From assembly GCA_964016885.1 (NCBI GenBank), contig OZ024741.1, positions 333,622,001 to 333,686,000 of the forward strand: a stretch of 64,000 nt of DNA, written 5' to 3'. Both the position numbers and the translations under genes were made by a program. Positions 1 to 64,000 of the stretch are shown here, piece by piece. Under the pieces are notes generated by a model that saw only the letters and a list, made by a program, of their open reading frames with translations, made no database searches and had not been told where the DNA came from. Position 1 is the first letter of the stretch, and every line of letters starts with the position of its first letter. The stretch is from Eledone cirrhosa (Eukaryota).

Positions 1-1950
1 ACACAGTTCTGTTATATAGTGTAGTGTACAGCACAGCACAGCTCTATTATATAGTGTAGTGTACAGCACAGTTCTATTATACAGTGTAGTGTACAGCACA
101 ACACAGTTCTGTTATATAGTGTAGTGTACAACACAACACAGTTCTGTTATATAGTGTAGTGTACAGCACAGCACAGTTCTGTTATATAGTGTAGTGTACA
201 GCACAACACAGTTCTGTTATATAGTGTAGTGTACAGCACAGTTCTATTATATAGTGTAGTGTACAGCACAACACAGTTCTGTTATATAGTGTAGTGTACA
301 ACACAACACAGTTCTGTTATATAGTGTAGTGTACAGCACAACACAGTTCTGTTATATAGTGTAGTGTACAACACAGCACAGTTCTGTTATATAGTGTAGT
401 GTACAACACGACACAGTTCTGTTATATAGTGTAGTGTACAGCACAGCACAGTTCTGTTATATAGTGTAGTGTACAGCACAACACAGTTCTGTTATATAGT
501 GTAGTGTACAACACAACACAGAGTTCTGTTATATAGTTTAGAGTACAGCACAACACAGTTCTGTTATATAGTGTACTGTACAGCACAACACAGAGTTCTG
601 TTATATAGTGTAGTGTACAACACAACAAAGAGTTCTGTTATATAGTGTAGTGTACCGCACAGCACAGTTCTGTTATATAGTGTAGTGTACAACACAACAC
701 AGAGCTCTGTTATATAGTGTAGTGTACAGCACAACACAGTTCTGTTATATAGTGTAGTGTACAGCACAGAACAGTTCTGTTATATAGTGTAGTGTACAGC
801 ACAACACAGTTCTGTTATATAGCGTAGTGTACAACACAACACAGAGTTCTGTTATATAGTGTAGTGTACAGCACAGCCCAGTTCTGTTATATAGTGTAGT
901 GTACAGCACAGCACAGTTCTGTTATATAGTGTAGTGTACAACACAACACAGAGTTCTGTTATATAGTGTAGTGTACAGCACAACACAGTTCTGTTATATA
1001 GTGTAGTGTACAGCACAGAACAGTTCTGTTATATAGTGTAGTGTACAGCATAACACACTTCTGTTGTATAGTGTAGTGTACAACACAACACAGAGTTATG
1101 TTATGTAGTGTAGTGTACAGCACAACACAGTTCTGTTATATAGTGCTGTGTACAGCACAACACACTTCTGTTATATAGTGTAGTGTACAGCACATCACAG
1201 TTCTGTTATATAGTGTAGTGTACAGCACAACACAGTTCTGTTATATAGTGTAGTGTGCAACACAACACAGTTCTGTTATATAGTGTAGTGTACAGCACAG
1301 CACAGTTCTGTTATATAGTGTAGTGTACAGCACAACACAATTCTGTTATATAGTGTAGTGTACAACACAACACAGTGTTCTGTTATATAGTGTAGTGTAC
1401 AGCACAGCACAGTTCTGTTATATAGTGTTAGTGTACAGCACAACACAGTTCTGTTATATAGTGTAGTGTACAGCACAACACAGTTCTGTTATATAGTGTA
1501 CAGCACAACACAGTTCTGTTATATAGTGTAGTGTGCAACACAACACAGTTCTGTTATATAGTGTAGTGTACAACACAACACAGTTCTGTTATATAGTGTA
1601 GTGTACAGCACAACACAGTTCTGTTATATAGTGTAGTGTGCAACACAACACAGTTCTTTTATATAGTGTAGTGTACAGCACAACACAGTTCTGTTATATA
1701 ATGTTGTATGCAACACAACACAGTTCTGTTATATAGTGTAGTGTACAGCACAACACAGTTCTGTTATATAGTGTAGTGTACAGCACAACACAGTTCTGTT
1801 ATATAGTGTAGTGTACAACACAACACAGTTCTGTTATGTAGTGTAGTGTGCAACACAACACAGTTCTGTTATATAGTGTAGTGTGCAACACAACACAGTT
1901 CTGTTATATAGTGTAGCGTACAACACAACACAGTTCTGTTATATAGTGTA
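1..1950. repeat. ~35-bp satellite (ACACAGTTCTGTTATATAGTGTAGTGTACAGCACA), left part
   Basis: Continuous tandem units with 30/32/35/37-bp length variants. The array runs off the window start. Confidence 0.98.
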
Positions 1951-4900
1951 AGAAGTTGATATTTGTTGTATTCAAGAGACTAGGTGGAGAGTGGGTTCTG
2001 CCAGATTCATCGTGGGCAAAAAACGATGCTATAAACTTTTCTGGGTGGGAAACGACAATGGACTGGGTGGAGTAGGAATTATGTTAGCTGAACAATGGGT
2101 AGATAAGGTAATCGACGTAAATAGAGTAAATGATAGAATAATTAAAATAAGGCTAGTTCTAAATAAAACTACTGTGACAATAATATCCGCTTATGCACCC
2201 CAAATCTGGTCTACTTGACGTTATAAAGGACAGGTTCTATGAGACGTTAATGCACACTACCTTCCAAATAACCGACAGCGACTACCGAATTATTGCTGGC
2301 GATCTAAACGGCCACGTTGGACAACATAGTGATGGCTATGATGGAATCCATGGAGGCTATGGGGTTGGAAATAGAAATGAGGAAGGCTTCAGAATCCTAG
2401 AATTCTGTGACGCCAATAACCTAACTATCTGTAACACAAACTTCAAAAAACGTGAAAACCACTTGATCACCTATAGATCAGTGGACCACGCCAGCCAGAT
2501 AGATCATATCCTTACTAGAAGACGGGACAAAGTGTCTGTTGTAAACACTAAATCCCTCCCTCATGAAGAATGCACATCCCAACGTAGCCTAGTAGTTAGT
2601 GACCTCACAGTCAGAAATAGACGTACTCGATGACAGAGGAGGCCTACCTTGAGGAGAGGAATATGGAAGTTGAAGGATCCCATAGCCAGTGACAAATTTA
2701 AAAGCTTATTACTTGATGCCTTTGACAAAAAGGAAGAGCAATTAGAGTCGTGCGATATAGAGGAACAATGGCAATTCTTGAAAGTGAACCTGCTGAAAGC
2801 AACGGATGAAATCTATGGCTGGAGCAGACCTATTGGCAGGAGGAGAGTAACTTGGTGGTGGAACAGTAAAGTAGAAGAGACAATCAAGGCCAAAAAGCAG
2901 GCTTGGAAAGTATGGCAGGATGGGGGAAGTAGAGAGCACTATCAAGTGGCCAGGAGAAAAGCTAAGAGATAAGTGTACCTTGCAAAAGGGGAAGCAGAGG
3001 ATAGAAAGTTCAAGCATGTTCTACAACGTGAGGACCAAAATCGCGAGGTGTTCAGGATTGCTGGACAATGTGTCAAGGAAAACCGTGATATTGTCGGGGA
3101 GAAGTGTATCCGTAATGATAATGGTGTACTTGCACTCACTGATACTGATAAGAAGATAGCCTGGAAGTGTCACTACGAGAGACTATTAAATGAGGAGAAT
3201 AAATGGGAAAAAGATAGTCTGCCCCAAATCGATCCAATAAAAGGACCAGCAGTGCAAGTTAAAGGTAGTATAATAAGTAAGGCAATCAAAGATATGAAGA
3301 CAGGCAAGGCAGCTGGGCCTTCGGAGATAGTTGCTGAGATGTTGAAGGCATCTGGAATGGTGGGACATACTATGGTCACCCGTATAGTTAACCAAGTAAT
3401 AGAGAATGGGATCACACCAAAAGACTGGCGTAGCAGCAGAATCATTAACTGCTACAAGGGTAAAGGAGATGCTCTAGATAGAGGAAACTATAGAGGCATT
3501 AAGTTAGTTGCCCAGGTCATGAAGGTCACAGAAAGAGTTATAGTGCAAGTAATCAGAGAGCAAATTGATCTAGATGAAATGTAGTTTGGGTTTGTGTCAG
3601 GTAAAAGTACCACAGATGCTCTTTTCCTTGTACGACAACTACAAGAGAAGTACCTAGCTAAAAGTAAACCTCTCTACTTAGCTTTTGTAGACCTGGAAAA
3701 AGCCTTTGACAGAGTCCCCCGCTCCATTATCTGGTGGACTCTTAGAAAACTAGGTGTAGATGAATGGCTTGTGAGAGCTATACAAGCTATGTATAATGAA
3801 ACAGTCAGTAAGGTTAGAATTAACAATGAATATTGTGAAGAATTTAGTGTAAAAGTTGGTGTTCACCAAGGCTCTGTCCTTAGCCCCCTTCTATTTATTA
3901 TTGCCTTTCAGGCTATAACAGAGGAGTTCAAGACCGGCTGCCCATGGGAACTCCTATACGCAGATGATCTAATGCTCATAGCTGAATCAATGGCTGAACT
4001 ACAAAAGAAATTCCAAACATGGAAGCATGGCCTAGAATCAAAAGGCCTTAAAGTTAACTTGTCTAAGACTAAAGTCATAGTTTGTAGAAAGGTAAATAAG
4101 GCACAGGTACCCTCAGGGAAATGGCCTTGCTCAGTGTGTAGGAAAGAAGTAGGCAGAAATTCAATTTTATGTCCCAAATGCAAAGTACATAAAAGATGTA
4201 GTGGGATCACAGGTAAACAATCTAAGAACGTAGACTTTATGTGGCCGATGCTCAGGTCCAATAGGTAGCAAGTGTCCACAGGATACTAGCCCCTTCTATT
4301 GCCCTGATGGTTCTATAGAAATAGTAGACACTTTCCATTACCTGGGTGACGAAATCAGCAGTGGTGGAGGGTATTCTGAAAGTACAGTAGCCAGAGTCAG
4401 AACGGGATGAAAAAAGTTCAGAGAGCTTATACCGCTGTTGGCCACAAAAGGTTTCTCTCTAAAAATAAAAGGCAATTTGCATGATGCTTGTATACGAACA
4501 GCAATGCTACATGGCAGTGAGACATGGGCATTGCGTGCAGAGGACCTGCGTAGACTGGAAAGGAACGAAGCATGCATGCTCCACTGGATGTGTAATAGTA
4601 ATATACGTGAACGGCAAAGCATAAATGAACTAAATGAGAAATTAGGAATAAGAGGGATCAGATGTCGTTTACTCGAGAGAAGACTACGTTGGTATGGTCA
4701 CGTGATGCACATGAAAGATGACAGCTGTATAAAAAAGTGCAGGGCGATCAAAATTGATGGTAGTTACGGAGTAGGTAAACCCAGAAAAACCTGGGACGAT
4801 CTGATAAATTCCGACCTTACACACTTGCACCTCTCTAAGACAATGTCACTGGACCGAGATCTTTGGCGCTACACAGTAATACAGAAGACACGCCTTGTCT

Positions 4901-5340
4901 GTGTATAAAGTGAAACCTACAGTCAGTAGGCACCTCTTAACCAAATATACACCCCAATCCACTACCCCTACCCTATCCTCCCACTCCCACCAACACCACC
5001 CGCTCTCTATAAAATTGCTAACACAACATCCAGTCCAAATAAATGAGATAAATGAGATCGAGATCGAGATCGAGTTCGTGTAGTTGTTACGAGAAAAAAA
5101 AATACACAGTCCAGGCTATAATGTGGCCGTATAGGTAACACGGTAAAAAGTTCCCAGTTCCACACTGTAAATGTGGTTGGGGTTAGGAAGGGCATCCAGC
5201 CCTAGAAAACCTGCCAGATAGTCCTATATGAGCGAGACATGGTCACCCGACCAACCTTGCCTCAAGTGAGACAACTCCCGTCTAACCCATGTTAGTGTGG
5301 AAAATGGACATTAAACGAAGATAATGATGATGATGATGAT
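1951..5340 (+). mobile_element. 5'-truncated RTE-clade non-LTR retrotransposon inserted in the satellite, ending in a (GAT)n tail
   Basis: Abrupt satellite junctions on both sides. APE and RT motifs are in order. The 3' end reads ...ATTAAACGAAGATAATGATGATGATGATGAT. Confidence 0.93.
1952..4908 (+). pseudogene. Disrupted APE endonuclease/reverse transcriptase ORF of the RTE element
   Basis: Motifs VDICCIQETRW, IISAYAP, IAGDLNGHVG, SQIDHIL, YRGIKL, FVDLEKAFDRV, GVHQGSVLSPLLF, LLYADDL, RLRWYGHV. Stops at ~2631, 2970, 3582 and 4408; frameshifts near 2210 and 4240. Confidence 0.93.
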
Positions 5341-8300
5341 GTGCAACACAACACAGTTCTGTTATATAGTGTACAGCACAACACAGTTCTGTTATATAGT
5401 GTAGTGTACAGCACAACACACAGTTCTGTTATATAGTGTAGTGTGCAACACAACACAGTTCTGTTATATAGTGTAGTGTACAACACAACACAGTTCTGTT
5501 ATATAGTGTAGTGTACAGCACAACACAGTTCTGTTATATAGTGTAGTGTGCAACACAGCACAGTTCTATTATATAGTGCAGTGTACAACACAGCACAGTT
5601 CTGTTATATAGTGTAGTGTACAACACAGCACAGTTCTGTTATATAGTGTAGTGTACAGCACACAGTTCTGTTATATAGTGTAGTGTACAGCACAGCACAG
5701 TTCTGTTATATAGTGTAGTGTACAGCACAACACAGTTCTGTTATATAGTGTAGTGTACAGCACAGTTCTGTTATATAGTGTAGTGTACAGCACAATACAG
5801 TTCTGTTATATAGTGTAGTGTACAGCACAGCACAGTTCTGTTATATAGTTTAGTGTACAGCACACAGTTCTGTTATATAATGTAGTGTACAACACAACAC
5901 AGTTCTGTTATATAGTTTAGTGTACAGCACACAGTTCTGTTATATAGTGTAGTGTACAACATAACACAGTTCTGTTATATAGTGTAGTGTACAGCACAAC
6001 ACACTTCTGTTATATAGTGTAGTGTACAACACAACGCAGTTCTGTTATATAGTGTAGTGTACAACACAACACAGTTCTGTTATATAGTGTAGTGTACAGC
6101 ACAACACAGTTCTGTTATATAGTGTAGTGTACAGCACAGCACAGTTCTGTTATATAGTGTAGTGTACAGCACAACACAGAGTTCTGTTATATAGTGTAGT
6201 GTACAGCACAGTTCTGTTATATAGTGTAGTGTACAACACAACACAGTTCTGTTATATAGTGTAGTGTGCAACACAACACAGTTCTATTATATAGTGTACA
6301 ACACAACACAGTTCTGTTATATAGTGTAGTGTACAACACAACACAGTTCTGTTATATAGTGTAGTGTACAACACAACACAGTTCTGTTATATAGTGTACA
6401 GCACAACACAGTTCTGTTATATAGTGTAGTGTACAACACAGCACAGTTCTGTTATATAGTGTAGTGTACAACACAACACAGTTCTGTTATATAGTGTAGT
6501 GTACAGCACAGCCCAGTTCTGTTATATAGTGTAGTGTACAACACAACACAGTTCTGTTATATAGTGTAGTGTACAGCACAACACAGTTCTGTTATATAGT
6601 GTAGTGTACAGCACAGCACAGTTCTGTTATATAGTGTAGTGTACAGCACAGCACAGTTCTGTTATATAGTGTAGTGTACAGCACAACACAGTTCTGTTAT
6701 ATAGTGTAGTGTACAGCACAGTTCTGTTATATAGTGTAGTGTACAGCGCAACACAGTTCTGTTATATAGTGTAGTGTACAGCACAACACAGTTCTGTTAT
6801 ATAGTGTAGTGAGCAACACAACACAGTTCTGTTATATAGTGTAGTGTACAGCACAACACAGTTCTGTTATATAGTGTAGTGTACAACACAACACAGTTCT
6901 TTTATATAGTGTAGTGTACAGCACAGCACAGTTCTGTTATATAGTGTAGTGTACAGCACAACACAGTTCTATTATATAGTGTAGTGTACAGCACAGCACA
7001 GTTCTGTTATATAGTGTAGTGTACAGCACAACACAGTTCTGTTATATAGTGTAGTGTACAACACAGCACAGTTCTGTAATATAGTGTAGTGTACAACACA
7101 GCACAGTTCTGTTATATAGTGTAGTGTACAGCACAACACAGTTCTGTTATATAGTGTAGTGTACAGCACAGCACAGTTCTGTTATATAGTGTAGTGTACA
7201 GCACAACACAGTTCTGTTATATAGTGTAGTGTACAGCACAGCACAGTTCTGTTATATAGTGTAGTGTACAGCACAACACAGTTCTGTTATATAGTGTAGT
7301 GTACAGCACACAGTTCTGTTATATAGTGTAGTGTACAGCACACAGTTCTGTTATATAGTGTAGTGTACAGCACAGTTCTGTTATATAGTGTAGTGTACAG
7401 CACAGTTCTGTTATATAGTGTAGTGTACAACACAGCACAGTTCTGTTATATAGTGTAGTGTACAGCACAGCACAGTTCTGTTATATAGTGTAGTGTACAG
7501 CACAACACAGTTCTGTTATATAGTGTAGTGTACAGCACAGCACAGTTCTGTTATATAGTGTAGTGTACAGCACAACACAGTTCTGTTATATAGTGTAGTG
7601 TACAGCACAGTTCTGTTATATAGTGTAGTGTACAGCACAGCACAGTTCTGTTATATAGTGTAGTGTACAGCACAACACAGTTCTGTTATATAGTGTAGTG
7701 TACAGCACAGCACAGTTCTGTTATATAGTGTAGTGTACAGCACAACACAGTTCTATTATATAGTGTAGTGTACAGCACAGCACAGTTCTGTTATATAGTG
7801 TAGTGTACAGCACAACACAGTTCTGTTATATAGTGTAGTGTACAGCACAACACAGTTCTGTTATATAGTGTAGTGTACAACACAACACAGTTCTGTTATA
7901 TAGTGTAGTGTACAGCACAGCACAGTTCTGTTATAGAGTGTAGTGTACAGCACAACACAGTTCTGTTATATAGTGTAGTGGACAACACAACACAGTTCTG
8001 TTATATAGTGTAGTGTACAGCACAACACAGTTCTATTATATAGTGTAGTGTGCAACACAACACAGTTCTGTTATATAGTGTAGTGTACAACACACCACAG
8101 TTCTGTTATATAGTGTACAGCACAACACAGTTCTGTTATATAGTGTAGTGTACAACACAGCACAGTTCTGTTATATAGTGTAGTGTACAACACAACACAG
8201 TTCTGTTATATAGTGTAGTGTACAGCACAGCACAGTTCTGTTATATAGTGTAGTGTACAACACAACACAGTTCTGTTATATAGTGTAGTGTACAGCACAA

Positions 8301-10926
8301 CACAGTTCTGTTATATAGTGTAGTGTACAGCACAGCACAGTTCTGTTATATAGTGTAGTGTACAGCACAGCACAGTTCTGTTATATAGTGTAGTGTACAG
8401 CACAACACAGTTCTGTTATATAGTGTAGTGTACAGCACAGTTCTGTTATATAGTGTAGTGTACAGCGCAACACAGTTCTGTTATATAGTGTAGTGTACAG
8501 CACAACACAGTTCTGTTATATAGTGTAGTGAGCAACACAACACAGTTCTGTTATATAGTGTAGTGTACAGCACAACACAGTTCTGTTATATAGTGTAGTG
8601 TACAACACAACACAGTTCTTTTATATAGTGTAGTGTACAGCACAGCACAGTTCTGTTATATAGTGTAGTGTACAGCACAACACAGTTCTATTATATAGTG
8701 TAGTGTACAGCACAGCACAGTTCTGTTATATAGTGTAGTGTACAGCACAGTTCTGTTATATAGTGTAGTGTACAACACAGCACAGTTCTGTAATATAGTG
8801 TAGTGTACAACTCAGCACAGTTCTGTTATATAGTGTAGTGTACAGCACACAGTTCTGTTATATAGTGTAGTGTACAGCACACAGTTCTGTTATATAGTGT
8901 AGTGTACAGCACAGTTCTGTTATATAGTGTAGTGTACAGCACAGTTCTGTTATATAGTGTAGTGTACAACACAGCACAGTTCTGTTATATAGTGTAGTGT
9001 ACAGCACAGCACAGTTCTGTTATATAGTGTAGTGTACAGCACAACACAGTTCTGTTATATAGTGTAGTATACAGCACAGCACAGTTCTGTTATATAGTGT
9101 AGTGTACAGCACAACACAGTTCTGTTATATAGTGTAGTGTACAGCACAGTTCTGTTATATAGTGTAGTGTACAGCACAGCACAGTTCTGTTATATAGTGT
9201 AGTGTACAACACAACACAGTTCTGTTATATAGTGTAGTGTACAACACAACACAGTTCTGTTATATAGTGTAGTGTACAGCACACAGTTCTGTTATATAGT
9301 GTAGTGTACAGCACAGCACAGTTCTGTTATATAGTGTAGTGTACAGCACACAGTTCTGTTATATAGTGTAGTGTACAACACAGCACAGTTCTGTTATATA
9401 GTGTAGTGTACAGCACAGCACAGTTCTGTTATATAGTGTAGTGTACAGCACAGCACAGATTTGTTATATAGTGTAGTGTACAGCAGAACACAGTTCTGTT
9501 ATATAGTGTAGTGTACAACACAGTTCTGTTATATAGTGTAGTGTACAGCACACAGTTCTGTTATATAGTGTAGTGTACAACACAACACAGTTCTGTTATA
9601 TAGTGTAGTGTACAACACAACACAGTTCTGTTATATAGTGTAGTGTACAGCACACAGTTCTGTTATATAGTGTAGTGTACAACACAGCACAGTTCTGTTA
9701 TATAGTGTAGTGTACAGCACAGCACAGTTCTGTTATATAGTGTAGTGTACAGCACAGCACAGATTTGTTATATAGTGTAGTGTACAGCAGAACACAGTTC
9801 TGTTATATAGTGTAGTGTACAACACAGTTCTGTTATATAGTGTAGTGTACAGCACACAGTTCTGTTATATAGTGTAGTGTACAACACAACACAGTTCTGT
9901 TATATAGTGTAGTGTACAACACAACACAGTTCTGTTATATAGTGTAGTGTACAGCACACAGTTCTGTTATATAGTGTAGTGTACAGCACAGCACAGTTCT
10001 GTTATATAGTGTAGTGTACAGCACACAGTTCTGTTATATAGTGTAGTGTACAACACAGCACAGTTCTGTTATATAGTGTAGTGTACAGCACAGCACAGTT
10101 CTGTTATATAGTGTAGTGTACAGCACAGCACAGATTTGTTATATAGTGTAGTGTACAGCAGAACACAGTTCTGTTATATAGTGTAGTGTACAGCACAGCA
10201 CAGTTCTGTTATATAGTGTAGTGTACAACACGACACAGTTCTGTTGTATAGTGTAGTGTACAGCACAGTTCTGTTATATAGTGTAGTGTACAGCACAGTT
10301 CTATTATATAGTGTAGTGTACAGCACAGCACAGTTCTGTTATATAGTGTAGTGTACAGCACAGTTCTGTTATATAGTGTACAGCACAACACTGTTCTGTT
10401 ATATAGTGTAGTGTACAGCACAGCACAGTTCTGTTATATAGTGTAGTGTACAGCACAACACAGAGTTCTGTTATATAGTGTAGTGTTCAGCACAGCACAC
10501 AGTTCTGTTATATAGTGTACAGCACAACACAGAGTTATGCTATATAATGTAGCGTACAGCACAACACAACACAGTTCTGCTATATAGTGTAGTGTACAGC
10601 ACAACACAAAACAGTTATGCTATATAGTGTAGTGTACAGCACAACACAACACAGTTCTGCTATATAGTGTAGTGTACAGCACAACACAAGACAGTTCTAC
10701 TATATAGTGTAGTGTACAGCACAACACAACACAGTTATGCTATATAGTGTAGTGTACAGCACGACACAACACAGTTCTGCTATATAGTGTACAGCACAAC
10801 ACAACACAGTTCTGCTATATAGTGTACAGCACAACACAACACAGTTATGCTATATAGTGTAGTGTACAGCACAACACAACACAGTTCTGCTATATAGTGT
10901 AGTGTACAGCACACAGTTCTGTTATA
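5341..10926. repeat. ~35-bp satellite, right part, with a divergent ~40-bp unit at the distal edge
   Basis: Same monomer as 1-1950. From ~10500 the units carry GCTATAT and an extra ACAAC. Confidence 0.98.
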
Positions 10927-11149
10927 AGCAGCTGATTTTGGAACAGGTTCACTATAGTATTGATTTGATTAGATGGAACTTTATTTTGGAGGAGTTGACC
11001 TCCTTCTACTCACTATCTGACATTCTGGCATTCAATGTACTTATTTACCTGAGAGCTGCAGGTGGACAATTCACAGGGTAAGACTATTTGTATTGGAAAC
11101 AATAACATTACAGCTGCTGAATAGAGAATCTGGTTATCAGCCAGCTGCA

Positions 11150-11191
<42 letters not shown>

Positions 11192-12497
11192 CAGGGTGCG
11201 GATGATATTTGTTCGCAAGATTACTGTCTAGGAAAAAATAACACAGTAGTTTTATTTTTTTAAATATATTTATCAAACTTGGGTCAGTTTGTCTTCATGA
11301 CTTGTTCTTTCGATCTCACTCGATAAACCCGCCATTGGCTTTGATGACGGCCTCAAGGCGACCTCAGGACCCCGGCTACAGGCCTTCGTCACTGTCCCCC
11401 GACTTAGGCCCTTAAAGGCACTTGTAATCCTGGCCTTCAGATCGTCTTTCGTATTGCAGCTAGATCTGTTGGTGTCTCGTTTCTCCCCGCCCCACACAAA
11501 GAATTCGAAGGGGTTGCAGTCAGGCAATCTGGGAGGCCAGATGTTAGAAGTGTGGTCGACGAAGTTCTCTGACAGCCAGGCTTGGGTCTTTCGGCTGGTA
11601 TGGCAGGGCGCTGAGTCTTGCTGCCACACGTATGGCCTACCTGCAGCTATCTGGTCAATCCAGGGCTTTACTACCTCGCTCAGAATGCGGATGTAGCCAT
11701 CGGTGTTCAGCTTGAGGCCCTCAGGGAAGAAGTGAGGTGGGATGACGTCACCTTGACTGCTGACGACACCTAAGACCAATGTTGTCGCTGGAAACTTTGT
11801 CTGCATGACTCTGGGCACGTCTTTGGATGAGACAGCGAGCCACCTGTTGTTCTGGGAGTTGATCTTCTGGTCTTGGCAGAAGTTTTTCTCATCGGAGAAA
11901 AACCACAGCATGTCTGGTTCCAGTGGGTGTTTCAACTTGTTGATCAGCTTCTTTGCATGCTTCAATCGCTTTTCTTGCATCGCCTTTGACAGAAATTGTT
12001 CTTTCCTCATCTTTTATGAAACGTAGCGAATGTCTTCATGTACCACCAGCCTAATGAGCTTTTCATCCACGCCTTTCTCCCTTGCAATGGCACGCATCGA
12101 CTTGGTAGGTTCATTGTTGATGATATCCTGAACTTCAGCGACGAATTCGAGCTTTCTGAAGGCATCAGATCGTCGATCATGTGTTTTCCTCTCTGATGTT
12201 GCTTCGTAGTCAAATCCTGAATCTTCCAATTCCTTTCTGACCTTTTCCACCATTCTCCTGCTGACGCTGAGAAAGTCTGAAATTTCCTTATTTGTCCTCT
12301 CGGCGCAGATTCCAAGAAGAACTCTGTATCTCTTCCACAAATTTGGAGGTTCAAAATTATTCATAATCAATTATTCTGAAAATAAATAATGGAAATATAG
12401 TCACTGTTTTTATGAAGACAAGAGTGACAATGGAAGTAAAAAAAATTAGCATAAAATTAGCAGTTGAAAATTGCGAACTAATATTGTCCACACCCTG
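11192..12497 (-). mobile_element. Tc1/mariner-superfamily DNA transposon, maT (DD37D)-like, 1306 bp
   Basis: Imperfect TIRs CAGGGTGCGGATGATATTTGTTCGCAA / TTGCGAACTAATATTGTCCACACCCTG. TA on both sides, within a (TA)n tract. Confidence 0.95.
11316..12370 (-). pseudogene. Inactivated transposase
   Basis: HTH-like N-terminus, then WFFSDEK, WQQDSAPCH and WPPRLPDCNPFE. In-frame TAA at 12014-12016. A frameshift near 11370 precedes RLEAVIKANGGFIE*. Confidence 0.92.
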
Positions 12498-12587
12498 TAT
12501 ATATATATATATATATGTGTAAATGTGTGTATATATATCTGTATATATATAAGCATGTATATATATATATCTGTATGTATATATATA

Positions 12588-12961
12588 TCATTTTACGTCT
12601 GCTTATTCCTGCTTGCAGGGGTGGGACAGGAACTGATTCTGGCTTGATTTCTACAGCTGGATGCCCTTCCTAACACCAACCTCATTTACAGTGAGTGCTG
12701 GGTGCTTTTTTGCCGTGGCACCTACACGTCCACTTTACAGTATGGGCTGGGTGCTTTTTTGCCAGGGCACCTCCACGACCACTTTGCAGTGGAATGATAG
12801 GGACCCCAGTCCTATCATCTCGTTTCTACAGCTGAGTAAACTGGAGCAATGTGAAATAAAGTGTCTTGCACAAGGAAACAACACATCATCCGGTCTGAGA
12901 ATTGAACTCACAACCTTTCGATTGCAAGGCCAATGCTCTAACCACTAAGCCATGTGCCTCC
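12588..12961 (-). mobile_element. tRNA-derived SINE, family A, full length
   Basis: Minus-strand head GGAGGCACATGGCTTAGTGGTTAGAG (A box) and GAGTTCAATTC (B box). Body has GTTAGGAAGGGCATCCAGC. Many copies in the window. Confidence 0.9.
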
Positions 12962-12997
12962 ATATATATATCTGTATATCTGTATATATATATATGT

Positions 12998-13306
12998 ATA
13001 GAGGAACCTTAGTTCATGGACATAATTTATTCCTGAAATCCATTTGTCCCCAAAAATTTTCATAAACTGAAACTATTTTTTCCATACAAAATGTTGAGAG
13101 AGAAATACAGTGAGAGAGTGACTGTGTGTGAAAGACAGATAGATATCACCATAGTAACTAACTATAGACCAAGTGACACTTTCCTGCTTTTCATAGTCGG
13201 CTTAAGTGTTCATTACTTGAGACATCATTCGTCACATGAGACGCTTTATGTTCGGAAAAATTGTACGTGAACCGATTTGTTTGTGATGAGAGACATTTGT
13301 GATCCA
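12998..13306 (-). mobile_element. pogo/Tigger-like MITE, inverted copy of 25820-26159
   Basis: Reverse-complement similarity along its length to the MITE at 25820. Confidence 0.7.
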
Positions 13307-13364
13307 TTGTGTCTAGGGTCTGACAACGCCCTTAGTGCAGGTGATCTACTTGATAAACGCACCC

Positions 13365-13632
13365 AGTATACACTGTGAAGTGGTTGGGGATAGGAAGGGC
13401 ATCTCCAGCCATAGAAGTCTTACCAAACAAAGACATGGGGGTACTTTCAGCTGTGCCAAAGGCACAACCTCTCCTATGCATTTGATGGAATGTGAGACCA
13501 TACTAAGATGCACAGGTCCCTGCCTGCCTGCTTGGGAGACCAGTGGCTCTGCTTCAGTACTGAATTGGTCTATATGGATCTGCCCAACTCTTGCTAGCAA
13601 GGAAAGCAGGCATTAAAACGATGATGATGATA
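13365..13632 (+). mobile_element. SINE 3' fragment with (GAT)n tail
   Basis: GGAAGGGCATC motif and ...TAAAACGATGATGATGA tail. Confidence 0.65.
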
Positions 13633-15131
13633 TATATATATAACATTTTATCATAACTTTATGTAAAAACCTTTGCGAAGTTATGCCCCAAACAGCAATC
13701 TAATAATGAGAATGTTAGTTATATTACTAAATTCCTACACATTCTTGATTATTTTGAAAATGATGTGAAAACCATAGGCAGTATCATTCTTTAGAAATAT
13801 GGTAAAGAAATGGTTGAAACTACCCATGTCTCTAGGTATATCATATTGATTGGATTTGGATTTGGATCACTAAGTCTTCCACATACAACTTTGCCCAGAC
13901 ATGTGCATTGGGGGTGAACCTTCTGGGTGCAAATTCTATGGTCATTTGTGACAGTAGAGAGTCATTTTAGAGTAGAAAACAAAAGGTCGTTTAATATTTG
14001 TTCTGGATTTCTGCCCTCTGGGTTCAAATTTCACAGAGGTTAAATTTGCTTTTCATCCTTTCAAGGCCAATCAATAAAGTATGAGTCCAGCACTAGTGAT
14101 GAACCAGCAGAATTCAGCAAGATGATTTGTGGTATACGTTCTACTTCTCTGCATTCTGAGTTCAAATCCTTTTATGGTCTACTTTTATGGCAGACTTAAT
14201 CAGTTTTTCAATTTAACACCACCATTTGGAACTTGAGTGCTTTTAGCAGGGTCCACTCTGCTGTAAGTATTTAGGTCAGGTCTCAGATCTGAGAGTACCT
14301 TCTCTCTTTCCCCTTGGTATCCCTGAAAAGGGTTAAAAAAACACTGCCATCCTCCTTGATTAAACAATAAACAAAACATATAATAATAAATATTTGATTC
14401 TAAAACCTTGATATTAAATCCCCCAAACTAAATCTCTCATATTAGATCTCCAAATTAAATCAGCTGTACTAAACCAGATGTACTAAATCCTATATACTAA
14501 ATCTTTTGTACTAAATCCTCTGACCCAGATCTGCTGTACTAGATATCTGTACTATATCTGTACTGTATCTGTACTATATCTGTACTATATCTCTTGCACT
14601 AAATGTTCTGTTCTAATTCTTATAAACTAATTCTCTAACTCTGCTACATTAAAACACTAATAACAGAGGTGGTTCAGTTTTAGGTAAACTGATTCCACAA
14701 CTCATATTTGGCTTCTCATCATGGTGCTATGTATCTTTATTCCACCAATGCTGCTGGAAAGGCATGAATACTACAACTATACTGCTAAAGCAATGATGTA
14801 AGACAATTTTGAGTGAATTCTGGTAGTTGGAAGCTGTGTACAAGTTCAATATCCTCACCATTTAATGTCAGATTTGTTCCATGCGTTAGGTGGGTTGTCA
14901 CAGACCAAGTCAGTACTTAATTGTAATTATTTTCCTTCGACCTGGAGAGGGACAGATAGGCTCCAGAAAGCTTAGAATGTGCAAGAAACACTATATGCCC
15001 CCATAGTAGCCCTGCAACTCCATCAAGAGTTACAGAACCATACCATTGTTCTTCAAAGAAGAGCCAGGGGAAGATCTCAGATTCATATAGATGAATGTCC
15101 TTCGTATCACCAAACCACTTATTCTTTGTGT

Positions 15132-15175
<44 letters not shown>

Positions 15176-15351
15176 ATACTTGGGGAGGGTCATATTGCTG
15201 TAATAATATTGCCAGAAATAATAACAGAACACACTCACTGTTTGGTTGGTTTTCGCTTCTGCATCTTTTATATCTCCATAGTTAATTCATTTGGCCATCA
15301 ATATATATATATATATATATATATATGTAACAAAATTTAAAATAAAGATCG

Positions 15352-15500
15352 CTTCTACAGGACTAGAACTGTTTCTTTTTAATGAAACAGTTCTAGTCCT
15401 GTAGAAGCCATTTCTATATAAAATGTTGTTGTATGCACACTACTAATGCATTGAGTACCTTACTTACTGTGGTTACCCCCAATTGAACCCAGGACTCTCT
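15352..15500. repeat. Palindromic dispersed element (CTTCTACAGGACTAGAACTGTTTC...GAAACAGTTCTAGTCCTGTAGAAG), Penelope-LTR-like
   Basis: 24-bp perfect inverted arms. Related copies at 22661, 43011 and 52021. Confidence 0.7.
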
Positions 15501-15525
15501 CACACACACACACACACGCACACAT

Positions 15526-15560
<35 letters not shown>

Positions 15561-15561
<1 letters not shown>

Positions 15562-15702
15562 TTTCTGAAGACGGCATATATATGTGTTTGGTATGTATAT
15601 TTAATTTTGATAGTTTGTATAATTTTGTATAATTTTGTACATAGATCTGTTGAATATGCATGCCAATTCTAACACATATATATCCTAGAAACGATCGTTA
15701 AA
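15561..15702 (+). ncRNA. Hammerhead-like motif with an extended stem II
   Basis: CTGAAGA (15565-15571), a long stem ATATATATGTGTT/AACACATATATAT, then GAAAC-GATC-GTT with palindromic AACGATCGTT. Stem I is only 3 bp. Confidence 0.5.
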
Positions 15703-15901
15703 TAATGAACTTTTTTTGTTTAATATAAGGAACTGTTTCATTGTTTTATTCATTATTTTTTTAATATTTTATCTTGACTCTGTATTCCGTTTATCTTTCA
15801 CCGAAAGTGATTTTTCATTGCATCTCTTCTTTCCATGATATCCGGATTACATTGAGTTCTTCATACGGATTGGACACTACCGTAAACTCTTGGTAGATTT
15901 A

Positions 15902-15934
<33 letters not shown>

Positions 15935-15940
<6 letters not shown>

Positions 15941-16582
15941 GGAATAGAATGAAACGAAATTTCATTTCTCACTCTTAGTATGGCACTTACTTAAATGTAA
16001 GTATGTATGTATACGTACATACATATATGTATACAGACGTACAGTAGTATGTATATATATATACATACATGCACACATATATATATCTATGCACGTATCG
16101 GTTTACCGAACATTTATTATAATGCTCGGTTTGTTTGTTTGTAAACAAACAAACAGCCCGAATTACGCCGTACAGTGTTTAGGCAACCACATCACCTTTT
16201 TGTTCAACACTGACACAGGAAAGATGTACTAATTTCAAGCTTATTAGCTATCGTCAGCATCGTATACCTTCCTGCCAGATGGTTGAACGTCTGAAAGTAT
16301 ATACTTTCCTTATGCATATTAACGGCTGAGCAGCCTAATTTGCATATCGAGTGAGTTCAGTCGGCCGGGCGCACCGTAAACGATAAATGGAATAGAATGA
16401 AACGAAATTTCATTTCTCACTCTTAGTACGGCACTTACTTAAATGTAAGTATGTATGTATGTATACGTACATACATATATGTATACAGACGTACAGTAGT
16501 ATGTATATATATACATACATGCACACATATATATATGCACGTATTGGTTTACCGAACATTTATTATAATGCTTGGTTTGTTT
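15935..16582 (-). mobile_element. Retrozyme-like element: ~1.45 copies of a 448-bp unit (~200-bp direct repeats) in (TA)n
   Basis: 15935-16136 is nearly identical to 16383-16582. The interior is non-coding and contains an HHR. Confidence 0.75.
16202..16288 (-). ncRNA. Minimal type I hammerhead ribozyme
   Basis: Minus strand reads GATG-CTGACGA-T-AGCT-AATA-AGCT-T-GAAA-TTA-GTA-CATC. Stem I GATG/CATC extends via AGGAAG/TTTCCT, CTGGCA/TGTCAG and GTTCAAC/GTTGAAC. Confidence 0.8.
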
Positions 16583-17104
16583 ATATATATATAAATATAT
16601 TGGACTCAGAACATCTATATACCACAGAGCATGCTATCAGATGAAATATCTAGTGAAACTTAAAATAACAATTATGTCAAGTGTATCTGTTCAACTGCAT
16701 TGAAACAAATATTTTTTGTATAACTTTTATAATTGTAAAACCTTATTGGATATTGAATACAATCTCATAACAAACTGAAATGTACTCAGAATACAAATAG
16801 TAAATCTCATGAATATGTAAATTCAAAAAGTGTATAAAAAGGTTAAATAGGTTTAGAATTATTGATAGAAAAATTGCACTGGATTTGTTTAGCCCTAGGT
16901 GAGTCCTGATCATAGAGACCTATTTACAAACGTTCAAACCGTGATCAACTCATGCTTCTTTAATCCTTTCATTACTGTATTTTTACAAAAGATACTGCTA
17001 TGAGAATCTTTTTATTGAAATAAACCATGTATGTGAAATATGCTAACAATACAGATAGCATGAAATTACAAACACAAATGTCATAGCTGTCAGAATTTAA
17101 TACA

Positions 17105-17465
17105 TACTCTCGGGTTTGAATAATCGTCCCCACCCCCTGCTTATTAATTTTTCCACCACCCCCACTCATATTCCAGCATCCCCCACTCTTGCTTATTAAA
17201 TTTTTTTAATCTATCTCCAGCAAAATTTTATTTTAAGTGATAGCATTCCTGCAACAATTACTTTTCTTTATACATTATAAAACATTATACATGACAAAAA
17301 AGTACATTACAAGAAATCCCATACATTATAAAATAAATAGGATGGGTTCGGGTCTCAATATGTAAACTAAACGACTTATTCTGGTTTTAAAAAAATTCAA
17401 CAGAGACAACCTAGAAAAAATTACAGATTTTCTACCCTCTCCCTATTATTTGGGACCCAAAAGTA
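17105..17465. mobile_element. Probable non-autonomous DNA transposon (MITE)
   Basis: Imperfect inverted ends TACTCTCGGGTTTGAATAAT / ATTATTTGGGACCCAAAAGTA. Confidence 0.5.
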
Positions 17466-18049
17466 CAATCATATATATCTATTACTTAATTACATAAATA
17501 TTTGACATGAAAATATAGAATTAAAATGGAAGAAAATATTAAGTTAACACTAAATGTATCAATCAGTCATGCACAACAAGGTGCAGGAGGCTCCTAATAC
17601 TTTTTGAGGTAAGCCAACACACTGGCAGTGTTACTGTAGGTGATAATGAGGTTAAAGCATGGAAACAACCAATAATTTTCAAGTAAATCTGACGATAATC
17701 AAGAATATAGCATGATAAATGTATTACAAGACATTATGATGGAAGGTCTAAATTTAAATAAAAACTCTTTAAAACCCACAGCTTTGTATTATAAAACTAG
17801 TGGTAGTTTCATTCAGATAGTTTGCTATCAACAGAGTTAAAACATAATATTCACAAGACAACATCCTAGATTCAATCTTTTCTTTTCTCTTTATGATAAT
17901 AGGGATTGGATTTGAGGGACATTTGGCTACTAATTTGAGCAGGTTGAACTGCATAGGGCCCTCTTTTTAGTTTGTTGAACTAAAGTATGTTTCTATGGAA
18001 GTCCATAGCCAAAGAAATACTGAGCATGAATGAGGCTATTGTATATATG

Positions 18050-18615
18050 TAGCCATTTCATTTTAATACATGTTTATCCACTGTATATATTTCTGTTTAA
18101 CAAATATTTGTATTTCTGTTTAATAGATATTTATATCATTGTTAAGCAGATGCGCATATTTCTGTTTAACAGATGCATGCATTTGTTTAATAGATTCCAG
18201 TATTTAAAAAAGATAAAATAGATGCCTGTATTTTAAAATGTATGAATATTTCTGTTTAAATGATATCTGTATTTCTGTTTAACAAACCTGAGCATTTATG
18301 TTTAATAGATATGTGTATTTCTGTTTAGCTGATGCGTGTATTTCTGTTTAAAAGATATGTGTATTTCTGTTTAATAGATGTGCATATTTCTGTTTAAAGA
18401 TATGTGTAATTCTATTTAAAAGATGTGTATATTTCTGTTTAACAGATGTGTACATTTCTGTTCAACAGATGTATTGATTCACATTCAATAGATATGTGTA
18501 TTTCTGTGTAAAAGATGCATGTATTGCTATTTAAAGGATGTGAATGTTTCTGTATTTCTGTTTAAAAGATGTGTATATTTCTATTTAAAAGCTATGTGTA
18601 TTTCTGTTTAACAAA
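18050..18615. repeat. Degenerate ~24-bp minisatellite (TATTTCTGTTTAAAAGATGTG)
   Basis: Recurrent ATTTCTGTTTAA core. Confidence 0.85.
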
Positions 18616-18987
18616 TGAGCTTATCGATGTTGAGGATTAGCTGCACATTAAAAATGTACAGATGACTATAGGCTTTCTGCAAGAGATACACTGAAGTATT
18701 TTAAAGCTGTATTTAGGTTTTGTGCAGCTGAAGTGCAGAGGTGTTGAGTAGATGTGTATAGGTGTTAGGAGCAATTACAATGATGTTTAGGGGTTAATGT
18801 GTGTTTGATGGATATCACCTCATTAAGATCGTTTAAAATTGACAAAGTCAAAAATGAAGTTTGAGAAGGTTGTTGAAGTAATTCATTCATTTCTTGTGAA
18901 GAATAACAGAGCTAGGGTGTGGAGGAATATTGGTTTCTATTTTTGGCACAAGGCTAGCAATTTTAGGAGGAAGAACTAAGTTGATTT

Positions 18988-19172
18988 ATGAGGATTAGAT
19001 GAAAAGTTCATAGGCGGACCAAGATACTCTCATGGAATGACCAAATGAGGTTTATTTTTCAACATAGTCCCTGGAAAGAAATAATGCAATTATTAATAAG
19101 AAGAGTTGAAATTAATGAATGCAAGATTTCACAGCTCTAGCATCACTCTTTCATAATCAGCCTATAAACTTT
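18988..19172. mobile_element. Mariner-like MITE nested in a minus-strand family B SINE (18930-19310)
   Basis: Inverted ends AAGTTCATAGGCGGA / TCAGCCTATAAACTT. SINE B sequence resumes on both sides. Confidence 0.55.
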
Positions 19173-20117
19173 ACTTAACTGGTACTTTATTTTATTGACC
19201 TTTGAAGGATGAAAGGCAAAATTGACTTTGGAGGGATTTGAACTCAGAATGTAAAGAACAAGAACAAATGCTGCTAAACATTTGTCTGGTGCTCTACTGA
19301 CTTTGCCAATTTACTGTCCTTAGAATGAGAAATATTAATTGTAAAACTATGTAAATATTAATATTTGGTGCCATGATAAAAAGCACCCAGTTCACCCTGT
19401 AGATGGTCATTTTGGTGCCATGATAAAAACATCCAGTCCACCCTGTAGGTGATCGTTTTGGTGCTACAATAAAAAGCACCCAGTCCACACTGTGATGTGG
19501 TTGGTGTTAGGAAGGATCTCAGATATAGAAAGAAACCAAGCCAAAATACAGATCCTCATGAGCAAACTTGTCTCAATGTGACAACCCATCTAACCCATGT
19601 AAGTGTGGAAAAATGGATGTTAAACAATAGTGAGGATTATGTTGAATGGAAAACACTACAGCCATCACTTGCTATCGAAGATAACTTAGTCACTTGTACC
19701 ATGCTTTTGCTGATAGTTTTGTGTGCCAATGTAGTTGCGAGCATTCCAGATACCTTTTCAACTCTCCCTTATTTTTATCAGCAAACCATCCAGAATATGA
19801 TAGCTAGAGAGAGAGGAGGGTTGCACCAGATGCACTGGTACTTTCTTTGTCAATCTTGAAAGGAAAACAAATCTCAGCAAGGTTTTAAAAATATTTCTTC
19901 TATGGAACTGAGGACTACATTCATCATCATCGTCATTGTTTTAACATCCACTTTCACTGCTAGCAAGGGTTCTATTTTTGAAGAGGGTAAATGGTGAGTT
20001 TAGGGGGATTTGTTTGCTATTTCTTGCAGGCTTAATGACCACATAGATATTCCAAACAATTTTGGAAGTAAATGTATGATAATGACTAATTTTATAACAC
20101 CCAACCACTATATTTTA

Positions 20118-20497
20118 TGTTTCATACAGCAGGCATCCCTGGGTATCTTCCCTCTATTCCACTGTTCACAATTTTAACTCTTGTTGAGTATTTCATAAGC
20201 TCCCTTCCCTTCCCCTACACCTGAAAACCCTCAAGTTTCCAAAATCCCCATCTAACTGGTTAGCTTCTCCATATAACAATAATAATACATCATTCTACTA
20301 TTATTAATGTTTCATGCAGCAGGAATCCCTGGGTATGCCCACCACCACTTCCTTTCCCCCTATTTATAATTCTAACTGTGTTTACCTTGTTGAGTATTTC
20401 ATTAATTCTCTTCCCCCACACGCTCCCCCTACACCCAAAAAACCCTCAAGAATCCAAAATTCCCATCTTGCTAGTTAGCTTCTGTATATAATAATAC
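20118..20497. repeat. Diverged ~190-bp tandem duplication
   Basis: TGTTTCAT.CAGCAGG.ATCCCTGGGTAT ... GTTAGCTTCT occurs twice. Confidence 0.85.
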
Positions 20498-20641
20498 TTG
20501 ATCCATCATAACAGTATCTTCTTCTTCTCCTGAGATATCTGTACTTAGATCTTCACTGTCAAATATCTTCTTCTTCTTCTTCTTCTGTTCTTTGTTCTTT
20601 CTTTCTTATTCTTTATTTAGACTCTTAGATAAAACATTCTT

Positions 20642-20677
20642 AGGTCAACTTAGGTCAAACGAGGTCAACTCAGGTCA
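20642..20677 (+). promoter_or_regulatory. Four AGGTCA half-sites at DR4 spacing
   Basis: AGGTCA-ACTT-AGGTCA-AACG-AGGTCA-ACTC-AGGTCA. Confidence 0.4.
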
Positions 20678-20989
20678 TTCCATATTTTCTCCTTCGGTTT
20701 GCTTCTTTCTTTCCTTCTAATTATTTCTAATTTAAACAGTTCCTTCTCATCAACCGTGCTCTCCTTCAAATCTGCTGCTTTGTTTCCTCTTATCACATTA
20801 ATTCCCAGTTTTCTTCCAACATATACAGGATAACATACATATAAACACACACACATACACACATCTACACAGGCATGCATCTATGTGTATGCATATGTGT
20901 ATGTTTAAGTGTGTATTTATGAGTAGTTTTCAAATATTAATAAATAAGAGTATAGATTGTGCAAATCATAATCATAAGCATTTCATTTC

Positions 20990-21320
20990 ATTTGAAATTC
21001 CTCACATGCACCACTTTCTACTCATACCAACCCATATCATAGTTTAGCACCAGCTACTCAATGTTACTTTTGTATAAGAAGAGAGCTCCTTGTTGCCATC
21101 TTAGGAAGCAGGTTATCTAAGATTCCATTCCATTCACAGTAAACCCTAGAGACTCTAGCTGTCCTTGGTTACAGCATTAATCAAGTGTCTTAGATAACAG
21201 ACCTTATCTATTGCTTCTAATCTCTCGATGCACATAATTACTCCAACTTTATTGTCTCTTGTATATCTCACTGATTGTTGGAAATGCAAGTGCATTAGTA
21301 GTCTGCAAAGATATTGCAAC
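20990..21320 (-). mobile_element. Highly decayed RTE ORF fragment
   Basis: LEAIDKVCYLRHLIN resembles IEIVDTFHYLGDEIS of the LINE at ~4315. Confidence 0.45.
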
Positions 21321-21499
21321 ATCTTATGATGTTTGATTGATTGATTGCACAAGATGGAATTTACCGCTAAAAACAAACAAAAAAAACAAGAAGAAAATTA
21401 AAAATAAAACGCACACACACACATACATACACACATATATTTATCCAGGGAGTGTAATGTGAAGTTTATTTTATATATATATATATGTAGAGAGAGAGA

Positions 21500-21566
<67 letters not shown>

Positions 21567-22300
21567 CAGAGGGAGCTAGGGAGACACACAGAAAGAGAAA
21601 GAGAAAGAGAAAGAAAAAAATAGTATTGACTGCAATTTAGAAGCAAGCATGGTAATGTAGTTAAGAAGTTTTCATCATTTCCATGTGGTTCAAAGTTCAA
21701 TTCTGCTGTGCAGCATCTTGTGTAAGTGTCTTTCATCATAACTGCCTTGAATTCAGCAATGAAGTGTGAGTGAAGTTTTGGCAATTTGGTAGATGCGAGC
21801 TGTACAGTAGGTCATCATATATATATATATATGTATATAGGTATGTACATATCATTAACATCATGATCATTGTTTCAAGCCTGTTTTCTCTGCTAACAAA
21901 TTATATATATATAATAACTGCTCCATCATTGTTGAGCAGATTTAGACGGTTTTGGCTGCTATTTCCAGTGTCAATATAAACCCACCATGTTGTCCTAAAA
22001 CATTGAATGGGATATATAAATATAGTAATTCAGGAACACAGCATATTGAACACTATGTGCTCAGCAGCAACATGGCATTCAACTTGTCCTCTTATTCCAA
22101 AGAATTCTCCATCTGAAGATGGAATTGTAATTCTTACAATATTGCTTATTTCAATGTCTTGGAATGATTAATGTTGTTTGAATGCCAGAACCCATGGTTG
22201 GGAAACTCTATAAGTAAAACCAACTTATTTTAGTTGGTCTAGCTTATATCCAACCAAAAAGAGATTTCGACTTAAGTTTTGATATGTTTTATATATTTTC

Positions 22301-22642
22301 ATTTCATTTTCATTTTTTACGTCCGCTTTTTCCCTGCTTTCAAGGGTGGGATGGGAACTGATTCTGGCTTGATTTCTACAGCTGGATACTCTTCTTAACA
22401 CCAACCTCATTTACAGTGAGTGCTGGGTGCTTTTTCTTTTGCCGTGGTACCTCCATGACCTCTTTGCAGTGGAATTATATGGACCCCAGTCCCTATCATC
22501 TCATTTCTACAGCTGAGTAAACTGGAGCAACGTGAAATAAAGTGTCTTGCTCAAGGAAACAACACATCACCCGGTCTGAGAATTGAACTCACAACCTTTC
22601 GATTGCAAGGCCAATGCTCTAACCACTAAGCCATGTGCCTCC
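22301..22642 (-). mobile_element. SINE family A
   Basis: Closely similar to 12588-12961. Confidence 0.9.
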
Positions 22643-22824
22643 ATATATAATATAGAAATAACTTCTACAGGAAAAAAACTGTTTCATTCATATGAAATCA
22701 TCAGGAACATCACTTTCCTGAGGATTTCATACAAATGAAACAATTCTAGTCCTGTAAAATATATTTTTGAATCCACCTATATATAATCATCATCAATTTT
22801 ACATCTGTTATTTCATGCTTGTAT

Positions 22825-23002
22825 GGCAGTATCGGTAGAGTGTCAGACGCCTTGCTTTGCAGTAGTTACAGCACTTTACCGTCTGAGTTCAAATCTCGCC
22901 GAGGTTAACTTTGCCTTTCGTTCTTGTAGGGTTGATAAAATAAAGCACCAGTAATGTACTGGGATAATTGCTGGCCTTGTGCCAAAAGTAGAAACAATTA
23001 TC
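22825..23002 (+). mobile_element. tRNA-derived SINE, family B
   Basis: GAGTTCAAATC B box, AACTTTGCCTTTC...GATAAAATAAAG.ACCAG core, and GGCCTTGTGCCAAAAGTAGAAACAATT tail. Confidence 0.85.
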
Positions 23003-24021
23003 ATTTTTACGTCAACTTTTCCATATTGGCATTGGTTTGTTAGAGGAAAATGTTTTACAGCTGTATGCCCTCCCTGATGTCAACCCATTTAGTCACCTTG
23101 TACGACATGCAGTGTACCTATTCTAAAAAAATTGAGATACTGAATATGTAAATTTATAGCCTCATGTAATGGAGACAGCAAAGCTTTTGTTTACCATTCA
23201 AGAGATTAATGATGGACTCATTGAGAAGAAATAGCAATGAAGATTTAATATCTTCCATATAATGGCTGAACAAAACAAGTGATAAACCAGAATTCAGGGA
23301 TGCTAATTAAAAAGAATCATTCATTTAACAGAAAACTGTTACCAGACACCCATACACTCCAATATATTTAACATTTTTTGTAACCATATTTCTAATGAAA
23401 TACACTCTAAATTAATTAATTAATAGAGAATTTTAAAGGATTTATTGAAATTATTAATTATTTCATTACTAAAATAATAGTTTCTGATTTAAACACAAGG
23501 CCAACAATTTTTGGGGAGAGGTAAGTCGATTGAATTGACTCCAGTGTGTTACTGGCATTTTATTTTATCGACTCTCTCCCTCCCCACCCCCACCATAAGG
23601 AGGAAAGGCACAGCTAACCGTGGCAGCAGAATTTGAACTCAGAATTTAAAGGGACGTAACTATATGCTAGAAAGCATGTTATCGAAGGCTCTACCAATAC
23701 TGCCAATCCATCATCCTTTTTATTATTAAATAATAACTTAAAATGTGTTTGTTAGATAAAATTATGCTGGAAAGTTTTTAGTTAAACAGGAAATCTTTGA
23801 AATTGGTGGTTTCACAGAACCAAAGCCAGTTTTGACCAGGCTAGCATCAAAAGGTTTAACCCTCACATGTTCATATTTCTTATAAAATCCACTGTATTTC
23901 AATTAATTATTGAAGAATTTTGAGGTATTTACTAAAATTATTAATTATTTCATTACTAAAATAATAACTTTACAGATAGTTCTTGTATAAAATTATGTTT
24001 TAAAAAGATTTTAATTTAAAT

Positions 24022-24200
24022 CATCATCAGGTTGAGCTTGCTCGGCTTTCTACGACTTGCTTCCTCCATCCATCTCTGTCTCTCATAGCATTTGCCAGTT
24101 CTTCCGCAGTGCATCCAGCATCGTCCTCAAGTTGCTTGACGTATGTCTTCTTGGGACGACCAGCATTTCTTGCTCCATGAGATGGACTCCATAACAACAC
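24022..24200 (-). mobile_element. 5'-truncated LINE (RTE-like) 3' end with 8-bp TSD
   Basis: Encodes VLLWSPSHGARNAGRPKKTYVKQLEDDAG...RDRDGWR...ST* followed by TGATGA. TSD ATTTAAAT at 24014 and 24201. Confidence 0.85.
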
Positions 24201-24879
24201 ATTTAAATAGGAACCCTTTAAAATAGAACCAGAGCTGGTTTTACATATATTCTACATACATTTACAATGTACCATATATTTTGAATTGCTGTTTTGTAAA
24301 TCCAGTAGATAAGTCATACCTCTATTTTATATACATGTACAGTACTCCATATATTTTGAATTTGAGTTTTTTAAAGTCTAGTAGATAAATCACACCTCAA
24401 TTTTATACGTGACATTTACAATGTACCATATATTTTAAATTAAGGTTTTGTAGTTTCAGTAGATAAGTCATCTCTCCATTTAATATAAAACATGTATAAT
24501 GTTGCTGGTGGTGTTTGTGGGGTAGGGTGTCTGTTGTTGGTGGTGGTGGTGTTTGTGGAGCGGTGTGTCTGTAGTTGGTGGTGTTTTTAATGGCAGTGTT
24601 AAATTGGCTGGCAATTGAAGACTACACTAGAACATGGATGTGACATGGTGAAAACAATCAAGGATGTTATTCTTTGATTACAAATCTCTAAAAGACTTCC
24701 TTAATTTCTTTCACCAGTCTTAGAGATGTAAATATGGATGCATGCATGTGTATATGTGTGTGTAAGGTTGTGGGTGTGTGTGAATGTTTGTGTGTCTGTG
24801 AGTGTGTGTGCATGTGCATGACAATTCCATCTATTTTTTCCCTAGAAATATTGTATACAGGACTCATCATCCAAGGCCG

Positions 24880-25039
24880 TAACTCCATGCTTTGACGCAT
24901 AGAGTTACATCCTTGCCATTCTGAGTTCAAATCCCGCCGAGGTTAACTTTGCTTTTCATCCTTATGGGGTCGATAAAATAAAGTACCAGTAATGCACTGG
25001 GTAATTGCTGGCCTTGTGCCAAAAGTAGAAACAATTATT
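24880..25039 (+). mobile_element. SINE family B
   Basis: Same core and tail as the other B copies. Confidence 0.85.
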
Positions 25040-25819
25040 ACTGTTTAATGTCTATTTTCCATGATTGCATGGATTAGACAGGTTGTCACATTTTGAGATT
25101 AAACAAGTTAGATGACTGTGTCTTGTTCATACAATTCATTTTGACATGGTTTCTATGGATGGATGCCCTTACTAATGCTAACCATTTCACATTTTGTACA
25201 GGGTATGTTTTACTGTGATACTCCCACTACAACTTGACAATATTTAATGTGCACCTCCATTTTTTTCTAATATGACAATAGGTGCAATTTGTGCAGAAAT
25301 ATATAATTGCTATGTCTAGCAAGGCAGGTGACCATCTAGCGATTCCTCCATTGTCTCGTTATTGTTGAGGATGATGATGATGTTTAGCTCTAAGTCAAAC
25401 CTAATTCAACAGAGCTATGATAAAAGGCATTCAAGCCATGACCAACTTCTCTTTGTCCAGTTTGTTATCAAAAGGGTTAACATTCATGTCATCATCATCA
25501 TCATGTTATTTGAAGAAGATTTGGCTGATATTTCTAGCATAGCAAGTCCAGTAATCTCAGACAACCTCACAGGACTTCATGAGTCTGTTCATGTGATTAT
25601 TGTCACTGCCTGCAATAGCTGTTCTTGTTGTTCTTGGTGTTGGTGTACTCTTTGTTTGATTTAGTTTGGTCAATCAAGCAGATCTGTGTTTATTCAGACA
25701 GCCAATCAAATGCAGACCTGTGTCATTCCGACAGCCAATAAAACGCTTTGAATTGATCTCAAAATTAAATCTAGTGCCACCCATAGTCAAGATTATATTT
25801 TATTTTTTTAAACCATATA

Positions 25820-26165
25820 CAGTGGAACCTTGGTTCACGAATGCCTCTCATCACAAACAAATTAGTTAATGAATAATTTTTCAAAACATAAAACAACTCA
25901 GTCCACAAACAGTGTCTCAAGTAACGAACACACAAGCTGGAAACAATGATTGACAACAAGCTGGGAGTATTGGTGGGAAACTGTAACTTGGTGTGTAGTT
26001 AGTTACTATGATGATAGCTATCTTTCTTCCACACATAGTTTCTCTCTCACTATATTTCTCTCAACATTTCGTATGGGAAAAATAGTTTCAGTTTATGAAC
26101 ATTTTGGGTGACAAACAGCTTTTAGGAACAAATTAAGTACGTGAAACGAGATTCCACTGCATGTA

Positions 26166-26216
<51 letters not shown>

Positions 26217-26480
26217 CGATATTCTGCCCTACAATAAGAGCTCAATTGTAGGACAGACTCTAATTTCTTTAGTAAAGAGAACTAAGCTGGTCTTAACCAG
26301 TAACAACCCAAATATACAAGTATATATGTATCTGTATCTGTATGTATGTATGTATATATATAGCTATGTATATATATATCGACATTTTGTATTGGGAAAA
26401 TAGTTTCGGTTTACAAACATTTCAGGTGACAAACGACAGCCTTCAGAAACAAATGAAGTTCGTGAAACAAGGTTCCACTG
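25820..26480. mobile_element. pogo/Tigger-like MITE (25820-26159) plus a second right end (26380-26480)
   Basis: TA-CAGTGGAACCTTGGTTCACG left TIR. Right TIRs CGTGAAACGAGATTCCACTG and CGTGAAACAAGGTTCCACTG-TA. Confidence 0.75.
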
Positions 26481-27129
26481 TATTCCAGTAGGCTACTACT
26501 AACATTTTAATTTATTGACCCTGACGGTATGAAAGTCTATGTCAATCTTGGCAGAAATTCAACTCAGCCCTCTATACATTCATCAATTATCCATCATCCA
26601 TGAAGCCACCTCCATCCACCAAAGCCAACACCCCCCCACAAACACCCTACACCTTTTCATTTACAACAACTACTGTTTAATATTGTAATGTCAGTCAATA
26701 AACTGCCATTACCTTTCATCTAAAGTGGTTTATCCTGGTGAGGATCAATGTACACACACTTTTATATATTACTTTATTCTATTTTATTTTATTTTATTTT
26801 ATTTGTTATTATTATATTGTTGTTGTTGTTGTTATTATTATTGACATTATTATTGTTATTATTTTACATATGCTTGCTACTTGCTATGTCATGCATTACT
26901 AAGAGGGGGGGGGGGAACAATCAATGAGAAAGTCTGTTCAGGGTTGCATGGCCTTCTAAAAATAGCAACCCAAATATCCCTCAAATCACACCACAACTGC
27001 CTGAGAAGAAGAAATATGAATGTATGGGTAAGGCAGTGAATTGGTAGGGTTGGGGCATCAGATGAAAAATGTGTTGGTATTTGTTTTAATTCATTGTGCT
27101 GTGAGTTCAAATGGCACCAGTGGCAGTGA

Positions 27130-27385
27130 TGACAACAACAACAGTAACAATTAAACAACAACAGAGACAGCAATAACAGTAACAACAGTAACAACAGCAA
27201 CAATGAAAACAACAACAGTAACAAGAGTAACAATGACAATGACAGAAATAGCAGCAACATCAACAGCAACAATTACAACAACACTAACAAGAGCAACAAT
27301 GACAACAAGAGAAATAATGACAACAATGAGAGAAATGACAATAGCAGCACCAACAACAATGACAGTAATAACAGCAACAACAAAC
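27130..27385. repeat. (ACA)-rich low-complexity tract
   Basis: Degenerate ACA/GCA/ATG triplets. Confidence 0.85.
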
Positions 27386-28241
27386 ATTCGAACTAGAAAC
27401 TCTGTCATCGACACCTAAATACTAATCATTCAGAGTTGTACCAGAAACTAGGTCAGTGATGTGTGATGAAACTTTTTAACAACTCATAGAAGACAACACT
27501 ATGCAGATATAAAGCAAAAAATGAGCATAGTAGATTTTGTGTTTTCTTAAATGGTAACCCTGACTTTTCCATGGTGTATAGAATTCAGAGCAAGTCACTT
27601 GCCAAACAAATACACAAAGACTTATATTTTATTTGATCCTTTAAATAACCCTTTTGATACCAAACTGCCTGAAACTGCCTCTGGTTCTACAACACAAAGC
27701 TGCTTGTTTTAAAGTGTTATTTATCTATAAACCTTCCATCATAATATCATGTAAGGACATTTGTTAAATTTTGTACCAAAAAGCAGCTTAATAATGAGCA
27801 GGTAGATTTTATTTGTCTGGTGGCCATGGCAAAAGACACTTTCTTCTGTGGCCAAAGCCTTCATTGAATTTTCAAGTTTCACTTGAAAAGAAATATGAAG
27901 GTGGAGAGGAAAGTGCTGCTTCCCAGAAAATGTTTTGAATGATAGGCAAGCATGATGTAAGTTAACGGGCTTGTTCTGGGCATTCACCCGTAAATTGGAG
28001 GAGAAGAAGTAAGAAAATCTACTTGCTTTAGTAGTCAGGGGGACTGCGGCTTTTTGAGGAGGTTTTCTAAGAGCAGCCCTTAGAATGCCCCCCCCCCCCT
28101 CTTAATTTAAGGAAATCTTTCTGCTTGAATTTCATTGTTGTTTCATGTTTCTATGAAACCACACAGTACCGTTCTGTAGCGTCCTGAATATGCTTTTTGT
28201 AAACTCTTTGTGATGAATTAATTATCATTATTAAATAGTCA

Positions 28242-28390
28242 TGCTTTGCAGCAAGGAGTTACGACCCTTTATGGTCTGAATTCAAATCCTGCCGAGGTTA
28301 ACTTTGCCTTTCATCATTACGGGGTCGATAAAATAAAGTACCAGTAATACACTGGATTAATTACTGGCCTTGTGCCAAAAGTAGAAACAA
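28242..28390 (+). mobile_element. SINE family B, 5'-truncated, 15-bp TSD
   Basis: ATTATTAAATAGTCA at 28227 and 28390. Confidence 0.9.
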
Positions 28391-30455
28391 TTATTAAATA
28401 GTCAAACAATAACAAAGTTACAGAATGGAATAAAATGGGCTTTAGTGTGTGGGGGAACTCTATAGTACTTTATGTTTTAAGGTCACAATTCATTTCAATA
28501 TTTGAATTTGATGTTTTTAATAAACTCTGCTATTCAGAAAAGGAGAGAGTAGGGATTTGTTAAGAAAATAAAACAGATTATACCATGCTAGTTCTTGAAA
28601 TATGTTTATCAAATTAGTTATTTATGTTACTTTAACCCTTTAGCATTTAAACTGGCCATATCCAGCCAAAATTCTTTCACCTCTTTCTGTTCAAACTGGC
28701 CACTTATACCAATGTTAAGGTATTGTTCTCAAAATAAATAACATCAAAATCTCATAGATTCGATATTATGTGAACTATTATGAAAATACAACAGTAAATA
28801 AGGGTTTCTTATATTATTTTTCCTGGTTTCTGTCAGTAGACTACAGCTGTGTGGAGCACCATCTTGATTTAGTCGATCACATTGACCCCAGTTCTTGTGT
28901 CCCCAAATCTGGTACTTTTTTGCCAACCTCTTTTTTTTTATTTTTAGTGAACTCTAAATTATGAGACATCAACATCAATAAAAATGTAAACACACACACA
29001 CACAGGTATGATATGTTCTGTAGTTTCCATCTACCAAATTTCATTTACAAGGCATTGGTCAAACCAAGACTATAGTAGAAGACACTCAGCAGAACTGAAC
29101 CCCAAAACATTTATTTGTGAAGCAAACTCTTTAACGACACAGCCTTGCCTATGTTTGGAAACAACTAGTCACAGTAGAGACAGACAGGTATGAATTGAAG
29201 AGATTCAATAGAACTGTTGTCTTGGTTGATGACTGAATGAACTGCATTGAATGGTTAATATATTATGCAAGATAAACATATGCAAGGACCTGTGAGTAGG
29301 TGTGACTCATACTGAGGGACTAAATAAAAACTGGCTTTGAATTGGGACTCAAAGGGAAGGGAGATGAAAAAGAAACATTTTTATTCTCGAAAGTTATGGT
29401 TCATAATTGATAAGATAAAAGATAGGGAAATATAGAAGAAAGAGTAGTATAAAATAGCCTCAATCACATTGATACCAAGCTGCCTGAAACCACTTTTAGT
29501 TCTATGCTATAAAACTGTTTGTTTTAAAGTGTTCATACTTATATTAAAATATTTTTAACATAATTTTATGTCAGAAATTTTTTTTATTAAGTTATTTTTA
29601 CACACTCATTCTCATTGTCATTGTTTAGTGTCTGCTTTCCTTATTAGCAAGGGCTAGACTGTCATCAACACACCATATTGGTACTCAAGCAAAGTTACAT
29701 AACTCTAGTATGAGTTCGGGGCATGATCTTCCTTACTTCTACTGAGTGCTGAGACAAGTCACAAAAATGTATCTCATTTACATATGTTCCGCATTCTACC
29801 GGGTGAAAATACCAGGACTTCTCCAGCTGATTCCTCTTCACACTGGCCAGTCAAGACCCCAGGTGTCTTCAGACCCTGTACAGTTAATTTCCTCTATAAA
29901 ATTGGAATGACAGCAGCCTGTCTGAGGAAGAAGCCCTGTGAAGTGTGGAGGCTGTTGCAGCAGGTGTTACTGGCCATTGTCTGCGGTAATATTTTTGCCA
30001 TTTAGTCCACACTGATTCGGTTGAAACACCACTTTGACTTAGGTATAGATTCTGTCACTCTATCCCCTTCCCCCCCTTCTTTTGTTGCTTAACAATCCTT
30101 GCCCTTTCCCTCTTTTTTATTATTATATTTTATTTTTTATTAACTAGTTCTATCAACATTAAAACAATAAACTTTTATGAATTTGTTTCATCACCTTAGT
30201 AATGTTTAGTAAGTTATTTTACTAAATTTCTTAAAATTTTAGATTATGTTTCAAAATTTATGTTTTAATTGATTGAAGCACATTAGCATTACAGTGCATT
30301 TTATTAGGTATCTTCTAACAAAATGTTTAATGGGGTTACATAGACTTGAAGCAGTAATCACATGTAAACCTATTGCTTTTAGTTAAGGTCAGCATAACAT
30401 GTGGATTAAAATCTAAATGAACCCAAACATAATTACTTAATATTAATTAACATAT

Positions 30456-30595
30456 TTGCAGCAAAGAGTTACGTCCCTTTACGGTCTGAGTTCAAATCCT
30501 GCCGAGGTTAACTTTGCCTTACGGGGTCGATAAAATAAAGCACCAGTAATACACTGGGGTAATTGCTGGCCTTGTGCCAAATGTAGAAACAATTA
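30456..30595 (+). mobile_element. SINE family B, 5'-truncated
   Basis: Core and tail present, flanked by TTAATTAA.ATAT. Confidence 0.85.
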
Positions 30596-30740
30596 ATTAA
30601 TATATGATGCTATTCCCCTTTATTTACACCACTAATGACCCTTTGGGGAATACATGAAGGGTACAACATCCTATTTATATCCCCCTATATATCTGAAGCC
30701 TTTTTTACTTACATCTAAAATAGAAATCAATATGTGAGAA

Positions 30741-30943
30741 AGGTCAATCTGACATTCTGATCACTAATGCATAGTAAGGTCATTGTAACTTAGCAGGTGA
30801 CCCTGCTGACCTTGTAGTATTTACCTACAACTAAGGTCACACTGACCTTTTCGATGACTAAGGTGTATTGCGCAGTATTAATACACAAATGCAATATGAA
30901 CTGTTTAAGTTAATCGACTTAATTTTTCATGTCATAATGACCT
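30741..30943. promoter_or_regulatory. Cluster of ERE-type IR3 palindromes
   Basis: AGGTCAatcTGACAT (30741), perfect AGGTCAcacTGACCT (30834), ATGTCAtaaTGACCT (30929). Confidence 0.5.
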
Positions 30944-33754
30944 ATAGGAGATCTGAATCACATATATATATATATTGAAGCCATGTGACTATAATTATTA
31001 TTATTTCTTAAGTTTCCAAATATTAATATATGTATTATGGAATCAACTGTTTTGCAAATTAGTTTTATGCTATTCAGTTACAAGTCAGGATGATCTTAAA
31101 ACTTAATAGATGCTCTCTCTCTAGACAACAGCAGAAAGGCCAAGGAAAAGAGTTTTAGTATCTTGGAGCAAATCTTGTTAAGTTTTTCAATTCCACATTA
31201 TGGAGGCTGGTTTAAAATATCATTCAACTTTGGTAATCAAATAAAGATGTCATATTGAATTGGGTTAGCAATTTTCTATAAGCACTTTGATTGACCAATG
31301 GAAAATAAACTGAAGTATGATTTTGAAAGAAATGTCAGATAATTCTAGCCACAGTCAATAATTTCCAAATCTATTTTGTATCAAAATGGCTGACATTACA
31401 GTGAATGTAACTATGCTGTTATGATAAAAGTTTCTTCAGAATAAAAGAAAAAGAAAAAAAAGAAAGAAGAAATGTTTTCCCTTTGAACCAGGGAACAATT
31501 GACATCTTCAGTAATATATGTTTCTGTATGCATGCTAAATTAGACCACTTGGGACAATTGTTCTCGTGTGAGAATGCTACTCATCTTCATTTTCACAGAT
31601 ATAACACACTCTCGATGACATTTGCCTTTCATCCTTACGGGGTCGATAAAATAAAGTGCCAGTAGTACACTGGAATAATTGCTGGCCTTGTGCCAAAAGT
31701 AGAAACAATTATTTCAAAGAAAGCTTCTCTCTCCCTCTCTATCTCTCTCTCTGTTCATTGGAACACTCTCAGTCATACTCTGCCCTCCTCTCTCTAAAGA
31801 AACATACACTTATGTTGCCATACCCACCACAAATGCTGTAGTTACTGATATCTATCCTTTCACATCTATAACAATACATCTTCCCTATAGCAGCTATTAC
31901 TAGTTGAAAAAAAAATAATAATAAAACTATAAAAAAAAAAATATTTGAGAAATCTATTCTTTTCCTTTCTCTCTCAGAACATGCTTGTCTTCCCTTTTAC
32001 ATCCTACCTGATCATTAACAATCATTAATTATTTCATTTTAGCATGGTAGATTGGCAGTATCATTAGAGTGTAGGACAAAATACTTTGTGGTGTTTAGTT
32101 ATGACTTTCTATATTCTGAGTTCAAATCCTGCTGATGTCACCTTTGCCTTTCAGCTGTCTAAGTAAGCTTTGCCTTCTTAATAACTGAGGAGATATGAAA
32201 ATCATTTTAAGTCCAGAGTTGATTTACAACTCCTATTCAAATAGAGACATGTATTAACTCTTTTTATGTCACATTTCTAAAGAAAAAATAGTTTGGAAGA
32301 ATTTGGAGGAATTTAATAAACCAACTTTTCCAATTACTAATCCTTTTCTTACCATATTTCTAACAAAATACATTGCCCATCTGTACAAAATACATTGCCC
32401 ATTCATTTCGAAAATAGTCAAGGATTTGTAGGATTCAGTAAAATAATATTCTTATTATTTATCTTGGGCGATGTATTGGCTGCATTGGGAAAGGGTTGAA
32501 CATGTTTTGTGGCATATAGTTACGTCCTTTATGTTCTGTGTTCTAATCCCACTGAGATTTGATTTGCTTTTCATCCTCGTGGAGTTGATAAAATAAAGCT
32601 CCAGGAACACATTAGGATCGATTTAATGGACTTTCTTTTTCCCAAATAATTGTGAGCCTTGTGCCTAAATCAGAAATCATTATTCACCGCAAATCACTGA
32701 ATTTAACCAGTTTTAACCTTTTTGTGACTGAGATTGTAATGAAATACACTGTATTTTAATTAATTAATTATTCAATTAATTAAGAATTTTAAGGCATTTA
32801 CAACAATTGTCAATTATTTCATTACTCAGTAACTAAACATATGGTTCGTATATAAAATTATGCTGAAAGATTTGAATTTAAATAGGAACCCTCTAAAATG
32901 GATGGTTATTTTCAGAGAGCCAGAGCTTGATTTAGCCATATTTGAACTAATCTTTCCCAAACATCTTCTGGTTGTATGATATAAAACCTCTCATTTTGAA
33001 ATGTCTATATTTAAATTAACACTTTCTATCATAATTTTATGCAAGAATTTTTTGTTAAGTTCCAGCCACCAACTTATTAAAATATTAATTCTTTCACTAA
33101 ATTATTCCAAATTGTTTTGCTCAGGTGTTTTATATTTCATTAACTGAACACTTTTAAAGGAAGTTTCAGTTCATTGAATGTTTTTCTACATGCACCATAT
33201 TCTGATTGTGAGACTGTATTTATGAGTGTGTGTGTATGTGTGTGTGTATATACACACACACACATCATCCTCATCGTCATCATCATCCCTGTTTAACGTC
33301 GATTTTCTATGTTAGCATGGAAAACAAGTCAGATCAGATGACCATGTCTTTCTCACACAGAACTGTTTCTGGCTTAGTTTCTACAAGTGGATGCCATTGC
33401 TAATGCTAACCACATTTACAGTGTGGACTGGGTGCCTTTGTGAATGTGGTTGGCATTATGAAGGGCATCTGAGAAAGGAACATGGCTTAGTGGTTAGAGA
33501 GTTGGATTCACAATCGTGAGCTTGTAAGTTTCATTCCTGGAATTGTGTCTTTGACACAATATATATATATATATATATGTGTGTGTGTTCTTTTACTCAT
33601 ATCAGTCATGAGACTGTGGCAATGCTGAGGCACCAGCTTGAAGGAACTTAGTCAATCATATCAACCCTGATACTTATTTTCTCATGGCTGGAACATTCAT
33701 CACTTTTGTTGAATTGCATGGGCACACATATATATATATTTTTTGCTTAGAAAG

Positions 33755-33910
33755 ACTTGGGCAAAGATAGGAAAAACTGATCTCAAATTGCTGAGACTCA
33801 CAGAGGATATTATAACGAAACATGGCAAGTGGAGCGATGCTGTGCTGTAACGTACCTGTCCAATCCATGCAAGTGTGGAAAAATCGACGTAAAAACGATG
33901 ATGATGATGA
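33755..33910 (+). mobile_element. RTE LINE 3' end
   Basis: Encodes TWAKIGKTDLKLLRLTED...KW, then CCATGCAAGTGTGGAAAAATCGACGTAAAAACGATGATG. Confidence 0.7.
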
Positions 33911-36049
33911 TACACATATATATAACAGGGTTCTACACAGTTTCTGTCCACCAAATTTCATTCATACATCAATAGTCAAGCTGAACGCTACAGAAGAATA
34001 ATATATCAGCATTCTTCCCGATTGTGCACTGTTTACCATTTTCACACCTACAGATATTTGTTTAAAACACACACACATATATATATATATATATATTGTT
34101 TTGCCTTATCAAATCTACAAACAGTGCATTTATATGTACATAACTATTTGATCATTATCTTCTGAGGTGATATATTCAAGTGCAATCTTTATAGCTTAAT
34201 ATATGCTCCATTTCATAACCATATATATTTATATGCCTTAATTTATTGTCTCTGTATAGGCTGCCATTTATATCATTACAAATTACACAATTTATATTGT
34301 GGCTTAGTGTTTAGAGAATTGCTTTTGCAATTGTGAGGTTGCAAGTTTGATTCCCAGACCAGGCAATACATTATGTCCTTGAGCAAGACACTTTATTTCA
34401 TATTGCTCTTTCTACCAGGAGTTGTAACCAGCAGATAATATTAGCAAATGGAAAGACCAATGGAAAAACTGTTTCCTTGGTCCAATGTAATGAGTTCCAC
34501 CTCACTATGTAAGTGAATAAGGTTTGGGATCTTGTTGATTGATATATCTACAAATGTTTTTAAAACCTTACCCCACCCTAATTTATGTTATATTTTATAG
34601 ATATATCTTATTTACATTTGCTTTAAACATATTTCACAAGTGAAGGTATGTGGTTTGGTGGTTAATGTGTTTGGCTTGTGATCATATGGTTGATAGTTTG
34701 AGTTCCAGTAGCATGTTCTGTTCTTGAGAAAGACTCTTCATTTCACTTTGCTCCAGGATCATACAGTTGTCAATTTGACTTTTGCTATCACGTTATGTTC
34801 TTGAGCATGACTCTTCATTTCATTTTGCTTCAGTTCACTGAGCTGGAAAAAATTTATTTGTACCTATAATTCAAAAGGCCAATTTTTTCACACACTCTGT
34901 GTCATGCTGAATATACCTAAGGATTAAGTTTACACGTGTCTGTGGAATGTTCCAACACTTGCACATTAAATTTCACAAGCAGGCTGTTCCATTGATCAAA
35001 CAATTGGAATATTTGTCATCAAAACTGACAGAGGTTCGAATAACAGAAATATTTCTCAAATACAGATGTAGGTAGTAACATAGCTAGAATTTATGTTGCT
35101 CGGAAGTTGGAGGGTGAGGTCTTGTTTTTATTTCATCATCATCACCATTTAACATCAATTTTCCATGCCATGAGTTATCCCGATGTGTGTAGTGGCAAGT
35201 CAGATGACCATGTCTTGCTCATTTGTTGTGGCTGTTGTGTATCCCATAGGTCAGGTGTAGGCTGTAGTGGAACTAGAATTTGTACTGCTCAAATGTTTTT
35301 GTCTTATATTCCACAACTTGTTATGGTTGTTGTTTAACCCAACAGGTTAAATTGATTGAGGTGACCTATAACCAAAGACTCCAGCCATGGCCATCCCATC
35401 TTGATTTTTAAAGGAATTTCTAAAGAGCATACTATCAAATGACATTTTTCTTTTCCAAGATGATAAAGTGGGATTTGAAGGAGATTTACTATTTATTTCT
35501 AGCCAGACTGAGAGACTACACAGAGGGTCCATTATATTGTATTGGTAACCAAGAGAGAAATGTTATAGGGTCTGGTTCATTTAAGTGTAATAAACAGTAC
35601 CTAATTATTGATTATGTGTTTATATATATTTAGCCCATGTTTTTAATGTGTTTAAATGTCTGTTTTGACATATTTTCTGTTTACTTTGACATATGAGTAG
35701 TTTTACGTATGTTGTAACCCTTCAAGAATGTGTATGTGCATGGCTTAGTGGTTGGGGGTGTTTGGCTCACAATTGTAAGGTCTGGAGTTTTACACCCTGC
35801 AGTGCATTGTCCTTCAGCAAGGCACTCTATTTTGTGTTGTTCCAGTTCAATTGGATGGCCAAAATGAACTGTACCTGTAATTCAAAGGGCCAACCTTGTC
35901 ACATGCTGTGTCACACTGAATTTCAAAGAGAATTACATTAATGGTACACATGTCTGCAGAAGACTCAGATCTTGATTGACTGTATATATCAGTATTATCA
36001 CAATTTTCCGTGCTTACATGATTTTGATGAGTCTTGCACAGCATAGCTT

Positions 36050-36300
36050 CCCTTGTTGCATTCCTTCATCATTTCTTCTGGAACATTCACCAATTTGACA
36101 TCAGCTCTAACCACTTTTGCTGAGGTCTTCCTCATTCTTCATCTTCTTCACCTTTCTTCCACTAAGACTGTTTGGTATTTCTTCAATCAATGATCATCAT
36201 CCATATATATATATATACATCACATGTCCATACCAGCATAATCTTCTCTCCAGCATATAAAATATCATTTCTCTTATGCCTAGTTTTTCTCACAGCCCTT
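36050..36300 (-). mobile_element. Decayed RTE C-terminal fragment
   Basis: EKLGIRE..LERRLCWYGHVM parallels the LINE at 4636-4710. Confidence 0.65.
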
Positions 36301-36319
36301 CTGTAAAGGGTAAACACCC

Positions 36320-36630
36320 CCTTCGGTCATGAATGACCATGGGATTTGCACCTAGAAAGTTTCCCTCCGAGGCACAAGTCCAAACAAGGTTGTTTGTGGA
36401 AGACCATTGGTCGCCTTTGCATACCAGTCTCCGCTCTCAATGTCACCGATGATGTCCAAGGGAAAGGCAATGGCAGATACAGCTTGACACCAGTGACTTT
36501 GCAACTTATTTCTACGGCTGAGTAAAATAAGGTGTCTTGCTCAAGGATACAATGCATCACCAGTCCGAGAATCAAACTCACAACCTTCCAATTGCAAGCC
36601 CAATGCTCTAAACACTAAGCCATGTGCCCC
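36320..36630 (-). mobile_element. tRNA-headed SINE, A-related subfamily (another copy at 53030-53345)
   Basis: Family A head with a different body (GCACCTAGAAA...GAGGCACAAGTCC). Confidence 0.8.
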
Positions 36631-36659
36631 TCTGTAGTTCATTAGCAACCAATTAGGTG

Positions 36660-37052
36660 ACAGGTGAATCTGTTACTTCTGATTACTGTGTGCTGAATCT
36701 GGTGTAATAATGCACCAGCTCCAGTAATTTTTACCTTTAATTCAGCCACAAAATACTTGAACTTCTCCACTTGGTTCAGTGTTAATCTATTCACATACAA
36801 AACATTACAAAACACAAGCTTTCTTGAGAGGACAAATGTCTCAGCCTTTGCAGCAATGATTTTTATTCCTACTTTGCAGTACTTGGCAGCAAAACTATCC
36901 AGTGAATGCTGGAGATCACCTGTCAATGAGTTAAATAGCACCATGTCATCTCCAAATATCAGCCAACTGACCCTACACATGTGGATTTTAATACTATTTC
37001 CATTCCATATTGTCACCTCTTCTGCTCATAATCTTTAAGAATAGGATTGACA
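36660..37052 (-). pseudogene. Decayed LINE reverse-transcriptase fragment
   Basis: LIFGDDMVL, LQHSLDSF, LNQVEKFKYF. An adjacent LSPLLLIIF lies on the opposite strand. Confidence 0.7.
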
Positions 37053-37494
37053 TACAGTATGTACTAGATGCTTTTCATCGTGTCATCAAAGCAACCACCT
37101 TACAGGGGGACCATCATGACACATATACCAGAATTACTGAATATATTAAACTATCATACAAACTGGGAAATTTGCATTTTGATGAATTAAGGGTTTGACT
37201 GCGAAAAATCATATAGTTTATGTTGATTACTGACATGTGGAAGTGATTAAAGATAAGAATGATATTTTAATAATATATTTCTATGATTTAATTACATAAA
37301 TGTTCAGCATGTATGTATAAATGATATACAGTATTAAATGTATGTGTTACTTTAGAGAAATAACTATTTATAGTGACAAATGTGTTAGAACCCAGGACCT
37401 TATGATTGGAAAGCAAACATCTGATCATAGGTATATAGCTGATATAGGAAATGCATTGTGTATATGTATGTTTGTGTGGGTAAATTTGAAAGAG

Positions 37495-37589
<95 letters not shown>

Positions 37590-38141
37590 AACACACATAG
37601 CATATTATTATGGTAAAGAAAACTGTGTTAGCCTAAGGCTTAAACAAATTCTTTTTCTGTTATGGCTTTCTTAAAAACTTTATCAGCAGGTGGTTTCAAA
37701 TTTAAATGCATGTAAGAGCTTTGTCACCCCCAGAGTAAAAGCGCTGCCTGGGGTAATGGCAAACATAAAAAAAGTACTACTACAGTCATCACAATCGAGT
37801 ATGATTTGGTAGTATGTATCATGCTTTCACAAACAGTGCCTATGCAGTCACAAGCAGATAGAGGTACCCCCCTCAACCTGCACTCCATATTGATTCAGTG
37901 GATAATCTAGAACAGCTGCAAGGAAAAAGACTGCACCAATATTGGGGCTGGTAGTTTATCAGGCAATGAAAGGATGAAAAGTAAATTATACCCTGGCTGG
38001 ATTTGAACACAGAGACATAGAACAAGTAATCGACACTAACACTCTGTCTAATCAACCACATTTATAGCTGTAAATAGGAAATCTCAAGGAAGAACTAAAA
38101 ACAATAGAAATATATTATATACATATATACATATATATATA

Positions 38142-38422
38142 TCATCATCATCATCATCATCATCACCGTTTTACGTCGATTCTTCCACACTAGCATGGGT
38201 TAGACCGGTTGTCCTGTTGTGGGCAATGTTAGGTCGGCTTACCTTGTCTTGCTCATACAGGAACTAATTTTGGCTTGATTTCTACAGCTGGATGCCCTTC
38301 CTAACACCAACCTTATTTACAGTGAGTGCTGGGTGCTCTTTTTCTGTGGTGCCTACACGTCCACTTTACAGTGTGGGCTGGGTGCTTTTTTGCCGTGGCA
38401 CCTCCATGACCACTTTGCAGTG
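38142..38422 (-). mobile_element. SINE family A, 5'-truncated
   Basis: (CAT)n tail and GCTGGATGCCCTTCCTAACACC. Confidence 0.85.
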
Positions 38423-38895
38423 GGGGGAGGGATGGGGGCATATTACCTATATGCTTCAGCTTTGGCTTGTTCCCGTGGGAAGTCGGGTCTTCTGTATCAC
38501 TGCATGATGCCAGTTATATATATATATATATAAAGAGTACTCAATACTGAAGTAGAGATTTAATATTCATCTTATTAAGGCTAAATAGTGAGTTATGTTA
38601 CTCTGGAGAAACAAGACTCCCTATTTAGCCTTAATATGTATGTATGAAGATCCTTCTTCCCATCCTCTTACTACTTTATATATATATGTTTGTGGTGTGT
38701 GTGTGAAAATCCTTCTCCCACTTCTCTCACTACTTTATATATATATATATATACACACACTCACACCTACATATGTATACATAAATATACATTTTTGTTT
38801 ACGTTTTATACATACACATATATACAGCAAATGAAGTCTGCGACTCAATTTGAGTTCTAACTACTTTCCTTTCCTTCACTTCACCTTACTACAGC

Positions 38896-38928
<33 letters not shown>

Positions 38929-39807
38929 CAACAATACTCTGGGGAGGAGGAGGCATAAAACCCCACAACCTCCTCTTATATGATATATTCCGTTAAAACA
39001 TATCTCAATGTCTCCCAATTTCTCTCTTTAACTGAAAGAGCAATGGAGAAATAGAGAATTTCACCCTAGTTTACCCTGTGGCACTGTGACACAGCAATCC
39101 TAGCAGATGACTGGAAATGGAGAAATTTTTTTTAATGGAATTTTATTTGTGTTAATATATCAAAGTTAGCAACTTGGTATATTCCTTAGAACATCAAATA
39201 GAATGTTCTTCAATATCTGTTTTGATTTTCTGTACTCAAAACCTGAGTTCAAAACTCACCAAGGTCAACTTTGCCTTTCATCTATTCAAGGTTGATTAAT
39301 AAAGTACTACTAGTCCAGTACTGAGGTCGATTCTTTGTCTATATCTCTTTCACACTTCCTCCCTCACTCAATTGGCAGCTTTCTTAGAATGTCAGATTGA
39401 AATCTTTAGCAATATCTGTTCCTATTTTCTGTACTCAAAACCAGAGTCCAAAACTTGTTATGGTCAACTTTGCTTTTCATCCTTTCAATGTCGATTAATA
39501 AAGAACTACTAGTCCAGGACCAAGGTTGATTCTTCATCTATATCTCTTCTCGTTTCTCTCTCACTCTCTTTCTCAGGAAGAAATCAGCTGTGTTTAGACA
39601 TGGGAAGGAATGAGCTCTGCAAGTGTAAAATGCCCTAGACGCACCATATATATCGATGGCATCCCTAAAACTCCATTAGAAATTAAGGGCCAATGAATTA
39701 ATATATATCAACTAATAAGATGATAAAAAGTGTCTATGTTGGAGATAGTGTTGTCTCTGTTGAGGGGTGGGATGTAAAATATCAATTCCTTGAAATAACA
39801 GGTGTAA

Positions 39808-40004
39808 TAATTGTTTCTACGTTTGGCAGAAGGCCAGCAATTATCCCAGTGCATTACTGGTCCCTTATTTTATTGACCCCATAAGGATGAAAGGCAAAGT
39901 TAACCTTGGCGGGATTTGAACTCAGACTGTCAAGGGGCGTAACTCTGTGCTACAAAGTATGGCATGCATCCGACCCTCTGCCAATACTGCCAATTCACCG
40001 CCCT
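39808..40004 (-). mobile_element. SINE family B, full length, 11-bp TSD
   Basis: GGTGTAATAAT at 39801 and 40005. Confidence 0.9.
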
Positions 40005-40568
40005 GGTGTAATAATGTTACTGTGAAAGTGAAATATCAACTGTAATATAACGTTATTGTGTCACATTAGTTGTACAGTTAGTACACATCTCCAGCTCTCA
40101 GTGTTGGCTTGAAACATCTTTCAGTATATTGTCCAATGTAAGGTATCAGCAATTGGCTGATTTTATATTCAATATCATATTGCTGTTGTTGTTTGGCCCT
40201 AAATCTAGTTGGTATATCTGGAGGGGTGGAGCTAGCAAGGATTAGACAGGTTTACATAAACTAAGTCCGTACTGAAGTGGAGGTACTGACCTCCCAGACA
40301 GATCAGGAGCTTATGTATAATAAACATACATAGTTCTTCTTATAAAGATTTTAAGCTGTTACCTGATCCCAGCTATCCCAGGATCTGTATGAGAATACCA
40401 CTGAGGTAGCTGTGACATAATCACATTTTAAAGTACCCATAATGAGACTCATGTATGTACATTATATACTGATACTCCATCAGTTATGACGATGAGTGTT
40501 CCAGTTGATTCAATCAACAGAACAGCCTGCTTATGAAATTAACATGTATTTCACAGATCACAGACACA

Positions 40569-41159
40569 TGTACCTTTAATGTAATTCTCAAGGTGATTGA
40601 GTGTGACACAGAATATGAGAAGGCCAGCCCTTCAAATTAAAGGTACTGGAGCAACATGTAATAGAGTGTCTTGCTCAGGGACACAGCTCCTTACCAGGAA
40701 TTGAACTCACAATCTTACAATCATGAGTCGAATACTCTAACCACTAAGTTATGCAACTTTACTATGTACCTTTAATGTAATTCTCAGGGTGATTGAGTGT
40801 GACACAGAATATGAGAAGGCCAGCCCTTTAAATTAAAGGTACTGGAGCAACATGTAATAGAGTGTCTTGCTCAGGGACACAGCCCCTTGCCAGGAATTGA
40901 ACTCACAATCTTACAATCATGAGTCGAATACTCTAACCACTAAGTTATGCAACTTTACTATGTACCTTTAATGTAATTCTCAGGGTGATTGAGTGTGACA
41001 CAGAATATGAGAAGGCCAGCCCTTTAAATTAAAGGTACTGGAGCAACATGTAATAGAGTGTCTTGCTCAGGGACACAGCCCCTTGCCAGGAATTGAACTC
41101 ACAATCTTACAATCATGAGTCGAATACTCTAACCACTAAGTTATGCAACTTTACTATGT
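40569..41159 (-). repeat. 3 x 196-bp tandem array of a SINE 5' portion
   Basis: Units start at 40569, 40765 and 40961. Each has a tRNA-like head on the minus strand. Confidence 0.92.
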
Positions 41160-41516
41160 TCATTATACATAATGCATATTATATGCTTTCATATAAACTT
41201 CTATTATTGTACAATGTATTTTTTATAATTTCCTTTTTAAGATATGAGGGTGTATTTGATGAAATTTGAATTCTATTTCTTGTGCAAGTAATTGCCTAGA
41301 TGCTCAGTTATTGATTACGTTCATACTCCATTTTCTCATTAAGGATGCCTGACTTGGTATATCTCTTTACACAGTCTAGGCTCCTTCATTGGCTCATGAT
41401 AGTTTATATTGTTTCTGTTGCTGTTGTCATTATTTAGCTCTAGGTCAGCTCTGCTGGAGTAGTCAGATAATAACACAATTGCCTTCCAGCCACAATGTAT
41501 CTGTGTTTCTCTTGGA

Positions 41517-42190
41517 CATTGTATACCTAGGACTGCCTTATCATATTGTATACCTGGTACTACCTAGGACTACCTTATCACATTGTATACCTAGGACTGC
41601 CTTATCATATTGTATACCTGGTACTACCTAGGACTACCTTATCACATTGTATACCTAGGACTGCCTTATCATATTGTATACCTGGTACTACCTAGGACTA
41701 CCTTATCACATTGTATACCTAGGACTACATTATCACATTGTATACCTAGGACTACCTAGGACTACCTTATCACATTGTATACCTGGGACTACCTAGGACT
41801 ACCTTATCAGATTGTATACCTAGGACTACCTAGGACTACCTTATCACATTGTATACCTGGGACTACCTAGGACTACCTTATCACATTGTATACCTGTGAC
41901 TACCTTATCACATTGTATACCTAGGACTACCTAGGACTACATTATCACATTGTATACCTGGGACTACCTAGGACTACCTTATCACATTGTATACCTGTGA
42001 CTACCTTATCACATTGTATACCTAGGACTACCTAGGACTACCTTATCACATTGTATACCTGGGACTACATTATCACATTGTATACCTGGGACTACATTAT
42101 CACATTGCATACCTAGGACTATCTTATCACATTGTATACCTGGGACTACCTAAGACTACCTTATCACATTGTATACCTGGGACTCTACCT
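41517..42190. repeat. 29/39-bp minisatellite (CATTGTATACCTAGGACTACCTTATCA)
   Basis: Tandem units with or without a 10-bp CCTAGGACTA duplication. Confidence 0.95.
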
Positions 42191-42908
42191 TAATCAATTA
42201 TATTCCAGCCACGATGTACCTGTGCTTCTCTTGGCCATGGGAGTATTTTAATTGATGACATTCAAGTCATAATGTACTTGTGTTTTTCTTGGACACTGCA
42301 TACCTGGGACTACCATATCGCACCGTATACTTGAGACTACTTTAATCAATTGCATTCCAGTCGTGATATACCTGTGTTTCTCTTGGACATTGTATACCGA
42401 GGACAACCTTATCAAAAGAACTCACAAACCTAAATGTATATCACATGAGATCACAAAACCTTATGTATTTAGATTGGTGCCAAGGGATTAAAATTGAAAA
42501 AAGAAAGAGAAATTTATTAACAGTATGACAAAGGAAAATACAGAGAGTTCAGGGTCTTATCCAGTGACACAATAAACACCACCAACAGTTAAAATGATAA
42601 CCTGGCAGGTCATTAATTCGGTTGGCTGTCATTCCCTATTACAGTGATTCTCGGAGACCCAGGACATTTCTTTCCTCTTGCAATCCCAGCTTTCCTCAAT
42701 TCTTTCCCATTTTCAATTGTCATCTAGTAATATTTCACCCAAGCACCATATTAACACAAACAAGCTTTTCAAACTTTAATGATTATATAATTACAAATGG
42801 GATTATGTCTGGAGCCTCACTGCCTATGATGTTATATGTGAAGGGAAGAGACAAACAAACACTACACACATATGTACATGTAGATATATAAACTTGTGTG
42901 TGCATGTG

Positions 42909-43001
<93 letters not shown>

Positions 43002-43066
43002 TTTTCTCCCGAATGAAACCGTTCTAATCCTGTAGAAGCCTTTTCTATATATATATATATATATAT

Positions 43067-43143
<77 letters not shown>

Positions 43144-43508
43144 TGGTGCTGAGACAGGGGGAGACCACAAATCATGGAAGTACTTAATGAATGGGAAGAA
43201 GCAGAGTGGGTAGAGAGGAATGTATAAACCCAACTGCAATGTCAAGCAGTTTAGGCTTATGTTCAGCAAGCCTTTTCAAGGGTTTACTGGAATAAAAAGT
43301 ATATTTCCAGAAAGAAAAATATTCTTCTTGCCCCAGTAAACCCTTGAAAAGACTTGCTGAACAAAAAGCAAAACTGCTAGATGTCACAATCTCTTGCTTT
43401 CTGTCTCTAGAAAACACTTGCTTGAGATGTCTCTCAGTGGGTTAAAACGAAAGATTCCTGGTTATGTTATGAAGCTTACTACTTAATCACAAAGCAAAGC
43501 CTACATGC

Positions 43509-43554
<46 letters not shown>

Positions 43555-43700
43555 ATTATGTTATATATATATATATATATATATATTTTATATATATATA
43601 TGTACATATATATATAAGTAGAAGTGGTATTTAATTTGTTGGAAGTCCGACAAACATTAATGTTTATAACTGATTTAGAGCACTCAACATGGGTATGTCT

Positions 43701-43807
43701 CTATTTATAAAACAAACTTTGTATTTTATCTGATGAAAGTGTACCAATGTTGTCTTGGTTACCCTTGAAATATATATAATAAAATAAATATGGTTTTATA
43801 AATATAG
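43701..43807 (+). ncRNA. Type I hammerhead ribozyme motif
   Basis: TATTTTAT-CTGATGA-AAGTGTACCAA-tgttgtc-TTGGTTACCCTT-GAAA-TATATA-TA-ATAAAATA. Outer stem TATTTATAAAAC/GTTTTATAAATA. Confidence 0.75.
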
Positions 43808-43876
43808 TTTCCATTTATTTAATATAATCATCATCATCATCATCCTCGTTTAATGTCCACTTTCCACGCTAGCATC

Positions 43877-43939
<63 letters not shown>

Positions 43940-44186
43940 CATCATCATCATTTTTACAAAGACATGGGTTCGACAGGGCATTTTGAGGCAGTGCTTTACA
44001 GCCAGATGTCTTTCCTAACACTAACTCATTTACTTGTTTCTTAAGACATGCGAAGATATGTATGTGTATGTGTACATATATATATATATACATACATATA
44101 TATATATATACATATATACAGATACATATATACATATATACAGATACATATATACATATACACACTATATATATATTTACATAAGA

Positions 44187-44493
44187 CCCACACTGTAAAT
44201 GTGGTTGGTGTTAGGAAGGGCATCCAACTGTAGAAAACCTGCCAGACAGTCCTATGCGAGCAAGACAATCACTCTTGCCTCAAGTGGGACTACCCCCGTC
44301 CAAACCCATGCAAGCGTGGAACACGGACGTTAAACGTTGATGATGATGATGATGATATACAAGCCAGAATCAGTTCCAGTATGAGCAAGACAAGGTCAGC
44401 CAACCTAACATTGCCCACAACAGGACAACCCGTCTAACCCATGCTAGAATGGAAGAACGGACGTAAAACGGTGATGATGATGATGATGATGAT
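44187..44493 (+). mobile_element. Two tandem SINE/LINE 3' tails
   Basis: 44187-44355 matches 5160-5340. 44361-44493 matches the family A tail. Confidence 0.8.
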
Positions 44494-44618
44494 ACATACA
44501 TACATACACACATACATATATATACACATAAATATATACACACATGTGTATGTGTGTATATATATATATGTGTATGTGTATATATATATATATGTGTGTG
44601 TATATATATGTATGTCTG

Positions 44619-44649
<31 letters not shown>

Positions 44650-45902
44650 GTATATATAAAATGAGGTATGTACAATGGGAGTCTCATTGTACAAATGAAG
44701 TGATTTAAACAGACTTTTAAACAAGATCAGTGAATCTTTATAATGCTGAGAAATAAAGAAACTAAAAACTTATGTGGATTATTTCAGCAGGTTTTCAGTA
44801 TTGTGGGGTGAGGTGGGATGTGAAGTGGGAAGAGGGTATTGTTTTGATTTTGTTTCACTTTTTAATTTTTTTTTCAAATTTATTTTTTTGTATACTATTA
44901 CTATTTTGGTAGAATGTTTAGTTTGTAGATAGATAGCTTGCTTATATCTTACATCTAACATTGGAAAGCTGCCTTTTGAAGCAGTGTATTTAGTTTTTAG
45001 ACGGCATGTTCATTGAATGTGTAGATAGATTGCTTGGAGTTTTCTGTAAAGCATGCTTGCATTATATGTAGCATGCAAATTTCTGCAAGAAACTGATTGA
45101 ATCAATATTGATTATATATGACCTATATTTTTGTTGAACTTATAAAAGATGAAAGATTCAGTATGATTATAGATATACAGCTGATGAGAGTTACTATTCA
45201 TTGAAAAATTAATCTTGAACAACAATAAGACATCTTGCTTATCAACTTCTTACACATTGATTTCACTGTGTGAAGGTTGTGACTTATCTTCAAAATACTG
45301 GAAATTATCACAAAAAATTTCATATCATCAAATATAAAATTAGGAAAGACAAAAAAGGAAAAAAAAAAAACCCAAAAAAGAAAAATCAGCATTGAATATT
45401 TTAAGGAAAACCAAATGTGTTTAACAAGTTGGCCACCATAAATTACATGTATTTCTCCTCATTTACAAAACAATCCTTTCCCATGAATTTCAGATCCGAA
45501 AATTGTGAAATATTTTGCATTCCAAAATGGTTAAAATTAGTATCTCAATAGAAATAAGTCCTATTGAACACAAAATCATTCACACTCTTCTTCTTCCAAC
45601 AGCACCCCCACCATCCTTTGTTTTGTTTTATTATTACTATTATTATTTTTGTTTTTATTTAAAATAATTTTCTCTCCTACTCCTCTTCTGATAGGCTCTC
45701 TCTCCTCTCCCCTATGAAACACAATCCCACCATTACTTCAATTACTGACTCGAAATTTCCTACTTCTCTTCTATTGTTTCTTCTCTTGGAGTCTCTCCCC
45801 AACCCCATTTTTCTGGAATAATCTCATCGTACATGATTTTATTTGATTTATTTATTTACAAAATTCGTTTTAATTTTTCATTAGAAGAGTTCTACAAGAC
45901 TT

Positions 45903-46487
45903 ATAACCCTTTCGATACCATATTTCTAATGATAGAGTGCCTGTGATTTAAAATTAATCTTGAAAATAATCAAGACTAGAAGGATTTAGTAAAATAACTA
46001 TCTTTCTCATTATTAAGCTGGTATTTGGAACATAAATTAACAAATTTTATTCCATAGAAATATGATGAAACGTTTAACCATTTGTTATCATATTTCTATT
46101 GAAAGACACTGCACTGCCTATGAGTTTCAATTAATTTAAAATAATATATAAGACTGGATTTAGTAAAATATGTAATTTTCTAGTTATTTAGCTGGTATTA
46201 GGAACAAAAAAATTTTCTTACATAAAATTATGATAGAAGGTTTAACCCTTTCATTCCCATATTTCTATTGAAAGACACTGCCTATGATTTTAAATTAATT
46301 TTGAAAAGAATCAGGGATTTGTAAAATAACAAATGTTCTTATTATTAAGACAGTATTAAGACCATAACAAAGGTTCTTAAATAAAATTATGATTGAAGGA
46401 TTTTAGATAAATATAGATTTTAAAATAAATGGCTTTGTATCATAGAACCAGGGGTTGTTTCAGGTGGTTTGGTATTGAAAGGGCTAG
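45903..46487. mobile_element. piggyBac-like MITE family with three tandem left portions
   Basis: (T)TAACCCTTT..ACCATATTTCTA starts at 45903, 46074 and 46242. Related pieces at 23366, 23856, 32712, 27645 and 61250. Confidence 0.55.
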
Positions 46488-46779
46488 ATCATCCCAAAAC
46501 CCTGTAACATTACTGCCTGTAAACAATATGTTCAGTCCAATTGCGATGCTATCATAATTTTACTGAAGTGTTGTTCTGATAGATTAAAAGATGGGCAAGA
46601 ACTAGAAATGTATATCAAATCTAAATAGAAATCTCAATAAATTATGTGCAACATACTTGCTATCTTAGAACCTCATATATATTAGTAGCCTATTTTGTCA
46701 GAATATAAGATACAATATTATTTTGAGAGAAAAAAGTTTTGGGATGGTGTATACTAATGGTGCATACTATAGTGTAGCA

Positions 46780-46889
<110 letters not shown>

Positions 46890-48034
46890 AAGAGAGAGAG
46901 TCATAGGGAGTTGGACAGGTGGCAGATAGATATGGGTAGATAGACAATACAAAAACAGAGTTTCAGATGGGTAGATAAAAAGATAGAAAGATATACAGAT
47001 TCATGTATATTTGTAGTTATATATTGAATGTACATGTGTATATATACATACCTGTACAGGTCGCTTAAGAACAGATCTTTCAATCAAATATTTCGTAAAC
47101 ACCAGTTTGAAAAATGTCTTTGCATAATGATGTAGTTTTAATTTACAATTTCCTAAGTCAATAGAAAGGTTGCTGTTGATCCCAGTCTTGGTGAAACCTG
47201 GGAATAAAATAAAGAAAAGACGAATGAAATTAGATAAAGCTTTATGGCATAACTTCATTAAAAGAAAAATCCTAATTAGCAATGTATGGTGAACTGGCAG
47301 AGTTAATAGAACATTGGACAAATATACTTTGTGTTAATTATGTTGGCGTTCTGTGTTCTGAGTTCAAATCTTGCTGAGCAGCTGAGTATTAGTGCTTTGT
47401 AATAGACTGATAACATAACCAGGGATAGGGTTTGTGTATTTTGTTGCTCATCACCTCATGTAAGTGGGACAAGCTCTGAGGTTTGAGAGAAACAGAGCAC
47501 AACAATGGTGAGGAGGTTGATTTTGGACACCCTGCTGATCAAAAAACAAAGCCTGACAAAGGGCAGAAGAACTCATAAGAGTCAACGGCCATCTAAAAAT
47601 ATGTAAATATGTATATACATGTATGAATGCATATATGTGTGTATATATATATATATATGTGTATATACATGTACGTATGTGTATGTATATGCGTGGCGAA
47701 ATACCCGATCGCGTATTTAAACCACTGGGAGTGAAGGACCCCTAGTTTTTGTCAGGGCATTCTGCTAGGAGAAGGCAACTCAGAAAACTGGGATAACTCC
47801 GACATAAAACCTGTGGCTCAGTAGTTACAGATGATGTTAATATTTTCTTCTTTTCGGGTTACAGCTACTGTCACTCACAGAGTGGGATTGGCTCAGTGCA
47901 CAGTCTTTCCTCACTTTAAAAAAAATCTTCATGCACAGGCATTGCATGATGGCATTAATTGATAATTATTAATAATGTTATATCATGCAATGGCCATACT
48001 CGATATCGAGGGGGCACCATCATATATATATATA

Positions 48035-48190
48035 TCATCATCATCATCTAATTTTACATCTGCTTTTCCCTGCATGCAAGGGTTGGATGGGTCCTATTCA
48101 GCACAGCATCTCTCCACTTGTCACGGTCCTTCATCATCTCCTCGGTGAGTTTCAGCGATCTGAGGTCTGCTCTCACCACCTCCGCCCAGT
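48035..48190 (-). mobile_element. RTE LINE 3' end
   Basis: WAEVVRADLRSLKLTEEMMKDRDKWRDAVLNRTHPTLACREKQM* followed by (GAT)n. Confidence 0.8.
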
Positions 48191-48491
48191 TTAGATGGGT
48201 TAATAACACAACCATATAAAATCAAAGAATATTTTAAATTTGTTTGGATATTTGGACATGTGTTTGGTAAATATTTATGTTATTTATGTTGTTTGATAAA
48301 TTTTGAAGTGATTGATACAGCAGGAATGAATATTCCTGTTGTATTGATCGCAACATTCGTCAATCAATTAAATAATTTAATGTAATTTAATCCTATATAT
48401 TTTTATTCATTTATGTATATATGTATTAAGTATTAGCACAGATTTTGGTCTTTGTATCTATTATTACTACTATAATATGCATACATACATA

Positions 48492-48537
<46 letters not shown>

Positions 48538-48540
<3 letters not shown>

Positions 48541-49290
48541 TCATCATTCATCATCATCATTTCATTTTACGTCTGCTTTTCCCTGCTTGCAAGGGTGGGA
48601 CGGGAACTGATTCTGGCTTGATTTCTACAGCTGGATGCACTTCCTAACACCAACCTCATTTACAGTGAGTGCTGGGTGCTTTTTTGCCGTGGCACCTCCA
48701 CGACCACTTTGCAGTGGAATGATAGGGCCCCAGTCCCTATCATCTCATTTCTACAGCTGAGTAAACTGGAGCAATGTGAAATAAAGTGTCTTGCTCAAGG
48801 AAACAACACATCATCCGGTCTGAGAATTGAACTCACAACCTTTCAATTGCAAGGTCAATGCTCGAACCACTAAGCCATGTGCCTGTGCCTCCATAGCCAT
48901 GTGCCTCCATTATATATATATATATATATATATATAGTGAGTTATATATATATATGTGAGTTCAATTCTCGGACCAGGTAATGTGTTGTTTCCTTGAGCA
49001 AGATACTTTATTTCACATTGCTCCAGTTTACTCAGCTGTAGAAATTAGATGATAGGGACTGGGGTCCCTATCATTCCACTGTAAAGTGGTCGTGGAGGTG
49101 CCCTGGCAAAAAAGCACCCAGCACTCACTGTAAATGAGGTTGGTGTTAGGAAGAGCATCCAGCTGTAGAAATCAAGCCGGAATCAGTTCCCGTATGAGCA
49201 AGACAAGGTCAGCCAACCGGACACTACCTACAACAAGACAACCTGTCTAACCCATGCTAGCGTGGAAGAACGGACGTAACGGTGATGATG
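48538..49290. mobile_element. Head-to-head pair of family A SINEs (48538-48891 minus; 48957-49290 plus)
   Basis: Mutually reverse-complementary bodies separated by (TA)n. Confidence 0.9.
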
Positions 49291-51086
49291 ATATATATAT
49301 GTATATATATACATACACACATAGATCATCATCATCCACACTCTTTCACATCTGTTTTCCATGCTTGCATGTGTTAGATGGGCTGTCAGGCTATGAGGAT
49401 TGACAGGTCTGGTGAACATGTCTTGCTCAGATCTGTTTGGGACTTGATTTTCTATGGTTGGATGCCTTTCCTAATGCCAACCACCTTACAGGGTGAACTG
49501 ACTGCTTTTTATCATGTCATCAACATGAACAGCTTGTCCTGGCAGCAATATTCTTTCCAGCTCATTGTACTCTCTGAGTTCAAATCCTGCTAAAGCCAAC
49601 ACTGTCTTTTATCCTTTCTAGGAAAATAATAAAAGTACCAGTTCAGGTCGATTCTTTCTTTATATTTTTTACTGCCTCCTTCTCACTTAAATCTTCTCCC
49701 TTGTTGAAAATCCGGATTTGGCTACTGTGGTTTACTGATCGATTCATGGTGAAATATATTTCTTTAATGAAATATATACAAGGAAGATTAATCAATTTAT
49801 AAGGTATCTATATTTAAAGTTCTAGTTAAACTTTAATTAGTTACCTACGTAGCTATGTGTGCTTACACACTTTTACAAATTATTCCCTGTGATTGTTTCA
49901 TATGTTTATTTTAGATATATATATATGTCAATCAATTTCTAGTTGATATATATATACACACACACACATATATATATCCATATGTACACACACACATATA
50001 CACACACATATACATATGCATGTATTATTTAAGATGACTACTCTTTTGTAATCTTTGCAAGTTTTATTTAATTTGCACTTTATGTTCTTTATCAAGCTGG
50101 TGATCAACAAATTGAGTGAAATAATGGCCAGTTTAGCCAGTTTAACCACTCCAGCCAAGAGCAATGAAGTCCATTTTCCAGAAACATGGAGAAGAAAATG
50201 AAATTGTTCCTTAAACTATTAGCTATGATTCATTGTTTAGATCTTGGTTAGAGATAATTTGTCTGCTTTTATCCACATAGCAAAGGTTGTGACAGGATTA
50301 ACAGCATACAATATGAGATGGTGATGGGGAAATTTCTTGAGCAGCAGAATACATTAAAAAGATATTATAGCCATAGAAAGGAGTTGTAAGGGAAGTTAGA
50401 AAGTTAGGATAGTTAAGATAAAGTACAGTGTATTATTTAAGGTTAGTTTAAGTACCGTATATACTTGTGTTGTGAAGGCAGTGGCTTAGTGTAAGGTTGG
50501 ATCTCTGTGTTCTGAAATCAAATTCTGTTGAAGACCACCTCGCCTTTCATCCTTTGTGGGTTTATAAAGACAATACCAACCCAGTGCTGCTTATGACTAC
50601 ATGCACACCAAAAACTCTTAGTGATAGCATGGTACATACTACCAAACTATACTTGATTCAATTGATAACTGTAATAGTTATATACTTGTGTTAAATCACA
50701 AATTGGTGGAGTTATTTGAGCATTAGATTTAAAATGTTTGGTATTTGTTCCGCTTCACTTCGTTGTAGGTTCAAATCCTAGAGAGGTTAACTTTGCCTTC
50801 CAGCCTAGAGAGGTTGATAAATAAGTACCAATTCAATACTGAGATGATTAGTGGGTCGAGCGAGAAGAAGTGATTCTTCCACTACCTCTATTTATCACTT
50901 ACTCTCTCCTTTCTCTAGAAGAATTTGGCTATGTTCCAACCTGGGGAGGGATATGTTCTGCCAAGTTTAAAATGCCCCAGACATGCCATGTGTCAAAATG
51001 GTTGTATGGCTTATACATAAGTATATTCAGTATTATCTTTATCAACATCAATTAACATCTGTTTTTCCTGCTAGCAAGGGTTGGAC

Positions 51087-51871
51087 TCGAAAGGTTGTGA
51101 GTTCAATTCTTGGACCGGGTGATGTGTTGTTTCCTTGAGCAAGACACTTTATTTCACATTGCTCCAGTTTACTCAACTGTAGAAATGAGATGATAGGACT
51201 GGGGTCCCTATCATACCACTGCAAAAGTGGTCGTGGAGGTGCCACGGCAAAAAAGCACCCAGCCCACACTGTAAAGTAGATGTGTAGGCGCCACGGGAAA
51301 AAAGCACTCAGTACTCACTGTAAATGAGGTTTGTGTTAGGAAGGGCATCCAGCTGTAGAAATCAAGCTAGAATCAGTTCCCATATAAGCAAGACAAGGTC
51401 AGCCGACCGGACACTGCCCACAACAGGACAATCCGTCTAACCCATGCTAGCATGGAAAACGGACGTAAAACGATGATGATGATGATGATGATGATGATAT
51501 ATATATATATATATATATATATCGTATGGAGGCACATGGCTTAGTGGTTAGAGAATTGGCCTTTCAATCGAAAGGTTGTGAGTTCAATTCTCAGACCGGG
51601 TGATGTGTTGTGTCCTTGAGCAAGACACTTTATTTCACATTGCTCCAGTTTACTCAGTTGTAGAAATGAGATGATAGGGACTGGAGTCCCTATCATTCCA
51701 CTGCAAAGTGGTCGTGGAGGTGCCCTGGCAAAAAAAGCACCCAGCACTCACTGTAAATGAGGTTGGTGTTAGTAAGGGCATCCAGCTGTAGAAATCAAGC
51801 CAGAATCAGTTCCCGTCCCACCCTTGCAAGCAGGGAAAAGTGGACGTAAAATGAAATGATGAATGATGATG

Positions 51872-51872
<1 letters not shown>
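51087..51872 (+). mobile_element. Two tandem family A SINEs (51087-51497; 51528-51872)
   Basis: Both end in (GAT)n. The second has the full GGAGGCACATGG head. Confidence 0.9.
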
Positions 51873-51904
<32 letters not shown>

Positions 51905-51919
51905 CCAAGAGAGACAATA

Positions 51920-52221
51920 TGTAGATTCCTGAGTTGAGTTGGGGAGGGGGATAAGCACAGTTAGAAAAAAGATGCTCAATACATTGATAGAGTATAGGCA
52001 TCTTTATTATATATAGAAATGACTTCTACATGACTAAAAATGTTCTGTTTTACTCGTATAAAATCATCAGGAGATATCTCATGATTTCATATGAATGAAA
52101 CAGTTCTAGTCCTGTAGAAGTCATTTCTCTCTCTCTCTACATACATACACGTATATATATATATATATATATATTGAGTACCTTACTTACTGTGGTTACC
52201 TCCGATTCAACCCGGAATAAC

Positions 52222-52222
<1 letters not shown>
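51920..52222. repeat. Largest copy of the palindromic Penelope-LTR-like element
   Basis: Centre ATCATCAGGAGATATCTCATGAT; arms AGAAATGACTTCTACA / TGTAGAAGTCATTTCT. Confidence 0.65.
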
Positions 52223-52271
<49 letters not shown>

Positions 52272-52272
<1 letters not shown>

Positions 52273-52577
52273 CATCATCATCATCATCATCATCATCATT
52301 TTACGTCCGCTTTTCCCTGCTTGCAAGGGTGGGATGGGAACTGATTCTGGCTTGATTTCTACAACTGGATGCCCTTCCTAACACCAACCTCATTTACAGT
52401 GAGTTCTGGGTTCTTTTTTTTTCGTGGCGCCTACACGTCCGCTTTACAGTGTGGGCTGGGTGTTTTTTTGCCGTGACACCTCCACGACCACTTTGCAGTG
52501 GAATGATAGGGACCCCAGTCCTATCATCTCATTTCTACAGCTGAGTAGAAATGAGATGATAGGACTGGGTTCCCTAT
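52272..52577 (-). mobile_element. Family A SINE, 5'-truncated, with a fold-back inversion
   Basis: Ends in a 33-bp-arm hairpin at 52506-52577. Confidence 0.85.
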
Positions 52578-53449
52578 ATATGTATTTAGAGAAAGAGAGG
52601 TGTGGGTGAGTGAGCGTGTGTGTGTATTTTAGTAGCTTGATAACTGTTCCATGATTAATTGTTATATTTTTTAATATTTGCCAAGAACAGCTTAAGGAAA
52701 GTAATAATATATATTTCTAAGGAAGGATTTATAAAACAAATTAATCTTTGTCTCAATGAATAATAGTTGATGTTGCTGTTGCTAAGCCCCTAGTCAGTCA
52801 GTCTTGCTCTAGCAGTCATTTTAGATGTATCTAGACATCTCTATCTGATGTACTCTTCTGTTTTAAGATGGTCAGATGAGATTTTAGGGATATATGGTTA
52901 CTATTTCTAGCATGTCAAGTAGAGTATCAATCTTAACAGTCGGTAGAAGGGACATACCACCAATGTGGTCGCAGTTGTATGCTTGGAAACAATACAAAAG
53001 TGCAAACACAAAACTTTCCTTGCTATCATGAATGACGATGAGATTTGCACCTAGAAAATTTCCTTCTGAGGCACAAGTCCAAGCAAGGTTGTTTGTGGAA
53101 GACCAGTAGTCACCCATGCATATTAGTCTCCCCTCACCACCCCACCAATATTGTCCAAAGGAAAGGCAATGGCCGATATAACTTGGCACCAGTGATGCTA
53201 CAACTCACTTCTACAGCCAAGTAAACTGGAGTAATGTGAAATAAAGAGTTTTGCTGCAGGACACAACACTCTGCCTGGTCTGCAAATTGAACTCACAATC
53301 TCTTGATTGTAAGCCCAATGTTCTAACCACTAATCCATGTGCGTTCATATTTCACTACCATATTTCCAATGATATATGTTGTCGATCTCTTTGACAACAT
53401 ATATCATTTATATATTTCTACCGCAGTGTCCAGCCTAACTCTACCCTCT

Positions 53450-53600
53450 GGCCGGAACATATAATCCCCAGCACAAGCAGCAAAAAACATCCTGCTTCCC
53501 CAAAAGATTGATAGCGAGAGAGAGAAAGAGAGGGAGAGAAAAAGAGCTTTTGACTCTGCTGCTACTTCCTGCTTCTAGTTACATGACGTCAATATGCCCT
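53450..53600. promoter_or_regulatory. Possible cis-regulatory module (CRE, ETS, GA tract)
   Basis: TGACGTCA at 53584-53591, ACTTCCTG at 53565, CCGGAA at ~53453. Confidence 0.3.
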
Positions 53601-55102
53601 TCTGCTGCCAGCAAGGCACTTAAACCCCAGACATCACTGACACTTATACTTCTGACAAGGCCACCAGCCCAACATTAAGATAGTGGGATGTGATTCAAGA
53701 CAGATTTAGGAGTTAATTCTTGTAGTTAAAATGACCCAATAGAGCAGATATTGTAAAACTGTGTATTGGGACACCTTAATGTGTCACCAAAAATCTATAG
53801 GTATGTTGTGAAATTAAGATAAATCTGAATAAATTTTTACAAATAATTGACTGTGAAGTAGGATGAACCAGTCAGTTTTGAGGATGAGTGTTCAAGTTGT
53901 TTGATCAATGGAACAGCTTCTTATGAAATTAACAGGTAAGTGGCTGAGTATTCCACAGACATGTACACGTAAAAAAGTATAGTCTGTTTCAAGCCTGGAG
54001 GGTCATCAGGCCAGTGCTTAGCCTGTTTTCTGTGGCATTAAGTGACAGAGTACAATACTACCCTTGGACAGGACTTCAGTCCATCGCAGGGATAAAGTCT
54101 GTCTCATGCTCTGAGGCTCGTCAGGCTGGTACTTATCCCAGTTTCCATGGCATAAAATGACTGAAAGTATAATACTCCCTCCTGGACAGGATGCCAGTCC
54201 ATTGCAGTGGTAAACCCCCAGCTGTAGCTGGTATCCATTTTCAGCTGAGTATACAGGGGCAATGTGAAATTCTAAAGATTATGTTATCATGTCTTTTTTT
54301 TTTAAAGATAATAGTGTGTGATTTGAGGGAGATTTGTTTGCTATTTCTAGAAATACATGTGACCACATACAGAATTGGTGTAATGTGTATAGGTAGTCAT
54401 GCTGTAGAAAAAACCAACTGCTATTTCTTGCAGTTCAAGTGATTGAATAAAGTAGAGGTTTCCAAACTCCATATTACATCACTTTAGAGTGTCACCTGTA
54501 ATCCATAGGTGTGTCATGAAATTCAGTCAAAGAAGTCATTGTGGCTATGAAGTAACATATTTTGACAGGTGATAGGAGGGGGTGATTTGAGTGAGATCTG
54601 GGTGCTATTTCTAGAAATGCATGTGATCAGAGAGTGAATTGCTATGAAACATGGTGGAGAGATGAATCTGTACTACTGAGCAAGAAGTATAGGTAATGGT
54701 GTTGTAGTAAAAACCAACAAAGACTGCTATAAATATATACATACAACAACTGATGACCTTTAAACCAATGATACTTCTTTTGAAATGTATGAACTTCATG
54801 TCGATGAAGTGGTGAGTTACAATGGCCAAGTGGATATTGTAATGGTCACTATGGCAGCTAAGAAGACAAGATCAGAGATATAACAATTTGATGGCAGACA
54901 ACCAAACAAGCTGGAAAATGCCATGTTGTTGTTATTGTTGTTGTTGTTGTATTTATTGTTTAACTCTCCCTCAAATCAAATCTGATTAACTACTCATGCT
55001 TTAAACACCAAACCACCCAAAACTGCCTCAAAGGGTTCAAATTTAACCCTTTAAACACCAATCCACATCCAAAACTGGTATGAGTTAAATTAAAAGCTTT
55101 AA

Positions 55103-55318
55103 CCCATTAGCATTTAAACTGGCCATATCTGGCCAGAATTATCTCAGCTATTTCTGTTCAAACCGGATATAACTAGCCGCTCATACTGATGTTAAGGTAT
55201 TGTTCTCAAAATAAATATCAAAATCTTAGATTCGATATTATGTTAGATAATTATGTGAGGAAAAAGATTTACTGTAAAAATACAATAGTAAATATAGAGT
55301 GATGTGAATGCTAAAGGG
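55103..55318. mobile_element. piggyBac-like MITE with TTAA TSD (truncated copy at 28632-28800)
   Basis: TTAA-CCCATTAGCATT ... AATGCTAAAGGG-TTAA. Confidence 0.8.
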
Positions 55319-55714
55319 TTAAACACCAAAACCATTCAAAACTGCCACAATTACAGTGTTCAAATATAACTTTTAAAACCAAATTGCCTAAAACTACCTC
55401 AATTAAGGGATTCAAATTTAACCCTTTAAACACAAAAACTGCTGCAATTAAAGTGTTCAAATTTAAATTTCATCCGAAATGGACCAGAATCTCATTATTA
55501 CTTACCACATAATATTAGATTTCAGTAGTTAAAGTTAATATAAAAAATGATGTGCTTATGTGTGGAGATGCTATAAAATAGCCTACAAAATAGGGTGAAG
55601 ACACTTAAAGATGGAAAAAGAAGTTGCCATCAGCCACAATGAGAAACTGAGTCCTACATCTCCCAGACACCAATATTTGTCTTTTATTATTAAGTAGAAA
55701 GCTTTTATTATTAA

Positions 55715-56100
55715 GGCAGTGGATTGGCAGTATCGATAGAGGGTCGGACACCATGCTTTGATGTAAAGAGTTACGGCCCTTTAGGGTCTGAGTTCAAATC
55801 CTGCCGAGGTTAACTTTGCCTTTCATCCTGATTGGGTCGATAAAATAAAGTACCAGTAATACACTGGGATAATTGTTGGCCTTGTGCCAAAAGTAGAAAC
55901 AATTATTAAGTAGAAAGGGCGGTGGATTGGCAGTATCGGTAGAGAGTCGGACGCTATGTTTTCCAGCATAGTTACGTCCCTTTACGGTCTGAGTTCAAAT
56001 CCCGCCATGGTTAACTTTGCCATCCTTTCGGGGTCGATAAAATAAAGTACCAGTAATGTACTGGGTAATTGATGGCCTTGTGCCAAAAGTAGAAACAATT
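55715..56100 (+). mobile_element. Two adjacent full-length family B SINEs
   Basis: ATTATTAAGTAGAAA at 55686, 55902 and 56098. Confidence 0.9.
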
Positions 56101-56845
56101 ATTAAGTAGAAAATTAATTATTTCACTAACCTCTTCATAATCATTGAACAGTAGTATATTTTTGCAAGATATACAGTCATCAAAGGGTTAATGTCCTGTA
56201 CTATATGAAACCACCCTTAACAAGACATTCTTGAAGAGTACAAAATAGCACAAGGATTGCATAATATTAAAATGTAAAGACCTTACTTTTATATTACACA
56301 TTTTTCCCAACAATCTGTCTCCTAGAAAATATACTACAAAAGTTTGAATTAACAAATCCAATTTAAAATTTTTTTTTGCTAAACCATTACAGGACATTAA
56401 AGGATTAATACAGTGCCTTTACACTGGAGAAACACAGCTGTGAGAGGGAACATGCCCTTATTACTTAGGGTAATCCAGGATCTATGCAGGGCCGTATTAT
56501 TCATAAGGCTGACACGAGTGAAGCGTAGGGGTCCACTAATTTTTGTTTTGCTTTGACATTTTTACCTGATGTTATTAGTGGAGTGAAAGACTAAAGTATC
56601 AGAGAGAGGGGTTAACCATTGGTTTATATGACCCCAAATCAGTTGGTCTTGATTAACCCTACATGGCTGTTTTTCAGTTGGCATGGTTCATTTCATCTCT
56701 TTTGTACACTGTTATTTTCCATAACTAGTTTTCCTAATTGATTCACTGGAAACGCCCATTGATTTTGTAATTTGTCCTTGCAACGTCCCATCAGTCATCA
56801 CTCTTTTGGCAAATGAAGAAACAATTATTATCATCATTATTGATT

Positions 56846-57078
56846 GGCAGTGGAATGGCAGAATCTGTAGAGCATTGGACAACATGCTTTGTGGCATAGA
56901 GTTACACGTTTTTATGTTCTGAGTTCAAATCCTGCTGAAGTTAACTTTGCCTTTCATCCTTAAGGGGTCGATAAAATAAAGTACCAGTAATGCACTGAGG
57001 TCAATTTAATCACCTTTTCCTCTCCCACAAAATTGTTAGCCTTGTGCCTAAATCAGAAACGATTATTATTATTATTAT
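56846..57078 (+). mobile_element. SINE family B, long variant
   Basis: Head, core and (ATT)n tail. Confidence 0.85.
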
Positions 57079-57679
57079 TAGTCAAAAGAGCATAAAAAAG
57101 AAATGCCTTGCAGTATTTGTTCTAGTTTTTTCCATATTGAGTTCAAATCCTGCTACGGTCAACTTTGCTTTTTATCCTTCTGAGTACCAGCCAAGTATTG
57201 GAGTCAATATAATTGACTTTCTTTTCCCTTCAAAAACTGCTGACTTGCGAGAGTAAGATGTTAGTTAGTTGAAGTCTGTTCTGAGCCCAGAGGCTCCTCA
57301 GACTAGTGCTTATCTCTGTTTCATTGGCGTTAAGCATCTGAGAGTACATGACAGGATGCCAGGCCATCACAGAGTTAACCCCAAGCTACTGCTGTTACCC
57401 ATTTTCAGCTGAGTTGACAGGAGCAAGGTGAAATGCTCTAATCCAAAAATTAAACACATTAAATGACATCCCAATCATAAGACTATCCCTCTAACCACTA
57501 ACCCAAGTGTCTTCACAAAACAAAATAACCCTTAGCTATTTCAATAGCAGGTTTTTATATGAGAGGGTTATTTTTGAGACTTAGCCAATAAAGTGCCTCT
57601 TATGTCTATGGCTTATTGTATAACATATTCATAAATATCGTACATTTTGTTATATTTTGATAACCATCCACATACACAT

Positions 57680-58885
57680 CCCTACGCAGTATCCACCACA
57701 TACATATTTTTACACTACAATATCCAGCACATGTTTATATATCTCTACACTGTACAATATTTACCACATATGTACATAACTCTACATTGTACGTTATCAA
57801 CCATATACATATCCCTACACTGTACAATATAAACCACATACATACACCTCTCTCTCTACACTATGCAACATTCACCTCACCTACATATTTTTACACTCTA
57901 CATTATCCACAACATACATATCTCTGTATGTATTTACCACATACATATCTCTACACTATACAATATCAAACACATACAAACATATTCAACACATACATAT
58001 CTGTATACTATCTCTACACTGTACAATATCCACCATCTACATTTCTCTACATTGTACAATATCCACCACATATTACATATCTCTACATTGTACAATATCC
58101 ACTACATACATACCTACCTAACTTTACACTGTACAATATTTACCACATATGTATCTCTACACTGTACACTATCCACCACATATGTATCTCTACATTGTAC
58201 AATAACCACCACATACATATTTTTACATTGTACAATAACCATGACATATGTATTTCTACATTGTACAATACCCACCACATATATACCTACATAACTTTAC
58301 ACCATACAATATTTACCTATCTCTACAATATCCAGCACCTACATGCATATTTCTACACTGTACAATATCCACCACATATTTACATATCTCTACACTGCAA
58401 TATCCACCATATACACACATATCTCTCTATTGTATAATATCAAACACAAACATATATATCTCCACTATACAATATCAACCACATACATACATATTACAAT
58501 GTACAATATCCACCACATATTTACATATCTCTACACTGCAATATCCACCATAAACACACATATCTCTCTACTGTATAATATCAAACACATACATATATAT
58601 CTACACTATACAATATCAACCACATACATACATATTACACTGTACAATATCCACCACATATTTACATATCTCTACACTGCAATATCCACCATATACACAC
58701 ATATCTCTCGACTGTATAATATCAAACACATACATATATATCTCTACACTATACAATATCAACCACATACATACATATCATTACACTGTACAATATCCAC
58801 CACATATTTACATATCTCTACACTACAATATCCACCATATACATACATGTATCACTATTGTACAATATCAACCACATACATATTT
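57680..58885. repeat. Degenerate ~30-35-bp minisatellite with ~141-bp higher-order units
   Basis: CTACACTGTACAATATCCACCACATA. HOR starts at ~58360, 58501, 58642 and 58788. Confidence 0.9.
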
Positions 58886-59099
58886 CTTTGGGGTGTTATC
58901 TCCCACAACACCCTCACATATTTTAGCACACACATGCAAAATGCATAGATATATACACAGATACACCCATCCACATACACACAGTAACAGACAAGAATAT
59001 TTACACATACACATACAATATAGTCCCAAAATACCAACAACATAGAACTTTTATATTCAATTGTTTCTCTTTATCTCTGCTACCTAATGCACAAACACA

Positions 59100-59133
<34 letters not shown>

Positions 59134-59409
59134 CTATCTATCTACCTATCTCCCCCCTCTCTCTCTCAGTCTATCTCTCTCTCTCTTGCTCTCTCTCAGT
59201 CTATCTCTCTCTCTCTCTCTCTCAGTCTATCTATCTCTGTCTCTCTCTCTCTCCCTCTCTCAGTCTATCTATATATCTCTCTCTCTCTCAGTCTATCTAT
59301 ATATATATATATATATCTCCCTCTCTCAGTCTATCTATATATATATATATATCTCAGTCTATCTATCTATTTGCTAACTTCTTTCTATATAGTGTATCTC
59401 TGTCTCTTT

Positions 59410-59758
59410 CCTCATACTACTACCCTTTCACATCACACCTCTCTCTATATTAACTATTATCTCTCTTCCTTTCTCCTCATACTACTACCCTTTCACATCA
59501 CACCTCTCTCTATATTAACTATTATCTCTTTTCCTTTCTCCTCATACTACTACCCTTTCACATCACACCTCTCTCTATATTAATTATTATCTCTCTTCCT
59601 CTTTCCTCATACTACTACCCTTTCACACCACACCTCTCTCTATATTAACTATTATCTCTCTTCCTTTCTCCTCATACTACTACCCTTTCACATCACACCT
59701 CTCTCTATATTAATTATTATTTCTCTTCCTCTTTCCTCATACTACTACCCTTTCACAC
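59410..59758. repeat. ~64-bp pyrimidine-rich minisatellite running into the gap
   Basis: CTCATACTACTACCCTTTCACATCACACCTCTCTCTATATTAACTATTATCTCTCTTCC, about 5.5 copies. Confidence 0.92.
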
Positions 59759-59958
59759 NNNNNNNNNNNNNNNNNNNNNNNNNNNNNNNNNNNNNNNNNN
59801 NNNNNNNNNNNNNNNNNNNNNNNNNNNNNNNNNNNNNNNNNNNNNNNNNNNNNNNNNNNNNNNNNNNNNNNNNNNNNNNNNNNNNNNNNNNNNNNNNNNN
59901 NNNNNNNNNNNNNNNNNNNNNNNNNNNNNNNNNNNNNNNNNNNNNNNNNNNNNNNNNN
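59759..59958. other. Assembly gap (200 N)
   Basis: Run of N. Confidence 1.
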
Positions 59959-60194
59959 CATCATCACCATCACTAGTACTACCACACCACCACACCACAC
60001 GACCGCCATTGACAACAACAAGAGCAGCATCAGCATCAACATCACCATTGAGCTAACTAGGGAGCCTTTGTAGTGTTGTTGTTCAACAAGATAGAAATAG
60101 TAGCCATTCTCCCACCTTCTCTAGAGAAGACAGACTGGATACTATATCCCTTGATATATATATATATATATATTTATGTGTGTATGTGTGTGTG

Positions 60195-60260
<66 letters not shown>

Positions 60261-60499
60261 CAGAGAAAGAAAGAGAGAGAGAGGGAGTTGAGAGATGTTA
60301 CTAGTTAAGACTAGTACGACCATTATTCAACTTAATATTCCATACTTAAAGAAAGTAAAGTACAGCTATTACAGGATGGGGAGCCCAATGGTCAAGCTTA
60401 AACCCTTACAATGGCCTGATGTGCAATTCCACCACTGCCACCACAATCATCCCCACCCCCATCAAAACAGTTTAAGCTTGACTGTCAGACTCCTCATCC

Positions 60500-61100
60500 T
60501 ATAATAATAATAATTGTTTCTACTTTAGGCACAAGGCCAGCAATAACCCAGTGCATTACTGGTACTTTATTTTATTGATCCCGTAAGGATGAAAGACAAA
60601 GTTAACCTCGGTGGGATAATAATGATGGGATCTGATTTAGGCACAAGGCCAGCAATTTGAAGGGGAGGAGAAAGTCGATTAAATCGACCCCAGTGTGTCA
60701 CTGGTACATTATTTTACCGACCCCATATGGAGGAAAGGCAAAACTAGCCTCAGTGGGATTTGAACTCAGAATGTAAAAGGCCTTAAATCTATTGCTTGCC
60801 AAGCATGGTGTTCGACGCTCTACCGATTCAACCAATTTACCGCTCTTATAATAATAATAATTGTTTCTACTATTTGGCACAAGGCATAACTGGTACTTTA
60901 TTTTATCGACCCCGTAAGGATGAAAGGCAAAGTTAACCTCGGCGGGATTTGAACTCAGAATGGCAAGGGCCGTAACTCTTGCGATTCTGAGTTCAAGTCC
61001 CGCCGAGGTTAAATAACAATAATTGTTTGATTTAGGCACAAGGCCAACATTTTGGGGGAGGGGATAGTCGATTAAATTTCCCCAATATGTTACTGGTACA
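60500..61100 (-). mobile_element. Cluster of ~4 family B SINE copies/fragments
   Basis: Repeated GGCACAAGGCC and GGATGAAAGGCAAAGTTAACCTC. Confidence 0.85.
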
Positions 61101-61737
61101 TTTTTTTACACTATGTTTGAAAAAATGACTAGGTGGAAAAAAAAATAAAATGACAAAAACCTTGACACAAATAAAACCAGGAACTCTTGTGGTTGTTTGA
61201 CCTGCTAAAAATAGTAGCCAAATTTATCTCCATTAGTACTCTAAAATTTGACCTTTTCCTACTAAACCACCTGAAACCACCCTTGATACAAAACTACTCA
61301 TTTTAAAATGTTTATCCTTCTATTAAAATCTTTCAAAATAATTTTATCAGCTTACTCAGGAAAAAACTTATTTTCTTAAATGTTTAGTTATTTTCGAAAT
61401 CAATTGAAATACATATAGAGTATAGTTCTATAGAAATATGATAATGAAATAGTTAAAAACTAAAAGACAAAGACACATTGGACAAAAGAAGAAAGAAAAA
61501 AACCCCAGAAAAAATGGGATGGTCACAACCGGAATACCTTTGGTCATAAGTCTGCTTCATTGGAACTGACCTAGGGCTAAACGATAATATGTTTAGACAT
61601 TGGTACAACATCACTCCTAACAATACCACCACCACCACCACTAACATTAACACTACAACCAACATTGTCATCAAGATTGTCAGCAACCACTACCTACAAC
61701 AACATTACCACTACAACCAACACAAACATTACCAGCA

Positions 61738-64000
61738 ACTACTACCTCCAACACTACCAACACTATTACCACCAGCACCAACACTACCACTACCTCCAAC
61801 ACTACCAACACTATTACCACCAGCACCAACACTACCACTACCTCCAACACTACCAACACTATTACCACCAGCACTAACACTACCACTACCTCCAACACTA
61901 CCAACACCATTACCACCAGCTCTAACACTACCAACACTATTACCACCAGCACCAACACTACCACTACCTCCAACACTACCAACACCATTACCACCAGCAC
62001 CAACACTACCACTACCTCCAACACTACCAACACTATTACCACCAGCACTAACACTACCACCCACTAACTCCAACACTACCAACACTATTACCACCAGCAC
62101 TAACACTACCACTACCTCCAACACTACCAACACTATTACCACCAGCACCAACACTACCACTACCTCCAACACTACCAATACTATTACCACCAGCACTAAC
62201 ACTACCACTACCTCCAACACTACCAACACTATTACCACCATCACCAACACTACCACTACCTCCAACACTACCAACACTATTACCACCAGCACTAACACTA
62301 CCACTACCTCCAACACTACCAACACTATTACCACCAGCACTAACACTACCACTACCTCCAACACTACCAACACTATTACCACCAGCACTAACACTACCAC
62401 TACCTCTAACACTACCAACACTATTACCACCAGCACTAACACTACCACTACCTCCAACACTACCAACACTATAACCACCAGCACTAACACTACCACTACC
62501 TCCAACACTACCAACACTATTACCACCAGCACCAACACTACCACTACCTCCAACACTACCAACACTATTACCACCAGCACCAACACTACCACTACCTCCA
62601 ACACTACCAACACTATTACCACCAGCACCAACACTACCACTACCTCCAACACTACCAACACTATTACCACCAGCACCAACACTACCACTACCTCCAACAC
62701 TACTAACACCATTACCACCAGCACTAACACTACCACTACCTCTAACACTACCAACACTATTACCACCAGCACTAACACTACCACTACCTCCAACACTACC
62801 AACACTATTACCACCAGCACTAACACTACCACTACCTCCAACACTACCAACACTATTACCACCAGCACTAACACTACCACTACCTCCAACACTACCAACA
62901 CTATTACCACCAGCACTAACACTACCACTACCTCCAACACTACCAACACTATTACCACCAGCACTAACACTACCACTACCTCCAACACTACTAACACTAT
63001 TACCACCAGCACTAACACTACCACTACCTCCAACACTACCAACACTATTACCACCAGCACCAACACTACCACTACCTCCAACACTACCAACACTATTACC
63101 ACCAGCACTAACACTACCACTACCTCCAACACTACCAACACTATTACCACCAGCACTAACACTACCACTACCTCCAACACTACCAACACTATTACCACCA
63201 GCACTAACACTACCACTACCTCCAACACTACCAACACTATTACCACCAGCACCAACACTACCACTACCTCCAACACTACCAACACTATTACCACCAGCAC
63301 TAACACTACCACTACCTCCAACACTACCAACACCATTACCACCAGCACTAACACTACCACTACCTCCAACACTACCAACACTATAACCACCAGCACCAAC
63401 ACTACCACTACCTCCAACACTACCAACACTATTACCACCAGCACTAACACTACCACTACCTCCAACACTACCAACACTATTACCACCAGCACTAACACTA
63501 CCACTACCTCCAACACTACCAACACTATTACCACCAGCACTAACACTACCACTACCTCCAACACTACTAACACTATTACCACCAGCACTAACACTACCAC
63601 TACCTCCAACACTACCAACACTATTACCACCAGCACCAACACTACCACTACCTCCAACACTACCAACACTATTACCACCAGCACTAACACTACCACTACC
63701 TCCAACACTACCAACACCATTACCACCAGCACTAACACTACCACTACCTCCAACACTACCAACACTATAACCACCAGCACCAACACTACCACTACCTCCA
63801 ACACTACCAACACTATTACCACCAGCACTAACACTACCACTACCTCCAACACTACCAACACTATTACCACCAGCACTAACACTACCACTACCTCCAACAC
63901 TACCAACACTATTACCACCAGCACTAACACTACCACTACCTCCAACACTACCAACACTATTACCACCAGCACCAACACTACCACTACCTCCAACACTACC
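61738..64000 (+). repeat. 48-bp minisatellite (AAC ACT ACC ACT ACC TCC AAC ACT ACC AAC ACT ATT ACC ACC AGC ACY), possibly a mucin-like exon
   Basis: About 47 units, open to the window end. The plus frame reads NTTTTSNTTNTITTST. Confidence 0.95.

Follow-up and report, generated by a model that had tools for sequence, protein, structure and literature searches.

The 648-nt element embedded in (TA)n at 15935–16582 of the window (the whole 64-kb stretch of DNA analysed) is one copy, about 1.45 head-to-tail units long, of a very abundant multi-copy family whose 448-bp unit bears a predicted type I hammerhead ribozyme on its minus strand. We propose, with a probability of roughly 0.7, that this is a family of non-LTR retrozymes, likely inserted by the enzyme of a Penelope-like element (PLE) from an RNA in which the ribozyme cleavage junction was intact, probably a circle. 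The retrozyme class is already known, and this family, a further member of it, bears PLE-like marks in very many copies: a fixed 3′ end, a (TA)n target and a partial tandem. The family makes two questions testable, namely the identity of the enzyme that mobilises animal retrozymes and the role of the circle as the true template; the lengths of insertions and their internal identity relative to the cut site bear directly on the circle model. It would probably extend retrozymes to cephalopods, and it may constitute a sizeable, mis-filed part of the genome's repeats.

Two direct repeats, R1 and R2, flank the 246-bp interior of the copy with a period of 448 (Table 1). Identical bases occupy 193 of their 196 aligned positions, the ten gap positions all lie in microsatellite-like AT-rich tracts, and each of the three mismatches is a CpG/TpG difference. 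The two ~200-bp repeats of period 448 given in a preliminary description of this DNA are therefore confirmed, as are the TA tracts that it placed on both sides, (TA)17 on the left and a shorter run on the right. It had also seen no credible ORF, in agreement with a longest ATG ORF of 49 aa, a longest stop-free run of 94 aa in any frame, and two stop-free frames within the element in which no Pfam family passed its curated cut-off (best sub-threshold match E=0.0086, 15.6 bits versus a cut-off of 25). The GC content of the 448-bp unit is 37%. No second copy of the element was found in the 64-kb window by blastn or nhmmer. ARAGORN returned 0 tRNA genes, leaving a tRNA-like appearance of 16350–16376 unsupported.

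Read in the hammerhead sense, the copy comprises 356 nt up to the predicted cut and then 292 nt to its fixed end. Because the 200 nt of the upstream repeat are fewer than these 292 nt, R2 does not include a second hammerhead; with one hammerhead, the locus cannot release a unit-length monomer, as the preliminary description had rightly judged. The other end of the copy (16582, equivalent to 16136) falls inside one arm of a (GUUU)n/(AAAC)n hairpin.

Table 1. Features of the element and its insertion site, in window coordinates (X1, X5, X7 and X21 are sequencing runs described in the text)
Feature	Position	Strand	Remarks
Target microsatellite (TA)17	15904..15937	.	Fixed end (3′ in hammerhead sense); last 3 bases, ATA, common to element
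Repeat R1	15935..16136	-	3′ 202 nt of full 448-nt unit; string of AT-rich hairpins
(GUUU)n/(AAAC)n hairpin	16129..16154	-	At R/interior junction
Unique interior, 246 nt, ribozyme-bearing	16137..16382	-	Covered by runs X1, X21 and X5; X7 16137-16347 only
Predicted type I hammerhead with extended bulged helix I	16202..16288	-	Descriptor, position map, folding
Predicted cleavage site after GUA	16226..16227	-	292 nt upstream of fixed 3′ end
Helix III hexamer AUUAGU (family majority ACUAGU)	16228..16233	-	Self-complementary; predicted dimer interface
Helix II: U.U mismatch, 4 bp, AAUA loop	16237..16250	-	Position map
Core CUGANGA (C3-A9)	16251..16257	-	CUGACGA in window copy
Octamer ATGCAAAT in hairpin	16338..16345	-	111 nt upstream of predicted cut; putative promoter element
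Repeat R2, 200-nt 5′-truncated upstream copy, pseudo-LTR-like	16383..16582	-	No room for second hammerhead
Short TA run at other insertion end	16582..16600	.	Sequence

On the minus strand, the motif reads, in order, GAUG, CUGACGA, U, AGCU-AAUA-AGCU, U, GAA, AUUAGU and A, followed by the predicted cut and CAUC; the GAAA spans 16236–16233 and the cleavage triplet is GUA. The numbering used here and the predicted cleavage after GUA follow established hammerhead chemistry. Both the descriptor and the position map confirm the intact core that had been described, and helix I, GAUG:CAUC, indeed continues into a long bulged helix (16288–16202), the fold of which has a z-score of -3.3, with 1 of 200 shuffles equally stable. 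The earlier account does not mention that helix II has a U.U mismatch at its base (16250/16237). Ten CUGANGA..GAAA strings occur in the window, among which only the motif at 16202–16288 passes a descriptor requiring helices I and II; this single match compares with three matches in 200 block-shuffled windows. In computed folding, the active fold of the window copy lies 5.7 kcal/mol above the minimum free energy fold, which mispairs the core.

A search with Infernal hammerhead models had been proposed as a check, but the Rfam covariance models miss the motif: searches of a 3.5-kb piece at E up to 5 and of a 264-bp piece at E up to 10 found no hammerhead, and neither did a search of the whole window at the gathering score. 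Because Rfam misses it, standard annotation would overlook the motif. Rfam miRNA matches fell below the gathering score and arise from AT-rich hairpins, and were rejected.

By its sequence, the motif is classed as a canonical metazoan type I hammerhead rather than the minimal PLE form, and the term "minimal" previously applied to it does not hold under the definitions of PMC4209133. There, as far as the accessible text goes, the canonical metazoan form has a helix II of 4 bp and a helix III of 1–2 bp with a palindromic loop. The minimal hammerhead (min-HHR) is likewise of type I, with a palindromic 15.2–16.2 region and a dimer model, but it combines a 7–8 bp helix II with a bulged base following A9, with G10.1-C11.1 and with an ill-defined loop 1, whereas the present motif has a 4-bp helix II, the U.U mismatch and a long, structured helix I. 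Compared by features, not by sequence identity, the closest parallels noted in the partial texts are amphibian: axolotl HHR_Amex1 also has a one-bp helix III and a palindromic tetraloop, HHR_Amex2 also has U.U at the base of helix II, and the axolotl hammerheads and newt satellite 2 share an internally looped, extended helix I and predicted cleavage as dimers. In contrast to HHR_Amex1 and HHR_Amex2, both weak features are joined here in one motif, and in an invertebrate; invertebrate retrozyme hammerheads are mostly reported to have a stable helix III (PMC7761336). The U.U mismatch occurs in Hydra-clade PLEs as well as in axolotl.

A search of public sequencing runs listed 23 runs, 20 of them with the element and no RNA run among these 20, and four were placed on 16137–16800, none of which is on record as RNA. 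X1, represented by contigs, may be the source sample; X21 consists of RAD-seq reads under the same species label as X1, from another sample and study; X5 (organism B) and X7 (organism D) carry two other organism labels. Placement passed over 16433–16602 as a repeat, and the comparison therefore covers little of R and does not reach the 5′ ends at which other copies stop. The element was matched by 6,933 contigs of X1 and 33,249 reads of X21, while X5 contributed 17 contigs, which cover the interior and reach into the start of R, and X7 six contigs that follow the element over 16137–16347 only and then continue into other sequence. The sequence is thus far from single-copy, the case that the preliminary description had named as speaking against its reading. 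In X1, summed depth reaches 1.0–1.9 million over 16206–16343, versus 5–13 in the flank; summed contig depth is not copy number and, with overlapping contigs allowed for, it gives only an order of magnitude, 10^4–10^5 copies. The interior shared with X7 could belong to a sister retrozyme or to the pLTR of an autonomous partner.

Some features of these data were set aside. Coverage along the unit is too uneven for the depth profile to be taken as a truncation gradient. In X21, AATT words coincide with the piled read ends (16337/16340 and 16409), with the loose ends (16163, 16337 and 16409) and with opposite-strand joints; all of these are regarded as RAD-seq restriction/ligation artefacts and rejected as ends of RNAs or elements. 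Pattern scans of viral contigs, metagenome contigs and genome contigs gave 0 matches.

The junctions of the unit recur in other copies. In 55 X1 contigs (TA)n stands directly before 16383, and in 47 further X1 contigs a TA run occupies the loose end before 16396; the 3′ end in the hammerhead sense is therefore fixed and located in TA microsatellites. Records 5 and 7 of X1 and records 12 and 14 of X5 run across the junction from interior to R, and the end of R precedes 16147 in 28 X1 contigs and one X5 contig. Since X1 and X5 both contain the two junctions, the unit joins back onto itself and no ORF intervenes. Homologues attached to Penelope ORFs, which had been put forward as grounds for dropping the reading, were thus not what these junctions revealed. 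Loci with two hammerheads were not encountered; no placed contig or read is long enough to span the whole stretch or two hammerheads, a 1.45-mer alone already contains both unit junctions, and the variable 5′ end is known from the window copy alone.

Variation across copies was taken from 40 of 79 variants. Among these, N7 (16253) is the only variable core position. Position 16232 is G in 753,535 of 755,930 X1 depth (99.7%), in ~99% of X21 reads and in all X5 and X7 depth, which places C at position 15.2 and turns the helix III hexamer into the perfect palindrome ACUAGU, from which the window copy had correctly been described as one change away. Computed self-duplex energies are -6.8 kcal/mol for ACUAGU and -2.2 kcal/mol for the AUUAGU of the window copy. 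Likewise, C makes up 98% of X1 depth at 16222, which places G at position 1.5 and restores the pair 1.5:2.5; helix I thereby gains a fifth pair, and a bulge of 6 nt faces loop II. Given C at 15.2 and G at 1.5 in the family majority, the window copy carries two private changes that are predicted to weaken its ribozyme, and it is probably an inactive offspring and a dead end.

Covariation of the stems had been suggested earlier as a test. At pair 1.3:2.3, 16224C (50%) is accompanied by 16260A (54%) in a first X21 read set, and 16224C (6%) by 16260A (6%) in a second, where 16260C makes up 84%; parallel shifts are found in X5 and X7 too. These unphased changes are compatible with G.U versus U.G pairs across subfamilies, as against U-A in the window copy, but the X1 frequencies at the same pair do not match (32% versus 63%). 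One subfamily has substitutions at 16270 and 16271 that would disrupt pairing in distal helix I, unless compensating substitutions lie beyond the 40 of 79 variants considered. A second subfamily (X21, X5, X7) differs at 16184–16199, just downstream of helix I, and at 16264–16292, in distal helix I, with an 8-base deletion near 16289.

The family resembles the metazoan non-LTR retrozymes in being non-coding and arranged head to tail, in its unit of 448 nt with 37% GC and a predicted canonical type I hammerhead, in its many copies and in the highly paired predicted circle of its unit; retrozymes have been described as tandemly arranged units of 150–450 bp that are low in GC and contain type I hammerheads (Cervera & de la Pena 2020, PMC7229834). 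Under the definition of Li et al. (10.64898/2026.07.22.740005), in the text available, a 1.45-mer with one hammerhead is a "monomer" and not an "active" retrozyme. A fixed (TA)n end as in this family was not found described for retrozymes in the accessible parts of PMC7229834 and 10.64898/2026.07.22.740005, and a 2020 review, also cited in part, states that retrozyme repeats show no motif pointing to a partner enzyme. Our literature search returned no cephalopod retrozyme or hammerhead family; the repeat may stand under another name in Repbase, Dfam, the Zenodo library of PMC13282606, or the supplements of PMC7229834 or the 2026 preprint.

The insertion pattern points to PLEs, which are marked by a (TA)n bias and 5′-truncated partial tandems (PMC8557442). 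The element displays a partial tandem with a 5′-truncated upstream copy, a fixed 3′ end and a (TA)n target. Such a target is known in the Hydra and Naiad clades, and Hydra-clade PLEs combine it with hammerheads, located near the 3′ end as here (Craig et al. 2021, PMC8557442, in part); their ACU...AGU helix III spans 9 nt versus 6 nt in the present motif, and the present element differs in having no ORF. By our own count in File S2 of that paper, as far as accessible, U.U occurs in 14 of 25 Hydra-clade families and ACU...AGU in 16 of 25. Cephalopod Naiads are described as long inactive and without canonical hammerheads (PMC8557442). In Xenopus, retrozymes are related to PLE pLTRs, and a link to PLEs was argued in 2026 (10.64898/2026.07.22.740005). 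We regard Hydra and Neptune PLEs as candidates for the partner enzyme. Hydra-1_Obim, the single Octopus member of the Hydra clade in the PMC8557442 supplement, which targets (TA)n and bears a hammerhead, was considered as a sequence donor and rejected, as its hammerhead and 3′ end differ by eye. Exact short words of the element are absent from the accessible Naiad/Chlamys/Hydra consensus file (PMC8557442 supplement), in which line breaks can hide matches. The analysis turned up no autonomous partner, and no ORF combining RT and GIY-YIG was found in or beside the element, either in the 11–22 kb ORF list or among 14 frames compared with Pfam.

These observations suggest the following cycle. Loci with at least two hammerheads would be transcribed on the minus strand, and two hammerheads would pair via ACUAGU and cut after GUA, releasing a monomer of ~448 nt that a host ligase could circularise. 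A PLE endonuclease would then nick (TA)n, and the 3′ ATA end would serve as primer on the RNA, at a point 292 nt beyond the cut. The RT would cross the re-joined cut site, continue past one full unit (here for 648 nt) and stop in the hairpin, leaving two repeats that would be identical at insertion and afterwards decay at CpG. A cleaved linear monomer primed at the fixed end could, by deduction, yield only 292 nt and no intact ribozyme. As the window copy extends through the cut site and contains 200 nt twice, either its template presumably had an intact junction, as a circle or an uncleaved multimer, or the RT jumped template; we favour the circle. R1 and R2 differ at CpG only and were therefore identical at insertion, as expected if a single molecule was copied repeatedly, but also if the source was a young tandem. 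The predicted circular fold of the unit is 69% paired at -139 kcal/mol with a z-score of -6.6, a value inflated by AT-rich palindromes (interior alone, z -2.5). Circles have been demonstrated for coral, mussel and axolotl retrozymes in published work. The preliminary description had inferred a non-autonomous, ribozyme-bearing retroelement, possibly reverse-transcribed some 1.45 times around a circle. Its first part is supported by the family, the recurring ORF-free junctions and the palindromic helix III; its second part, the turns around a circle, is one possible reading, since the same DNA would result from an uncleaved tandem transcript or from a template jump.

The same equivalence underlies a different account of the family, in which PLE-type insertion proceeds without any circle: the RT would copy uncleaved read-through tandem transcripts or jump template, and the weak hammerhead would cut rarely or have another role. 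PLEs are thought to jump template in making partial tandems, Naiads form partial tandems in (TA)n without canonical hammerheads (PMC8557442), and the near-absent helix III and the U.U mismatch are both tied to weak monomer activity in axolotl in the texts available. An intact-looking motif need not cut, given that only one of nine Xenopus retrozyme dimers was cleaved and eight were not (Li et al., 10.64898/2026.07.22.740005, in part). Against this account, subfamilies and sequences under three organism labels all retain the core and the perfect palindrome, circles are established for the coral, mussel and axolotl elements, and the identity of the repeats at insertion fits one template read twice, albeit also a young tandem source. 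We consider insertion without a circle unlikely.

It is much less probable that the element is the pseudo-LTR or 3′ remnant of an autonomous PLE, a truncated element and not a self-standing unit. PLE hammerheads do lie near the 3′ end, the U.U and ACU...AGU layout matches that of many Hydra-clade hammerheads (the 14 and 16 of 25 families above), and in organism D only 16137–16347 is shared before other sequence follows. However, what lies upstream of the ribozyme, both in the window copy and in contigs under two organism labels, is the unit's own 3′ end and not an ORF; a PLE ORF was missing from the 11–22 kb ORF list and from the 14 Pfam-scanned frames; and the hammerhead, which the duplication does not include, differs from the minimal PLE type (PMC4209133). 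Least probable of all, and very unlikely in our view, is mobilisation by a non-PLE LINE (RTE, Dong-R4, Tx1) or amplification at the DNA level in the manner of a satellite. Some Dong and Tx1 families target microsatellites, and the window contains an RTE-type RT. RTE, Dong-R4 and Tx1 families are reported as recently active in Octopus vulgaris (PMC13282606). The element itself nevertheless lacks any poly(A) or simple-repeat tail, the combination of partial tandem, fixed 3′ end and type I hammerhead is the PLE pattern, and the many copies with (TA)n at one exact point argue against the expansion of an array by unequal crossover.

Within the preferred reading, that of a retrozyme family inserted by a PLE enzyme, the octamer ATGCAAAT, which occurs as a word four times in the 64-kb window, deserves mention. 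The octamer is part of the snRNA-type promoter of newt satellite 2. By analogy, the octamer in the unit is a possible snRNA-type promoter element, but only a lead, because it also lies within a hairpin. The snRNA-type promoter of newt satellite 2 is cited in PMC2220036. A far more specific picture, in which a cephalopod retrozyme of at least tens of thousands of copies, on the axolotl scale, forms dispersed (TA)n insertions of 1.x units with a fixed 3′ end, an obligate-dimer hammerhead of the Hydra-clade U.U/ACU..AGU kind and its own octamer promoter, strikes us as improbable in its entirety. If true, it would be the clearest natural record of a PLE reverse-transcribing a ribozyme-made RNA circle, and it would name the partner clade.

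The remainder of the window is rich in other repeats. A 35-bp satellite occupies 1–1950 (~56 copies) and 5340–10926 (~163 copies). Between these parts, at ~2184–4908, lies a decayed RTE-type LINE in which Pfam matched an endonuclease and an RT. Among the named eukaryotic sequences listed, Octopus vulgaris matches the RT frame best, at 68% identity and in fourth place of 120, which is suggestive of an octopod host. A broken Tc1/mariner-type transposase with weak HTH and DDE_3 matches lies on the minus strand at 11273–12370 and adjoins TA tracts. A MITE-like, near-perfect hairpin of 102 bp (15329–15430) has partial relatives at ~22645–22759, 43012–43051 and 52006–52128. Three head-to-tail copies of 196 bp at 40568–41159, 98% alike, represent a recent local tandem duplication and are composed of pieces of two dispersed SINE-like repeats with about ten more occurrences in the window. 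Finally, 61741–64000 holds a 48-bp array of more than 43 copies, 97% alike and with extreme strand skew, whose period, a multiple of 3, gives long Thr/Asn-rich or Pro/Leu/Thr-rich open frames; it is either a satellite or a mucin-like exon.

What the first reader, a model, noticed from the sequence alone, without database searches (positions are those of the whole stretch)
43617..43825. Second, unrelated, complete hammerhead motif in a (TA)n-embedded insert
Seen on the plus strand: 8-bp stem I (TATTTTAT/ATAAAATA), CTGATGA, an imperfect ~10-bp stem II, GAAA, self-complementary TATATA in place of stem III, an AUA cleavage triplet (cut after 43778), and a further 12-bp outer helix. It shares no primary sequence with the 16.2-kb HHR outside the core. 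Inference: at least two distinct HHR-bearing families target TA tracts here.
Basis: partly seen in the sequence, partly recalled or inferred. Interest (0 to 1): 0.7.

Follow-up and report, generated by a model that had tools for sequence, protein, structure and literature searches.

The report
Hammerhead in Penelope-type repeat fragment
A hammerhead self-cutting RNA motif sits in a short repeat found in many copies in related animal DNA; it is likely the leftover end of a Penelope-type jumping gene and is predicted to cut only when two copies pair up, an arrangement that is already well known.

Summary
The motif is there as described and is not chance: 0 of 100,000 shuffles of the insert match it. 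Public reads show a dispersed repeat family: 6,481 contigs in one run, about 28,000-31,000 reads in each of two others, 47 contigs in a second organism. Among the best-supported variants, 0 of 13 core positions vary against 10 of 24 unpaired ones, and 8 of 9 changes in helices keep or can restore pairing. The insert is not one unit. 43617-43689 is an inverted piece of the family's downstream end, fused head-to-head to the hammerhead part (43691-43825). Two 3' end points, inversion, partial tandems and TA-adjacent ends match published Penelope-like element (PLE) insertions. Helix III is an 8-nt palindrome with no predicted monomer pairing, so cleavage would need a dimer, as published for animal PLE hammerheads. 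No PLE protein gene was found, so autonomous PLE versus non-autonomous retrozyme is open. Cleavage and transcription are untested, and Rfam gives no hammerhead hit. The 16.2-kb hammerhead is unrelated in sequence. Verdict: real, a new member of a known kind.

The parts
43513..43616 (.). Imperfect (TA)n tract, the likely insertion target; abuts the outer 3' end of the inverted piece
   Evidence: period 2, 52.5 copies, 86% matches
43617..43689 (-). Inverted piece: last 73 nt of the family's longer 3' end. In other copies it follows 43825 after a 24-nt spacer, in the opposite orientation to the window
   Evidence: opposite-strand joint 43689/43825 in 7 contigs of X1, 180 reads (41 starts) of X6, 160 reads (35 starts) of X7; spacer read by eye from loose ends in X1 and X5 and between-letters in X6
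43691..43825 (+). 5'-truncated hammerhead-bearing copy, ending at the family's nearer 3' end point
   Evidence: loose ends before 43688/43702 show a different natural upstream sequence; loose ends and joints behind 43819/43825
43702..43804 (+). Outer 12-bp helix (43702-43713 with 43793-43804) closing the hammerhead domain
   Evidence: 12 of 12 pairs; probability 0.90-1.0; 1 of 24 positions varies in the rows shown
43722..43786 (+). Type I hammerhead: stem I 43722-43729/43779-43786
   Evidence: both listed variants are A>G opposite T, which keeps a wobble pair
43730..43736 (+). Core C3-A9 (CUGAUGA)
   Evidence: no variant among the rows shown table 3; a loose-end consensus in X1 shows C at the free position 7
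43737..43766 (+). Stem-loop II: 10 pairs, mismatch at 43740/43763 (C x C in about 88% of reads), bulge at 43759-43760 (one T missing in many copies), variable 7-nt loop
43767..43778 (+). GAAA core, 8-nt palindrome 43770-43777 (predicted intermolecular helix III), AUA triplet; predicted cut 43778/43779
   Evidence: the common 43774 A>G variant still forms a self-duplex (-2.2 vs -3.2 kcal/mol)
43827..43875 (.). (ATC)n end of a different, common repeat; not part of the hammerhead element
   Evidence: about ten other matches in the window at E < 1e-3
43879..43938 (.). (TA)30 tract beyond that repeat fragment
15935..16595 (-). Comparison element: second type I hammerhead (about 16223-16261; 4-bp stem I, U.U at the base of stem II, short helix III) between about 213-nt direct repeats, ending at a TA tract at 15937

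Best explanation
The insert is a two-piece, head-to-head fragment of a multicopy repeat that carries a type I hammerhead motif; it is likely the truncated 3' end (pseudo-LTR plus tail) of a Penelope-type retroelement, likely pasted at the edge of a TA tract, and its ribozyme is predicted to cut only as a dimer. Shown: motif, multicopy family, pattern of variation, inversion, two 3' end points about 97 nt apart, short partial tandems and TA-adjacent ends in other copies. Inferred: a PLE reverse transcriptase/GIY-YIG endonuclease nicked AT-rich DNA and primed cDNA on both strands at two internal sites of the element RNA. One strand copied 73 nt from the far site, the other 135 nt from the near site, and the two 5'-truncated ends were joined at 43689/43691. 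In tandem parent transcripts two hammerheads would pair through the AU palindrome to form helix III and cut after AUA, trimming precursor RNA. This single truncated copy has no partner of its family in the window and is likely inert. Whether the parent encodes its own proteins is open.
For: Motif beyond chance. Family: 6,481 contigs in X1, 27,684 and 30,778 reads in X6 and X7, 47 contigs in X5 (organism B); 4 runs, 3 studies. Constraint: 0 of 13 core versus 10 of 24 unpaired positions vary (Fisher p 0.007); 9 of 60 paired positions vary, 6 keeping a pair alone, 2 restored by a partner change of similar frequency, 1 breaking. A second stem II version seen as loose ends before 43766 in all 4 runs (the long form in X6 and X7) pairs fully except the same C x C mismatch, with three two-sided changes (table 7, read by eye). 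Architecture: inversion joint and 'goes back 29/51' partial-tandem joints match the published PLE pattern of inverted 5'-truncated copies, partial tandems, a tail at one end and (TA)n bias (PMC8557442). Two internal RT start sites, extension of both strands and AT-rich cleavage were shown in vitro for a lizard PLE (PMC11167929). Small palindromic helix III and dimer cleavage are published for animal PLE hammerheads (PMC4209133; review PMC6765202).
Against: No PLE reverse transcriptase or GIY-YIG gene: 0 of 103 filtered frames of 62 aa or more in 10.9-57.5 kb (the RT hit at 3585-4265 lies beside an AP-endonuclease frame, so it is LINE-type). Sequence upstream of the hammerhead in full elements was not seen beyond 30 letters. 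The extension is about 97 nt, against 30-40 nt published for PLE tails. No target-site duplication or empty site seen. All 5 ATGs in the two pieces close within 12 codons, unlike the lizard PLE whose ORF starts in stem II. It lacks the G10.1-C11.1 pair and extra nucleotide of the PLE minimal consensus. No Rfam hammerhead hit; folding energy not significant. 53 of 93 variant rows were hidden, so minor core variants are not excluded, and the phase of two-sided changes is not shown. RAD reads over-weight a few loci. In the lizard PLE the hammerhead was dispensable for insertion in vitro and no RNA ends were found at its cut site.
Confidence: 0.68

Rival explanations
1. The family is a non-LTR retrozyme: an ORF-less unit of a few hundred bases, kept in head-to-tail arrays, cut by tandem hammerheads into circular RNA and re-inserted by PLE proteins in trans. 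This locus would be a scrambled monomer.
For: No ORF after the hammerhead; type I hammerhead, low GC; joint 43825 to 43617 across CG(TA)n in 22 and 13 reads could be a tandem of the window-type unit; monomers are common in retrozyme families and derive from PLE ends (bioRxiv 10.64898/2026.07.22.740005).
Against: No tandem of this unit in the window. The 43825/43617 joint equally fits two 3' ends facing each other across a TA tract. Inversion and two fixed 3' ends are PLE insertion signs. The long stem II and absent monomer helix III resemble PLE-type rather than canonical retrozyme hammerheads. This rival differs from the best reading mainly in autonomy.
Confidence: 0.22
2. It is a hammerhead-bearing SINE-like retroposon moved by a non-PLE machinery (LINE), with the inversion made by twin priming or later rearrangement.
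For: The window holds LINE remains and many SINE-like repeats with simple-repeat ends; hammerhead SINEs exist in schistosomes (review passages).
Against: The inverted piece comes from downstream of the other piece's end, whereas twin priming inverts upstream sequence (recalled). Two defined 3' ends and partial tandems fit PLEs. No tRNA-like head seen in the insert.
Confidence: 0.06
3. This particular copy is a host-kept, functional ribozyme acting on a host transcript at this locus.
For: Core and all helices are intact in this copy.
Against: It lies among microsatellites and repeat fragments with no host gene frame detected nearby; it differs from the family by only a few letters, which is enough to explain an intact core; no monomer helix III is predicted.
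Confidence: 0.03
4. The motif is a chance product of AT-rich sequence.
For: Stem I, the outer helix and the palindrome are almost all A and T; no Rfam hit; folding z-scores not significant.
Against: 0 of 100,000 insert shuffles and 0 in 150 window shuffles match it; structure-respecting variation across copies and two organisms.
Confidence: 0.01

Closest known systems
Type I hammerheads with small palindromic helix III in pseudo-LTRs of endonuclease-positive Penelope-like elements (Cervera and de la Pena 2014, PMC4209133; parts 1-2 of 4 read)
   Same: Type I topology, full core, long helix II with an irregularity, palindromic 15.2-16.2 region, mostly single dispersed motifs from truncated elements, several families per genome.
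   Different: A-U (G.U in about 27% of reads) instead of G10.1-C11.1; no extra nucleotide after A9; 8-bp stem I plus a 12-bp outer helix against 4-5 bp; C x C mismatch in stem II; no ORF linked here.
Insertion anatomy of EN+ PLEs (Craig et al. 2021, PMC8557442, passages; Frangieh et al. 2024, PMC11167929, parts 1-2 of 4)
   Same: 5' truncation, inverted adjacent copy, partial tandems, an extension at one end only, AT-rich or (TA)n targets.
   Different: Extension about 97 nt rather than 30-40 nt; clade (Penelope/Poseidon, Neptune, Nematis, Hydra) cannot be assigned without the protein; Naiads share the TA bias but lack canonical hammerheads.
Animal non-LTR retrozymes (Cervera and de la Pena 2020, PMC7229834, passages; Li, Clavereau and Pollet 2026 preprint, part 1 of 5 and passages)
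   Same: Short, ORF-less, low-GC, type I hammerhead, high copy number, monomers dispersed.
   Different: No head-to-tail array or circular RNA shown; this copy is an inverted two-piece insertion.

Membership tests
Hammerhead ribozyme, type I | Core C3 U4 G5 A6 N7 G8 A9, G12 A13 A14 A15, U16 H17 (criteria in PMC3088659) | tested here: met
   0 of 13 core positions among variant rows shown
Hammerhead ribozyme, type I | Pairs next to the core in stems I, II and III; open end in stem I | tested here: met
   U-A, A10.1-U11.1, A15.1-U16.1 (the last stable only between two molecules)
Hammerhead ribozyme, type I | Match to an Rfam hammerhead model | tested here: not met
   (150 of 160 rows shown); the 16.2-kb motif is missed too, so the models seem insensitive to this variant type
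Hammerhead ribozyme, type I | Self-cleavage 3' of H17 | not testable with these tools
   needs an in vitro assay
PLE-type dimer hammerhead | Very short palindromic helix III/loop 3 | tested here: met
   8-bp self-duplex; monomer pairing probability 0.0
PLE-type dimer hammerhead | G10.1-C11.1 pair and unpaired nucleotide after A9 (consensus traits) | tested here: not met
   A-U or G.U at that pair, no extra base; atypical variants are also described in that paper
Penelope-like element (EN+) | ORF with PLE reverse transcriptase and GIY-YIG endonuclease | tested here: inconclusive
   none in 103 frames of the window, expected for a truncated copy; full elements could not be fetched
Penelope-like element (EN+) | Partial tandem or inverted 5'-truncated insertions | tested here: met
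   tables 5, 5c, 7
Penelope-like element (EN+) | 30-40 nt tail at one end | tested here: inconclusive
   an extension at one end exists but measures about 97 nt (read by eye)
Penelope-like element (EN+) | Insertion bias to AT-rich or (TA)n DNA | tested here: inconclusive
   left end at a TA tract; other copies end in CG(TA)n; right end here at (ATC)n; no empty site or genome-wide count
Non-LTR retrozyme | Head-to-tail tandem units each with a hammerhead | tested here: inconclusive
   none in the window; one ambiguous joint in reads
Non-LTR retrozyme | Abundant linear and circular RNA of unit length | not testable with these tools
   no RNA run was available to lay

The most novel reading that the evidence does not exclude
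An ORF-less, microsatellite-seeking hitchhiker of Penelope proteins with its own hammerhead subtype: A-U base of stem II, a C x C mismatch kept across two otherwise divergent stem II versions, a 12-bp closing helix and a tail of about 97 nt. Its dispersed single copies would cut only when transcripts from different loci pair through the AU palindrome, making cleavage depend on the family's total RNA level.
Probability: 0.12. Interest if true: 0.55.

Novelty: new member of a known kind. Interest (0 to 1): 0.25.

Why it matters
It adds one family to a known class. Its modest value: the family is missed by Rfam, varies enough to show which pairs are kept, and records two fixed 3' ends and an inversion, so it could test the two-start-site model of Penelope insertion and the still open question of what PLE hammerheads do. 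I found no description of hammerhead-bearing PLE ends in octopus in three searches of the library. The giant squid paper lists 235 Rfam hammerhead-1 hits without analysis (PMC6962438, passage), and an Octopus vulgaris repeat annotation lists 31 recently active Penelope-like families without the word ribozyme (PMC13282606, passages). The host being a cephalopod is my recalled impression of the repeat landscape and comes from no call. Repeat libraries and supplements that I did not see may already hold this family.

Tried and rejected
No whole genome is held, so no genome-wide alignment. Pattern scans for the hammerhead and its 3' part: 0 matches in metagenome contigs, viral contigs (27, 42) and genome contigs (28, 43). 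No RNA holder listed. No other copy in the window. Rfam: no hammerhead. No covariance model was built: no aligned copies were available as loci. A 13-nt likeness between the two elements' ends next to TA (12 of 13, E 0.2) was considered as a shared 3' signal and dropped: not above chance, and most reads differ at 43817. Read ends piling up at 43633 were rejected as an element boundary: a TTAA site lies at 43631-43634 and reads crossing it mostly carry a change there, which fits a RAD restriction cut (enzyme identity recalled). The inverted piece folds no better than shuffles (z -0.03). Exact look-up of the window's DDE frame for host clues found nothing. Earlier-finding look-ups by sequence and place were blank or irrelevant. 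Lunse et al. on dimer cleavage is not held; known only through a review's passages. PMC12602865 gave nothing on targets. One search gave only a listing; that AUA is a permitted triplet rests on the H17 rule. Summed contig depth was not used as a copy number.

Full report
Context. The window is AT-rich, repeat-laden animal-type DNA: satellites, microsatellites, LINE remains at 2-5 kb and a DDE transposase at 11-12 kb. It reminds me of octopus genomes; that is recall and was used only to choose search words. No whole genome is held.

Observation. A type I descriptor finds two motifs in 64 kb, this one and one at 16257 on the minus strand. In 150 block-wise dinucleotide shuffles of the window there were 14 relaxed hits in all and none with an 8-bp stem I; in 100,000 shuffles of the insert, 9 relaxed hits and none as good. 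Against this, folding energy is ordinary (z 0.49; z -1.47) and Rfam has no hammerhead match here (4 matches to E 10) or at 16.2 kb. The two elements are no more alike than shuffles (89 of 300 and 269 of 300).

It is a repeat family. Laying 4 of the 8 listed runs on 43617-43826 at 80% likeness gave 6,481 contigs (X1, organism A), 47 contigs (X5, organism B), 27,684 reads (X6) and 30,778 reads (X7), from three studies. These are not copy numbers, and RAD reads over-weight some loci, but variants begin at up to 223 places and span four identity bands, so there are many loci. X1 may be related to the window's own source. The tool showed 40 of 93 variant rows; I classed the 28 that lie at 43700-43817. 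Variable positions within 43702-43804: core 0 of 13, unpaired 10 of 24, paired 9 of 60, palindrome interior 1 of 6 (core versus unpaired p 0.007; paired versus unpaired p 0.018; reads are not independent events). Of the 9 paired changes, 6 keep a pair alone, 2 are restored by a partner change (43742 T>C 29-35% with 43761 A>G 37-42%; 43765 T>C 10% with 43738 A>G 8-11%; phase not shown) and 1 breaks a pair (43705). Indels listed fall mostly in loop II, the stem II bulge and the linker. Position 43740 is C in 88% of reads, so the family has a C x C mismatch at the fourth step of stem II. A second stem II version appears as loose ends before 43766; read by eye from the X6 and X7 consensus, it pairs throughout except the same C x C, with two-sided changes at three pairs. 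Its own CUGANGA lies outside the 30 letters shown, so that register is inferred.

The insert is two pieces. An opposite-strand joint between 43689 and 43825 is seen in 7 contigs of X1, 180 reads of X6 and 160 reads of X7. Loose ends in X1 and X5 and between-letters in X6 give a 24-nt spacer, so the natural order is hammerhead, 43825, spacer, then the reverse complement of 43689 to 43617. Other copies stop at 43825 and run into CG and TA repeats. The family thus has two 3' end points, about 47 and 144 nt after the predicted cut. Natural upstream sequence departs from the window at about 43690. The window copy is therefore a head-to-head fusion of two 5'-truncated pieces with 3' ends facing outward: left into the TA tract, right into the (ATC)n end of another repeat. 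Joints that go back 29 or 51 letters (6-20 reads per run) show short partial tandems. A joint from 43825 to 43617 across CG(TA)n (22 and 13 reads) is either a tandem of this fused unit or two ends meeting in a TA tract.

How it likely works. In the monomer, the outer helix (0.90-1.0) and most of stem II (about 0.9) are predicted, stem I is marginal (0.31-0.38) and helix III is absent (0.0); two copies can pair through the 8-nt palindrome, and the common 43774 A>G variant still pairs. This is the published behaviour of animal PLE hammerheads: no monomer cleavage and low dimer cleavage for a schistosome motif (PMC4209133), dimer requirement in a review (PMC6765202). The insertion shape matches EN+ PLEs: 5' truncation, inverted adjacent copy, partial tandems, tail at one end, (TA)n bias (PMC8557442). 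A lizard PLE protein nicks AT-rich DNA, extends both strands and starts at two internal RNA sites (PMC11167929), which would give two outward-facing ends as seen here. That paper also found the hammerhead protein-assisted, dispensable for insertion in vitro, and without RNA ends at the cut site, so the role of cleavage stays uncertain. All mechanism steps are inferred; nothing here shows transcription or cleavage.

What does not fit or is open. No PLE protein frame was found among 103 filtered frames, no ATG in the pieces stays open past 12 codons, the extension is about 97 nt rather than 30-40, and the G10.1-C11.1 pair is absent. Six collection scans found no copy, so full elements were not seen. 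The element works like a PLE end (confidence about 0.68; about 0.9 with retrozymes included, which are thought to derive from PLE ends), but membership in a PLE clade is not established.

Literature seen. Sections read: PMC4209133 parts 1-2 of 4; PMC11167929 parts 1-2 of 4; the 2026 retrozyme preprint part 1 of 5 plus passages. Passages only: PMC8557442, PMC7229834, PMC6765202, PMC3088659, PMC13282606, PMC6962438, PMC12602865. No supplements were opened; consensus sequences in them or in repeat libraries may include this family. Searches listed no paper describing hammerhead-bearing PLE ends in octopus.

Verdict. Observation confirmed; interpretation partly supported; new member of a known kind; interest 0.25.

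Noticed in passing
window:15935-16595 (-): Second type I hammerhead with U.U at the base of stem II and a 6-nt imperfect palindrome, inside a roughly 448-nt unit present about 1.5 times (direct repeats 15935-16149 and 16383-16595), ending at a TA tract; looks like a partial tandem of a retrozyme or PLE end.
   Followed up: partly
window:43827-43875 and about ten other places (e.g. 5289-5337, 38147-38196, 44308-44356, 51444-51492): Common repeat ending in (ATC)n; 2 of 6 strict matches have a TA tract directly beside the ATC run.
   Followed up: partly
window:43242-43381: 140-nt imperfect inverted repeat (77% self-match), MITE-like or fold-back, about 240 nt left of the insert.
   Followed up: no
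window:40568-41159: Three near-identical 196-nt tandem units (98%), each with a weak tRNA-like match on the minus strand (23 bits, below threshold; ARAGORN finds no gene); likely a tandem of a tRNA-derived SINE.
   Followed up: partly
window:2184-4908 (+): Broken LINE (AP endonuclease and RT frames) inserted in a 35-bp satellite array (1-1950 and 5340-10926).
   Followed up: no
window:11273-12370 (-): DDE transposase and HTH frames, Tc1/mariner-like by domain content.
   Followed up: no
window:61741-64000: 48-bp tandem array, 97% matches, with extreme strand skew and open Thr/Pro-rich frames.
   Followed up: no
loose ends before 43763 (X6, X7): A third stem II version (about 1,800 reads per run, agreement 0.66) joins the same GAAA and 3' part, suggesting several subfamilies that share the 3' half of the hammerhead.
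   Followed up: no
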